Source of the DNA: Bacteroidales bacterium
GTDB lineage: Bacteria > Bacteroidota > Bacteroidia > Bacteroidales > G3-4614
Assembly: GCA_017935575.1 (NCBI GenBank)
Contig: JAGBHI010000050.1
Coordinates: 1,697-65,696 of the forward strand
DNA: 64,000 nt
Reading direction: 5' to 3'
Shown: positions 1 to 64,000 of the stretch, one piece after another
Layout of the letters: every line of letters begins with the position of its first letter
Position numbering within the stretch: position 1 is the stretch's first letter
The notes under the pieces: generated by a model
The model's input: the letters and a program-made list of their open reading frames with translations, nothing else
What the model was told of the DNA's origin: nothing
The model's database searches: none
Program-made: the position numbers and the translations under genes

Positions 1-1
1 T

Positions 2-2428
2 ACATATATGGGAAGAACAGATGCAGAGGTAAGTGCCGATTTAAATGCTGAATTTACATGGGACGATGCATGGTTTGGAGGTTCATGTTTACAAGTGTCA
101 GGACAAACAGATTTGACATATTTACAACTATTCAAAACCAAATACGATGTTAAAGCAAATGACTATTTGACAATCAGATATAAATTTGTATCAGGAACAG
201 GAACATTATCATGGGCATGTTCGGCATGGGAAACAGAATCTACTCTTATAGAAAAGGAGATAAAGGGTGGAACTCCCGACGAAAATGGTTGGATAACAGT
301 AGAGACACAAGTAGGAGGTCGCTCTGGAATAAAACTTAATGATAAAGTATTAGCACAATTAGGTTTGAAATTCAAAAACACAAGCGATGATTTCAAGGTA
401 TTAATAGGTCAAATATCATTGACAAGAGGTAAAGTTGGTAAATCAAACAAACCAGCAACACCAACAATAGAGAAATCTCGTATGATGTCACGTAACTACA
501 AAGGTGTTGACATGAAGATAATCTACAATATGGAGTCTGCATATGCAGGAGAAGAGAAAGAGTTATGGGAGCCCATCTATAATAATGAAGTAGAGACTTC
601 ATATTTCCGTATCTACACACAACAAGAGGGAGAAGAAGCAAAAGTGTTTACTGCAACAACTTCGTGGGCAGCATATGTAGTTGCAGCACCCTATGATGCG
701 GTAAAAGGAGGAGGTTTGCGTATAGGAGTATCAGCAGTAAGTTTAGATTATGAAACTGAATCAGAGATAGCTTGGAGCGATTTCTTCTATCCCACAACAA
801 TTGATCCTATAATTGAGGAGGGAACAGAGATTGACAAACCTATAATCAAAGTAAATGAAGAGTTTACTTTGAAATATACCGACCCCAACCACCCTGCAGC
901 AACATGGGAGGTTATAAACTCGTTGACAGGAGCATCTATTAAGACATTTGCTAATACAACATCAATAACAATGTCGTTGCCAACAATAGGATCATACGAT
1001 ATTAAAATTACTAATGCAGACGGAACAGTTGCATATACAAGAGGTATTATACAAATTTCTCCTGATGAAACAGGAGCAATACCTATTATTGGATCATTAA
1101 CAGCAGATAAGACAAGTGTATATCCCGAAGAGAATATAACATTAACTACAACAACATCACGTCTTGGAGAGGGATCTGTATCGCGAGCAGTAAAAATAGA
1201 AGATCCCAATTTGTTACGTTTCCCTGCACTTGTACAATCTCGTCCATATACATATATGATGTGGTTTAAGGCTGAAAAGCTTACACACAATAATCAAGGA
1301 ACTAACTTGATTGATAAACGCAATATGGACGATACATGGCCTCATAATAACTGGGGAGATTTCTGGGTTACAATACGCCCGGAGATGTCTGCAAATAAAG
1401 AGGTTGGAGGAAGTACATATTCAGACAGAGTACACCCTGCTGATGAGATATCATTCAATACATATGGTTGGACAGAACATGATGTCCCCAATAGTAATAT
1501 GATGTCAAGTGACCATAGCGTAAAAGAGGGACAATGGACACACGTTGCTGTAACATTCGATACAGACGGAAAACAAAAAATGTATTTTAATGGTAAAAAA
1601 GTTGCAGAAACAACAACCTCTAAAATTACAAGCAATGGAGTACGTAACGGAGCAAGCAATGTATATGTAGGAGGTTCAAGCGTTTACAAGGCAGGATTTA
1701 ATGGTTGGGTTGATGAGTTCCAAGTATGGGACCGCGTATTAACTGATGCGGAGGTACAAACTGCAATGAAAGGTTATGCAACAGCACCAAGCGGATTACA
1801 AGGATATTGGACATTTGAAGAGACAACAGAAGTAGACGGAAATGCTGTATTCCCCAACTTAGGACAAAAGGGTTCTTCATATACAGCAGCTTACATAACT
1901 ATGAAGGACACAGATGACGGACAAGTAGAACAAAATCTGCCATTCTCACCTAATGAGTTAGGTAATCCAATGATTACAGGTGCATTGAATGTATCAACTG
2001 AGCTTGAATGGAATTTAGAAAAAGCAACCGTCTCAGGTCAAAACGATACTAAATCAATAATATCATACGATGCAGCAGGAACATACACTCCCGGTTTAAC
2101 CCTTAAAAATATGTGGGGTAGTGATAGCAAGGCCGTTGATGTAGTTGTTGTATCATGGCCTCAGGGAATAGAAGAATCAGCAGTAGAGATGTTGGGAGTA
2201 TATCCTAATCCTTTCACAGATTTCGTTAATCTATCATTTGCTAAAGAGGGAGAATATACAATAGAAATAGTAGCCCTTGATGGAAAATTGATAGAAAGCA
2301 AGCAATTCAATGCGACAGCAGGCGAATGTATGCGCGTTGATATCAATGGCGAAAAAGGAATGTATATAATAAAAGTATTAAACAATACCGATACAGCCGT
2401 AAGAACCTTGAAAGTAATCAAGAAGTAA
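2..2428 (+). CDS. GH85-like endo-beta-N-acetylglucosaminidase paralog 1 (5' end outside window); PKD/Ig-like, LamG-like and T9SS C-terminal domains
   Basis: Colinear with the C-terminal part of the two downstream paralogs (FTWDDAWFGGSCL, PHNNWGDFWV, GFNGWVDEFQVWDR); ends in a YPNPF...KVIKK T9SS sorting domain; frame is open to the window edge. Confidence 0.8.
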   Translation, partial: TYMGRTDAEVSADLNAEFTWDDAWFGGSCLQVSGQTDLTYLQLFKTKYDVKANDYLTIRYKFVSGTGTLSWACSAWETESTLIEKEIKGGTPDENGWITVETQVGGRSGIKLNDKVLAQLGLKFKNTSDDFKVLIGQISLTRGKVGKSNKPATPTIEKSRMMSRNYKGVDMKIIYNMESAYAGEEKELWEPIYNNEVETSYFRIYTQQEGEEAKVFTATTSWAAYVVAAPYDAVKGGGLRIGVSAVSLDYETESEIAWSDFFYPTTIDPIIEEGTEIDKPIIKVNEEFTLKYTDPNHPAATWEVINSLTGASIKTFANTTSITMSLPTIGSYDIKITNADGTVAYTRGIIQISPDETGAIPIIGSLTADKTSVYPEENITLTTTTSRLGEGSVSRAVKIEDPNLLRFPALVQSRPYTYMMWFKAEKLTHNNQGTNLIDKRNMDDTWPHNNWGDFWVTIRPEMSANKEVGGSTYSDRVHPADEISFNTYGWTEHDVPNSNMMSSDHSVKEGQWTHVAVTFDTDGKQKMYFNGKKVAETTTSKITSNGVRNGASNVYVGGSSVYKAGFNGWVDEFQVWDRVLTDAEVQTAMKGYATAPSGLQGYWTFEETTEVDGNAVFPNLGQKGSSYTAAYITMKDTDDGQVEQNLPFSPNELGNPMITGALNVSTELEWNLEKATVSGQNDTKSIISYDAAGTYTPGLTLKNMWGSDSKAVDVVVVSWPQGIEESAVEMLGVYPNPFTDFVNLSFAKEGEYTIEIVALDGKLIESKQFNATAGECMRVDINGEKGMYIIKVLNNTDTAVRTLKVIKK

Positions 2429-2452
2429 ACTTATTAATGTAATAATAAAGGT

Positions 2453-2480
2453 AAAAGGGCCACTTTCAAGTGGTCCTTTT
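2453..2480 (+). terminator. Intrinsic terminator
   Basis: AAAAGGGCCACT-TTCA-AGTGGTCCTTTT hairpin after the stop codon. Confidence 0.8.
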
Positions 2481-2662
2481 GTTGTATTAAAATAAAAATT
2501 ATTAAACGGTAACAACAATTTGTAAAAATAAATAAAAACAGCTAATTTTGTATTTGGTAAATTATATTATAGAAAAGTGTATGTTGTAGTATAAACCAAA
2601 AGCTATACATCTCTGAATTACAAAAGGTTCTGTATAAAAACATTCTTTAAATAAATTTATAA

Positions 2663-5600
2663 ATGAAAAAACTATTATTAATGGCCATTGCCATTGCAAC
2701 ATACGCAGGAAGCGTATTTGCACAAGCTATTCCATCTCACGATAAATACGTAGAGATAGGAAGTTCACAAAAAACATGGTATCAAGCATACCAAAATTGG
2801 CAGCCCGGAACACCGTTGTATAATGGCGATTCAAAGGCAGCATCAAACGAACAATTCTTCATCTCTCGTGTAAAACCACGTAAACGTTTTACATTTACAG
2901 CAACGCAAGTAAAAGAGACCCTTAACCCCGAACGTAAAGTTTTGTGGTGGTGTCCAATTAACGAGTCATCATGGAATGCACTTCCATCATACTTCTTTAA
3001 TGGAGAGGCATACTCAATGTGGAACTATACCGATACATACGGAAACTGGACAGCTCCTATGATTCAAGCACCGGCAGCATTCCTTGATGTATGTCATAAA
3101 AATGGAGTACGTTCGGGTGTTGTTGCTTCAGTACCATATGGAGCATCGCCATCACCAAACGATGGAGGTCATGGCTCTAATATCAATGCACTTATAAACG
3201 GAGGATACGAAAAACTACTAAAATATCTTCGTTATTATGGAGTAGATGGTATTGGATTTAACTCAGAGTTCTCATGGAGTCTATTAGATCCTACAGGTTT
3301 CAAAAACTTGATGGGTAATTGTTACTCTAATGCAGAGGCTTACGGAGTACCTTTTAACAATGCATGGTACTCATTTACAGCAAACGGAGGAAGTTTTGGT
3401 GATTATAGTGTACTTAATAGTGGTTGTGTAGAGTGGTTCCACTATAACGGTAAAAAAGTATCAGATGCATACTTCTTGAATTATAACTGGTCATCATCAC
3501 AATTAAATACATCACAACAAACAGCCGAAGGCGTTGGCCGTTCAGGATTTGATGTGTATGGAGGAATGGACTTTCAAGGACGTTCACAAGCATCTTGGAT
3601 TTCTCTAAAGGACTATAATATTTCGTTTGGTATTTGGGGAGCACACAATACAAATATGATATATATAAATCAAGGAGAAAATGGTTCAACACCAGTACAA
3701 AAACAATTGACATACCAAAAAATTAGTGAGAATGTATTTACAGGAGCTTCATATAACCCTGTAAACACACCTCAAATAACAAATCTATTGTGTCACACAT
3801 CAAAATCAACAAAATTCCACGGATTCTCAAGTTTTATTACCGCACGTAGTACATTGACTCCTCAAGACGGAGGCGATTTATCAACAGATCCTTTTGTAAC
3901 ATATTTCAATATGGGTAACGGTCAATTCTGGAAAGAGAACGGCGAAATAGCATATAATGGAGTATGGTACAATATTGGAATGCAAGATTTCTTACCTTCA
4001 TGGCGTTGGTGGTGGACATCAACCTTTATGGGAAAAGATGCATCACTTGCATCAACCGATATGGAGGCTCTATTCAATTGGGAGGACTCATGGTTTGGAG
4101 GAACATCTCTTGAAATAAAAGGCTCAACAGAAAAGTCATATTTGCAGCTTTTCAAAACAAAATATCCCACAAACAGCACTGGAGATTACTTGACAATACG
4201 TTATAAAGTTCTTTCAGGAACAGGAAAAATGTCATGGGCATGTTCTAAAGAGTCTGCACCTAAAACAGAGGTTTCAGCTTCAATTGTAAATGTTACCTCA
4301 AATACAGAAATTGGAAACTGGGTTGAGAAACAAATTCAAATAACAAGTGGTCGTAATGGTATAAAATTACAAAACGATGTAGTTTGTCTATTAGGATTGA
4401 AATTTGAGAACACATCATCTGATTTCAAAATTCTTATAGGAGAGGTTGCATTAACAAGAGGTAAGCCAGGTAGCGTTGCCGCACCATCTGCTCCAACAAT
4501 TTTGTCATCTGAGGTCCTCTCATATAACTACAAGGGAGCAGACGTTAAAGTTGTGTTTGATATGACTGCAAACGATACAAAATCATCAGGCCGTCAAGCA
4601 TATCAGACAATCTATAATAGTGATGTAAAAACTTGGTTCTACAAAATATATGTACGTCAAACAGGCGGAGAACCTAAACTATGTACATCTACAACATCAT
4701 GGGCTTCATACGTTGTAGCAGCACCTTATGATGCAGAGTTGGGTGGTAAAATACAAGTTGGAGTAAGTGCCGTAAGTTTGGACGGTCGCAAAGAGTCAGC
4801 AATTGCATGGGGTAATGAGCTTACATTACCATCACCCGTAATTATTGAGGGAGCAGAGGTTGACAAACCGGTAATCAAACCCAATGAGGAGTTTACCGTA
4901 AGTTTTATGGATCCTAACCACCCCAAAGGAACATGGGAAATAATAAACTCAGCAACAGGAAGTACAGTTAAGACAGTTTCTAATGCATCAGGAGTAACAA
5001 CATCACTTTCTGAAGTAGGAATGTATGATGTTAAGATTACAGCAGGTTCAACAGTATCATACACACGCGGACTTATTCAAGTTTCACCCGAAAGTACAGG
5101 AACAATGCCTCTGTTGTCTTCGTTTACAGCCGATAAGATGAGTGCAACAACTGATGATAAAATAAACCTATCATATGTTGCAGACCGTTTAGGAGAAGGA
5201 AAGGTATCGCGTGCTGTTAAAGTTGATGACCCATATATGTTGCGATTCCCTACATTAAAAGCAACAGCACCTTATACATATATGATGTGGTTCAAAGCAG
5301 AATCAATTTCTCACGATACACAAGGAACAAACCTAATAAGTAAAACATCATTCACTGATGTATGGCCTCACGATAACTGGGGAGACTTCTGGGTACAAAT
5401 TCGTCCAGAATATGGCGATCATGCAGAAAATGAAATCTCATTCAATGTATATGGTTGGACAGCGCACGACAATCCAAATACAAATATGATGTCAACAGGA
5501 TATAGTGTAAATCTTGATCAATGGACTCACATTGCCATTACATTAGGTACAGATAAAACAGAAAAAATGTATTTCAATGGACGATTGGTTGCTTCAACCG

Positions 5601-6427
5601 TGGATAATATGGTTTCAAACAACGGACAAAGAAGTAATGGAGATGTATATATCGGAGGAAGTGGTGTTTACAAGGCAGGATTTAATGGTTGGGTTGATGA
5701 TTTCCAAGTATGGGATCGTGTATTAACAGATGCCGAAGTTAAAACAGCCATGAACGGATATGCAGAAGGAGCATCAATACCAAGTGGATTATTAGGTTAT
5801 TGGGATTTTGAAACCCTTGAAAGTGATGGAGAGTCATTCCCTAACCGTGGAACAAAAGGTTCTTCATACAAAGCACAATATGTTGAGAAGATAACAGGTA
5901 ACGGTTCAACATATTGCGAGACAAGAGCCGTAAACAACGATCAATTAGGTATGCCTATTCTTCCAGGTTCATTAGAGGTTAAAACAACTGCAAAATGGGA
6001 CGTTGCACCCGGAACAGTAGTAGAAACAAGCGGAACAGCTGCTGCAGGAACTGCAAAAGTTTCATATGCAGTAGAGGGACAATACACTCCAAAACTAACT
6101 CTTGAGAATATGTGGGGTAGCGATAGTAAAACAATAGACTTTATTACTATAACACAAGGAACCGGATTAGAAGATGCAGTAGTAGAGGAGATGGGAGTAT
6201 ATCCTAACCCATTCACTGACTTTGTAAACATTATGTTTACACAAGAGGGTGTATATACAGCTCAAATAGTAGCACTTGACGGACGTTTGATAGAAGATAA
6301 ACAGATGTCGGTAAATGCTAACGAAGGAGTAAGAATTGATATTAATGGAGAGAGCGGAGCATATATCCTACGTATTCTAAATGAAGAAGGAGTGGCAGTT
6401 CGTACAATGAAGATTATTAAAAAATAA
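2663..6427 (+). CDS. GH85-like endo-beta-N-acetylglucosaminidase paralog 2, signal peptide, T9SS CTD
   Basis: Sec signal MKKLLLMAIAIATYAGSVFAQ; GH85-type catalytic segment YYGVDGIGFNSE (N-x-E); FVTYFNMGNG and WYNIGMQD motifs; LamG-like domain; YPNPF CTD. Confidence 0.85.
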   Translation: MKKLLLMAIAIATYAGSVFAQAIPSHDKYVEIGSSQKTWYQAYQNWQPGTPLYNGDSKAASNEQFFISRVKPRKRFTFTATQVKETLNPERKVLWWCPINESSWNALPSYFFNGEAYSMWNYTDTYGNWTAPMIQAPAAFLDVCHKNGVRSGVVASVPYGASPSPNDGGHGSNINALINGGYEKLLKYLRYYGVDGIGFNSEFSWSLLDPTGFKNLMGNCYSNAEAYGVPFNNAWYSFTANGGSFGDYSVLNSGCVEWFHYNGKKVSDAYFLNYNWSSSQLNTSQQTAEGVGRSGFDVYGGMDFQGRSQASWISLKDYNISFGIWGAHNTNMIYINQGENGSTPVQKQLTYQKISENVFTGASYNPVNTPQITNLLCHTSKSTKFHGFSSFITARSTLTPQDGGDLSTDPFVTYFNMGNGQFWKENGEIAYNGVWYNIGMQDFLPSWRWWWTSTFMGKDASLASTDMEALFNWEDSWFGGTSLEIKGSTEKSYLQLFKTKYPTNSTGDYLTIRYKVLSGTGKMSWACSKESAPKTEVSASIVNVTSNTEIGNWVEKQIQITSGRNGIKLQNDVVCLLGLKFENTSSDFKILIGEVALTRGKPGSVAAPSAPTILSSEVLSYNYKGADVKVVFDMTANDTKSSGRQAYQTIYNSDVKTWFYKIYVRQTGGEPKLCTSTTSWASYVVAAPYDAELGGKIQVGVSAVSLDGRKESAIAWGNELTLPSPVIIEGAEVDKPVIKPNEEFTVSFMDPNHPKGTWEIINSATGSTVKTVSNASGVTTSLSEVGMYDVKITAGSTVSYTRGLIQVSPESTGTMPLLSSFTADKMSATTDDKINLSYVADRLGEGKVSRAVKVDDPYMLRFPTLKATAPYTYMMWFKAESISHDTQGTNLISKTSFTDVWPHDNWGDFWVQIRPEYGDHAENEISFNVYGWTAHDNPNTNMMSTGYSVNLDQWTHIAITLGTDKTEKMYFNGRLVASTVDNMVSNNGQRSNGDVYIGGSGVYKAGFNGWVDDFQVWDRVLTDAEVKTAMNGYAEGASIPSGLLGYWDFETLESDGESFPNRGTKGSSYKAQYVEKITGNGSTYCETRAVNNDQLGMPILPGSLEVKTTAKWDVAPGTVVETSGTAAAGTAKVSYAVEGQYTPKLTLENMWGSDSKTIDFITITQGTGLEDAVVEEMGVYPNPFTDFVNIMFTQEGVYTAQIVALDGRLIEDKQMSVNANEGVRIDINGESGAYILRILNEEGVAVRTMKIIKK

Positions 6428-6452
6428 TCAACCACGTTAATATAGCCTACCC

Positions 6453-6486
6453 AAAGGAGGAATCTCTTATGAGGTTCCTTCTTTTT
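6453..6486 (+). terminator. Intrinsic terminator
   Basis: AAAGGAGGAATCTC-TTAT-GAGGTTCCTTCTTT hairpin with T-run. Confidence 0.75.
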
Positions 6487-6525
6487 ATATCTATTTAATA
6501 ATGGTATAATTGTCTAAAAAAATAT

Positions 6526-6533
6526 TATCTTTG
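6526..6533 (+). promoter_or_regulatory. Bacteroidetes sigma-A -7 element for GH85 paralog 3
   Basis: TATCTTTG matches TAnnTTTG. Confidence 0.55.
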
Positions 6534-6549
6534 CGGTAGATACTACCGC

Positions 6550-6618
6550 GAAAATATGTTACACCTTGGCATAGCTCAAACAAGTTTGACACTGCTTTTG
6601 GTTAGCACTATATTTGCA
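6550..6618 (-). repeat. Degenerate Bacteroidales interspersed structured repeat
   Basis: Minus strand reads ATAGTGCTAACCAAAAGCAGTGTCAAACTTGTTTGAGCTATGCCAAGGTGTAAC, resembling a repeat I recall from Prevotella/Bacteroides intergenic DNA; internal hairpin TCAAAC-AA-GTTTGA. Confidence 0.4.
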
Positions 6619-6654
6619 ATAATAATCTACTGTAAAAACATAAAGCATAAATAT

Positions 6655-9600
6655 ATGAAAAGAGTTTTAGCTGTTGTAGCAATACTACTATTACCATTAT
6701 GTACCTACTCACAATCGGCACCTCAACATGAGATGTATGTTAAGATAGGGTCGGAGAGTGCAACTTGGACCCAGGCATATGCAAATTGGTCTCCAGGAAA
6801 TGAGGCATTATATCAAAACCTTGATGAGGAGGCTGCAGAGAATGAACAATTCTTTATTTCACGAGTAAAGCCTCGTGCACGTTTTACAAATGCATATACG
6901 CAGGTAAGAGTGTCTCAAAATCCGGAACGTAAGTTCCTATGGTGGTGTCCTATAGGAGGAGATGGTTGGAATGCCTTGCCCTCATATTTCTTTGGCGGAG
7001 AGGTATGGACAATGTGGAGTTACACTGATATTTGGGGAAACTGGACAGCTCCATTTGTAACTATGCCTGCAGCTATGCTTGATATATGCCACAAGAATGG
7101 CGTAAAAATATCGTGTGTTGCCCCTATAGCATGGGCTGCATATATAACTCCCACATCAGAAGGTTACGGACAGATGCTTGCTCGTATGTTAACTGATGGT
7201 CCTGAGAAGTTTATCAAATATTTAAAGTACTATGGAGTAGATGGTATAGGTTGGAATTCTGAGTTTGATTTCAGCCGATTAAAACTTTCATCAGGACCTT
7301 ATAAAGGACAAGAATTTCATACAGCAACAAAACTATTCTTTGGAGATTGTTATGAAACAGCCGAAACCTATGGAGTTCCTTTCCATAACTGTTGGTATTC
7401 AATGATTAAGAATTTAGGAACAATGCCCTGTCCATCGCCACTTGATGAGACAAACAAAGATTGGTTTCACTACAATGGGAAACCAACATCAACAGTATAT
7501 TTTACAAATTACGGAGCAGATTTGTCTGTCTCTCAAGAGACACATGCAGCAAACTTTCCAGAGCGTTCATTATTTGATGTCTTCATGGGAGTAGATTATC
7601 AAGCGGGAACAGCCCTAAAAGAGTGGAAACAACTTAACAATTATGACATATCATTAGGAATATGGGGGGCACATAACAGAAATCTTATTTATGAACAGCG
7701 AGGAGAAAGAGGTTCTGCCCCCTTGCAGATGCAAAAGACATATCAAAAGTTATTAGAAACAGCCTTTACAGGTTCAACAGGTAATCCGATAAATCCCCCG
7801 GCAATAAATAGTTACACCAAATTTAGTACAACATCAACAGATGCTTATGGTTGGGCTCAATATATTGTGGCAAAGAGTGTATTAACATGTGACGATTTAT
7901 CAACCGATCCATTTGTTACAAACTTTAACTTAGGTAACGGAAACTTCTTTAATGTGGCAGGGGAGCGTCAAGCTGATACTGAGTGGTATAACATAGGAAT
8001 ACAAGATTATATGCCAACATGGCGTTGGTGGGCAACCAATACCTATATGGGCAGAACTGAAGAAGAGGTAAGTACTGATTTAAGTATGGAGTTTACATGG
8101 GACGATGCCTGGTTCGGAGGTTCATGTTTGCAAATATCTGGAGCAACAGATAAAACATACTTACAACTCTTTAAAACCAAATATGCTACTGCCAAATCAG
8201 GAGACTATTTGACAATACGTTATAAAGTCCTTTCAGGAACAGGAACAATAGCATGGGCATGTTCAAAAGAGGAAACAGAGACAACCTCTGTTGAAAAAGT
8301 CATAAAATCGGGAGCAATGCCACAGTCAGGAGACGAAGATGAAAACGGTTGGGTAACTATTAGCACACAAATCAGTAATCGTCAGTTAAAGTTGCATAGT
8401 TCTACCATAGCGCAAATAGGTTTGAAATTTACCAATACTTCCGATGACTTTAAAATATTAATAGGTCAAATATCATTAACAAGAGGAGAAGTAGGTAGTT
8501 CTGCAGTACCCAATATCCCTGTTGTTGATAAGGTTAAGATGATGGCTCGTAACTACAAGGGCGTTGATATGAAAATCATATATAATATGACTGATGCATA
8601 CGCAGGAGAACCAAAAGAGGCATATGAACCGATATACAACTCAGATGTATTAACATCACAATATCGTATATATATCCAACAAGAGGGGCAAGAAGCAAAA
8701 GTATTTACGGCAACAACCTCGTGGGCAGCATATGTTGTAGCGGCTCCGTATGATACAGAAATAGGAGGAGGAATACGTATCGGAGTATCGGCAGTGAGTC
8801 TTGATGGCGAAAAGGAGAGTGAAATAGCTTGGGGTGAATGGTTGTATCCTATGAATATTGAACCAACAATAGTTGAAGGAACAGTTATTGATAAACCTAT
8901 AATAAAAGCGAATGAAGAATTTACAATAAAATATATTGACAGCAATCACCCTGCAGCTACATGGGAGGTTATAAACTCGTTGACAGGAGCATCTGTACAA
9001 ATATTCAATAATACAAAATCAATAACACTATCATTATCAACCGAAGGCTCATACGATGTAAAAATAACCAATGGTGATGGGACAGTTGCATACACTCGCG
9101 GAATTATTCAAGTATCGCCTATTGGAACAGGAGCGATACCTATTCTAACTTCTCTTACAGCAAGTACAAATGAGGCATATAAAGATGATGAAATAACATT
9201 GTCATATACAACATCTCGTTTAGGAGAGGGAGCAGTATCTCGTTCAGTAAAAGTGGAAGATCCCAATTTATTACGTTTCCCCGAGGTGGTAGGTTCACGT
9301 CCATACACATATATGATGTGGTTCAAGACCGATAAACTAACCCACAATAGCCAAGGAACAAATTTAATTGATAAACGAAGTTTTACTGAGTCATGGCCAC
9401 ACAATAATTGGGGCGATTTCTGGGTAACTATTCGTCCTGAGCAAATGGCACTAAAAGAGACAGGGGCTACATCAACTGCCGAAGATAAAAAACACCCTGC
9501 AAACGAGATATCGTTTAATACTTACGGTTGGACAGAACATGATTGTCCCAATTCTAATATGATGTCAAACGACCATAGTGTAAATGAAGGACAATGGACA

Positions 9601-10500
9601 CACATAGCAGTAACATTTGGAGTTGATAATAAACAAAAGATGTATTTCAACGGGAAAAAAGTTGCAGAAACCACAATCCAACATATAACAAACAATGCCG
9701 TAAGAGTAGAGGGAAGTAGTGTATATGTAGGAGGAACAAGTGTATATAAGAGCGGATTTAATGGTTGGGTAGATGAATTCCAAGTATGGGATCGAGTACT
9801 TTCCGATACAGAAATACAAACAGCCATGAAAGGATATACAACTGCACCAAGCGGTTTGCAAGGCTATTGGACATTTGAAACAACCACAGAGAATAGCGAA
9901 GGTAAGAAAGTATTTCCCAATTTAGGACAGAAAGGTTCGTCATATGTTGCAGAGATGGTATCAACATTAGGAGAAGAGAATGCCTCTTCAGGAAAAGTAG
10001 AGACCGTAATAAATGCATCAAACGATGAATTAGGTAACCCAATGATTTCAGGAAGCTATCAAGTAACAACAACTCCGGAGTGGGATACTACTGAAGCAGA
10101 GTTGGCAACATTGTCAAATGGAGCAAAAATATCATATAATGCGACAGGAACATATACAGCAGGTTTAACCCTTAAAAATATGTGGGGAAGTAGCGAAACC
10201 AAAATGGTTGATATAGTAATAGTTCCATATCCAGAGGGAATAGAAGAGGCGGTTGTTGAGCATATGAGTCTATATCCCAATCCCTTTACCGATTATGTAA
10301 ACTTATCGTTTGCTAAAGAGGGTACATACACAATAGATATAGTAGCACTTGACGGAAAATTGATAGAGAGTAAATCGCTATCAGTAGAGGCAAATGAGAT
10401 AGTAAGGGTAGATGTAGATGGAGACAAAGGAATATATATTCTAAAAGTAGTTGCCGAAAATCAATCGGTAGTACGAACAATAAAAGTTGTCAAGAGATAA
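6655..10500 (+). CDS. GH85-like endo-beta-N-acetylglucosaminidase paralog 3, signal peptide, T9SS CTD
   Basis: Start moved to ATG 6655 (MKRVLAVVAILLLPLCTYS signal peptide); YYGVDGIGWNSE; same domain order as paralog 2; YPNPF CTD. Confidence 0.85.
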   Translation: MKRVLAVVAILLLPLCTYSQSAPQHEMYVKIGSESATWTQAYANWSPGNEALYQNLDEEAAENEQFFISRVKPRARFTNAYTQVRVSQNPERKFLWWCPIGGDGWNALPSYFFGGEVWTMWSYTDIWGNWTAPFVTMPAAMLDICHKNGVKISCVAPIAWAAYITPTSEGYGQMLARMLTDGPEKFIKYLKYYGVDGIGWNSEFDFSRLKLSSGPYKGQEFHTATKLFFGDCYETAETYGVPFHNCWYSMIKNLGTMPCPSPLDETNKDWFHYNGKPTSTVYFTNYGADLSVSQETHAANFPERSLFDVFMGVDYQAGTALKEWKQLNNYDISLGIWGAHNRNLIYEQRGERGSAPLQMQKTYQKLLETAFTGSTGNPINPPAINSYTKFSTTSTDAYGWAQYIVAKSVLTCDDLSTDPFVTNFNLGNGNFFNVAGERQADTEWYNIGIQDYMPTWRWWATNTYMGRTEEEVSTDLSMEFTWDDAWFGGSCLQISGATDKTYLQLFKTKYATAKSGDYLTIRYKVLSGTGTIAWACSKEETETTSVEKVIKSGAMPQSGDEDENGWVTISTQISNRQLKLHSSTIAQIGLKFTNTSDDFKILIGQISLTRGEVGSSAVPNIPVVDKVKMMARNYKGVDMKIIYNMTDAYAGEPKEAYEPIYNSDVLTSQYRIYIQQEGQEAKVFTATTSWAAYVVAAPYDTEIGGGIRIGVSAVSLDGEKESEIAWGEWLYPMNIEPTIVEGTVIDKPIIKANEEFTIKYIDSNHPAATWEVINSLTGASVQIFNNTKSITLSLSTEGSYDVKITNGDGTVAYTRGIIQVSPIGTGAIPILTSLTASTNEAYKDDEITLSYTTSRLGEGAVSRSVKVEDPNLLRFPEVVGSRPYTYMMWFKTDKLTHNSQGTNLIDKRSFTESWPHNNWGDFWVTIRPEQMALKETGATSTAEDKKHPANEISFNTYGWTEHDCPNSNMMSNDHSVNEGQWTHIAVTFGVDNKQKMYFNGKKVAETTIQHITNNAVRVEGSSVYVGGTSVYKSGFNGWVDEFQVWDRVLSDTEIQTAMKGYTTAPSGLQGYWTFETTTENSEGKKVFPNLGQKGSSYVAEMVSTLGEENASSGKVETVINASNDELGNPMISGSYQVTTTPEWDTTEAELATLSNGAKISYNATGTYTAGLTLKNMWGSSETKMVDIVIVPYPEGIEEAVVEHMSLYPNPFTDYVNLSFAKEGTYTIDIVALDGKLIESKSLSVEANEIVRVDVDGDKGIYILKVVAENQSVVRTIKVVKR

Positions 10501-10563
10501 TTTTATAATTTAAAATAGGGATACAGCATATTGTGTCCGCATATATATTCATACCAACACTAT

Positions 10564-11295
10564 ATGAAAAAAATAGTAATAGTAGGAGCAACATCGGGAA
10601 TAGGAATGGAGAGTGCAAAACTATTCCTACAAAACGGATATATAGTAGGATTAGCGGGGCGTAGAGAAGAAAACCTTCTTACTTTACAAAAGGATTATCC
10701 CCAAACTGCATTCATAAAAAAGATAGATATAACAGCACCCGAAGCTCCTCAACTACTGTCAGAGTTGATAGACGATATGGGAGGAATGGATATATACCTG
10801 CATGTATCAGGTATAGGCTTTCAAAATAAGGAGTTGCAACCACAAATTGAGATAGATACAGTAAAAACAAATTGTTTGGGAATGACTCAAATGGTAGTTA
10901 GAGCATATGACTACCTCTCAAAAAACGGAGGAGGACAAATAGCCGTAGTATCATCAATAGCAGGCACAAAAGGATTGGGTGTAGCACCTTCCTATTCAGC
11001 AACAAAACGTTTTAATAATATCTATCTTCAATGCTTGGCACAACTATCCAGAATGCGTGGAGATAAAATATCATTTACAGATATACGTCCGGGATTTGTA
11101 GAGACAGCCCTATTGCGTAGTGCAAACTACCCAATGAAGATGCAAGCCGACTATACAGCAAAAAAACTATATAAAGCGGTAGTAAATAAAAAGAGAGTAG
11201 CAATAATAGATTGGCGCTATTCCATATTAGTAGCCTTTTGGCGGCTAATACCCAACTTTATATGGGAACGCCTTAAAATAGTAAAAACTAAGTAG
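10564..11295 (+). CDS. SDR family NAD(P)-dependent oxidoreductase
   Basis: GATSGIG nucleotide-binding motif and YSATK catalytic YxxxK; start at ATG 10564. Confidence 0.9.
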   Translation: MKKIVIVGATSGIGMESAKLFLQNGYIVGLAGRREENLLTLQKDYPQTAFIKKIDITAPEAPQLLSELIDDMGGMDIYLHVSGIGFQNKELQPQIEIDTVKTNCLGMTQMVVRAYDYLSKNGGGQIAVVSSIAGTKGLGVAPSYSATKRFNNIYLQCLAQLSRMRGDKISFTDIRPGFVETALLRSANYPMKMQADYTAKKLYKAVVNKKRVAIIDWRYSILVAFWRLIPNFIWERLKIVKTK

Positions 11296-11298
11296 CTG

Positions 11299-11340
11299 AA
11301 ATAAAGAAAGTATCATGCACACATGATACTTTCTTTATTT
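11299..11340. terminator. Bidirectional terminator between convergent SDR and lgt
   Basis: Perfect 19-bp inverted repeat AAATAAAGAAAGTATCATG-CACA-CATGATACTTTCTTTATTT. Confidence 0.8.
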
Positions 11341-11411
11341 TAACCTATCGTTTAAATTTATTTTACAGTAGCTTATTATCTCTCTCCCTATGGATAGTTA
11401 AGGGGTGGGGG

Positions 11412-12293
11412 CTACTTATAATGCCTATGAATATGAGAGTGTCTATGAGAAATCTTACCACTCTTTTTCGGCCCTTGATTACCCTTTATAATAAAATATA
11501 TACCGGCAATAATAAAAGGAATACTAAGAAGTTGTCCCATATTGAGCCATATACGTTCCATCATCTCTATCTCAAATAATTCTTGAGGTTGTTTAAGAAT
11601 TTCAATAAAGAACCTTGAGCCAAATACCCATAGTAGGAATGTTCCAAACAATACCCCCCTGCGGTTACCCATATCTCTTTTCCAATACATAAACATTAAT
11701 GTTACAAATAGTATCAGATAAGATAATGATTCATATATCTGAGTAGGGTGTGATGTCATTGTATATTGCGGCTCAGCTCCGTTTTGCCATGCGGCAATAT
11801 TTGTTATGAAGTTAAAACCCCAAGGCATAGTGGTTTCGTAACCATATATCTCGTGATTCATAAGGTTTCCCAAACGAATCATAGAGGCAACAAGAGCAAC
11901 AGGAATTACCAACCTGTCCAATACCCATATCATACTGCGATGAGTAACTTTTTTAGAGAATATAAATATGGCAATAAGTATTGCAATTGCTCCTCCGTGG
12001 CTTGCAAGTCCACCTTCCCATATTTTTAATATCTCCCAAGGGTGTTCCGAGTAGTATTCCCAACCATAAAAGAAGCAATGTCCTAATCTCGCTCCAATAA
12101 TAGTTGCAACTATTACATATACAAATAGTTTATCGCACCATTCTTCAGGAGCCTTATCATTTTTGAAGATTTTTGCTTCAATATAATATCCAATTAAAAA
12201 GCCTATGGCAAACAAAAAACCATACCATCTTATCTCCAATCCAAAGATTGAAAACATCGTGGGGTCTGCATTCCAAACAATAGAGCTAAGCAT
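11412..12293 (-). CDS. lgt: Prolipoprotein diacylglyceryl transferase
   Basis: IRWYG, GARLGHC, WEGGLASHG, RLGNLMNHE and HPTQIYE motifs. Confidence 0.95.
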   Translation of the reverse strand: MLSSIVWNADPTMFSIFGLEIRWYGFLFAIGFLIGYYIEAKIFKNDKAPEEWCDKLFVYVIVATIIGARLGHCFFYGWEYYSEHPWEILKIWEGGLASHGGAIAILIAIFIFSKKVTHRSMIWVLDRLVIPVALVASMIRLGNLMNHEIYGYETTMPWGFNFITNIAAWQNGAEPQYTMTSHPTQIYESLSYLILFVTLMFMYWKRDMGNRRGVLFGTFLLWVFGSRFFIEILKQPQELFEIEMMERIWLNMGQLLSIPFIIAGIYFIIKGNQGPKKSGKISHRHSHIHRHYK

Positions 12294-12331
12294 TATGTAA
12301 TAAATTATCTATTAATAATATCTGTCCAATT

Positions 12332-13228
12332 TTATACAAGATGTGAAATCCACTCTTCTCTATCTCCAGGTAAAAGATCAATTACAGGAACCTCAGGCAA
12401 TGTGTAACAACCAGGTTGTTGGCGGAAAGTTGCACGAGCGGCATTAACCAGCATTTGAGCAGTAAGAGCAGGATTGTTTATCTTCATATTAAACTCAAAT
12501 AGTTGATTTTGAGTTTTACCCGAAACTCCTTTACGACACATCATTACACCATGACCCATATCAAGAAGGTTATCAACGCACTCAACCTGCATAACGTGGG
12601 TTTCGTCATTTACAAAATAAGCATCGGCTTTTATTGCTTTTGCAACATCTTCAAAATTGTAACCATCTTCAACTTCAATATATACCATTCGTCTATGAAT
12701 ACCTGTTCCAACAGGAATAGTCATAGAAAGAGCAGCCTTAACACCTTCAATAGCTTTAACCGCAACAGTGTGTCCCATGCTCATTCCGGGTCCGAAGTTT
12801 GTATATGTGATACCTTTAGGAGCAGCAGCCTCCATAAGAGTACGAACTACAGAGTCGCTACCCGGATCCCAGCCTGCCGATATAATGGCAACAGCTCCGT
12901 TCTCTTTGGCAACCTTGTTAAGGTTTGCTCTAAGAGCAGATATTCCTGTGTGTATGTCATAACTATCGGCAGTGTTAATACCCAACGATAATATTTCTGT
13001 TGCGTACTCTTCAACTTTGCGAGTAGGAGTTGCAAGAATAGCAACATCAACATTATCAAGTTGTTTGATATCAGAAACAACCTTGTATTTTTTTATCTCT
13101 TCAGGTATATCGTTTACATTACGTCTTACAATACCTGCAATCTCCATATCGTTTGAAGCCTCAATGGCGTCAATAGTATATTTACCAATATTTCCGTATC
13201 CGACTACGGCAACTCTTTTAATTTTCAT
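12332..13228 (-). CDS. ddh: meso-diaminopimelate dehydrogenase
   Basis: VGYGNIG, SAGWDPG, TNFGPGMSMGH and NPALTAQ motifs; start at MKIKRV. Confidence 0.93.
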   Translation of the reverse strand: MKIKRVAVVGYGNIGKYTIDAIEASNDMEIAGIVRRNVNDIPEEIKKYKVVSDIKQLDNVDVAILATPTRKVEEYATEILSLGINTADSYDIHTGISALRANLNKVAKENGAVAIISAGWDPGSDSVVRTLMEAAAPKGITYTNFGPGMSMGHTVAVKAIEGVKAALSMTIPVGTGIHRRMVYIEVEDGYNFEDVAKAIKADAYFVNDETHVMQVECVDNLLDMGHGVMMCRKGVSGKTQNQLFEFNMKINNPALTAQMLVNAARATFRQQPGCYTLPEVPVIDLLPGDREEWISHLV

Positions 13229-13310
13229 ATTCTTAAAATTTGATTTCGCAAAATTAATATAATGCAATAATAAAAACCAATTAATTATATTAATATAATT
13301 AAAATATATG

Positions 13311-16300
13311 CTAAATAGTTAACCACTTGTTTTTATCAATATCAGAAAAACCTCGTTTCTTTGAATACTCTTCTCTCTGCTCCTCTCCAATATTTATAGT
13401 AAAATATTCTGCATCTGGGTTTGCGATAATCATTCCGCATACCGAGGCGTTGGGATACATAGCTCCGTTTTCCGTAATATCAATGCCTAAATTCTTAAAA
13501 TCAATCAGTTTTTGCATTTCAAAAATAAGAGATTGATCGGGTAGGGAGGGATATCCAATAGCTGGTCTTATACCACAGCCTATGCCTTTTATGATTTTTG
13601 CGCTATCTCTCTCCTCATAGGGTGAGTATCCCCATAACTCAGTTTTAACCAAGAAGTGAGTATATGCTGCAGCAGCTTCTGCAACTCTATCGGCAAACGA
13701 TTGAAGTATCAAAGACGAGTAATCATCGCCATTGTCTCTATAATTTTCAATCAATCTTTGAATATCTATACCCACTGTAACAGCAAAAACTCCAATATAG
13801 TCATCTCTATTCTCAGATGAATGCAATATAAAGTCGCTAAGGGCAAGATATTTTTTACCATTCTCTTTCTTCTTTTGTTGGCGTAAAGTGGGAATTACAA
13901 ACTCTCTATTATTTCCCAATATAATCTCTCTCTCTCCCGAGCAGGCTTTATAAAATTTTACAGAGGCTTTTATTTGAGGGTTAATGCTCTCTATTATAGA
14001 GTCAACAATGCGAATACAATCTTTGTGTAGTTGCATAGCTTCCGCTGCATTTTTGCGTTCGCTCTCTTCAAATGATGCCAGCCACGATGCTTTACAATGG
14101 TCGCACCCGCTAACGTACGCAATAGAGGCATATTTGCCATTCAATTTCCAAACATTAAAAAATTGTCCCCAATTAATAAACTCCATCAGCTCCTTTATGC
14201 TAAAAGAGAGATTAATCTCGTCGCCAAACCTATTTGGTTTAATAGGGGTATAGTTGTTGCAACACTCTTTAGCGTTATCTTTATCAGCAACAGATAGCGG
14301 TACAATATCATCAATTACTTTATCTTCCCTCAAAAATCTTTGTCGTTCCTTAACCTCTTTTATGAAGTTCTCGCGTAATTTAGGGTTGGTAAGTTTTGCC
14401 ACTACAATGGGGTCTTGCGAAGCATCTTTTACATAAACTACTGCTCCGCTGTATAATGGAGCAATTTTTACTGCAGTATGAAGTTCCGAAGTGGTTGCCC
14501 CACCAATAAGCAGTGGAATATCAAGAGCTCTCTTTTCAAGTTCCTTTGCAAGGTTGCACATCTCGTTTAACGATGGAGTAATAAGTCCGCTAACGCCAAT
14601 TATATCAGCATTAATTTCAACAGCTTTATCAATTATGGTCTCGGCACTTACCATAACTCCGAGGTCGGTAACTTCATAGTTGTTACAACCTAAAACCACC
14701 GAAACAATATTCTTACCAATATCGTGAACATCGCCCTTTACAGTAGCAAGAACAATTTTTCCTGCACTCTTTGTCGTTGACGATTTCTCGTTCTCAATAT
14801 ATGGTTGCAGTATCTCAACAGCTCTCTTCATTGTGCGTGCGCTCTTTACAACCTGAGGTAAAAACATCTTACCTTCGCCAAAAAGAGTACCAACTTGGTT
14901 CATTCCCTCCATTAAAGGTCTCTCAATAATGGAAACAGCACTCTTATACTCTTTAAGAGCCAATTCAATATCATTTTGTAAATTTTCGGCATTACCTTTT
15001 ATTAAAGCATTAGCCAATCTCTCGGGTAGAGTCATCGTTGATAATGTTTCACCACTATTGCTCTTGTTCTCTATCTTTTCGCCCTTTACCCTCTCGGCAA
15101 CCTCAATAAGACGCTCTGTTGCATCATCTCTGCGGTTGAGTATAACATCTTCAACTGCCTCTAAAATATCTTTGGAAATGTCGTTGTAACTTACATTTGT
15201 TGCAGGGTTTACAATAGCCATATCCATACCGGCATTTATGGCGTGGTATAAAAATACCGAGTGCATAACCTCTCTGATATAGTTATTCCCTCTGAAAGAG
15301 AATGATAAGTTACTAACGCCACCACTTACCTTGGCATAGGGTAAATTATCCTTAATCCATTTTGTTGCATCAATAAAGTCTTTGGCATAATTCTTATGCT
15401 CATCAATACCTGTGGCAACAGCCAATATATTGGGGTCAAATATTATATCGTTGGGGTTTATATCGCACTCTTTTGTCAGAATATCGTATGCTCTTTTACA
15501 AACGGCAATTTTCCTTTCATAATTATCTGCTTGTCCATTTTCATCAAAAGCCATAACAACAAGTGCCGCACCCATCTCTTTTATGCGTTTTGCGCGCTCA
15601 ATAAAAACGCTCTCACCCTCTTTCAAACTTATTGAGTTTACAATGGCTTTGCCTTGAACACACTTTAACCCTGCTTCAATAACGCTCCAATCAGACGAGT
15701 CAATCATAAACGGTACTCTGCATACATCAGGCTCTGCAGCAAGCAAATTCAAAAATGTAACCATTTCATCTTTTGCATTGAGCATGCCATCGTCCATATT
15801 GATGTCAATTATTTGAGCACCATCTTCAACCTGTTTTCTTGCTATAGATAGAGCCTCTTCATAATTCTTCTCATTAATAAGTCTGAGGAATTTGCGCGAG
15901 CCTGCAACGTTACATCTTTCACCAACATTTATAAAGTTATTCTCTTTACATACAGTCAATGGTTCAAGCCCAGAGAGAATTAAATTGTTGTTTACAGATG
16001 TTAGGGTATGAGGTGTAGCCTCTCTTGCAATTTCAGCCAATAGCTTTATATGCTCAGGAGTTGTACCACAACAACCTCCCATTATATTAACAAGTTTCTC
16101 ATTTAAGTAGAGAGTCATATCTTCTGCCATCATTTGGGGAGTTTCGTCATACTCTCCAAAGCGATTAGGTAATCCTGCATTTGGGTGAACTGATATATAG
16201 TATGGTGCAATTTCAGAAAGCTCTCTTAAGAAAGGGAGAATATCTTTTGCTCCAAATGAGCAGTTAATTCCAATTGAAGTTATAGGAGCATGGGCAACAG

Positions 16301-16988
16301 ATGCAACAAAAGCTTTTATGGTTTGTCCCGAAAGTGTGCGCCCTGCATTGTCAGATATTGTAAGAGACAACATTAATGGTAACGAAATATTCTTCTCTCT
16401 GAAAATATTTTGTACAGCATCAATGGCACACTTAACATTGAGGGTGTCAAAAATTGTCTCTAATAATATGATATCAACTCCTTCATCAATCAATATGTTT
16501 ATCTGCTCCTTATAAGCGTCAAAAAGAGAGTCGTATGTTATGGCTCTTGCCGATGGATTATTGACATCGGGCGATATTGAGCAACTCTTATTGGTTGGTC
16601 CTATGCTACCGGCAACAAAGCGAGGTTTCTCTTTTGATGAGAACTCTTTGGCAATCTCTTTAGCAATTCTGACAGCGGTACGGTTTATATCCTTGACATA
16701 ACTTTCCAAACCATAATCCGATAACGATACAGATGTAGCATTAAATGTGTTTGTCTCAATAATATCGGCACCAGCATCAAGATACGATTTATGAATATCT
16801 CTTATTATTTGTGGTCGAGTTAATGCCAATATATCGTTGCAACCTTTAAGTTCTGATTTATGTTCCTCAAACAGAATTCCCCTAAACTCCTTCTCTGTCA
16901 GTCCGTATTTCTGAATTTCGGTACCCATTGCACCATCAAGAATTAAAATTCTCTCTTTAAGGAGTTCTTCAAAAATATATCTATTCAT
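13311..16988 (-). CDS. metH: Cobalamin-dependent methionine synthase
   Basis: LDGAMGT, GGCCGT zinc site, GERCNVAGSRKF pterin domain, KGDVHDIGKN B12 motif, RPAIGYP activation domain. Confidence 0.96.
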   Translation of the reverse strand: MNRYIFEELLKERILILDGAMGTEIQKYGLTEKEFRGILFEEHKSELKGCNDILALTRPQIIRDIHKSYLDAGADIIETNTFNATSVSLSDYGLESYVKDINRTAVRIAKEIAKEFSSKEKPRFVAGSIGPTNKSCSISPDVNNPSARAITYDSLFDAYKEQINILIDEGVDIILLETIFDTLNVKCAIDAVQNIFREKNISLPLMLSLTISDNAGRTLSGQTIKAFVASVAHAPITSIGINCSFGAKDILPFLRELSEIAPYYISVHPNAGLPNRFGEYDETPQMMAEDMTLYLNEKLVNIMGGCCGTTPEHIKLLAEIAREATPHTLTSVNNNLILSGLEPLTVCKENNFINVGERCNVAGSRKFLRLINEKNYEEALSIARKQVEDGAQIIDINMDDGMLNAKDEMVTFLNLLAAEPDVCRVPFMIDSSDWSVIEAGLKCVQGKAIVNSISLKEGESVFIERAKRIKEMGAALVVMAFDENGQADNYERKIAVCKRAYDILTKECDINPNDIIFDPNILAVATGIDEHKNYAKDFIDATKWIKDNLPYAKVSGGVSNLSFSFRGNNYIREVMHSVFLYHAINAGMDMAIVNPATNVSYNDISKDILEAVEDVILNRRDDATERLIEVAERVKGEKIENKSNSGETLSTMTLPERLANALIKGNAENLQNDIELALKEYKSAVSIIERPLMEGMNQVGTLFGEGKMFLPQVVKSARTMKRAVEILQPYIENEKSSTTKSAGKIVLATVKGDVHDIGKNIVSVVLGCNNYEVTDLGVMVSAETIIDKAVEINADIIGVSGLITPSLNEMCNLAKELEKRALDIPLLIGGATTSELHTAVKIAPLYSGAVVYVKDASQDPIVVAKLTNPKLRENFIKEVKERQRFLREDKVIDDIVPLSVADKDNAKECCNNYTPIKPNRFGDEINLSFSIKELMEFINWGQFFNVWKLNGKYASIAYVSGCDHCKASWLASFEESERKNAAEAMQLHKDCIRIVDSIIESINPQIKASVKFYKACSGEREIILGNNREFVIPTLRQQKKKENGKKYLALSDFILHSSENRDDYIGVFAVTVGIDIQRLIENYRDNGDDYSSLILQSFADRVAEAAAAYTHFLVKTELWGYSPYEERDSAKIIKGIGCGIRPAIGYPSLPDQSLIFEMQKLIDFKNLGIDITENGAMYPNASVCGMIIANPDAEYFTINIGEEQREEYSKKRGFSDIDKNKWLTI

Positions 16989-17000
16989 TATTTTGATAAT

Positions 17001-17561
17001 CTATTTAATAACTTTGTCGGAATTTTTAGCAATATACTCCTTCCAACTTTTGCACCCTTTCTCCAATATAGGCGATTTCATTTGGTAGTAGTGGCATAGA
17101 GCTGCGGCAACTGCATCAGTTGCGTCTAATTGAGGGTCCATTTTCTCTTGTGGAATATGTAAAATTCTTCTAAGCATATCCGCTACCTGTTCTTTTGAAG
17201 CACTACCATTTCCTGTAACTGCAAGTTTTATCTTTAGAGGTGCATATTCGGTAATAGGTAATTCGTGATGAATAGCTGCAGCCATTGCTACACCTTGAGC
17301 TCTTCCCAATTTAAGCATTGATTGCACATTTTTTCCAAAAAAAGGAGCCTCAATGGCTAATTCGTCAGGAGAGTATTGAGTAATCAATCCCGAAACTCTT
17401 TCATATATTCTATTTAACCTCATATAGTGGTTTTCAAACTTACTAAGTTTAAGAGTTCCCATAACAACAAGATGCGGGTTCTTACCATCACTCTCAATGA
17501 TGCCGTATCCCATAACATTAGTACCGGGATCAATTCCTAAAACTCTGTGCTTTTGAGCCAT
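17001..17561 (-). CDS. ruvC: Holliday junction resolvase
   Basis: LGIDPG, LGRAQG, ASKEQV and DATDA motifs. Confidence 0.95.
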
Positions 17562-17852
17562 TTATAAGGTTGAAATTAAATTATTAATATGATTTACGCT
17601 ATTGTTTAAGCATATTGTGCAAAAATAGATAAAAATATTAGCATATATAGGTTGTATATTAAAAAAATATTGTAAATTCGCGAAGTATTTGAAATTATTT
17701 AACATTTTGTTGTAATTTCAATTCAGAAAAGATATAGAATAGTAAAGAATATAGAATAGTTGTTTAAAACATAACCATGGCATATAGTTTATGGTTTGTA
17801 TGAATATAGTTTAATTGAGGAATTTTCAATGAAAATTTTGAGAGACATAAAG

Positions 17853-17894
17853 TGCAAAATCCATTAATCGAAATTTCGATTAATGGATTTTGTA
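17853..17894. repeat. Long near-perfect palindrome in the ruvC-gdhA intergenic region
   Basis: TGCAAAATCCATTAATCGAAA/TTTCGATTAATGGATTTTGTA. Confidence 0.8.
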
Positions 17895-17913
17895 ATGTGT
17901 TTTTCATGACTTT

Positions 17914-17949
17914 AGAAAGGTAGATCCGTGAGGCTTTACCTTTCTTTTT
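17914..17949 (+). terminator. Terminator-like hairpin with no upstream + strand CDS
   Basis: AGAAAGGTAGA-TCCGTGAGGC-TTTACCTTTCT followed by T-run. Confidence 0.55.
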
Positions 17950-17968
17950 CTGTGGTATAAAAGAAAAA

Positions 17969-18090
17969 AGAAGCTGTCTAACAAGGTGATTTCTGCCTTA
18001 TGCTTGCCCTCAAAATGCTCATTTACTCCAAGTAAACTCCGCTTTTTCGGGCTACGCAAGCCTTGAAATACCTCTTGTTATATAACTTCT
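17969..18090. repeat. REP/MITE-like fold-back element
   Basis: Terminal imperfect inverted repeats AGAAGCTGTCTAACAAG / CTTGTTATATAACTTCT; core CTCAAAATGCTCATTTACTCCAAGTAAACTCCGCTTTTTCG resembles a repeat I recall from Bacteroidetes. Confidence 0.5.
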
Positions 18091-18134
18091 AACAAAAAGG
18101 GAGTGTCAAACACATTAGACACTCCCTTTTTGTT
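18091..18134 (-). terminator. gdhA terminator (bidirectional shape)
   Basis: AACAAAAAGGGAGTGTC...GACACTCCCTTTTTGTT. Confidence 0.85.
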
Positions 18135-18152
18135 GTATATGAGTTGTTTATA

Positions 18153-19487
18153 TTATAAAACTCCTTGAGCCATCATTGCTTTTGCAACTTTCATAAATCC
18201 AGCAACGTTAGCACCTTTTACGTAGTTTGTGTATCCATCTTCTTGTTTTCCGTAAAGAGTACATTGTGCGTGAATTTCTTTCATGATTGATTGAAGTTTT
18301 GCATCAACCTCTTCTCTGCTCCAGCTTAGTTTGATAGAGTTTTGAGTCATCTCCAATCCACTTACCGATACACCACCAGCATTAGCAGCTTTACCTGGAG
18401 CATAAAGTATTTTAGCGTTCAAGAACTCTGCGATAGCTTCAGGTGTAGATGGCATATTAGCACCTTCTGAAACAGCGAAACAACCATTTGCAAGAAGTGC
18501 GCGAGCATCGTCTCCATCAATCTCATTTTGAGTTGCACTTGGCATTGCAATATCGCATTTCTCATTCCAAGGACGAGCACCTTCAACATATTTGCAACCA
18601 TATTTTTCAGCGTACTCTCTGATACGTCCGCGTTGAACGTTCTTCAAGTTGAAGATATAAGCAAGTTTCTCCTCGTCAATTCCGTCTGGGTCATAAATGT
18701 AACCATTACTATCAGACATTGTGATAACTTTTGCACCAAGGCTGATAAGTTTCTTAACAGTATATTGCGCAACGTTACCAGAACCTGATACAGCAACAAC
18801 TTTATCTTTAATATCAATACCTTTGGTTTTTAGCATCTCAAGCAAGAAGTAAACGTTTCCGTAACCAGTAGCTTCGGGACGAACCAATGAACCTCCGAAC
18901 TCCAATCCTTTACCTGTGAAAGTACCTGTGTTCTCAAGAGCCATTTTTTTGTACATACCGTACATATAACCAACTTCACGACCACCAACACCTATATCAC
19001 CGGCAGGAACGTCTGTTTGAGGACCTATGTGACGCCACAACTCAGTAACGAATGCTTGACAGAAGCGCATAACCTCCATATCAGATTTACCGCGAGGGCT
19101 GAAGTCAGAACCACCTTTACCTCCACCCATAGGAAGAGTAGTAAGAGAGTTTTTGAAAGTTTGCTCAAAAGCAAGGAATTTCAAAATTGAAAGGTTTACT
19201 GATGAGTGGAAACGGATACCACCTTTGTATGGACCAATAGCATTGTTATGTTGGATACGATATCCCATATTTGTTTGAACTTGACCTTTGTCATCAACCC
19301 AAGTAACTCTAAAAGTGAAAACTCTATCGGGTATGCAAAGTCTCTCAATCAAATTATATTTTTCAAACTCGGGGTGTTTGTTATACTCCTCTTCAATTGT
19401 CATTAATACCTCTTCAACAGCTTGATGATACTCAGGCTCGTTGGGAAAGCGTCTTTTCAAATCGCTTAAAACTTTCTTTACTTCCAT
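18153..19487 (-). CDS. gdhA: Glutamate dehydrogenase (GdhA type)
   Basis: GPYKGGIRFH, LPMGGGKGGSDF, RPEATGYG, GSGNVA and PGKAANAGGV motifs. Confidence 0.96.
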   Translation of the reverse strand: MEVKKVLSDLKRRFPNEPEYHQAVEEVLMTIEEEYNKHPEFEKYNLIERLCIPDRVFTFRVTWVDDKGQVQTNMGYRIQHNNAIGPYKGGIRFHSSVNLSILKFLAFEQTFKNSLTTLPMGGGKGGSDFSPRGKSDMEVMRFCQAFVTELWRHIGPQTDVPAGDIGVGGREVGYMYGMYKKMALENTGTFTGKGLEFGGSLVRPEATGYGNVYFLLEMLKTKGIDIKDKVVAVSGSGNVAQYTVKKLISLGAKVITMSDSNGYIYDPDGIDEEKLAYIFNLKNVQRGRIREYAEKYGCKYVEGARPWNEKCDIAMPSATQNEIDGDDARALLANGCFAVSEGANMPSTPEAIAEFLNAKILYAPGKAANAGGVSVSGLEMTQNSIKLSWSREEVDAKLQSIMKEIHAQCTLYGKQEDGYTNYVKGANVAGFMKVAKAMMAQGVL

Positions 19488-19558
19488 TTTTATTAAAATT
19501 TAAATTGTACTTCAAATTAAACACAAACTTTAATTGTGTGGTTTTTTTAAGACCGATG

Positions 19559-19566
19559 CAAAGGTA
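19559..19566 (-). promoter_or_regulatory. -7 promoter element for gdhA
   Basis: TACCTTTG on the minus strand. Confidence 0.55.
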
Positions 19567-19735
19567 ATATACTAAAACTAATTTTTGCAACTTTTTTGAG
19601 TATTTTTTTGACAAAAGATGATTTTTTTACAAATCAACTAACAAAAAGTTTTTATTAATGCAAAAAATATACCTTTTTGTTACAATTAATATTCGTAAAA
19701 TATACAACATCTATGCAATTAAATAAACGAGAAAA

Positions 19736-19908
19736 TAGTTGTTAGCCGAGTAGGGACAGAGCATGCTCTGTCTGCAGTTGTTCGTTTTTAGTTGTACGGT
19801 GCTTCGCACCTTAGTTTTTAGCAAATAAAGGCTCTAACAACTACCCGCGAGGGCGGCGAAGCCGACAACTAACAACTAACAACTGATAGCTGAATTTAGC
19901 TGAATTTA
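19736..19908. repeat. Composite element of inverted heptamer arrays (TAGTTGT / ACAACTA) with embedded REP-like hairpins
   Basis: Left arm TAGTTGT-like units, right arm ACAACTA ACAACTA ACAACTG; GTAG-led palindrome GACAGAGCATGCTCTGTC; small hairpins GGTGC-TTC-GCACC and CGGC-GAA-GCCG; TAGCTGAATT twice. Confidence 0.65.
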
Positions 19909-19975
19909 AATTCCGATAAGTTGTCATACTCGCTCATATTTATTATCTTCGCACCATAAATAATAATAAAACAAA

Positions 19976-20413
19976 ATGGTAAAAGTAAAAGTTATAAATA
20001 AAGGAAAGCATGCGTTGCCTGAGTATGGAACTTTGCATGCAGCAGGAATGGACGTAAGAGCAAATCTTTCAGAACCTGTAGTTTTAAAACCTATGGAGCG
20101 TACAATAATACCAACAGGATTATTTATTGAATTGCCCGAGGGATATGAAGCACAATTACGTCCACGTAGCGGATTGGCTATAAAAAAAGGTATTACATTG
20201 CTTAATACACCCGGAACTATTGATGCCGATTATCGTGGCGAAGTTGGCGTAATACTTATAAATCTTTCGCAAGTGGACTTTGTTGTTGAAGATGGCGAAC
20301 GTATATGTCAAATGGTAGTTGCTCCATATACAAGAGTAGAGTGGGAAGAGACAGAGACTCTTGAAGATAGTGAGCGTGGTGCCGGAGGTTTTGGACATAC
20401 CGGAGTAAAATAA
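19976..20413 (+). CDS. dut: dUTP diphosphatase
   Basis: [22 protein letters not shown] and [10 protein letters not shown] motifs. Confidence 0.97.
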
Positions 20414-22143
20414 TGGTAAAAACCGGTCGTAGATACTCTTTTAATCTGATATTGTTGATGCTTTTAGTATCAACAACTATTTTGTGTGCATGTAAGCCAA
20501 AGCAAGAATTAGATGTTTCCGCTAAAACCCAATATCTATTGTTGGAATCAACAAGATTAGCAAATATGGGTAATCCCGATTCAACGGTAGTGGCATATGA
20601 TATTTTAAATCGTATTCTTGAAATAAATCCTTCCGATGCTGATGCTCTCTTTCGTATAGCTCCATATAGTTATATGCTTGGCAAACAAGAGGAGTTTTAT
20701 AATAATATTCTTATCTCTGCAAAATCTGACACTACTAATTATTATTACAATACCACAGCTGCAAATATAGCTATGGAGTTGGGCGATATTACAACAGCGG
20801 AGAAGATATATCGTATGTTGATAAGAAACAATCCTGACGATGAAAAATTATACGATACGTTGGCAAGGACATATCTTAGAATGGGAGAGATTGAAAAGGC
20901 ATTAGCATGTTACGATACAATAGAGATAATGACCGATAACATTGAGTATGTGGCAATGACTAAGGCTAATATATATGCTCAAATTAAGGATATGCCAAAA
21001 ATGCTTGCAGAATTAAAACGACTATCAGCAGCATATCCTGATAATATTGAGTATCTATTGCCTTTAGCTTCGGCATATTTAGAGGTTGATAGCTTAGATA
21101 AAAACAGGGAGATAATAAACAAGGTAAAAGCATTGGAGTCAAGTTGCCTTACATCATTGTCTGATGCCGAGTATTATGATAAAAAGGGCGATATGGACAG
21201 TCTGAGAATATCGGTCTTTAATGCGTTGGAGTGTCCTGATATTGATTTGATGACAAAAGAGTCTTTAATAAGAGACTTTTTAAACTTTATACTAAAAAAA
21301 GATAATGATTATAAATCATTAGAGCGAGCAGATACTCTATTTTTATATCTTACCGAAGCATATCCTCGTGAAGTATCAATTAAAAATTTCTATGCCGATA
21401 TGTTGGTGATGCAATCAAAATTTGCCGAAGCGGCAGAGCAATATCAAGCATCATTATATGTTGAGCCTTCTGATATTGATATTCATAGACGATTGATAGG
21501 AGTGTTGTATGAAAGTGGTAATTATAAGCAGATGAACAAGGCAATTGAAGATGCTCAACAGTATGTCGATTCTACGTTTATATTGGAAGCTGCATCATAT
21601 TACCATTTTTCAAAACAGACGGATAAAGCAAAAGAATATCTACAAGAGGCTATTGATAAGTATAAATCGTCTCCAATATTTCTGTCCGATTTATATACAT
21701 TAATGGGCGATATATATTATCGTGAAGGAGATGCAGATAATTCATTTAAATATTATAATTTGGCGATAAAAAGTAATCCTGTAAATATAGAAGCTCTTAA
21801 TAATTATGCATACCATCTATCTGAATATGGTGGCGATTTGGACAAGGCAGAGCAGATGAGCGCAAAAACAATATCGGCAAAACCAAATGATCCAACATAT
21901 CTTGATACCTATGGGTGGATATTCTTTAAAAAGGGTAACTATTTATTTGCTGAGTTATATATAAAAAAATCGCTTGAAAATGGCGGAGATAAAAATAGCG
22001 AAGTTCTTGAACACTATGGCGATGTATTATTTAAACAAGGAGATATTGAAGAGGCATTGAAGTATTGGGAGAGAGCATTGGCAATTGATAAAAACAATGC
22101 CAAACTGAAAAATAAGATAGAGAATAAAACATACATTGATTAA
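20413..22143 (+). CDS. Tetratricopeptide repeat lipoprotein
   Basis: Lipoprotein-like signal (LCAC); TPR motifs ALNNYAY, YLDTYGW, EHYGD; usual position after dut. Confidence 0.85.
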   Translation: MVKTGRRYSFNLILLMLLVSTTILCACKPKQELDVSAKTQYLLLESTRLANMGNPDSTVVAYDILNRILEINPSDADALFRIAPYSYMLGKQEEFYNNILISAKSDTTNYYYNTTAANIAMELGDITTAEKIYRMLIRNNPDDEKLYDTLARTYLRMGEIEKALACYDTIEIMTDNIEYVAMTKANIYAQIKDMPKMLAELKRLSAAYPDNIEYLLPLASAYLEVDSLDKNREIINKVKALESSCLTSLSDAEYYDKKGDMDSLRISVFNALECPDIDLMTKESLIRDFLNFILKKDNDYKSLERADTLFLYLTEAYPREVSIKNFYADMLVMQSKFAEAAEQYQASLYVEPSDIDIHRRLIGVLYESGNYKQMNKAIEDAQQYVDSTFILEAASYYHFSKQTDKAKEYLQEAIDKYKSSPIFLSDLYTLMGDIYYREGDADNSFKYYNLAIKSNPVNIEALNNYAYHLSEYGGDLDKAEQMSAKTISAKPNDPTYLDTYGWIFFKKGNYLFAELYIKKSLENGGDKNSEVLEHYGDVLFKQGDIEEALKYWERALAIDKNNAKLKNKIENKTYID

Positions 22144-22972
22144 TATAAATATGAGAAAGTGTCAGATAATATTAATCTCAATTGTTTCATTATTGATTAT
22201 AGCTGTATCATCTTGTAAGACAACCGATACTCTTGCAACGCGAGAAACAGAGGTAGAGAAAAAACAAAAATCAGAATTCTTTCAGAAAATTATGGTGCAA
22301 TACCCTCAATTTTCAACAATGAGTTCAAAGTGCAATGTCTCTATCGCAAGTATCTCGTCAAAAGCTCAGATAAAGATGATAAAAGGGGAGTATATACAAA
22401 TATCCTTACAACCTATTTTGGGAATAGAGATGTTGCGAATTATGCTTACCCAAGATACTCTTTATGTAGTTGATAAAATAAACTCGCAGGTGGCAATAGA
22501 ACCTCTTTCGTCAATAACAGAGACTCTGTCTGCAAACGGAGGAATTAGTGAAGTTCAAAATATGATATTGGGATTACCATTTGCATTAGGTAAGAATATA
22601 ACAGTATCTGATTACAATGAATTTGAATGGAGCTACCAACAAGAGGGAGTAAAGATGAAGAGCGATGTAGTACAAAAAATATCATCAATATTTTCTTATG
22701 ATGTAAATGCACATCTATTGTCAACTGTTATTGAGTATGATTATTTACCAGCAGTAGAGTGTCAATATTCTGAATATAAAAAAGACGAAAATGGTATTGA
22801 ACGACCTTCGGTACTTACATTACAATCAAGAACTTCAAAATTCCCCATAAACGAAACCATAAAAATAACCAACTTTGCCCCGGAGTGGGATAAGAAAGTG
22901 GTTAAAGATACAAAAATATCATCACGATATAAGCGAGTAACGCTTAAAGGATTATTAGAGCAATATATGTAA
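22136..22972 (+). CDS. DUF4292-like lipoprotein
   Basis: Lipobox VSSC; IQISLQPILGIEMLRIMLT motif; conserved dut-TPR-DUF4292-envC synteny; true start may be 22151. Confidence 0.7.
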   Translation: MININMRKCQIILISIVSLLIIAVSSCKTTDTLATRETEVEKKQKSEFFQKIMVQYPQFSTMSSKCNVSIASISSKAQIKMIKGEYIQISLQPILGIEMLRIMLTQDTLYVVDKINSQVAIEPLSSITETLSANGGISEVQNMILGLPFALGKNITVSDYNEFEWSYQQEGVKMKSDVVQKISSIFSYDVNAHLLSTVIEYDYLPAVECQYSEYKKDENGIERPSVLTLQSRTSKFPINETIKITNFAPEWDKKVVKDTKISSRYKRVTLKGLLEQYM

Positions 22973-22973
22973 A

Positions 22974-24200
22974 ATGATAAAGAAAGTAGTTCTCATATTT
23001 CTATCTGTTTTGATTTTTTTGCCGGTATCTCCTGCACAATCATCAAAAGTCTCTTCTTTGCAGAAACAGCAAAAAGAGGCTCAGCAAAAGGTTGCTACCA
23101 CTAATAAAAAATTAAAAGAGGCTCAAAAGAAGGCAAAAAAATCATTGAATGAATTAAATGTTATCACAGCCGAAATAAAGGCACAACGTAAGACGATAGG
23201 AAAATTAAATAACGAAATAGAACGATTACGTAGAGAGGAGAAGGCATTGACCAGAAAAATTAATCTTCTTGAACAAGACCTTCAAAATAAAAAACAGGAC
23301 TATGCAAAATCAATGCAAAGTCTCTATCGTAAAAATTCGGGATACGACCTATTTGTCTTCTTATTCTCGGCAAACTCATTTAGTCAAACTATACGACGAG
23401 TAAGATATTTAAAGGAGTTTTCGTCATGGAGAAAACATCAGGCTCAATTGATAATGGAGCAACAAGATGAGTTAAATAAAAAACGAAAAGAGTTGCAAGA
23501 TCTTCGTGCCGATAAAAACAGTACAGTAAAAAAACATACGGCAGAACAAGAAAAGCTAAAACAAAAGGAGAGCAAGCAGCGAACTGTAGTAAACAATGCC
23601 AAAAAGAACGAAAAAGCATTATTGAAGGAGTTGGAGAGACAGAAAAAAGAGGCTGCTGAGTTAAATCGTCAGATTGAGAAGTTGATAGCAGAAGAGGCTC
23701 GTAAGTCAAACAGTAAGTCAGAAGGAGCTAAATCTGATGCCTACGGTGGATATAAGATGACAAAAGATGAGCAGGAATTGGCTGCAAGTTTTGCTCAAAA
23801 TAAAGGTAAATTGCCAATGCCACTATCGGGTAAATATATGATTGTAGGTCATTTTGGAAAGCAACAACACCAAGAACTTAAATATGTACAGGTAAACAAT
23901 AGTGGAATAGTAATTAAAACGGTTCCCGGAACAGTTGCCCGTTCGGTATTTGATGGAGTTGTAACAAAAATCTTTGTATTGCCCGGCTATAATAGTTCAG
24001 TAATAGTACGTCATGGTAACTATTTGACTATATACTCTAATCTTAAAGAGGTGCATGTTAAAACAGGCGATAAGGTTAAAACACGCCAATCAATAGGAAA
24101 GATATACTCTGATCCGGAAGACGATAATACAACACTATTGCACTTCCAGCTATGGAAAGAGACAACAAAACTTAATCCCGAATTGTGGTTGGGAGAGTAA
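22974..24200 (+). CDS. envC: Murein hydrolase activator EnvC-like (coiled coil + M23 domain)
   Basis: Long coiled coil; NKGKLPMP, VRHGNYLTIYSNL and LHFQLW M23-like C-terminus. Confidence 0.8.
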   Translation: MIKKVVLIFLSVLIFLPVSPAQSSKVSSLQKQQKEAQQKVATTNKKLKEAQKKAKKSLNELNVITAEIKAQRKTIGKLNNEIERLRREEKALTRKINLLEQDLQNKKQDYAKSMQSLYRKNSGYDLFVFLFSANSFSQTIRRVRYLKEFSSWRKHQAQLIMEQQDELNKKRKELQDLRADKNSTVKKHTAEQEKLKQKESKQRTVVNNAKKNEKALLKELERQKKEAAELNRQIEKLIAEEARKSNSKSEGAKSDAYGGYKMTKDEQELAASFAQNKGKLPMPLSGKYMIVGHFGKQQHQELKYVQVNNSGIVIKTVPGTVARSVFDGVVTKIFVLPGYNSSVIVRHGNYLTIYSNLKEVHVKTGDKVKTRQSIGKIYSDPEDDNTTLLHFQLWKETTKLNPELWLGE

Positions 24201-24215
24201 TTTGCAGAGTCTGTT

Positions 24216-25163
24216 ATGGAAAAAAGTAGAATAGAAATAACACGCTATACGCCCAATAGAGCACAAGAGTGGGATAATACTGTTGAAGAATCGCGTAACG
24301 GTACGTTTTTGATAAAGCGTAGCTACCTTGATTATCATTCAGACCGTTTTGTTGATCATTCGCTCATTTTTGAAATGGACGGAGCTATAATAGCATTGTT
24401 GCCTGCTAACGAGGAGGGGACAACGCTCTATTCGCATCAAGGTCTTACCTATGGTGGATTAATTATGACATCTCGCTGTAAAGGATTAGTTGTACTTCAT
24501 ATATTTGATCTTGTTAAACAATATATGCAGGAGCAAGGCTACAAAGAACTAATATACAAACCAATTCCTCATATATATCATAAAAGACCTGCAGAAGAAG
24601 ACATATATGCACTGTTCCGTAATGGAGCTAAGGTTGAATATTGCGGAATATCATCAACTATAAGTCTTGCCGAAGAAGTTCAATTTTCTTCGTTACGAAG
24701 TAGAGGTGTAAAAAAGGCTCTAACAAACGGATTAACAGTAAAAGAGGAGGCTGATTTTGTAAAGTTTTGGGATATTCTGAAAGAGAATTTAAATCAACGA
24801 CATTCAGTAAATCCTGTACATTCTTTAGACGAAATAGAACTGCTTAAAGAACGTTTTCCTGAAAATATACATCTTTATGTAGCCTATAAAAATAGTGAAT
24901 TGGTAGCAGGAGTTGTAATGTACAAAACTTCTGTTTGTGTTCATTCACAATATATAGCCTCTTCTCCAATCGGTCGAGAGTTTGGAGCGCTTGATTTGGT
25001 ATTCTCATATCTTATAAAAGAGAGGTACAAAGATGTAAAATATTTTGACTTTGGAATATCGACTGAAAATGGAGGTTTACATCTAAACGAGGGACTGCTC
25101 TCTCAAAAAGAGGGATTTGGAGCATCAGCAACCGTCTATCCTATTTATAAGTTGACAATATAA
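24216..25163 (+). CDS. GNAT/FemAB-like acyltransferase (polysaccharide-associated type)
   Basis: YLDYHSDRFVDHSL, SHQGLTYGG and YFDFGISTE...LLSQKEGFG motifs. Confidence 0.7.
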   Translation: MEKSRIEITRYTPNRAQEWDNTVEESRNGTFLIKRSYLDYHSDRFVDHSLIFEMDGAIIALLPANEEGTTLYSHQGLTYGGLIMTSRCKGLVVLHIFDLVKQYMQEQGYKELIYKPIPHIYHKRPAEEDIYALFRNGAKVEYCGISSTISLAEEVQFSSLRSRGVKKALTNGLTVKEEADFVKFWDILKENLNQRHSVNPVHSLDEIELLKERFPENIHLYVAYKNSELVAGVVMYKTSVCVHSQYIASSPIGREFGALDLVFSYLIKERYKDVKYFDFGISTENGGLHLNEGLLSQKEGFGASATVYPIYKLTI

Positions 25164-25164
25164 T

Positions 25165-26601
25165 ATGGGGCAAGAAAAGAGCATATATCAAAAAATCATC
25201 GGGGCCACAGCTCTATTTGGAGGAGTGCAGGTGATAAATATGCTCTGTTCTCTTATGCGAAATAAAGTCATTGCGGTATTGCTCGGAGCAGAGGGTGTTG
25301 GAGTTATAGGACTCTTTAATGGCGCAATAGAGATGGTCTCGTCTCTTACAGGAATGGGACTTCGTCAAAGCAGCGTTCGAGATGTCTCTGCTTCAAAAAC
25401 AGCCGAAGCCTTTAAACGCATTGTAGCAATAGTTCGTAAGCTCTCCCTTTTGGTAGGTTTGCTTGGTTCAATGGTGTTCATTGGAGCAGCCCCACTATTG
25501 AGCCGTTTTACATTCGGAAGCGAAGAGTATCTGTGGGGTTTTGTAATATTATCAGCATCATTGCTTTTTAATGCACTATCCTCTGGAGAGCAAGCAATAT
25601 TACAAGGTTCGGGCAGGCTTAAAATATTTGCACGTTCAACCGTAGCAGGTAGTGTAGCATCTCTGTTGGTGTCAATACCGCTCTACTATATATGGCGAAT
25701 GGCAGGTATAGTACCATCGCTATTGCTCGCATCGTTTTTTACATTTCTGTTTAACTATATAGCGTCTCGTAAAAGTAAAGTACAATCACAAAAAATATCA
25801 GCAAAAGAGGCAATAAAAGAGGGAACTCCCATGCTTAAATTGGGAATATATATGACCATTAGCGGATTTATGACAACCCTCTTGAACTATATATTTATTG
25901 CATGGCTTAATCGTTATAGCTCTACTGCAGAGGTAGGCTATTATCAGGCAGGATTTACTCTTGTAACCCGATATGTTGGGCTTATATTTGCTGCAATGGC
26001 AACAGAATATTATCCTCGTTTGTCCTCGGTACAAAACGATAATAAGGCGGTGTCTCTTCAGGTATCACGCCAAATAGAGAGCTCTTTGTTGATGTTATTG
26101 CCAATTATTGCACTCTTTTTGATTTTCCAAGAGTGGATAATTACGCTATTGTATGCATCGCAATTTGCGGTTGTAACAGATTATGCAGGATGGGCAATGC
26201 CGGGAGTGCTGTTTAAAGCAATATCATGGTCGTTAGGTTTTATACTATTGGCAAAAGGCGAAGGAAAACTCTTTTTGATAACTGAATTAATATCCGATGT
26301 AACATCACTTGCAATAAATGTTTTTCTATACCACTATTGGGGGTTGGAGGGATTAGGTCTTGCATACACCATAAATTTTGCCATATACACAACATATATG
26401 TGGATTATATGCAAAAGAAGATATGGATTTGCTCCAGAAAAAGCACTCTATCTTATATTGCTGATTACATTTGTCATAATATATTTGCAGGCAATAGTTA
26501 TAAACGGCGAAATCTCAAAATATATAATACCGTCATTACTTGCGTTTGTGGCTATACTATTCTCTTTGATAACACTGCGAAAAAGATTGATAAATAAATA
26601 A
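25165..26601 (+). CDS. wzx: Wzx-type O-antigen/polysaccharide flippase
   Basis: About 12 hydrophobic segments; RNKVIAVLLGAEGVG, VGYYQAG and YYPRLS motifs. Confidence 0.8.
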   Translation: MGQEKSIYQKIIGATALFGGVQVINMLCSLMRNKVIAVLLGAEGVGVIGLFNGAIEMVSSLTGMGLRQSSVRDVSASKTAEAFKRIVAIVRKLSLLVGLLGSMVFIGAAPLLSRFTFGSEEYLWGFVILSASLLFNALSSGEQAILQGSGRLKIFARSTVAGSVASLLVSIPLYYIWRMAGIVPSLLLASFFTFLFNYIASRKSKVQSQKISAKEAIKEGTPMLKLGIYMTISGFMTTLLNYIFIAWLNRYSSTAEVGYYQAGFTLVTRYVGLIFAAMATEYYPRLSSVQNDNKAVSLQVSRQIESSLLMLLPIIALFLIFQEWIITLLYASQFAVVTDYAGWAMPGVLFKAISWSLGFILLAKGEGKLFLITELISDVTSLAINVFLYHYWGLEGLGLAYTINFAIYTTYMWIICKRRYGFAPEKALYLILLITFVIIYLQAIVINGEISKYIIPSLLAFVAILFSLITLRKRLINK

Positions 26602-26696
26602 GGTTCCTATACACACTTAGTTATCCTGTGTATCCTAATTTAATATCGCTTCTAATAAAATAACCTTATGGGTTAAAAGGTAACTAATAATTAAAG

Positions 26697-26762
26697 TTAT
26701 CAACAATTATTTTAAATTTCTCGGTTTATATAAAATTATTATATAAAAAATCATTATATTTG
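26697..26762 (+). promoter_or_regulatory. dnaN promoter with DnaA-box-like site
   Basis: TTATCAACA (one mismatch to TTATCCACA) at 26697-26705; TATATTTG -7 element at 26755-26762. Confidence 0.45.
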
Positions 26763-26836
26763 CTTTCGTATGCCTTATAAAATGATATAGGCTGTAATTG
26801 TTTGAATATAAGTAAAATAAATAAAAAATAAGAATT

Positions 26837-27964
26837 ATGAAATTTGTAGTATCAAGTTCATCGCTATTGTTTCATTTGCAAGCGGTGGGAAGAGTAATCA
26901 GTTCAAAGAACACAATCTCAATTTTAGAGAACTTCTTGTTTAATTTATCAGGAGATAAATTGACAGTAACAGCATCTGACCAAGAGACAACAATGACAAC
27001 TTCAATTGAGGTTCAAGAGTCGGAGGGAAGTGGTTTGTTTGCAGTATCGGCAAAGATGTTGTTAGACTCTTTAAAAGAGCTTCCTGACCAACCATTGACT
27101 TTTGTAATAAACGATGATAATCTTGAAATTTATCTATACTTCCAAAACGGTAAGTTCAATTTCATTGGAATAAACGGAAGTGAGTATCCTCAAAGAGCAG
27201 CACTAAGCGATACAGCAAAAACTCTTTCAATGGGTTCAGACTCTCTTTTAAAAGGTATAAACAATACTGCATTTGCTCTTGCCGATAACGATTTACGTCC
27301 TGTAATGAGCGGTATCTATTTTGATGTTCACCCCGAGTACATAGTATTTGTTGCATCAGATAGTCAAAAATTGGCATGCTTCAAAAACATGTCAGTAAAA
27401 ACAGGTTTGCAAACATCATTCATTTTACCTCGCAAACCGGCTGCTCTGCTAAAAAATATTTTAGCAAAAGAGAGTGGTGATGTAACAATAACATTTGACG
27501 AAAAAAATGCATGTTTTACACTTGAGAACTTTGTTCTTAATTGTCGTTTGATAGAGGGTAACTATCCTAAATATGCATCGGTAATCCCTCAAAACAATCC
27601 AAGTCAATTAATAATTGACCGCTCGGTATTTACAACAGCATTGCGTCGTGTATCAGTATTCTCTGACCAAGCAAGCAGTTTGGTTAAATTGCAACTATCT
27701 CCCGATAAACTTGTAGTATCAGCACGTAATATCTCATTCTCAACATCGGCAGAGGAGAGTGTTGCTTGCAGTTATACAGGCGATACAATGAATATTGGTT
27801 TTAGCGCAAACTATTTGATTGAGGTGTTGAACAATATGTCATCACAAGAGGTTTCAATACAATTATCAGACCCCTCTCGTGCAGGAGTTATAGTACCAAT
27901 GCAAAACGAAGAGGAGGAAGATTTGTTGGTATTGTTGATGCCTATTATGTTAGGTGATTTTTAA
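26837..27964 (+). CDS. dnaN: DNA polymerase III beta sliding clamp
   Basis: MKFVVSS, ILENFLF, LRPVMSGIYF, RLIEGNYPKY and LLMPI motifs. Confidence 0.96.
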   Translation: MKFVVSSSSLLFHLQAVGRVISSKNTISILENFLFNLSGDKLTVTASDQETTMTTSIEVQESEGSGLFAVSAKMLLDSLKELPDQPLTFVINDDNLEIYLYFQNGKFNFIGINGSEYPQRAALSDTAKTLSMGSDSLLKGINNTAFALADNDLRPVMSGIYFDVHPEYIVFVASDSQKLACFKNMSVKTGLQTSFILPRKPAALLKNILAKESGDVTITFDEKNACFTLENFVLNCRLIEGNYPKYASVIPQNNPSQLIIDRSVFTTALRRVSVFSDQASSLVKLQLSPDKLVVSARNISFSTSAEESVACSYTGDTMNIGFSANYLIEVLNNMSSQEVSIQLSDPSRAGVIVPMQNEEEEDLLVLLMPIMLGDF

Positions 27965-27971
27965 TAGGGTA

Positions 27972-28751
27972 ATGAAACTCAATATAAAAAATCCGATAGT
28001 CTTTTTTGATTTGGAGTCAACAGGCTTGAATGTTGCTACCGACCGAATAATTGAAATAAGTTATCTGAAGGTATGGCCAAACGGTAAAGAGGAGGTGAAA
28101 ACTCGTCGTATAAATCCCGAAATGCCTATACCGGCAAGTAGTATAGCAGTTCATGGGATAACTGATGCCGATGTTGCTGAGTGTCCCACATTCAAAGAGG
28201 TTGCAAAAACAATAGCGTCAGAGTTGAAAGGTTGCGACCTTGCTGGTTACAACTCAAGCCGATTTGATATACCTCTGTTGGTAGAGGAGATGCTGAGAGC
28301 AGGAGTTGAGTTTGATGTGTCGCGCAGAAAGATGATAGATGTTCAGGCTATTTTCCATAAAATGGAGCAAAGGACACTATCGGCTGCATATCGTTTCTAT
28401 TGCGATAAGGACTTAGAAAATGCACATTCTGCAGAGGCAGATGCACAAGCAACATACGAGGTATTGCAATCGCAATTAGACCGTTACCCATCATTACCCA
28501 ATGATATGGGAGCTTTGGCTGAATTTACATCATATAATAACAATATTGACCTCGCCGGACGAATAATAAAAGACGAACAAGGCAGGGCAGTATTCAATTT
28601 CGGTAAACATAAAGGGAAATTGGTTTTTGATGTATTTGCAACAGATTTCGGTTTTTACGATTGGGTTCAAAAAGGAGAATTTACTCTGAATACAAAAAAG
28701 GTACTAACTGAGTTATATATGGAGTACCAACTTAAAAAACGAGGCTTGTAA
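27972..28751 (+). CDS. dnaQ: DEDDh 3'-5' exonuclease (Pol III epsilon-like)
   Basis: FFDLESTG, GYNSSRFDIP, AHSAEAD and FNFGKHKG motifs. Confidence 0.85.
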   Translation: MKLNIKNPIVFFDLESTGLNVATDRIIEISYLKVWPNGKEEVKTRRINPEMPIPASSIAVHGITDADVAECPTFKEVAKTIASELKGCDLAGYNSSRFDIPLLVEEMLRAGVEFDVSRRKMIDVQAIFHKMEQRTLSAAYRFYCDKDLENAHSAEADAQATYEVLQSQLDRYPSLPNDMGALAEFTSYNNNIDLAGRIIKDEQGRAVFNFGKHKGKLVFDVFATDFGFYDWVQKGEFTLNTKKVLTELYMEYQLKKRGL

Positions 28752-29944
28752 TGTTGAAAGGTAAACATATAATATTAGGAATAACAGGTAGTATAGCAGC
28801 ATATAAAGCGGCATATCTTACTCGTTTGTTAATAAAAAAAGGAGCAGAGGTTCAAATAGTAATAACACCTGCAGGAAAAGAGTTTATTACACCTGTAACA
28901 CTATCTGCTTTAACAGGCAAACCTGTTGTATCCGAGTTTTTTACAGCCAATAGTGGAGAGTGGCATAGTCATGTTGATTTAGGACTATGGGCTGATGCAA
29001 TGATAGTTGCTCCCGCAACAGCATCAACAATAGCTAAGATGGCAAACGGCGTAGCAGATAATATGTTGATAACAACATACTTGTCGGCAAAAGCACCTGT
29101 ATTTGTTGCTCCTGCAATGGATTTGGATATGTATAAACACCCATCGACACAAGCAAATCTCAAAAAATTACAATCATACGGAAATTATATAATTGAACCT
29201 GCATCAGGGTTTCTTGCAAGCGGACTTGAAGGCAAAGGACGTATGGAGGAGCCCGAAAAGATAGTTGAATATTTAGAGCAATTCTTTTCAAAAGGTGCCC
29301 TGTTTGCAGGAAAGCGAGTGATGGTAACTGCAGGACCAACATATGAGAAAATTGACCCTGTTCGTTTTATAGGCAACTACTCATCGGGCAAAATGGGTTA
29401 TGCAATAGCCGAAGCATTTGCATCGCAAGGAGCAGAAGTAACATTAATATCAGGTCCTGTAAACCTATCGTGTAGTTCAGCAATAGAGAGAATTGATGTA
29501 AAATCGGCAAAAGAGATGTGCGCTGTAGCTATGAGTAAGTTTGAAACTTCCGATATAGCAATAATGTGTGCGGCAGTGGCTGATTATGCACCAAAAGAGT
29601 ATTCAACTTCAAAGATAAAACGACATGGAGAGATGACGGTTGAGTTAGTACCTAATCCCGATATAGCCGCAACTCTTGGAGCTGTAAAAAAAGAAAATCA
29701 GATATTGGCAGGTTTTGCACTTGAAAGCGACGATGAAGAGTCAAATGCAACACTAAAGTTGCAAAAGAAGAATCTTGATTTTATCGTATTAAATTCACTC
29801 GCTGATAAAGGAGCATGCTTTGGTTATGATACAAATAAAATAACCATCATCTCTAAAAATGGAGAAAAGGAGAGCTATCCGTTAAAAAATAAAAAAGAGG
29901 TAGCTCAAGATATTGTAGCCTACACATTAAAATTAAAAAAATAA
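28751..29944 (+). CDS. coaBC: Phosphopantothenoylcysteine decarboxylase/synthetase
   Basis: GITGSIAAYK, APAMDLDM, TAGPTYEKIDPVRFIGNYSSGKMG and GFALE motifs. Confidence 0.96.
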   Translation: MLKGKHIILGITGSIAAYKAAYLTRLLIKKGAEVQIVITPAGKEFITPVTLSALTGKPVVSEFFTANSGEWHSHVDLGLWADAMIVAPATASTIAKMANGVADNMLITTYLSAKAPVFVAPAMDLDMYKHPSTQANLKKLQSYGNYIIEPASGFLASGLEGKGRMEEPEKIVEYLEQFFSKGALFAGKRVMVTAGPTYEKIDPVRFIGNYSSGKMGYAIAEAFASQGAEVTLISGPVNLSCSSAIERIDVKSAKEMCAVAMSKFETSDIAIMCAAVADYAPKEYSTSKIKRHGEMTVELVPNPDIAATLGAVKKENQILAGFALESDDEESNATLKLQKKNLDFIVLNSLADKGACFGYDTNKITIISKNGEKESYPLKNKKEVAQDIVAYTLKLKK

Positions 29945-29947
29945 TAT

Positions 29948-30853
29948 ATGCGTAATATTCTGTTGTTTATATTATTGTTTAGTGTAGTAGCTCTTAATGC
30001 TCAAGAATTGAATTGTAAAGTAACAATCAATTCAGATAAGATTGAGAGTGCCGATACCGAATTGTATAATACACTCCAACAATCAATAACAGAGTATATG
30101 AATGACCGTAAATGGAGTAATGCGCAAATAGCGGTTAATGAACGAATAGAGTGTACAATATATATAACTGTAAATTCAGTGGAAGATATTCGTTATAATT
30201 GCGATATACAGATACAAGCAAGCCGTCCTGTCTATAACAGTAATTATACAACAACAACATTTAATTTTAAAGATACTGAGTGTAGCTTTACCTATCAAGA
30301 GTATGAGCCATTGGTGTATAATGAAAATATCTTTGAAAACAATCTTACCTGCATACTAAATTTTTATGCAAATATCATACTTGGAATAGACTTTGATACC
30401 TTTTCTCTTAAAGGAGGAGAGCTCTTTTTTGACCAAGCAGAGAAGTTTGCGATGATGGGGCAAAGTTCGCAAGAAGCCGGTTGGGAAGCATTTGGAAGTA
30501 CCCGTAATAGAGCAGCGATATTGGCAGCGTTTACTGAAGAGAGAATGTCGCCATACCGGGAACTACTCTATAATTACCACCGAAAAGGTCTTGACGAGAT
30601 GTCTGTGTCAGTAGATAAAGGTCGTAAAGTCATAACAGAAGCTATAAAAAACAATCTTACAGCAGTATATGATATTAACTCAATGTCTGTAATAATGCCT
30701 ATGTTTAGCGACTCAAAACTTGATGAATTAGTAAATATATATTCAGAAGCTCCACAAACCGAGCGAGAAGAGGTGTATAAAATATTATCAGACTTCTATC
30801 CTACAGAAGAGCAACGTCTATCAAAAATCAAAAAAGGGAAAGAGACCCCATAA
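29948..30853 (+). CDS. DUF4835 family protein (PorD-like, T9SS-associated)
   Basis: Signal peptide followed by QELNCKVTIN; RPVYNSNY, YNYHRKGLD and FSDSKLDE; usual position between coaBC and recN. Confidence 0.75.
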   Translation: MRNILLFILLFSVVALNAQELNCKVTINSDKIESADTELYNTLQQSITEYMNDRKWSNAQIAVNERIECTIYITVNSVEDIRYNCDIQIQASRPVYNSNYTTTTFNFKDTECSFTYQEYEPLVYNENIFENNLTCILNFYANIILGIDFDTFSLKGGELFFDQAEKFAMMGQSSQEAGWEAFGSTRNRAAILAAFTEERMSPYRELLYNYHRKGLDEMSVSVDKGRKVITEAIKNNLTAVYDINSMSVIMPMFSDSKLDELVNIYSEAPQTEREEVYKILSDFYPTEEQRLSKIKKGKETP

Positions 30854-30859
30854 TAGATT

Positions 30860-32515
30860 ATGCTAAAAAAACTAACAATAAAAAACTATATACTTATTGA
30901 CTCATTAACTATTGAGTTTAATAAAGGATTGTCGGTAATAACAGGTGAAACAGGAGCCGGAAAATCAATATTGGTAGGAGCTTTGTCGTTGTTGGCAGGA
31001 GCAAAACCTGATGTAAAAAACATATCAGCAGGAGCAACAAAAAGTGTAATAGAGGGAACTTTTGATATATCAAATCTCTCTCTTAAAGAGAAGTTTGAGG
31101 AGAATGATATTGATTACGATGCCGAAACAATAATAAGAAGAGAAATTAACGAAAACGGCAAATCACGTGCATTTATAAATGATACACCGGTATCTGTTGC
31201 AATATTAAAAGAGATTGCAAAATATATAATAGAAATACACTCTCAACATCAAAATCTGTTATTGGCAGATAATACATTTCAGTTAGATGTTATTGATATG
31301 TATTCCGGAAATTCCAATATATTATCAGAATATAAGAGCTTATATAATACATTAAACCAGAAAGAGAAAGAGTTAAAACAGTTAATATCGGCTCAGCAAC
31401 AAGCAAAACAAGAAGAAGAGTATCTTAAATATGTATTCTCTCAGTTGTCAGAAGCAGCATTAAAAGAGAATGAAGATACTGAGTTAGAGGAGGAGCAAAA
31501 CCAACTTACATACGCTGAAGAGATAAAAGAGTCGCTATATAAATCATCGTCATTGTTTGACGAAGAGAATGGCGTAATATCAAATCTCTCTACAATTTTA
31601 TCAGAATTACGAAACGTTGAGAAGAAGATAAAAACAGGAGATCTCCTTTCCCGAATGGAGAGTTTATATATTGAAGCAAAAGATATAGCATCTGAAGTAT
31701 ATTCTCGAGCCGAGAGTACAATCTATGACCCACAAAGATTATCTGAAGTTGAAGAACGATTATCTCTAATATATAATTTGCAAAAACGATATTCAAAATC
31801 AGATGTTGCATCTCTTTTGCAATACAAACAAGAGATAGAGACAAAACTACATTCTGTTGAGGGGGTTGAAGAGGATATAGCCAATCTTACACAAGAGATT
31901 GATACTCTAAAAAAAGAACTTTCAGCAGTAGCAAACAAATTGACTAATGCGCGAAAGAGTGGAGGGGATACATTCTCAAAAACTCTCACAAATATGGCGC
32001 AACCCTTATCATTGCCCAATCTTAATTTTAAAGTGGAGTGGGAGCAAGAAGAGGAACTTACTGAAAACGGAGCCGAGCGAGCATTGTTTACCTTTTCTGC
32101 CAATAAGAATATGCCTTTGACTCCTTTGTCAAAAAGTGCATCAGGAGGAGAGATATCAAGACTTATGTTATGTGTAAAGGCTTTGGTGGCAGATGTGCGG
32201 GCAATGCCTATTATGCTTTTTGACGAAGTTGATTCGGGAATTTCAGGTGAGACAGCCGGAAAGGTTGCGACAATAATGGCGCAGATGGCTCAAGAACGTC
32301 AAATAATAGTAATAACACACCTTCCACAAGTAGCAGCAAAAGGATTATGGCACTATAACATATATAAAGAGGATAGTGAGAATAAAACGGTTGCGTATAT
32401 AAAACAATTATCAGATAAAGAGAGGGTGGCTGAGGTTGCCAGAATGATGAGCAGTGATAAACCAACCGATGCTGCATTAAATTTGGCATCAGAGCTATTA
32501 AATATAAAGATATAA
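30860..32515 (+). CDS. recN: DNA repair protein RecN
   Basis: TGETGAGKS Walker A; ASGGEISR, FDEVDSG and ITHLPQVAA motifs. Confidence 0.95.
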   Translation: MLKKLTIKNYILIDSLTIEFNKGLSVITGETGAGKSILVGALSLLAGAKPDVKNISAGATKSVIEGTFDISNLSLKEKFEENDIDYDAETIIRREINENGKSRAFINDTPVSVAILKEIAKYIIEIHSQHQNLLLADNTFQLDVIDMYSGNSNILSEYKSLYNTLNQKEKELKQLISAQQQAKQEEEYLKYVFSQLSEAALKENEDTELEEEQNQLTYAEEIKESLYKSSSLFDEENGVISNLSTILSELRNVEKKIKTGDLLSRMESLYIEAKDIASEVYSRAESTIYDPQRLSEVEERLSLIYNLQKRYSKSDVASLLQYKQEIETKLHSVEGVEEDIANLTQEIDTLKKELSAVANKLTNARKSGGDTFSKTLTNMAQPLSLPNLNFKVEWEQEEELTENGAERALFTFSANKNMPLTPLSKSASGGEISRLMLCVKALVADVRAMPIMLFDEVDSGISGETAGKVATIMAQMAQERQIIVITHLPQVAAKGLWHYNIYKEDSENKTVAYIKQLSDKERVAEVARMMSSDKPTDAALNLASELLNIKI

Positions 32516-32521
32516 GCATAT

Positions 32522-33259
32522 ATGATAAAGAGCAGTGATATGATATTCGGCATTAGAGCCGTAGCAGAAGCGATATCAGCAGGTAAAGAGATTGATAAGA
32601 TATTAATTCGTAAAGATCTTTCAGGAGAGTTGGCGGTAGAGTTGTTTGAAATGTTGCGAGGAAGCAATATTGTAGTACAACGAGTACCACAGGAAAAATT
32701 AAACTCTATCACACGTAAAAATCATCAAGGAGTAATAGCATTTATCTCCCCAATAAATTATCAGCCAATAGAGGAGATTGTTGCATCGTTATATGAGCAA
32801 GGGAAAATCCCCTTTATATTGGTACTTGATCACTTGACAGATGTCCGAAATTTTGGAGCAATAGCGCGTACAGCTGAGTGTGCGGGCGTAGATGCAATAA
32901 TAATACCATCTAAAGGTAGTGTATCAGTAACAGCAGATGCTGTAAAGACATCGGCAGGAGCCTTAATGAATATTCCTGTATGCCGAGTACAATCGTTATA
33001 TAACTGTGTAAAGTATCTAAAAGATTGTGGATTACAGGTAATGGGCGCATCTGAAAAATCAACTACTAACTATACTGATGCCGATATGACAACTCCTTTG
33101 GCATTGGTAATGGGGGCAGAAGATAAAGGAATATCAACAGAGATACTATCGCTAACCGATACAACAGTGTCTCTCCCACAATATGGAAAAATAGCTTCAT
33201 TAAACGTGTCAGTTGCTGCAGGAGTAATGATATATGAAGTATTGCGTCAACGCAAATAG
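32522..33259 (+). CDS. rlmB: 23S rRNA Gm2251 methyltransferase (SPOUT)
   Basis: NHQGVIA, DVRNFGAIART, MGAEDKGI and SLNVSVAAG motifs. Confidence 0.92.
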   Translation: MIKSSDMIFGIRAVAEAISAGKEIDKILIRKDLSGELAVELFEMLRGSNIVVQRVPQEKLNSITRKNHQGVIAFISPINYQPIEEIVASLYEQGKIPFILVLDHLTDVRNFGAIARTAECAGVDAIIIPSKGSVSVTADAVKTSAGALMNIPVCRVQSLYNCVKYLKDCGLQVMGASEKSTTNYTDADMTTPLALVMGAEDKGISTEILSLTDTTVSLPQYGKIASLNVSVAAGVMIYEVLRQRK

Positions 33260-33398
33260 AATTTAAGAACCTGGTAAAAAGGAATAAAGTCATAAAAAAC
33301 ATATTAAAATTTTTTTTTAATCTAAATAATACATACATTTGTAAATAAATAATATATAATGGATTACAAGGCATTGTCTTAAAAGGCAAGTGTCTTGA

Positions 33399-38225
<4,827 letters not shown>

Positions 38226-38247
38226 AAAACGGTGATAAATATAATTT

Positions 38248-38285
38248 GAGAGGAGAGAGGCGAAAGTCTCTCTCCTCTTGTTTTT
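38248..38285 (+). terminator. Intrinsic terminator
   Basis: GAGAGGAGAGAGGC-GAAA-GTCTCTCTCCTCTT plus T-run. Confidence 0.85.
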
Positions 38286-38454
38286 GAATAAATTTAGATC
38301 TAATTTAAACAAAGCCCCAATACGATTGTTATATAATTACAAAAGTTATCCTCTTTCTTGTTTTTGATATATTTCAAGTAGTATGGTCGGCTCGTGAGAG
38401 TCGACTCTATTTTTATACCCTCTTAGTTTCTAAAATTAAAACCTTTGTTTAACT

Positions 38455-39195
38455 TTGTATCAGAAACAGAGAGGTATGCCAAATATAAATACTGCAAGCG
38501 AAAAAATATTGCACACTATTAAACGATATTATTCAAAAGGAGTACGCAGGGTAACAAAGCGTCGTGGATTTGGCGTGCACTCACCCTTTGTCTTTAACTT
38601 TATAATAAGAGTAATTGAAGAGAAGGCGCAATACTATTCATATTCTGCCATAGAGGCGCAATATTTTAAAGTAAAAAAAGCATTAACTTCAAAGTCGCCG
38701 ATAAAGTTGCACCCTCTAAAATTTTCAAAATTGATATTCAGGGTGGCAAATAGATTAAAACCAACTACCGTGTTGGAGTGTGGAACGGCATATGGCGTAT
38801 CAACAATTGCATTATCGCTTTCAAAAAACAATATACAACTAACCACCATAGAACCCAATGCCGAGATAGCGAGGTGGGTTGATGGGGCAATAGTTAAGGA
38901 TTATACAATGGCGTTAAAGCAATACTATTCTTCAAATAGTGTTCCGGATCTTATATATATACGTATTCAAGAAAAATCATCTGACTATAAAGCAATATAT
39001 GGTGCTATAACTCCATATATAAAAGAGAATTCTGCAATAATTGTTGCAGGAATACGAACAACAAAAGAGAACTATTCACTATTTAAAGAGTTTTCTGCCA
39101 ATCCGATAATAAAAGTAACTATAGATCTTTACGATACAGCAATATTGGTGGCATCACCAAAGTTAAACAAACAACAATTTAAAGTTTCATTCTGA
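38455..39195 (+). CDS. Class I SAM-dependent methyltransferase-like protein
   Basis: GFGVHSPFVF N-terminal motif and VLECGTAYGVST SAM-binding-like loop; start uncertain (ATG 38476 possible). Confidence 0.6.
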   Translation: MYQKQRGMPNINTASEKILHTIKRYYSKGVRRVTKRRGFGVHSPFVFNFIIRVIEEKAQYYSYSAIEAQYFKVKKALTSKSPIKLHPLKFSKLIFRVANRLKPTTVLECGTAYGVSTIALSLSKNNIQLTTIEPNAEIARWVDGAIVKDYTMALKQYYSSNSVPDLIYIRIQEKSSDYKAIYGAITPYIKENSAIIVAGIRTTKENYSLFKEFSANPIIKVTIDLYDTAILVASPKLNKQQFKVSF

Positions 39196-39202
39196 TAAAA
39201 CC

Positions 39203-39748
39203 ATGAAGATATATACAAAAGGAGGTGATAAAGGTAACACTTCGTTGGTAGGGGGTACAAGAGTGCCAAAACATTGTTTAAGACTTGAGGCATACGGAAC
39301 AATAGATGAACTCAATGCTTTTATAGGCGATTTATTAACTGATTTAAAGAGCAAGCCTGATATTGAATTGTTAAGTAAAGTGCAAAATTGGCTATTTAAT
39401 GCCGGTTCAATATTGGCGTGTGAAGATAACATGGTTGAAAAAATGCCTGCTATAACCATGCAGCATATTGAGCAACTTGAACACCGTATTGACGAAATAG
39501 AGGTAGAACTCCCCAAACACAATAAATTTATACTACCAAGAGGCGTTTCGTCAGCAACAAAATCACATATCTGTCGTACAGTCGCACGTCGTGCTGAGAG
39601 GTGTATATATGCCTTAAAATCAGAAGAAAAAGTTTGCGAAAAAGTGCTTATGTTTATAAACAGATTATCAGACTATCTCTTTGTTTTATCACGCTATTGT
39701 AATTTTATTGAAAAAAATGAAGAATTTTTTTGGGATAATCATTGCTAA
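39203..39748 (+). CDS. PduO-type ATP:cob(I)alamin adenosyltransferase
   Basis: KIYTKGGDKG, YGTIDELN, RTVARRAER and INRLSDYLF motifs. Confidence 0.92.
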   Translation: MKIYTKGGDKGNTSLVGGTRVPKHCLRLEAYGTIDELNAFIGDLLTDLKSKPDIELLSKVQNWLFNAGSILACEDNMVEKMPAITMQHIEQLEHRIDEIEVELPKHNKFILPRGVSSATKSHICRTVARRAERCIYALKSEEKVCEKVLMFINRLSDYLFVLSRYCNFIEKNEEFFWDNHC

Positions 39749-39888
39749 ATAGAAAATTTTTCCTATTTTCGCGCCCGATTTAAAGAGAAATATTAAATAA
39801 TTTAAAAATCGGAGCTGTGTTTTGCTTTAAAAAAGCATAAGAAATTCCTTTCCACAGTTGAATGATTTACTAAAAAACGGAAAATATT

Positions 39889-40110
39889 ATGTATTGGACA
39901 TTAGAATTGGCTTCTAAATTGGAAGATGCACCATGGCCTGCAACAAAAGATGAATTAATAGACTATGCAATTCGCTCTGGAGCACCACTTGAAGTAATTG
40001 AAAATTTGCAAGAAATTGAAGACGAGGGAGAGATATACGAATGTATTGAAGACATCTGGCCCGACTATCCCACAAAAGAAGATTTTTTCTTCAACGAGGA
40101 GGAGTATTAA
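39889..40110 (+). CDS. DUF2795 family conserved Bacteroidetes protein (target of island integration)
   Basis: MYWTLELASKLEDAPWPATKDELIDYAIRSGAP...FFNEEEY. Confidence 0.85.
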   Translation: MYWTLELASKLEDAPWPATKDELIDYAIRSGAPLEVIENLQEIEDEGEIYECIEDIWPDYPTKEDFFFNEEEY

Positions 40111-40111
40111 T
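40088..40111 (+). repeat. attL-like direct repeat (3' end of DUF2795 gene)
   Basis: TCTTCAACGAGGAGGAGTATTAAT matches 45785-45808 at 22/24 positions. Confidence 0.85.
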
Positions 40112-40141
40112 AGTCTACAGATATGTTAAATAATTGAATAT

Positions 40142-40178
40142 CAACGCGATAGACAAAGATAATTTGTTTGTCGCGTTG
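40142..40178 (+). terminator. Island-supplied hairpin downstream of the DUF2795 stop
   Basis: CAACGCGATAGACAAA-GATAA-TTTGTTTGTCGCGTTG (two G:U pairs). Confidence 0.55.
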
Positions 40179-40204
40179 GAGTTTTAAGGCCTTTTAAGGT
40201 GTGA

Positions 40205-40259
40205 TTTATTTGTCTAAATTACGGTTTTCCTTCTCAAAACCGGAGTTTATTTGTCTAAA
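40205..40259 (+). repeat. Direct repeats TTTATTTGTCTAAA x2 (putative integrase arm-type sites)
   Basis: Identical 14-mers at 40205-40218 and 40246-40259; variants at 45671-45683 and 45724-45737. Confidence 0.55.
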
Positions 40260-40311
40260 ATACATTACCTTTGCTTCTCCTCAGGAATATTAAAATAGGA
40301 GGAAAAAGCAT

Positions 40312-41223
40312 ATGAGAAAACTATATACATATCCGGCAAAACCATTTGTTAAATGGGTAGGGGGTAAAACGCAACTTCTTGACGATATAAAGAAGGCTTT
40401 GCCTCGTAATTTATCACAGATAAATGATGTGACTTATATTGAGCCATTTGTTGGTGGAGGAGCTGTTTTATTTTGGATTTTGCAAGAATATCCGAATATA
40501 ACTAAAGCTATAATCAATGATATAAATGAAGAATTAATTTGTACTTATCGTGTAATAAAATCAGATGTTGAAAAATTGATTCTTGAGTTGACACGAATTC
40601 AAGCTGAATACCTTGCACTGAATGACGTTGCAAGAAAAGATTATTTTTTATCACAACGTGAACGTTATAATGAAAAAAATAATTCAGATATTGAAACTGC
40701 TGCATTATTTATTTTCTTGAATCGAACTTGCTTTAATGGATTGTACCGTGTAAATTCTAAAGGAAAGTTTAATGTCCCACACGGAAGATATACGAATCCT
40801 AAAATTTGTGATGAAGAAACGTTGAGAGCTGATTCTGTTGTTCTACAACGAGTTGAGATTCTTTGTGGTGATTTTGCACAAACTGGTAAATATGCAGATA
40901 ATAATGTCTTGTATTATTTTGATCCACCATATCGTCCTTTAACAGAGACTTCTGCATTTATTTCTTATGCAAAAGATGGTTTTGATGACGCTGAACAGAC
41001 ACGTTTACGCGATTTTTGCGAGCAGATAGCAGCACACAAATCTTTATTTGTGGCAAGTAATTCAGACCCTCAAAATGTAGATAATGGAGATGATTTTTTT
41101 GATCATCTTTACAAAAGATTCTCAATTAAACGAGTTTTTGCTGCGAGGATGATAAATTCAAAAGGAAATGGGCGTGGAGCGATTTCCGAAATAATGATTT
41201 CTAATGTTGCCAATGCTTACTGA
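40312..41223 (+). CDS. Dam/DpnM-type N6-adenine methyltransferase (GATC)
   Basis: PFVKWVGGK, YIEPFVGGGA, LNRTCFNGLYRVNSKGKFNVP and DPPY motifs; TACCTTTG promoter element at 40266-40273. Confidence 0.92.
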   Translation: MRKLYTYPAKPFVKWVGGKTQLLDDIKKALPRNLSQINDVTYIEPFVGGGAVLFWILQEYPNITKAIINDINEELICTYRVIKSDVEKLILELTRIQAEYLALNDVARKDYFLSQRERYNEKNNSDIETAALFIFLNRTCFNGLYRVNSKGKFNVPHGRYTNPKICDEETLRADSVVLQRVEILCGDFAQTGKYADNNVLYYFDPPYRPLTETSAFISYAKDGFDDAEQTRLRDFCEQIAAHKSLFVASNSDPQNVDNGDDFFDHLYKRFSIKRVFAARMINSKGNGRGAISEIMISNVANAY

Positions 41224-41224
41224 T

Positions 41225-42082
41225 ATGAGAGACTTTGATACATGGCTAGCTGGTTTTAGACCTTCTATAGCTGATTATAAATATTACGTTGATTTCGATA
41301 AGGTTTTCAATAATGTGGAAGCTATTAAAATTCCACTCAATATTTTGAATTCGCTTATAGGTTCCAAGAATATAGAAAATGAATTCAGAAATATTTTGGA
41401 ACAATATCCAGAAACTCTAAGATGTATTCCTATTCTTTTGGCCAAGCGTGAACTTGACATTATGGCTATGGATGAAGAGGGGCAGATTGATTTTCATTTT
41501 GACAAGCCCAATTGCACGAATGAAGATTATGTCAAATTCATGCGAAAGACTGGTCTTTTTGATTTGATGGAGAGTCATATTGTCAACAATCTTGTAGATT
41601 ACGTGACGGGTATAGAAACAGGACTAGACTCAAATGGACGTAAGAATCGAGGTGGTCATCTTATGGAGAATCTTGTAGAGGGCTTTCTTTGTAAAGCTGG
41701 ACTTGTGAAAGGTGTTGATTATTTCAAGGAAATGTATATTCATGAAATTGAGGCCAAATGGGGAATAGATCTGTCTTTGATCTCCAATAATGGTGGTGCA
41801 GAGAAAAGATTTGATTTTGTGGTAAAAGGAAATGATACCATTTATGGAATAGAAACTAACTTTTATACCAGTAGTGGTTCCAAATTGAATGAAACGGCAC
41901 GTAGTTACAAAACTATTACCATGGAAACCAAAGATTTGGGATATTTTAAATTTGTTTGGTTCACCGATGGTTGTGGCTGGCGCAGTGCAAAGAATAATTT
42001 GAAAGAAACCTTTGATGTGTTGGAACACCTTTATAATATTGCGGATCTTGAAAATGGAATAATTCCAAAAGTTCTTATCTAA
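41225..42082 (+). CDS. DpnII/MboI-family type II restriction endonuclease
   Basis: YYVDFDKV, GIETGLDSNGRKNRGG, KRFDFVV, ETNFY...GSKLNETARSY and FVWFTDG motifs; start at ATG 41225. Confidence 0.9.
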   Translation: MRDFDTWLAGFRPSIADYKYYVDFDKVFNNVEAIKIPLNILNSLIGSKNIENEFRNILEQYPETLRCIPILLAKRELDIMAMDEEGQIDFHFDKPNCTNEDYVKFMRKTGLFDLMESHIVNNLVDYVTGIETGLDSNGRKNRGGHLMENLVEGFLCKAGLVKGVDYFKEMYIHEIEAKWGIDLSLISNNGGAEKRFDFVVKGNDTIYGIETNFYTSSGSKLNETARSYKTITMETKDLGYFKFVWFTDGCGWRSAKNNLKETFDVLEHLYNIADLENGIIPKVLI

Positions 42083-42964
42083 ATGCCAACATCCTATTAT
42101 AAGTCAGAGAACAAGGATTTTACCCTTTTGAAAGGAGATTGTATCGAACTGTTGAATTCATTTGATTTTAAGTTCGATATGATTTTTGCTGACCCTCCTT
42201 ATCATCTTTCCAATGGAGGAATCAGTGTTCAAAACGGTAAAATGGTATCTGTCAATAAGGGCGATTGGGACAAGTCCAATGGATACGAGGAAGATTACCT
42301 GTTTGATAAATCTTGGATTTCTGCTTGCCGGAATAAGTTGAAATCCAATGGAACGATTTGGATAAGTGGTACTTATCATAATATTTTTTCGGTAGCTAGA
42401 TGCCTAACAGAATTGGGCTTTAAGATATTGAACTGCATTACGTGGGAGAAAACAAATCCTCCCCCAAATTTATCTTGTAAATATTTCACCTATTCTGCTG
42501 AGTATATCCTTTGGGCTCGTAAAGAGCCCAAAGTTCCCCATCTCTTCAATTATGAGTTAATGAAAAAGATCAATGGAGGAACTCAGATGCGTGATGTTTG
42601 GCGATTACCAGCTATTGCACGATGGGAAAAGTCTTGTGGTAAACATCCTACTCAAAAACCATTGTGCGTTCTGTCACGAATCATTCAGGCTTCAACTCTT
42701 CCTGATGCATGGATTTTAGACCCATTTACAGGTAGTAGTACAACAGGTATTGCTGCAAACCTATTAGGTCGTCGTTTTCTTGGAATAGATCAAAATGGCG
42801 AATTTTTGGACCTGAGTAAAGCCCGCCGAGAGGAAATCAACGACATCTCAAAACGTACTTTGTATTTGGAGAAACTTCAAAAGCAAGCTCAAATATTTGA
42901 AGATAATGAGATTCAAGCTATTAATGAACCTTCTGTAGAATATGGGATGGACTTACCGTTTTAA
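42083..42964 (+). CDS. DpnA-type beta-class DNA methyltransferase
   Basis: MIFADPPY, VSVNKGDWD, WEKTNPPPNL, KHPTQKP and DPFTGSSTTG motifs. Confidence 0.9.
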   Translation: MPTSYYKSENKDFTLLKGDCIELLNSFDFKFDMIFADPPYHLSNGGISVQNGKMVSVNKGDWDKSNGYEEDYLFDKSWISACRNKLKSNGTIWISGTYHNIFSVARCLTELGFKILNCITWEKTNPPPNLSCKYFTYSAEYILWARKEPKVPHLFNYELMKKINGGTQMRDVWRLPAIARWEKSCGKHPTQKPLCVLSRIIQASTLPDAWILDPFTGSSTTGIAANLLGRRFLGIDQNGEFLDLSKARREEINDISKRTLYLEKLQKQAQIFEDNEIQAINEPSVEYGMDLPF

Positions 42965-42966
42965 TT

Positions 42967-43503
42967 TTAATTCCAGATATTACATAGTTTATTATATAAC
43001 ATAGATCTTCCGCTTCGATTCCAATATGTTATATCCTGTTCTATGAAAAGCCATTTTAATGACTTGAAGATAACCTCTATAGAGTGTCCAGATGTAAATG
43101 AAAATTGGAAATATTCAGAATCATTGATCTGTTTACAAGCGAAAGTCTTATCCAACAGCCCTTTTAAACGAGAAAATTCAGTAGAATTTTCAGCTTTTTT
43201 ATTGATTAAATCATTTGTTATATCATCATGGCTTGGACGATTCCCAGTTGAAATGATATTACCATGCTTTCCATATCTAAATTGTGTGTTCTCAACTCTA
43301 ACTTCAAAATCAACACCTTTATTTAGGGCTGTAGGACGTTTAAGATAAATGCGTTTATTATTTTGCAGTGTTTCTACAAAGTAGTAATATTCTGTAACCG
43401 AAGTAGTTGTACCGGGCATTTCTTTTAAAAACTCTTCAATAAGTTGTTTTCGGTAAGAAGCCTTATCCGCAGCGGTAATATTAAGTGTTATATTCGTAGC
43501 CAT
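42967..43503 (-). CDS. Hypothetical protein coupled to a C-protein-like gene (candidate nuclease/defence effector)
   Basis: 178-aa ORF with ATG 1 nt after the HTH stop; motif-like segments YYYFVETL..RIYLKRP, RPSHDDI, LKWLFIEQDITYWNRSGR. Confidence 0.7.
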   Translation of the reverse strand: MATNITLNITAADKASYRKQLIEEFLKEMPGTTTSVTEYYYFVETLQNNKRIYLKRPTALNKGVDFEVRVENTQFRYGKHGNIISTGNRPSHDDITNDLINKKAENSTEFSRLKGLLDKTFACKQINDSEYFQFSFTSGHSIEVIFKSLKWLFIEQDITYWNRSGRSMLYNKLCNIWN

Positions 43504-43504
43504 A

Positions 43505-43720
43505 TTATTGTTGAAAAAGTTCTTGTATCTGAATATTTAGTGCTTTAGCAATTTTTTCTATATTACAGAGTGTGATATTCTTCTCTGCACGTTCAATCAT
43601 TCCTATATATGTGCGATGTACTCCAGCTAACTCTGCAAGTTTTTCTTGAGATAGTCCTTGGCTTATTCTATGCTGCTGTACATTCTTGCCAAATAGGAGT
43701 AGAATGGGTTCTTTATTCAT
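43505..43720 (-). CDS. XRE-family HTH, R-M controller (C-protein)-like
   Basis: 71 aa; GLSQEKLAELAGVHRTYIGMIERAEKNITLCNIEKIAKAL is a typical C-protein HTH signature. Confidence 0.85.
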   Translation of the reverse strand: MNKEPILLLFGKNVQQHRISQGLSQEKLAELAGVHRTYIGMIERAEKNITLCNIEKIAKALNIQIQELFQQ

Positions 43721-44044
43721 TGATTAAAAAGAGTAAATTGTACTATATTAATTGATTGCAAATTTATCGATGCTACCTAAAGTTATCAACATACTATAAT
43801 TAGCAAACAGCGTTTCTGATTTAAATAGACTGTCAGTTTAAATGTTTAATTATCTGACATATTGGCAGTATTTTCCTGTTTTTGTAAAAGTATGGTACAA
43901 ATTTTGTTGTTTTTTTCTAATGGTATATACTTTGTCTCTAATCAAATAACTTTCCTGCAACAATTATAGATGTCAGGAAACATATAGTTAACGTCCTTAA
44001 GAGACACATTATTAACCGCCTTTGGGCATAAAAACGATTAGCTT

Positions 44045-44167
44045 ATGAAGAAATTTCAAAAGCCCCAATTGGTAGCTCAAGGTTCTGCACAAATGGCGGA
44101 TTGCCGACCAAATAGCAGACCGTGTGGTAGACCATGCAACCCTCCTGGACCTGGAGGACATCGCTAA
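44045..44167 (+). CDS. Putative RiPP precursor peptide, 40 aa (MKKFQKPQLVAQGSAQMADCRPNSRPCGRPCNPPGPGGHR)
   Basis: Translated by hand from ATG 44045 to TAA 44167; FxKPxL leader motif; 3-Cys, Pro/Arg-rich core; 53 nt upstream of an RRE-rSAM-SPASM gene. Confidence 0.75.
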   Translation: MKKFQKPQLVAQGSAQMADCRPNSRPCGRPCNPPGPGGHR

Positions 44168-44171
44168 ACCG

Positions 44172-44205
44172 TATATCAGATGGTGGTAACACATCATCTG
44201 ATATA
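44172..44205 (+). promoter_or_regulatory. Intergenic stem-loop between precursor and maturase
   Basis: TATATCAGATGGTG-GTAACA-CATCATCTGATATA, 14-bp stem. Confidence 0.65.
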
Positions 44206-44220
44206 TTAATTTTATCGTTT

Positions 44221-45663
44221 ATGAAGTATTTTAGAATAAATCAACAAGTTCTTTTTCGCCACTTTGGAGATTTCGGTTATATAACAGATAATAGAAATTT
44301 TGGTTATAACCTACCAGGAAATGATTTTATTCTTGGTGATGAAATTATTTCTGAAACTGGAGCCGATATTATATCTTGTTTAGAAAAGACTCCTCTTTCA
44401 ATTGATGAAATAATTCATAGAGTTATTGAAATTTTTGAACCAGAAGAGTGTCTGCGGTCTAATGTCATTGAATTTTTAGAACTTTTGTGTTCTAAAGGTT
44501 TTATTCTTAGTGGAGAGTCTATTGAGGAATGTATGAATTGTAGTGCTATCATTAGAAATGATAGTCAAAGAGTAGTAGAGGCAGATTCAAGTACTATTGA
44601 TACTCAAACATTTTTATCAGAACATTATGGAGATCGACCATTTCCTACAAGTATTCATGTTGAAATAGCAAGTGAATGTAATGAACGATGTGTTCATTGT
44701 TATATTCCACATGAATTTAAGCAAGATTTGATTGATGAAAACTTATTCGATTCAATACTCAGCCAAGCTGTAGGATTAAAATTACTGCATATTACAATAA
44801 GCGGTGGAGAACCTATGCTTCATCCTCATTTTATTGATTTTATGAGAAAATGCAGAGAAGCAGATATGTCCGTTAATATTCTTTCTAATCTTACATTACT
44901 CAATGATGAGATGATTGAGGAAATGAAGTTGAATCCATTGCTTAGTGTTCAGACTTCTATTTATTCAATGCAAGCGAATATCCATGATGGTATAACTCAT
45001 CAGAAAGGAAGTTTATCTAAAACTGTTGCCTCGGTTATTAAACTGATAGAAAATCATATTCCTATTCAAATAAGCTGTCCTGTAATTAAAAATAATGTTG
45101 ATTCATATCAAGGAGTTAAGGAATGGGCTACAAAACTAAAAATATCTGTAGGCATTGATTACTCAATTATAGCGCAATATAATCATAACAAAAGAAATAT
45201 AAATTGTAGATTATCAGCAGAAGATTTAAAAAATGTTATATCCAAGCAGTTTGGAAGTGACCCGATGTTTCGAGAAGAGACAGAAAAGGAAATAACTGAA
45301 AGAAGAAAAAAGACTAACAATGATTACATTTGTAGTGTATGTAATTCTTCTATTTGTATTGGAGCAAATGGGGATGTCTTTCCTTGTGTTGGATGGTCAA
45401 GTAAGATTCTAGGTAATATTAAGTCTCAGAGTCTTCAGGATGTATGGATGAGGTCAGAGACAGTAAAGGATTTGAGAAAAATTAAGTTTGGAGATTTCAT
45501 TAATTGCAAAAATTGTAGTTCAAAAGATTTTTGTACCATTTGTATGGTAAGGAATTCAAATGAAAGTTCTTCTAGCAATCCATTTGAGTTGAGTCGGTAT
45601 TTTTGTGATATGGCAAAAATTAAAAAGGATATCTACAATGATTATTGGAAAAACAATAAGTGA
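44221..45663 (+). CDS. Radical SAM/SPASM peptide maturase with N-terminal PqqD-like RRE
   Basis: Start at ATG 44221; ~95-aa N-terminal winged-helix RRE-like domain ending LCSKGFI; CNERCVHC (CxxxCxxC); ISGGEPMLH; SPASM cysteines CSVC...GDVFPC...CKNCSSKDFCTIC...FC. Confidence 0.88.
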   Translation: MKYFRINQQVLFRHFGDFGYITDNRNFGYNLPGNDFILGDEIISETGADIISCLEKTPLSIDEIIHRVIEIFEPEECLRSNVIEFLELLCSKGFILSGESIEECMNCSAIIRNDSQRVVEADSSTIDTQTFLSEHYGDRPFPTSIHVEIASECNERCVHCYIPHEFKQDLIDENLFDSILSQAVGLKLLHITISGGEPMLHPHFIDFMRKCREADMSVNILSNLTLLNDEMIEEMKLNPLLSVQTSIYSMQANIHDGITHQKGSLSKTVASVIKLIENHIPIQISCPVIKNNVDSYQGVKEWATKLKISVGIDYSIIAQYNHNKRNINCRLSAEDLKNVISKQFGSDPMFREETEKEITERRKKTNNDYICSVCNSSICIGANGDVFPCVGWSSKILGNIKSQSLQDVWMRSETVKDLRKIKFGDFINCKNCSSKDFCTICMVRNSNESSSSNPFELSRYFCDMAKIKKDIYNDYWKNNK

Positions 45664-45784
45664 AGTTTCGTTTGTTTGTCTACCAATTCCTCTCATCGCC
45701 TCAGACCGTCTCAGACGGTGTGGTTTGTTTGCGCAAATTTCATTGATTATTGCATAATATATTGATAATCAATATAGATAAACC

Positions 45785-45808
45785 TCTTCAACGAAGAGGA
45801 ATATTAAT
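45785..45808 (+). repeat. attR-like direct repeat (displaced DUF2795 3' end)
   Basis: TCTTCAACGAAGAGGAATATTAAT encodes FNEEEY-stop with two synonymous differences; preceded by palindrome ATATTGAT-A-ATCAATAT. Confidence 0.85.
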
Positions 45809-45890
45809 CAATATCAAAAAGATAATAAACTTTTTAGGAATGGAAATAAAAATATGATAAAATGAAAAGTAAATATATAACAACTAAACT

Positions 45891-46340
45891 ATGCAAGAAG
45901 AGATAAAACTTAATATATATTCGGCAGAAACAGATGTGGAGTTACCTATCCCTTTAGAAGAGGGGATAAAAGCAGGATTTCCAAGTCCTGCTCAGGACTA
46001 TATGAACGATAGTATTGACCTTAATCGCGAGTTGGTACGTCATAAAGAGACAACTTTTTATGCACGAGTATCAGGTAACTCTCTTATTGATGCAGGAATT
46101 AGTAATGGAGATATAGTAGTAGTTGATAAATCGTTAGAGGCTATAACCGGCGACTATGTAGTTGCTTTTATTGATGGTGAGTTTACAATTAAGGAGTTTC
46201 GCCTTGATGAGAAGAATAAATGCGCATGGCTTGTTCCTTATAATAAGGAGTTCTCTCCAATAAAAGTAACTCAAGAAAATGATTTTATGATTTGGGGAGT
46301 AGTAACCTATACCATAAAAAAGATGACTACCCACTTTTAG
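45891..46340 (+). CDS. umuD: UmuD-like S24 autoproteolytic subunit
   Basis: KAGFPSPAQDY cleavage motif; VSGNSL serine and EFTIK lysine. Confidence 0.88.
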   Translation: MQEEIKLNIYSAETDVELPIPLEEGIKAGFPSPAQDYMNDSIDLNRELVRHKETTFYARVSGNSLIDAGISNGDIVVVDKSLEAITGDYVVAFIDGEFTIKEFRLDEKNKCAWLVPYNKEFSPIKVTQENDFMIWGVVTYTIKKMTTHF

Positions 46341-46367
46341 CTAACAACTAAAAACAAACAACTCTAA

Positions 46368-47636
46368 ATGATAGCCTTAGCCGATTGTAATAACTTTTTC
46401 TGCTCGTGTGAGAGAGTGTTTATGCCCTCACTTCGCAATAAACCCGTTATTGTCCTGTCAAACAATGATGGTTGTGTAATTGCGCGCAGTAACGAGAGTA
46501 AAGCGTTGGGTATAAAAATGGGACAACCATTCTATCAGGTAAAGAATTTAGTTGAAAAAAATGAAGTAGCAGTATTCAGTAGCAATTATACCCTCTATGG
46601 AGATATGAGCCGTAGAGTAATGTCGCTTCTCTCAACCTATGCTCCCTCAATAGACATATACTCTATTGACGAGGCCTTTCTTGATTTCACGGGAATTGCA
46701 GAGGGTGATGAACTAAAGCAATATGCAGAAAATATGGTACGCCATATAAAAAAAGGAACAGGCATACCCATATCATTGGGAATAGCCCCAACAAAAACAC
46801 TTGCTAAGGTGGCTTCAAAATTTGCAAAGAAATACAAGGCATACAATGGAGTGTGTATGATTGATACGGAGGAGAAGCGACAAAAAGCATTGCAACTCTT
46901 TGATATTTCAGATGTATGGGGTATAGGTCGTAAAGCTTCAAAAAAACTACAATATCATGGCATAAAAACGGCATGGGATTTTGTCCAAAAATCGCAAACA
47001 TGGGTACGAAACATGTTAACAATTACAGGTGAACGTACTTGGCGTGAGTTGCGTGGCGAAAGTTGTATTGAAACAGAAGAGTTGCCACATAAAAAATCAA
47101 TATGTACCAGTCGTAGTTTCCCTGATAAGGGATTAAATAAGTTGTCAGATGTAGAGGAAGCTGTTGCAAACTTTGCAGCACAATGTTCGCGTAAATTACG
47201 CGAACAGCATACCGTGTGTAAATCAATAACACTCTTTGCTTATACAAGCAGGTTTCGTACCGATTTGCAACAAGATTATATCCATAAAACAATAAATTTA
47301 GAGGTCCCAACAAATAATATTCAAGAGTTAGTGGCATTAGCAGTTGCAGCTTTACGAGATAATTGGAAAGGAGAAGAATATCTATATAAAAAGGCAGGAG
47401 TTATTGTTTGGAATATATCTCCCGATAATGCAATACAAGGCTCTGTATTTGATACTATTGACCGTAACAAACAAACAGCCCTGTCAAAAACTATTGATGA
47501 AATAAACAAGAAGAATGGATATAATACCATTCGAGTGGCTTTACAAGGATATAATAAAAATTGGCATCTTAAGAGCGAGCATATATCAAAGCAATATACC
47601 ACCAACTTAAAAGATATTATTGAGGTAAAAGTATAA
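46368..47636 (+). CDS. umuC: Y-family DNA polymerase V subunit
   Basis: LADCNNFFCSCER, LSNNDGC, YSIDEAF and PTKTLAK motifs; C-terminal WHLKSEHISKQYTT. Confidence 0.92.
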   Translation: MIALADCNNFFCSCERVFMPSLRNKPVIVLSNNDGCVIARSNESKALGIKMGQPFYQVKNLVEKNEVAVFSSNYTLYGDMSRRVMSLLSTYAPSIDIYSIDEAFLDFTGIAEGDELKQYAENMVRHIKKGTGIPISLGIAPTKTLAKVASKFAKKYKAYNGVCMIDTEEKRQKALQLFDISDVWGIGRKASKKLQYHGIKTAWDFVQKSQTWVRNMLTITGERTWRELRGESCIETEELPHKKSICTSRSFPDKGLNKLSDVEEAVANFAAQCSRKLREQHTVCKSITLFAYTSRFRTDLQQDYIHKTINLEVPTNNIQELVALAVAALRDNWKGEEYLYKKAGVIVWNISPDNAIQGSVFDTIDRNKQTALSKTIDEINKKNGYNTIRVALQGYNKNWHLKSEHISKQYTTNLKDIIEVKV

Positions 47637-47898
47637 GTCGCTATGTGAAGCTGTAAATTAAATTCATGAAATCTTTTATAAACAGCCAAAATTTGTATTA
47701 ACAAAAATTATCATTTTTTTTTTTTTTTTTGAGTGACTTTTTGCTATTTTTGCAACTTCTAAAAAACTATATAGAATAGTTTAATCAAAAATGGAGATAG
47801 ACAGTTAGCGTTAGCTATCTGTCTATTGTTCAATATACCTATTCCTTATAAATGCTTTTTAATCTTAGTAATTATAACTCTTCTGTGGGAAACAAAAA

Positions 47899-47932
47899 AA
47901 AGAGAAGATAACTTTTGTTACCTTCTCTCTTG
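47899..47932 (-). terminator. Terminator for the SRP-tRNA transcript
   Basis: AAGAGAAGATAAC-TTTT-GTTACCTTCTCTCTT with preceding A-run (U-tail on minus strand). Confidence 0.6.
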
Positions 47933-47941
47933 AAATTTTAG

Positions 47942-48015
47942 AGCCTCTTGTCGGATTCGAACCAACGACCCCGAGATTACAAATCACGTGCTCTGGCCAA
48001 CTGAGCTAAAGAGGC
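47942..48015 (-). tRNA. tRNA-Thr(TGT)
   Basis: GCCTCTTTAGCTCAGTTGGCCAGAGCACGTGATTTGTAATCTCGGGGTCGTTGGTTCGAATCCGACAAGAGGCT cloverleaf, anticodon TGT. Confidence 0.95.
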
Positions 48016-48088
48016 AAAAATATTTCAAAAATTAAAAACTCTTATGAGTTTTGTTTAAATGGTGCAATCAACATTATCACCTTTTTAG

Positions 48089-48162
48089 AGCCTCTTGTCG
48101 GATTCGAACCAACGACCCCGAGATTACAAATCACTTGCTCTGACCAACTGAGCTAAAGAGGC
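48089..48162 (-). tRNA. tRNA-Thr(TGT), second copy
   Basis: 72/74 identical to the first copy; one change is in the anticodon stem. Confidence 0.88.
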
Positions 48163-48165
48163 AAA

Positions 48166-48265
48166 TGGGTAAGCGATCTTCATCGCGTCGCTACAACCGG
48201 CTACCCTTGCTGCGGTCAAGCCCTGGGGGGGTTCGCAAGGAGCTGACCGTGGAGGACTTACCCGA
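48166..48265 (-). ncRNA. ffs: Small bacterial SRP RNA (4.5S)
   Basis: Terminal GGGTAAG/CTTACCC pairing; domain IV CAGG-GCTTGACCGC-AGCA; TACTTTTG -7 element immediately upstream. Confidence 0.85.
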
Positions 48266-48448
48266 CTGCAAAAGTAGTATATTTTCCTAAATCCTGCAAC
48301 AATTTTGATTATTTTTCTGAAATATTTTTATATTTACCTCTTAATGAGGAATTTAATTTTTTATTTTAATCAGTTTTTCTCTTTTCTGTAATATCTGTTT
48401 GCTGTTTTTGGAGCAAAATAGTACCTTTGTTGTTTAAAGATTATAATT

Positions 48449-48979
48449 ATGGAACAGAATTCTAATAAGAATTTAATACAATACGCAATGGAGTATGGCT
48501 CTTATTTAGGACTAATGCTCATATTTAAGTTTGTATTGGCTTCATTTTCTGCTACTTCGTCAATCTCAAATATATTGGCATCAATATTAATAATTGTAGT
48601 GCCTGTTATGGCTTTTTATTTTATGCGAATGTTTAGAGATAGAAGTAAAACTTACACTTATGGAAAATTATGCCTGTTTGGTATATATATGTACTTCTTT
48701 TCTGCTCTTTTAAGTGGAATATTTGAGTATGTTTATTATCAATATTTAAATCCCGATTATCTCTATGCTCAACAAGAGGCATTAAAAGTATTGGTAGAAG
48801 AGTTGGCTAAAGTTGACACCTCTCAAACAATGTCTGAATTTCAATCATCGTATGCTAACGTAGCACCAACTACAGCCATTCAGTTTGTATTTCAAGGGAT
48901 ATGGGGATTGTTTATGTTGGGTTCAATTTATAGTTTGATTTTGGCATTAATTCTCCGAAAGAGAGTTGTTGAGATTTAA
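48449..48979 (+). CDS. DUF4199-like four-TM membrane protein
   Basis: YAMEYG and YVYYQYLNPDY motifs; four hydrophobic segments; TACCTTTG at 48422-48429. Confidence 0.65.
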   Translation: MEQNSNKNLIQYAMEYGSYLGLMLIFKFVLASFSATSSISNILASILIIVVPVMAFYFMRMFRDRSKTYTYGKLCLFGIYMYFFSALLSGIFEYVYYQYLNPDYLYAQQEALKVLVEELAKVDTSQTMSEFQSSYANVAPTTAIQFVFQGIWGLFMLGSIYSLILALILRKRVVEI

Positions 48980-49008
48980 GAATAACAAAGAATAGATATA
49001 TTTAAGCT

Positions 49009-49956
49009 ATGGATATTTCAGTTGTAGTACCTTTATATAATGAAGCGGAATCGTTGCCCGAGTTATACGCTTGGATAAAACGAGTAATGGTTGCAAATAA
49101 CTTTTCGTATGAGGTTATTTTCATAAGCGATGGAAGTACTGATTCCTCATGGAATGTAATTGAACAATTGTCGGCTGAAGATAGTGCTGTAAAAGGAGTT
49201 AAATTCCGCCGTAATTATGGCAAATCCCCTGCATTACATATTGGATTTGGAAAAGCACAAGGAGATGTGGTTATAACAATGGACGCCGATTTACAAGATA
49301 GTCCTGATGAAATTCCTGAACTATATCGTATGATTAAAGAGGAGGGTTATGACCTTGTGTCAGGGTGGAAACAAAAAAGATATGACCCACTCTCAAAAAC
49401 AATTCCGACAAAGCTGTTTAATGCTACAGCTCGCAAGGTTACAGGAATATATCTTCATGACTTTAATTGTGGACTTAAAGCATATCGCAAAGAGGTAGTA
49501 AAATCAATAGAGGTTTATGGCGATATGCATCGTTATATACCATATTTGGCAAAGAGTGCCGGATTTACAAAAATAGGAGAAAAGGTTGTGAAGCACCAAG
49601 CACGTAAATATGGAGTAACAAAATTTGGTTTGGACCGTTTTGTTAATGGATATTTAGACCTTTTAACCTTGTGGTTCTTTAATAAATTTGCAGTAAAGCC
49701 AATGCACTTTTTTGGACTTTTAGGAAGTCTTATGTTTATCCTTGGTTTTATAGCGGTTGTAGTTGTAGGAGCAAGCAAACTATATTCAATGTGGAATGGG
49801 TTGCCATACCGATTGGTAACCGACTCGCCATATTTTTATCTGTCGTTAACAGCGATGATTATAGGAACTTTGCTATTCTTGACAGGATTTTTAGGAGAAC
49901 TTATTGCGCGTAATTCGCAAGAGCGTAATACATATAATATTGAGAAAGAGATATAA
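49009..49956 (+). CDS. GT2 polyprenol-phosphate glycosyltransferase (ArnC/GtrB-like)
   Basis: DISVVVPLYNE, MDADLQD, HDFNCGLKAY and MHRYIP motifs; two C-terminal TM helices. Confidence 0.9.
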   Translation: MDISVVVPLYNEAESLPELYAWIKRVMVANNFSYEVIFISDGSTDSSWNVIEQLSAEDSAVKGVKFRRNYGKSPALHIGFGKAQGDVVITMDADLQDSPDEIPELYRMIKEEGYDLVSGWKQKRYDPLSKTIPTKLFNATARKVTGIYLHDFNCGLKAYRKEVVKSIEVYGDMHRYIPYLAKSAGFTKIGEKVVKHQARKYGVTKFGLDRFVNGYLDLLTLWFFNKFAVKPMHFFGLLGSLMFILGFIAVVVVGASKLYSMWNGLPYRLVTDSPYFYLSLTAMIIGTLLFLTGFLGELIARNSQERNTYNIEKEI

Positions 49957-49964
49957 TATAGTAT

Positions 49965-50492
49965 ATGAATATAAATGATTTTTTGAAATTAGCTGAAGAG
50001 CGTTACTCAATACGACGTTATGCCAATAAGGAAGTTCCGCGCGAAGTTCTTATGTCGGTTCTCGAATCGGCACGTATAGCGCCATCTGCCGTTAATTTTC
50101 AACCATGGAAATTTTATATAGCTTCAGGAGAAAAAGCAAAGAAAATGGTTTGTGAATCGTACAATAGAGATTGGATTGCAACAGCTCCTCTCTATATTAT
50201 CGCATGCGGAGACCATTCGGTAGCTTGGCATCGTTCTTTAGATAATAAAGACCATACAGATATAGATATTGCAATAGCCGTAGAACATATATGTTTAAGT
50301 GCAGCCGCTGCAGGATTAGGAACGTGTTGGGTTTGTAACTTTGATGCGGAGATGTTAAAGAGAGATATGCAACTTCCTGAAAATCTTGAGCCAATTGCAA
50401 TAATTCCAATAGGATATCCCGAAGGAGATGGCGGTGTGCGTCCTAAAAAACGTAAAACTATAGAAGAGATAGTTCAATGGTTAGAAGATTAA
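49965..50492 (+). CDS. Nitroreductase family protein
   Basis: RYSIRRY, APSAVNFQPW, GLGTCWV and IGYP motifs. Confidence 0.9.
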   Translation: MNINDFLKLAEERYSIRRYANKEVPREVLMSVLESARIAPSAVNFQPWKFYIASGEKAKKMVCESYNRDWIATAPLYIIACGDHSVAWHRSLDNKDHTDIDIAIAVEHICLSAAAAGLGTCWVCNFDAEMLKRDMQLPENLEPIAIIPIGYPEGDGGVRPKKRKTIEEIVQWLED

Positions 50493-50986
50493 GATATATA
50501 AAAAGGGCGCTTGCTATTATAATGGGTGCTGTAATATTTTCCTCATGTGGCGATACTTATTGCGATGAGAGTGGAAGTGGAATGCCCTTAGTTGGCGTAT
50601 ATGCAATGGGAGTTCCTCCTATTGAGGCTCAAATGGATTCTGTAACTGTTTATGGAGTGGGGCAGGTGACAGATTCTATTTTATATAATAATGTATCAGG
50701 TATTTCCTCTTTTTATACCCCTTTAAATATAATGAAGGATAGTGTAAAATATGTTATTCAATATGAAAGTAAACTTGTAGGAGAGACTGCAAAACGAGAT
50801 ACGTTAACTTATGTGTATCGTAAACAATTAACTTTTGAGAAACAAGAGTGTGGAGCGACATATGCTTTTATTATTGATAAATTTTCATATACAACACATT
50901 CGTTGGTATATGCAGAGCTTGTAACTCCCGAAGTGGATAATCTTTCATCACAAACGGTAAAAATATATTATGCGACAAAAAATTAG
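50477..50986 (+). CDS. Hypothetical lipoprotein (DUF6452-like)
   Basis: Lipobox FSSC; DTLTYVY...FEKQECG motif. Confidence 0.55.
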   Translation: MVRRLRYIKRALAIIMGAVIFSSCGDTYCDESGSGMPLVGVYAMGVPPIEAQMDSVTVYGVGQVTDSILYNNVSGISSFYTPLNIMKDSVKYVIQYESKLVGETAKRDTLTYVYRKQLTFEKQECGATYAFIIDKFSYTTHSLVYAELVTPEVDNLSSQTVKIYYATKN

Positions 50987-51686
50987 AATATTATTAATAT
51001 TGTTTGTGATGCTTCCTTTGACAATAGAGGCAAAGAAGAGCATTATTGTAACCGAACAAGGAGATACCGTAAAATATCTTCACCCCAAATATAATGGAAT
51101 AACAATAGGCGCCGATTTACTATCGCCCATAGCTAATTTGGTTGGACAAAAATACGGTAATTACGAATTGAGCATTGATGCTGCATTTTATAATAGATTT
51201 TTCCCTGTGTATGAATTCGGAGTTTCATATGCCGATTATACGCCAGATGGTTCAAATTATACCTATAAATTATATCCCTCATTTTATAATAGGGTAGGTT
51301 TGAACTATAATATAATCTATAATAAAAATGTTCCCGGAATATTTTATGTGGGTTTGAGATATGGATTTTCATTTGCAAAATATGAACTTACAAATATATC
51401 AGTATCATCACCATATTGGGAAGTAGAGCAATCAGGGTTGTCAATTCCAAAATCAACCTCTGTAGCCCATTGGGGAGAGTTATTATTGGGCTTGAGAGTT
51501 AAGTTATACAAAGGATTGATGATGGGTTGGGCTGTGCGTTGCAAATTTGTTTTTGCCGATTCTCAGAAAGGAGATGCAAGACAGTGGATTGTGCCGGGAT
51601 TTGGTAAAAGAAACAGTCCTTTAGGAGTCTCGTTTACCATTAATTACAGATTTGCTCCAAAACAAAAATTAAATATTAGATTATGA
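50970..51686 (+). CDS. Outer-membrane beta-barrel protein (DUF6048-like)
   Basis: Signal peptide; alternating aromatic beta-strands; IVPGFG; C-terminal INYRF. Confidence 0.55.
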   Translation: MRQKIRILLILFVMLPLTIEAKKSIIVTEQGDTVKYLHPKYNGITIGADLLSPIANLVGQKYGNYELSIDAAFYNRFFPVYEFGVSYADYTPDGSNYTYKLYPSFYNRVGLNYNIIYNKNVPGIFYVGLRYGFSFAKYELTNISVSSPYWEVEQSGLSIPKSTSVAHWGELLLGLRVKLYKGLMMGWAVRCKFVFADSQKGDARQWIVPGFGKRNSPLGVSFTINYRFAPKQKLNIRL

Positions 51687-52525
51687 AATGCTCTCTTATA
51701 ATATCGGTATATAATGATATAAAAACATTATCCCTAATCTTTGAGGCGTTGAAAGTACAAACCGAAAAAGATTTTGAGGTATTGGTCGCCGATGATGGCT
51801 CGGGAAAAGAGTTTGTAGATAAGGTTAAAGAGCTTGTGTCAGAAGTCCCCTTTAAGGTAACACATATATGGCATGAAGATAAAGGTTGGAGAAAAGAGAT
51901 AATCCTGAACAGAGCAATTGAAGCATCTTCAACAGAGTATCTTATATTTATTGACGGAGACTGTATTCCTCATAAAAAATTTATAGCAGAACATTTAAGG
52001 TTGGCTTCATACGGAAAAGTTGTGGCAGGCCGTAGAGTTATGTTGTCGCAGAAGTTAACAGACGCTATAACACCGGAACTTATAGCCTCAGGTAAGATGC
52101 ACTCATATATATTACCCCGTATATTGTGGGCTAGTTTAAAAAGAGAAGTTCGCCATGCAGAGGAGGCTATACGTCTTACAAATGGCTTTTTACGCCATTT
52201 CTTTTTAGAAGAACGGTGGGAAGGCTTATTAGGTTGTAACTTTTCTATCTATAAAGATGATTTGCTTGAAATAAATGGCTTTGACGAACGTTTTTCCGCT
52301 CCTTCAATAGGAGAGGACACAGATATTGAGGCGCGACTAAACAGAATAGGTATATATGCTAAGGTTGAACGACATCTGCTTACAGTTTATCACAAATATC
52401 ATAAATTAAACCATTCTGGAGCTGAGAATAATATTAAATTTTTTAACGAGAATAATAAAAATAATACAACATGGACGCCCTATGGAATAGTCAAAGGTGA
52501 TGCGCCAAAAAAGGAAGAAGAGTAA
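51683..52525 (+). CDS. GT2 glycosyltransferase
   Basis: VADDGS, IFIDGDCIP, GCNFS and NGFDERF...GEDTD motifs. Confidence 0.88.
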   Translation: MKCSLIISVYNDIKTLSLIFEALKVQTEKDFEVLVADDGSGKEFVDKVKELVSEVPFKVTHIWHEDKGWRKEIILNRAIEASSTEYLIFIDGDCIPHKKFIAEHLRLASYGKVVAGRRVMLSQKLTDAITPELIASGKMHSYILPRILWASLKREVRHAEEAIRLTNGFLRHFFLEERWEGLLGCNFSIYKDDLLEINGFDERFSAPSIGEDTDIEARLNRIGIYAKVERHLLTVYHKYHKLNHSGAENNIKFFNENNKNNTTWTPYGIVKGDAPKKEEE

Positions 52526-52551
52526 AATTTTAAGTGTGAATATTGTATATT

Positions 52552-52588
52552 AAGAGGTATTTAGATGATTATCAGATACCTCTTTTTT
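52552..52588 (+). terminator. Intrinsic terminator
   Basis: AAGAGGTATTT...AGATACCTCTT plus T-run. Confidence 0.65.
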
Positions 52589-52693
52589 ATTTGTTATCTT
52601 ACCTCTTTTGTCGTGTGAAAAAAAGATTAAAAAAAGATTTTTTTCTCCTTAAAAAGAGTAGTGTAAAAATTTGTAATTAAAATCATATTTTAT

Positions 52694-52701
52694 TACTTTT
52701 G
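52694..52701 (+). promoter_or_regulatory. -7 promoter element of the nuo/atp cluster
   Basis: TACTTTTG, ~130 nt upstream of nuoA. Confidence 0.5.
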
Positions 52702-52828
52702 CAAAGTGTATATGGCAAAACTATGCTTTTTTGAGAGGGTCGGAGTGTCAAAATGGCAATGATTGTGCTCAAAATGTAGCAAAATGCAACAAATGATTAA
52801 AAATATAAAGTAAAAATTATATACAAGT

Positions 52829-53182
52829 ATGAGCAATCTATCATTATTAGTAGTTGTCTTCCTTACGGGAATTTCGCTTGTGGCTGCAGCTATTGCTATG
52901 GCAAAGTTGTTAGCACCACGAACTTTTAATCCGCAAAAGGGAGAACCTTATGAGTGCGGTATTCCTACTCGAGGAGGTTCATGGATGCAATTCAGAGTAG
53001 GATATTATCTGTTTGCTATCCTTTTCTTGATGTTTGATGTTGAAACAGTATTTTTGTTTCCATGGGCTGTTTTAGTTAGAGATTTAGGTGCTTCAGCATT
53101 AGTTAGTGTCTCATTCTTTTTTGGAGTACTTGTTTTAGGTTTAGCTTACGCTTGGAAGAAAGGAGCATTGGAATGGAAGTAA
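52829..53182 (+). CDS. nuoA: NADH-quinone oxidoreductase subunit A
   Basis: PYECG, FLMFDVE and AWKKGALEW motifs. Confidence 0.95.
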   Translation: MSNLSLLVVVFLTGISLVAAAIAMAKLLAPRTFNPQKGEPYECGIPTRGGSWMQFRVGYYLFAILFLMFDVETVFLFPWAVLVRDLGASALVSVSFFFGVLVLGLAYAWKKGALEWK

Positions 53183-53760
53183 AAGTTGATTTGAAGTCGA
53201 TGAAGCATGAGAACTTCAAAGATAATGAATATATTGAGCAATTAGTAAAAGAGTTGCGAGAAGGAGGAACAAATGTAATAGTGGGAGTCCTTGATGATAT
53301 GATAAATTGGGGACGCTCAAACTCTCTATGGCCGTTGACCTTTGCCACCAGTTGTTGCGGAATAGAGTTTATGTCAGTAGGTGCCGCGTCCAATGATATG
53401 GCACGATTTGGGTTCGAGGTAACCCGTGCCAGCCCGCGTCAAGCTGACTTTATAATGGTGGCAGGAACTATCGTTCACAAAATGGCTCCGGTTTTGAAGC
53501 GTTTATACGACCAAATGGCATCGCCAAAATATGTAATAGCAGTAGGAGGCTGTGCCGTTTCGGGAGGACCATTCAAAAACTCATATCATGTAGTAAAAGG
53601 AGTTAATGAGATAATCCCCGTTGATGTATATATCCCCGGTTGTCCTCCACGTCCCGAGGCTATGCTTTACGGAATGATGCAGTTACAAAGAAAAGTAAAA
53701 GTTGAGCGATTCTTTGGAGATGTTAATAAAAAAGAGAAAAGACCTGAACAAGAAAAATAG
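53173..53760 (+). CDS. nuoB: NADH-quinone oxidoreductase subunit B
   Basis: [15 protein letters not shown] and [10 protein letters not shown] motifs. Confidence 0.95.
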
Positions 53761-53765
53761 TATCT

Positions 53766-55388
53766 ATGTCAAACATACAAGATAAAATAAAAGCATTAGT
53801 GCCTGAGGTAACCGTTGAAGAAAACGGTCTTTCAATGGTGGTTGTTCCATCAGAAAAAATGCCTCAAGTAGCAGCCTATTTAAGTGAAAAGGAGTCTTTT
53901 GATTCATTAGTTGCCTTAATCGGAAACGATTGGGGAGAATCGCTCGGAGTTGTATATATAATAGACTCTACAAAAACAGGAGAGAGAGTTGTGCTTAAAA
54001 CATCAACTACCGATAAAGAGAATCCTATGTTACATAGCGTAGCAGGAATTTGGAAATCGGCAGATTTGAATGAGCGCGAAGTTTATGATTTTTACGGAAT
54101 ACGTTTTATCGGACACCCCGATATGAGACGTATTTTCTTGCGTGAAGATTGGAAGGGGTATCCTCTAAGAAAAGATTATGATGCATCACCCGAAGCAAAT
54201 CCTGTTCCTGTAACAAACGAGTATAATGCAGATACTACAATATCGTTGCGACAACAACTCGACGGAACTATTGTAGAGGAAGAGAGAACAATTTTTGCAC
54301 CTGAAGATTATGTTGTAAATATAGGTCCTCAACACCCTGCAACGCACGGAGTAATGCGTTTCCGTACAGCTATAGAGGGAGAGACAATCAAGAAGATAGA
54401 TCCCATATGTGGATATATACACCGTGGAGTTGAAAAATTGGCAGAGGGATTAACATATCCTCAAACACTTCACTTTACCGACCGTCTTGATTATTTATCA
54501 GCACATCAAAATCGTCATGCATTATGTATGTGTATTGAGGAGGCAATGGGAATTGAAGTTCCGGAAAGAGCTAAATACATACGTACCATCATGGACGAGT
54601 TGTCAAGAATAGGTTCTCACCTTCTTTTGTATTCAACTCTTTGTATGGACTTAGGTTCAATCACAGCCTTTATATATGGTTTCCGTGATAGAGATAAAGT
54701 ACTTGATATCTTTGACGATACTTGTGGTGGTCGTCTTATAATGAACTACAACAAAATTGGAGGAGTTATGGCAGATATTCACCCCGATTTTGTTACAAAA
54801 GTTAAGCAATTCATCAAATATATGCCTAAAGGATTAGAGGAGTATCACGCACTCTTCTCTGGCAATATTATTGCTCGTAATCGTATGGAAGGTGTTGGAG
54901 TATTATCTCGTGAGGACGCTATAAATTATGGAATTTTTGGTCCTACAGGACGTGCTTCAGGTTGGGCTAATGACGTTCGTAAATTAGAACCATACGGAGT
55001 ATATGATAAAGTTGATTTTGAACAAGTTGTAATGACTGAAGGAGATACATACGCTCGTTATATGATAAGATTGAAAGAGATAGAGCAATCAATGCATATC
55101 ATTGAGCAACTTATTGATAATATCCCAGAAGGTGATTATGCTGTAAAAACCAAACCAATAATAAAATTACCCGAAGGAAACTTCTTCAAACGAGTTGAAG
55201 GTTCTCGTGGTGCGTTTGGAGTATATATTGAAAGTAAAGGAGATAAAACTCCGTACCGTATGAAATTTGTAACTCAAGGTTTGAACCTTATAGGTGCTGT
55301 TGATCATATTACTCGTGATCAAAAAATTGCAGACCTTATAGCAATTGGAGGTTCTCTTGACTATGTTATACCTGATATTGATAGATAA
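53766..55388 (+). CDS. nuoCD: Fused NADH-quinone oxidoreductase subunit C/D
   Basis: EREVYDFYG...GYPLRKD (C) followed by [18 protein letters not shown] and PDIDR (D). Confidence 0.93.
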
Positions 55389-55408
55389 AAAAAGAAAAAT
55401 ATTACATT

Positions 55409-56485
55409 ATGTTTGATTTTTCAGCCATAACAATTTGGATAGACCAACTGTTACGTAGCGTAATGGCTCCGTGGGCAGTAGTATTAGTAGAAGGCGTTAT
55501 AATAGGCGTGGTTCTATTACTTCTTTATGCTTTAATAGCATTGGCATTAATATATGCCGAGCGTAAAATTTGTGCATTTTTCCAATGTCGTTACGGACCA
55601 AATCGTGTAGGTCCCTTAGGTTTGTTACAACCTATAGCCGATATGTTAAAAATGTTGATAAAGGAGATTATATCGGTAGATAAGAGCGATAAATTCTTAT
55701 ACGGATTAGCTCCATTCCTTGTAATCCTTTCATCAATGCTTACCTTTGGTTGTATGCCATTCGGAAACGGTTTGTTAACTCTTGATTTTAATATAGGAGT
55801 ATTCTTCATAATGGCAGTATCATCAATAGGAGTATTGGGAATATTGCTTGCAGGTTGGTCAAGTAACAACAAATTTACACTTATTGGTGCAATGCGAAGC
55901 GGAGCTCAAATGATAAGTTATGAGTTGTCAATAGGATTGTCAATATTATCAGTAGTTGTATATGCAGGAACAATGCAAACATCGCAAATAATTGCAGCAC
56001 AAGAGAATGCATGGTTCATATTTACAGGACACATTCCTATGTGGATTGCATTTATCATATACTTGATAGCAGGAACAGCCGAGACTAACCGTGGACCCTT
56101 TGACCTTCCCGAAGCAGAGTCTGAGTTGACAGCAGGATACCATACAGAGTATTCAGGAATGCACTTCGGATTCTACTATCTTGCAGAGTATCTTAATATG
56201 TTTATTGTATCAGGAATTGCATCATTGCTATTCTTGGGAGGGTGGATGCCTCTTCATATTCCAGGTTGGGAAGCATTCAATAATGTAATGAACTATATAC
56301 CATCAGTAATATGGTTCTTCGGAAAAACTGCAATTATAATGTTTATAATAATGTGGTTTAAATGGACATTCCCACGTTTGAGAATTGACCAATTGATAAA
56401 GTTTGAGTGGAAATATCTCTTGCCCATAGGTTTATTCAATTTGTTATTGGTAACAATAATGGTTGTTATGGGCTGGCACTTTTAA
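55409..56485 (+). CDS. nuoH: NADH-quinone oxidoreductase subunit H
   Basis: [24 protein letters not shown] and FPRLRIDQ motifs. Confidence 0.96.
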
Positions 56486-56488
56486 TAG

Positions 56489-58024
<1,536 letters not shown>

Positions 58025-58035
58025 TAAAAACAACA

Positions 58036-58269
58036 ATGAAACTCCAAATAATATCAACCGATGGTATAATCTTTGAAGGAGAGGCAACAAAAGTGACTCT
58101 CCCCGGAACAGTAGGACCGTTTACTGTTTTGGAGAACCATGCATCTATACTTTCAACATTAACAAAAGGAGAGTTGGAGTATGAGAGTAATGGTATAGTT
58201 GAGACTGTACAAATAAAAGGAGGATTTGTTGATGTAAATAATAATCAGGTATCAGTATGCCTAAGTTAA
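58036..58269 (+). CDS. atpC: F1 epsilon subunit (N-terminal domain only)
   Basis: LPGTVGPFTVLENHA and GGFVDV motifs; 77 aa. Confidence 0.9.
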   Translation: MKLQIISTDGIIFEGEATKVTLPGTVGPFTVLENHASILSTLTKGELEYESNGIVETVQIKGGFVDVNNNQVSVCLS

Positions 58270-58274
58270 GCAAT

Positions 58275-59339
58275 ATGATATTTAGAAGGTACATATTAGT
58301 ATTAGCAATGTTGTTGTCAATATCATTTACAACAGCAACAAAGGCTTCTGCTCACTCAGAAGAGGAGGGAGGATTAAATGTAAAAGAATTAATCTTCCAT
58401 CACCTTTTAGATTCTTACGAGTGGGAGCTACCTTGTACCCATGTAAAAATACCATTGCCAATAATAGTTCGTGATTATCAAGGTGAATGGCATCTTTTCA
58501 GTTCCTCACGTTTAGCGCATGGTGAGGAGTATGAAGGATTTAAAATAACTCATCATGGCGACAATTCAGGCAAAGTTGTAGGCATAAATGCAGAAGGAGA
58601 AGAGTATCGTCCATTAGATTTTTCGTTAACAAAGAATGTTACAGAGATAATGTTAGCGGCAATTTTGATGCTTCTAATATTCCTTCCAATGGCGCGATGG
58701 TATAAGAAAAATCCATATAAGGCTCCACGTAAATTCTTTGGAGGAGTAGAACTATTGATAGAGATGATATACGGAGAAGTTATTAAACCTATATTAGGAA
58801 AAGATGCAAAGAAATTTGCTCCATATCTTTTAACCGTATTTTTCTTCATCTTTATAATTAACTTATTAGGAATGATAACTGTATTCCCCGGAGGAGCCAA
58901 CTTGTCGGGAAATATAGCAGTAACTATGGTGTTGGCATTAATGACATTCTTGGTAATAAACATATTCGGAACAAAACACTATTGGAAAGACCTTATATGG
59001 CCCGAAGTTCCAATGTTTATGAAGTGTCCAATACCACTTATGCCGGTAATTGAGATATTTGGAGCATTAACAAAACCTATGGCATTGATGATTCGTTTGT
59101 TTGCCAATATGATGGGCGGACATATGATAACTCTTGTATTGGTATGTCTCATATTTATATTCTCAGCATTCGGTTTGGCAGTGCAAAGCGGAACAGCGGT
59201 GTTTTCAGTAGCATTTGCGCTATTTATGGGAGTATTGCACTTGCTTATATGTTTAATTCAAGCATATGTATTTACTATGCTGTCAACCATATTTATAGGA
59301 TTGGCACAAATACACGAACATAAAGAAGAGAAAAAATAG
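58275..59339 (+). CDS. atpB: Fo subunit a
   Basis: HHLLDSYEW, DFSLTKNV, IRLFANM and IQAYVFTML motifs. Confidence 0.95.
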   Translation: MIFRRYILVLAMLLSISFTTATKASAHSEEEGGLNVKELIFHHLLDSYEWELPCTHVKIPLPIIVRDYQGEWHLFSSSRLAHGEEYEGFKITHHGDNSGKVVGINAEGEEYRPLDFSLTKNVTEIMLAAILMLLIFLPMARWYKKNPYKAPRKFFGGVELLIEMIYGEVIKPILGKDAKKFAPYLLTVFFFIFIINLLGMITVFPGGANLSGNIAVTMVLALMTFLVINIFGTKHYWKDLIWPEVPMFMKCPIPLMPVIEIFGALTKPMALMIRLFANMMGGHMITLVLVCLIFIFSAFGLAVQSGTAVFSVAFALFMGVLHLLICLIQAYVFTMLSTIFIGLAQIHEHKEEKK

Positions 59340-59365
59340 AAAACAATAAATAGTATTTATCATAA

Positions 59366-59632
<267 letters not shown>

Positions 59633-59642
59633 TATAATTCAA

Positions 59643-60140
59643 ATGGAACTGTTTAAACCCGAACTTGGTCTTTCATTTTGGCTATTGGTCGTATTTGTTT
59701 TGCTCTTTATAGTAACAGCCAAGTATGTTTGGCCTGCAATTGTAAAGAGTGTAGATGAACGCGCTGACCTTATAGACAAAGGAGTGGGTTATGCACAAGA
59801 GGCTAAAAAGCAACTTGAAAATGCAACAGAGAATGCTCAACAACTATTAGTTGATGCACAGCGTCAACAAATGGAGATTCTAAGAGAGGCCACTCAAATG
59901 AAAAACCGAATAATAGAAGAGGCTCGCAGTGCAGCAACCGCAGAAGCAAAAAAAGTAATGGATGCTGCCGCAATCTCAATAGAGCAAGCCAGAAAGGCCT
60001 CAGAAGAGCAGTTCCGTGCCGAAGTTAGCGGTTTTGCATTGCAGATAGCCGAGAAGCTTGTGCGCAAGGAGCTGTCCGATGACAAAAGTCAGAAGGAGAT
60101 TATTGAAAAGATGTTAGAACAGTTGGAGAAACAAAATTAA
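59643..60140 (+). CDS. atpF: Fo subunit b
   Basis: MELFKPELGLSFW TM segment, KYVWPAI..ER, coiled coil. Confidence 0.92.
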   Translation: MELFKPELGLSFWLLVVFVLLFIVTAKYVWPAIVKSVDERADLIDKGVGYAQEAKKQLENATENAQQLLVDAQRQQMEILREATQMKNRIIEEARSAATAEAKKVMDAAAISIEQARKASEEQFRAEVSGFALQIAEKLVRKELSDDKSQKEIIEKMLEQLEKQN

Positions 60141-60148
60141 ATTAAAAT

Positions 60149-60697
60149 ATGAGTGAAGGAGTAATAGCAGGGAGATATGCCACAGCACTATACAAATATT
60201 GTGCCGAGCATGGAGTAGCCACTACGTTGTATAAAACAGCGGAGGAGGTTGAAAAAGCCTTTATCTCAACACCTGAGCTACGAAAGACTCTCATAAATCC
60301 GGTTGTTCCAGCAAAAGACAAAATTTCCATAATGATGACCGTAGGCGGTAAAAACGCCGACAAATATTTTGAAAACTTTGTACGTCTTGTAGTTGATAAA
60401 AAACGTGAAGAGTATATGCGTGAAATATTCTTGAAGTATTCACAAATATATCGTAAAAAAAACAACATATCATTAGTTGAAGTAACAACTGCTGTTGAGA
60501 TTGACGAGAATATGTTGAAAAAGATAACATCAATCATATCAAGTCGAACAGAAAGTAAAGTTGAATTAAAATATAAGATAGACCTTGCTATAATAGGAGG
60601 ATTTGTCTTAAAAATAGACTCTCAACAATTAGATGCATCAATTGACAGAGAGTTAAAGAATTTGCGTTTAAAATTAGTAAACAGCAACAAAGTATGA
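60149..60697 (+). CDS. atpH: F1 delta subunit
   Basis: IAGRYATAL and IIGGFVL...LDASI motifs. Confidence 0.92.
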
Positions 60698-62265
60698 TAA
60701 AACCGAGTGAAGTATCAGATATCTTAAAGCGTCAATTAGAAGAGGTTGACAGCCGTATCAATTTTGAAGAGGTGGGTACTGTCTTAAGTGTAGGAGACGG
60801 AGTAGCACATGTCTTCGGATTGGATAATGTACACGCGAGTGAACTTGTAGAGTTTGAAAACGGAGTACGCGGAGTGGCTATGAACCTTGAAGATAGTAAT
60901 GTTGGTGTTATTTTGATGGGTGATACTGCAAAAGTAGAAGAGAATATGACTGTACGTCGTACAGGTCAGATAGCATCAATACAAGTTGGAGAAGGATTAT
61001 TAGGCAGGGTTATAAATACCTTAGGAGAGCCAATTGATGGAAAAGGAGCAATAGAAGGAGAACTGATACCTATGCCACTTGACCGCAAAGCTCCCGGAGT
61101 AATTTATCGTCAACCCGTAAATGAACCTTTACAAACAGGAATTAAGGCAGTAGATGCCATGATACCTATTGGACGAGGACAACGTGAGTTGATTATTGGA
61201 GACCGTCAAACAGGAAAAACAACAATTGCCGTTGATACAATAATTAACCAACGTAAAAACTATGAGGCAGGAGACCCTGTATATTGTATATATGTGGCGA
61301 TAGGACAAAAAGCTTCGTCGGTAGCTGCATTAGTAAATACATTAAAGGAGCATGGAGCAATGGAATATACCATTGTACTTGCTGCAAATGCCTCAGATCC
61401 TGCATCAATGAGATATTATGCCCCATTTGCTGGAGCTGCAATTGGAGAATATTTCCGCGACTCAGGACGCCATGCCTTAGTAGTATATGACGACTTGTCA
61501 AAACAAGCAGTATCATATCGTGAGATATCGTTGATTCTTCGTCGTCCTTCAGGACGTGAAGCATATCCCGGAGATATCTTCTATCTACATTCACGTTTAT
61601 TAGAGCGTGCAGCTAAAATTATTGATAACGAAGAGGTTGTAAAAACAATGAACGACGTTCCTGAATCATTGCGTCCAATGTTGAAGGGGGGAGGTTCATT
61701 AACAGCCCTTCCTGTAATTGAGACTCAAGCAGGAGACGTTTCAGCATATATTCCAACAAACGTAATTTCAATTACCGACGGACAAATATTCCTTGAAACA
61801 AACCTATTCCACCAAGGACAACGTCCGGCTATCAACGTGGGAATATCAGTTTCACGTGTAGGAGGAAATGCTCAAGTTAAAGCAATGAAAAAAATTGCAG
61901 GAACACTTAAAATTGATCAAGCACAATATCGCGAGTTGGAAGCATTTACAAAATTCGGTGGCGATATTGACCCTGTAACAGCAATGGTAATTGATAAAGG
62001 TCGTAAAAATAGCCGTATATTGGTTCAACCTCAATATTCTCCAATGCCTGTAGGTGAGGAGATAGCAATAATATATTGTGGAATTAAAGGTCTATTAAAA
62101 GGAATTGAAATTGACAGAATAAAAGAGTTTGAAGATTCTTTCCTTGACCTTTTAAGAAACAAATATAAAGCAGAGGTTCTTGATAAATTGCAAGTAGGTA
62201 AATTAGACGAAAATATAGAGGCTAAATTGCGCGAAGCAGCCGAAAGTGTTTCAGCAAGATTTTAA
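60694..62265 (+). CDS. atpA: F1 alpha subunit
   Basis: [15 protein letters not shown] and [10 protein letters not shown] motifs. Confidence 0.97.
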
Positions 62266-62275
62266 GTAAAAGAAG

Positions 62276-63151
62276 ATGGCAACAATAAGGGAGATAAAAG
62301 GAAGAATAACTTCAACAAAGTCATCGCAGAAGATAACAGGTGCGATGAAGATGATAGCCACTGCCAAATTACGTAAGGCAGAGGGTGCTCTTCGTCAGAT
62401 GAACCCATATCGAAATCAGTTGAGTTCAGCCATACAGCATCTTCTCGGCTCTGATGGAGATTATCCATCACCCCTTACACAAATTCGTCAAGTATCTCAT
62501 TTTGCATTTGTAGTAGTAGGTTCAGAAGAGGGATTGTGTGGAGCATACAATATTTATCTCTTTAAGAAACTATTGGAGAGAATATCTTACGTTCAAAAAA
62601 CTTACGGAGAAGAGTGTAAAATAACTCTATATCCCATAGGACGAAAAATGACAGGAATACTCTCAAAAATGCCAGAAGTAGAGGTACTAAAATCAGAATA
62701 TTTAACAGTAAAAAGTGATGCAATAGTAATAAGCGAGTTTACTGATGGTATAGTATCAAAATTTTTATCAAAGGAGTATGATGAAGTTGAGATAATATAT
62801 CCAAGATTTAAATCAATGGCATCACAACCTGTTGAAACCCGAACATTATTACCAATTGATTCCTCACGTCTTTCAGCAGAAGGGGCAGAGGAACATCAAA
62901 ATCCATATATATACGAACCTTCACGTAGCGATATATTTCTATCGTTATTACCATTATTTGTACGAGTGGATATGCAGGAGGCAATATATAGTGGAAGAGC
63001 TTCAGAACAAGCAGCAAGGGTAATGGCAATGCAATCGGCAAGCGACAATGCCAAGAAGTTGCTTGAGGAGTTGCAATTAGATTACAACAAGTTGCGTCAA
63101 CAGGGAATTACAAATGAATTATTAGATATAGTAGGAGGATCAATGCATTAA
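62276..63151 (+). CDS. atpG: F1 gamma subunit
   Basis: KITGAMKMIA, GLCGAYN and RQQGITNEL motifs. Confidence 0.95.
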   Translation: MATIREIKGRITSTKSSQKITGAMKMIATAKLRKAEGALRQMNPYRNQLSSAIQHLLGSDGDYPSPLTQIRQVSHFAFVVVGSEEGLCGAYNIYLFKKLLERISYVQKTYGEECKITLYPIGRKMTGILSKMPEVEVLKSEYLTVKSDAIVISEFTDGIVSKFLSKEYDEVEIIYPRFKSMASQPVETRTLLPIDSSRLSAEGAEEHQNPYIYEPSRSDIFLSLLPLFVRVDMQEAIYSGRASEQAARVMAMQSASDNAKKLLEELQLDYNKLRQQGITNELLDIVGGSMH

Positions 63152-63161
63152 AAAATAGATT

Positions 63162-63608
63162 ATGAAAAGTTTAGTAGAGTACATAATATCTATTTTCAAG
63201 GGTCTGGGGACTCTTTTGACAGGAATGAGAATAACATTAAAAGAGTTTTTCACACCCAAAGTAACACAATGTTATCCTGAGAACAGGGATACCTTGAAAA
63301 TAGCTGAGAGGTTTAGAGCAACACTTGTAATGGTAACCGATGAAAACGGAAATAACAAGTGTACTGCATGTGGTTTGTGTTCAATTAATTGTCCCAACCA
63401 AACAATTAAGATAACATCACACATGGAGGAGACAGAAGATGGAAAAAAGAAAAAGGTATTAGATGCATATCTATATGACTTAGGAAGTTGTACATTCTGT
63501 CAATTATGCGTTGAAGGTTGTCCCACAAAGGCAATTAAGTTTACAAATGATTTTGAGCAAGCAGTATTTACTCGTTCAAAACTTGTTAAGCAATTGAATA
63601 AAAAATAA
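63162..63608 (+). CDS. nuoI: NADH-quinone oxidoreductase subunit I (2x[4Fe-4S])
   Basis: VTQCYPE, CTACGLCSINCP and CTFCQLCVEGCP motifs. Confidence 0.93.
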   Translation: MKSLVEYIISIFKGLGTLLTGMRITLKEFFTPKVTQCYPENRDTLKIAERFRATLVMVTDENGNNKCTACGLCSINCPNQTIKITSHMEETEDGKKKKVLDAYLYDLGSCTFCQLCVEGCPTKAIKFTNDFEQAVFTRSKLVKQLNKK

Positions 63609-63622
63609 ATAACATATAACTT

Positions 63623-64000
63623 ATGGAAAATATAGGGAACGAGGTAATTTTTTACATCATTGCAGCAGTAATGTTAATATTCTCTGTAATGACCGTTACC
63701 ACAAAACATCTGTTACGTTCAGCAACATATTTGTTGTTCGTACTATTTGGTACAGCTGCACTATACTTCCAACTTGATTACCATTTTCTTGGAGCAGTAC
63801 AGGTTGCAGTTTATGCCGGAGGTATAGTGGTATTATTTGTCTTCTCAATCCTTTTGACACAAGGTTTGGGGCAAAACAAAGAGAAGATAAAGAGCAGTAA
63901 ATTAGTATTGGCGTTGTCTGCCGCAATTTTAGGAGCAGTTGTATGCGGATACTCATTGTTTACTCATATCTTTCCTGCATCACGTTATGCAATGGGAGAA
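63623..64000 (+). CDS. nuoJ: NADH-quinone oxidoreductase subunit J (runs off window end)
   Basis: Translated by hand: MENIGNEVIFYIIAAV...LLRSATYLLFVL...FLGAVQVAVYAGGIVVLFVFSILLT. Confidence 0.9.
   Translation, partial: MENIGNEVIFYIIAAVMLIFSVMTVTTKHLLRSATYLLFVLFGTAALYFQLDYHFLGAVQVAVYAGGIVVLFVFSILLTQGLGQNKEKIKSSKLVLALSAAILGAVVCGYSLFTHIFPASRYAMGE

Follow-up and report, generated by a model that had tools for sequence, protein, structure and literature searches.

Gene organization of the locus

The window (the whole stretch of DNA that was analysed, 64,000 nucleotides) ends in a series of genes in which a cluster encoding a complex I-like enzyme encloses one encoding an ATP synthase: on the + strand, nuoA-B-CD-H is followed by atpD-C-B-E-F-H-A-G and then by nuoI-J (Table 1). 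An earlier note on this DNA had described this order, all on one strand, with gaps of 30 nt between nuoH and atpD and of 10 nt between atpG and nuoI; matches to Pfam and NCBIfam models confirmed the former, and the ORF coordinates the latter. The window end falls within nuoJ. Beyond it, as judged from ORFs and Pfam matches, the contig holds the rest of nuoJ, nuoK-L-M-N and a Zn-peptidase gene. Because the contig carries on through nuoN, the nested cluster amounts to 18 genes in about 16.5 kb.

Table 1. Genes, junctions and putative signals of the nested nuo-atp locus (positions within the window).
Feature	Coordinates	Strand	Evidence or remark
Terminator-like hairpin, 8-bp arms and T-run	52553..52588	+	Read from sequence; 3' of upstream glycosyltransferase gene
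Promoter-like Bacteroidota -7 motif	52694..52701	+	TAnnTTTG, 135 nt upstream of nuoA ATG
nuoA	52829..53182	+	PF00507, E 3.7e-36
nuoB	53152..53760	+	NF011391, 383.4 bits (cut-off 283)
nuoC-nuoD fusion	53766..55388	+	PF00329 and PF00346 within a single 540-aa ORF
nuoH	55409..56485	+	PF00146, E 5.9e-120
Junction 1, nuoH-atpD spacer, 30 nt	56486..56515	+	Unstructured, without promoter motif
atpD (F1 beta)	56516..58024	+	TIGR01039, 763.6 bits (cut-off 462.85)
atpC (F1 epsilon), 77 aa	58036..58269	+	Sole Pfam match PF02823
atpB (Fo a), 360 aa	58257..59339	+	PF00119, E 1.3e-53
atpE (Fo c), predicted proton-type ion site	59381..59632	+	PF00137; alignment
atpF (Fo b)	59595..60140	+	PF00430
atpH (F1 delta)	60149..60697	+	PF00213, E 1.7e-43
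atpA (F1 alpha)	60694..62265	+	TIGR00962, 748.7 bits
atpG (F1 gamma)	62276..63151	+	PF00231, E 7e-81
Junction 2, atpG-nuoI spacer, 10 nt	63152..63161	+	
nuoI	63162..63608	+	TIGR01971, E 2e-30, 104.8 bits (under the 113.05 cut-off)
nuoJ, incomplete at window end	63623..64000	+	PF00499

The nuoI product is the ortholog of the NuoI that directly follows NuoH in 16 other families. Alignments of relatives to the atpF product begin at residue 3 to 17, and translation of this gene probably starts downstream of the listed TTG.

Subunit composition of the two complexes

Eight consecutive ORFs matched PF00006/PF00306, PF00231, PF00213, PF02823, PF00119, PF00430 and PF00137; all eight subunits of a bacterial F1Fo enzyme (alpha, beta, gamma, delta, epsilon, a, b and c) are therefore encoded together. 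The products of atpD, atpA, atpG, atpH, atpB, atpE and atpF passed the NCBIfam cut-offs of their equivalog models. Epsilon scored 63.9 bits against TIGR01216, slightly under the cut-off of 67.25, because the protein is truncated: it consists of the N-terminal beta-sandwich only, and its NCBIfam matches cover approximately positions 2–76 of 130-position models. The same short epsilon occurs in non-nested relatives, where it aligned over residues 1–76 of 77.

Two other types of F-type enzyme were considered and rejected. An alternate F1Fo (N-ATPase) is contradicted by alt_F1F0 scores under the cut-offs for beta (541 bits vs. 752), alpha (558.7 vs. 750.5), gamma (88.3 vs. 282) and c (35.6 vs. 130.85). 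A Na+-coupled enzyme should presumably carry a Gln in helix 1 of the c subunit, a Ser/Thr right after the carboxylate Glu of helix 2 and a Tyr one turn on. At those positions the c subunit has Ile, Gly-Val and Phe around the conserved Glu (identical in 13 of 13 compared sequences), and so does not possess these Na+-liganding residues. By its predicted ion site, the c subunit is of the proton type.

The nuo genes encode A, B, C, D, H, I, J, K, L, M and N, with C and D fused (Pfam and NCBIfam). No match to the NuoF family was found in the cluster or elsewhere in the genome (88.75% complete), and the complex is assigned from its gene content, within a genome of that completeness, to the 11-subunit NuoEFG-less type. 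Because this genome, a 99-contig draft, is incomplete, all absences from it are provisional. It contains NqrB, pyruvate:ferredoxin oxidoreductase (PFOR) and a fumarate reductase flavoprotein; searches of the same 88.75% found neither RnfD nor H+-PPase. The earlier note had suggested looking for a second atp operon or a V-type operon: the genome, at this completeness, yielded no further alpha/beta ATPase and no V-type A subunit.

Junctions and transcription signals

Does the sequence around the two junctions betray separate transcription of the two gene sets? All 17 internal gaps of the 18-gene cluster measure at most 41 nt, and the junction spacers are no longer than the other 15. RNA folds across the junctions were no more stable than those of shuffled sequences (z = +0.86 each). 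The motif TAnnTTTG, which we take to be the Bacteroidota -7 promoter consensus, did not occur on the + strand within 775 nt upstream of atpD or between 59724 and nuoI. No direct or inverted repeat pair linked the junctions; only short, chance-level families were detected. The earlier description of junctions free of hairpins, TAnnTTTG motifs and flanking repeats thus held under all three analyses.

At the outer edges of the cluster, candidate signals were present. The hairpin upstream of nuoA, which a simple terminator scan skips because its loop exceeds 8 nt, appears to mark the 5' boundary of the nuo-atp unit, and a terminator-like hairpin with a T-run lies on the 3' side of nuoN. The TAnnTTTG motif before nuoA recurs at -125 in a distant member of the genus (L047), and a strict copy lies within 350 nt upstream of nuoA in only 7 of 10 nested loci. 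Across the cluster the motif occurred 14 times, close to the shuffle expectation of 8.6 (sd 2.8). Scans for sigma-70-type promoters, whose consensus differs from the one we take for Bacteroidota, and for simple terminators gave counts at or below shuffle expectation. Taken together, the motif at -135, the hairpin after nuoN and the short gaps are consistent with one transcription unit, and co-transcription from nuoA to nuoN appears likely. Promoters could sit within the coding sequence of nuoH or atpG, and calls of promoters and terminators rest on short consensus motifs; both points weigh against a single transcript.

RNA data were examined as Logan contigs (0.09–0.22 of sampled words shared), compared at 90% likeness. 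Two metatranscriptome runs contained short contigs from relatives, 90–97% alike, that fell in nuoB, nuoCD, atpD, atpF, atpA and nuoI-J. One contig (X2) begins within nuoH, 5 nt from its end, and continues into atpD, and another (X3) begins 5 nt before nuoI; no contig of these runs covers 31 nt or more on each side of a junction, and such contigs carry no transcript ends and may derive from DNA carry-over. Contigs from run X4, whose kind of library is unstated, spanned both junctions at 95–97% identity.

Conservation and distribution

The arrangement (18-gene order; atpA-atpG-nuoI) was present in all nine informative other genomes of the genus, records of which are named Candidatus Caccoplasma. 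Eleven had been searched; one locus was cut off, and in one genome (84% complete) the search for NuoI gave no match. Among the matches listed for the 30 genomes with the best AtpG hits and for the family set, from an order of 401 genomes, atpG adjoined nuoI in 19 of 19 genomes from six other families. The full 18-gene order was confirmed by tblastn in nine loci, including those of three single-contig genomes. Named records gave the same picture: atpG-nuoI was found in 79 of the best 80 AtpG loci, the other locus stopping 145 nt past atpG. Nested loci occurred in records of Duncaniella muris, Coprobacter secundus, Barnesiella and Muribaculum and in two complete chromosomes.

Elsewhere the clusters lie apart: in 20 other families of the order (16 families plus f131, f132, f91 and f112) and in all 38 genomes of the phylum outside the order that have NuoI. 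The non-nested families have nuoI directly after nuoH (16 of 16). A tree built from NuoH+NuoI of 29 loci placed all 10 nested ones in a single clade of their own (support 0.995); since they are monophyletic, a single old insertion fits. When the neighbours of the free-standing atp operon from three non-nested genomes were compared with the genome under study, only scattered orthologs turned up, on different contigs. From this synteny and phylogeny, the nesting is best described as an inherited trait of a group of gut Bacteroidales.

The spacer between atpG and nuoI is 10–20 nt in the Ca. Caccoplasma genus vs. 15–130 nt elsewhere. Only 1 of the 79 spacers contained TAnnTTTG. In 11 of the 79 loci, all from other lineages, a spacer of 73–130 nt held a strong stem-loop (MFE ≤ -13 kcal/mol), in some cases followed by a T-rich tail; these structures might act as terminators or attenuators in those lineages.

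None of 16 nested-clade genomes (each at least 94% complete) yielded a V-type A subunit; five of seven non-nested relatives did. Nesting is not the only state in which the enzyme is missing: f18 and f30, both non-nested, likewise have no V-type ATPase.

Comparison with known systems

The placement of F-type ATP synthase genes inside the complex I cluster was described in 2016 for S24-7 ('Ca. Homeothermaceae', now Muribaculaceae), in a paper that also reports Nqr in the family and one genome that has neither complex I nor ATP synthase (Ormerod et al. 2016, Microbiome 4:36, PMC4936053). In the parts of its text that we consulted, we found no insertion point, mechanism or distribution outside the family, and its Additional file 7 (Figure S4) may show the locus. 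Our literature search for the nested arrangement returned no other report. The earlier note had itself named a common and previously described arrangement as grounds for refutation, and as a new finding the nesting does not stand: the synteny survey proved the arrangement clade-wide, and its layout had been stated in that paper. With the layout noted in 2016, the value of our locus as a discovery is limited. What is new here is the wider distribution, the absence of V-type ATPase from the nested genomes sampled and the predicted proton-type c subunit.

By its nuoH-atpD and atpG-nuoI adjacencies, the locus belongs to the type reported for S24-7, and the atpG-nuoI junction recurs in loci titled Muribaculaceae, Duncaniella, Muribaculum and Ca. 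Homeothermus. It differs in coming from another genus and family (Ca. Caccoplasma) and in its much shorter spacers. Other Bacteroidales, with nuoABCDHIJKLMN and atpDCBEFHAG, share its gene content, internal order, fused nuoCD, short epsilon and c-subunit ion-site residues, but their nuoH and nuoI are adjacent, their atp genes lie 17–26 kb off or on another contig, and several (the five of seven above) carry a V-type ATPase too.

Escherichia coli has a 14-subunit nuo operon and a separate atpIBEFHAGDC operon. Our locus encodes homologs of the core subunits of both enzymes, but in it NuoE, F and G are missing (NuoF by search), nuoC and nuoD are fused and the clusters are interleaved. Further, atpD-atpC open the atp block in our locus and close it in E. 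coli, and we noticed no atpI-sized ORF in the ORF list of the cluster.

Origin and function of the nested cluster

On balance, we consider it probable that the locus represents a true composite operon passed on by vertical descent, formed by one old relocation of the atp genes between nuoH and nuoI and read as one transcript. The whole F1Fo operon would have moved into the nuoH-nuoI spacer of an 11-subunit NuoEFG-less complex I cluster, retaining the usual Bacteroidales order, in a common ancestor of several gut families whose descendants, by named records, would include Ca. Caccoplasma, Muribaculaceae, Barnesiella and Coprobacter. The layout would have been maintained since, with both spacers reduced to 10–30 nt in the Ca. 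Caccoplasma genus. Given this retention and shrinkage, a single transcript of about 16.5 kb, from a promoter upstream of nuoA to an end past nuoN, is most likely. Such a transcript would link expression of the Nuo-like complex, the sole proton-pump candidate detected in the genome, to that of the proton-type F1Fo, the sole rotary ATPase detected there. The Nuo-like complex probably receives electrons from ferredoxin or flavodoxin reduced by PFOR and passes them to menaquinone and fumarate reductase. Co-expression may confer a selective benefit; the earlier note had suggested that the nesting might reflect a fixed stoichiometry of the two complexes, their physical coupling or ATP-driven reverse electron transport.

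A neutral history is unlikely, though it deserves serious weight. Chance would have put the atp genes into an intergenic site where they were tolerated, each block would be transcribed separately from promoters in preceding coding sequences, and the nesting would have no function. Such an event accords with insertion exactly within a spacer, with the ancestral internal order of both operons and with the success of other Bacteroidales whose clusters are separate; the strong atpG-nuoI stem-loops of 11 of 79 loci even resemble a retained atp terminator. It accounts less readily for an order that not one of the informative genomes sampled from seven families breaks, for the compaction of the Caccoplasma spacers and for the absence of a promoter motif near either junction.

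Stronger functional readings fare worse. We think it improbable that the nesting is functional in the sense that the 18 genes constitute an obligatory unit of expression and assembly. In such a self-contained proton circuit, the ferredoxin-fed Nuo-like pump and the cell's only ATP synthase would be produced jointly, perhaps built next to each other in the membrane, and would be acquired or lost as one, as the S24-7 genome that has neither might illustrate; the clade could thereby have dispensed with a V-type ATPase. Physical coupling, through co-translational assembly or a supercomplex of the Nuo-like enzyme with F1Fo, is suggested just by the nesting and its long conservation, and we regard it as very improbable: the subunits are of ordinary length and can be aligned over their full extent with their counterparts in non-nested relatives, and Pfam searches of the cluster's ORFs found no extra gene or linker domain.

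Could the circuit run backwards? F1Fo would hydrolyse fermentative ATP, and the resulting gradient would drive the Nuo-like complex in reverse to reduce ferredoxin or flavodoxin. In bacterial F1Fo enzymes, ATP hydrolysis is inhibited by the C-terminal helices of epsilon, and the 77-aa epsilon has the N-terminal domain only; moreover, searches of the 88.75%-complete genome yielded no second rotary ATPase. We nonetheless give reverse operation very little credence, as the short epsilon also occurs in non-nested relatives, low-potential electrons are already available from PFOR and fumarate reductase offers a downhill acceptor; the presence of these two enzymes makes forward operation the simpler reading. 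Finally, a chimeric contig that fuses two separate operons, a misassembly that the earlier note had named for checking and that a 99-contig draft might invite, is ruled out for practical purposes by the same junctions in independently assembled genomes of at least 28 other species, within the genus and in other families (three of them single-contig), in records titled complete genome or chromosome, and in the run X4 contigs.

Complex I and ATP synthase form the two ends of a chemiosmotic circuit and, to our knowledge, their genes are almost always encoded apart. An abundant gut group has kept both clusters interleaved across family-level divergence, and the atpG-nuoI junction provides a clean synteny marker for that clade. 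Muribaculaceae is a dominant family of the mouse gut; together with Barnesiella, Coprobacter and the Caccoplasma relatives, it provides a natural experiment on the advantage, if any, of expressing or assembling pump and turbine together. The nested clade may also help to reveal the role of the enigmatic NuoEFG-less complex I in anaerobes.

The ATP synthase genes and their junctions

Pfam and NCBIfam scans identified 14 successive plus-strand open reading frames from position 52829 to the end of the window: nuoA, nuoB, a fused nuoCD, nuoH, atpD (beta), atpC (epsilon), atpB (a), atpE (c), atpF (b), atpH (delta), atpA (alpha), atpG (gamma), nuoI and the start of nuoJ. Past the window end, the 78-kb contig carries the rest of nuoJ and then nuoK, nuoL, nuoM and nuoN; a Zn-peptidase gene follows 155 nt further on. 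The complete unit, nuoA-B-CD-H / atpD-C-B-E-F-H-A-G / nuoI-J-K-L-M-N, comprises 18 genes in about 16.5 kb of a draft genome (2.03 Mb, 99 contigs, 88.75% complete).

The nuoH-atpD and atpG-nuoI spacers measure 30 and 10 nt, respectively, and all 17 gaps within the unit are 41 nt or shorter, four being overlaps. RNA folding across both junctions gave stabilities not above those of shuffled sequences (z = +0.86 each), and a search for repeats pairing the two junctions found none. The sequence TAnnTTTG, which we take to be the Bacteroidota -7 promoter motif, occurs 135 nt 5' of nuoA and recurs 3' of nuoN, in the spacer there; it is absent from the 775 nt 5' of atpD and the 3.4 kb 5' of nuoI. Because the count across the cluster (14) is near that expected by chance (8.6, sd 2.8), the motif is weak evidence. 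A hairpin with a T-run ends the gene upstream of the cluster, and a second lies 3' of nuoN. The earlier note's description was thus right in every respect tested (gene order, spacers, folds, repeats and motifs).

Coordinates of the atpC gene, the cluster's neighbors and the Nqr-PFOR region
Feature	Location	Strand	Remarks
DUF6452-DUF6048 pair	window 50477-51686		just 5' of cluster, between nitroreductase-family and family-2 glycosyltransferase (GT2) genes; in L047, a distant member of the genus, DUF6048 and GT2 genes are syntenic
atpC	window 58036-58269	+	77 aa; N-terminal beta-sandwich only, C-terminal helical domain missing
Crp/Fnr-type regulator	L002 (downstream part of contig C77) 6969-7724	-	cNMP-binding domain and HTH_Crp_2; ~0.9 kb past cluster end, beyond nuoN and Zn-peptidase gene
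Glycogen-metabolism cluster	L002 8691-13164		debranching enzyme (GDE_N/GDE_C), GT4/starch-synthase-like glycosyltransferase, GH57
Nqr genes (NqrB match) and PFOR gene	G000 (this genome) C68:30246-40005		<10 kb apart, on a contig other than the cluster's

Distribution and origin of the nested order

A search for NuoI covered 40 relatives, with tblastn used to type its flanks. Within the genus (Candidatus Caccoplasma), 10 of 11 other genomes had NuoI, and the order atpA-atpG-nuoI was found in all nine with informative flanks; a contig end truncates one further locus, and one genome, 84% complete, gave no NuoI match. The same order appeared in one genome of another family (f21), and nuoCD-nuoH-nuoI in 16 loci from 16 other families. 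A search for AtpG covered 401 genomes of the order (>148 families); among the matches listed, its close relatives form a discrete group at 44-53% identity, with the next at ~41%. When NuoI coordinates were compared with those of AtpG in the 30 best AtpG genomes, nuoI lay directly 3' of atpG in every genome from families f62, f21, f79, f135, f104 and f105 (19/19), and on a different contig or 17-26 kb away in every one from f131, f132, f18, f30, f20, f91 and f112 (11/11). Tblastn of all 18 proteins against 19.5-kb regions recovered the full nested order in every nested locus examined (9/9), three of them in single-contig genomes of 2.9-3.4 Mb; in f131 and f20, the nuoA-N and atpDCBEFHAG clusters were intact but apart.

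Named genome records were scanned with an AtpG alignment, and the best 80 of 578 relatives were kept. In 79, atpG was followed by nuoI, mostly with nuoJ-K-L next; the 80th locus stops 145 nt past atpG. The titles, two of them complete chromosomes, include Candidatus Caccoplasma sp. (98% identity) and other Ca. Caccoplasma, Coprobacter secundus 177, Duncaniella muris DSM 103720, Barnesiella, Muribaculum, Paramuribaculum, Sangeribacter and Ca. Homeothermus. The synteny survey that the earlier note had proposed returned the nested order in every informative genome of the genus and in six other families. An assembly artefact, or a trait private to this genome, is ruled out by the same order in relatives' genomes.

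Beyond the order, nuoI was near atpG in none of the 38 genomes with NuoI (E <= 1e-18) among 138 sampled from the phylum. In a maximum-likelihood tree of NuoH plus NuoI from 29 loci, the ten nested loci formed a single clade (support 0.995) with a non-nested sister group. The most parsimonious account is that the entire atp operon was inserted once between nuoH and nuoI, in a common ancestor of the nested families, and was inherited vertically thereafter.

The arrangement has a precedent. Ormerod et al. (2016, Microbiome 4:36; PMC4936053) place F-type ATP synthase genes within the complex I cluster of S24-7 ('Ca. Homeothermaceae', now Muribaculaceae), having studied 30 genomes in which complex I has 11 of 14 subunits, without NuoEFG; one genome lacks both complexes. 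Their passages on it give no insertion point, distribution past the family or mechanism. Our literature search found no other wording-matched paper reporting the arrangement. The earlier note's interpretation holds in part: the genes are indeed nested, the junctions are seamless and the layout is conserved, but it is common across the clade and already described, and so neither unique nor new. The present locus adds a further genus and family to a known kind of locus; modest additions are a distribution over seven families with one probable origin, the extreme junction compaction in Caccoplasma and the lack of a V-type ATPase in those nested genomes that were sampled.

Spacers in relatives

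Among the 79 atpG-nuoI spacers, Muribaculaceae-type ones are short and unstructured. Eleven, of Coprobacter/Barnesiella type (L053, L057, L062, L063, L067, L068, L070, L071, L098, L104 and L107), are 73-130 nt long and contain a strong stem-loop (MFE -13.6 to -39 kcal/mol) absent from Caccoplasma and Muribaculaceae-type spacers; loci L036, L037, L038 and L040 carry the same kind. These stem-loops are GC-rich, some with T-rich tails, and may be a surviving old atp terminator, serving as an attenuator or mRNA-stability element. TAnnTTTG occurs in one of the 79.

Energy metabolism and a proposed working

A V-type ATPase A model matched only atpD and atpA of the window, so no second rotary ATPase, the earlier note's further query, was found in this 88.75%-complete genome. 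Searches of it found NqrB, PFOR and a fumarate reductase-type flavoprotein, and no RnfD, NuoF, cytochrome bd or H+-PPase. The V-type A subunit was found in none of the 16 nested-clade genomes searched (each at least 94% complete) and in five of seven non-nested relatives (f131 2/2, f20 2/2, f7 1/1, f18 0/1, f30 0/1), a pattern rather than a test, as the sampled genomes are akin to one another. The f18 and f30 genomes lack it though non-nested.

In the aligned c subunit, Ile and Gly-Val stand on either side of the conserved helix-2 Glu; Phe lies one turn further along, and Ile occupies the helix-1 site. The residues that we take to be the Na+-liganding signature are absent; thus, the F1Fo is likely proton-coupled. 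Non-nested relatives share these ion-site residues, and also the short epsilon, a feature of the wider group.

From the sequence, the Caccoplasma cluster as a whole is probably one transcription unit with a promoter 5' of nuoA, a reading tempered by the comparative spacer data. RNA runs gave only fragmentary contigs. Physical coupling and ATP-driven reverse electron transport, both raised in the earlier note, are speculation. Nuo-like complexes without NuoEFG are presumed oxidizers of reduced ferredoxin or flavodoxin. Presumably, the complex here would take such carriers, reduced by PFOR, and supply menaquinone and fumarate reductase, with NADH and sodium left to Nqr. Such a transcript would lead to joint expression of the Nuo-like complex, the sole candidate proton pump found, and the sole ATP synthase.
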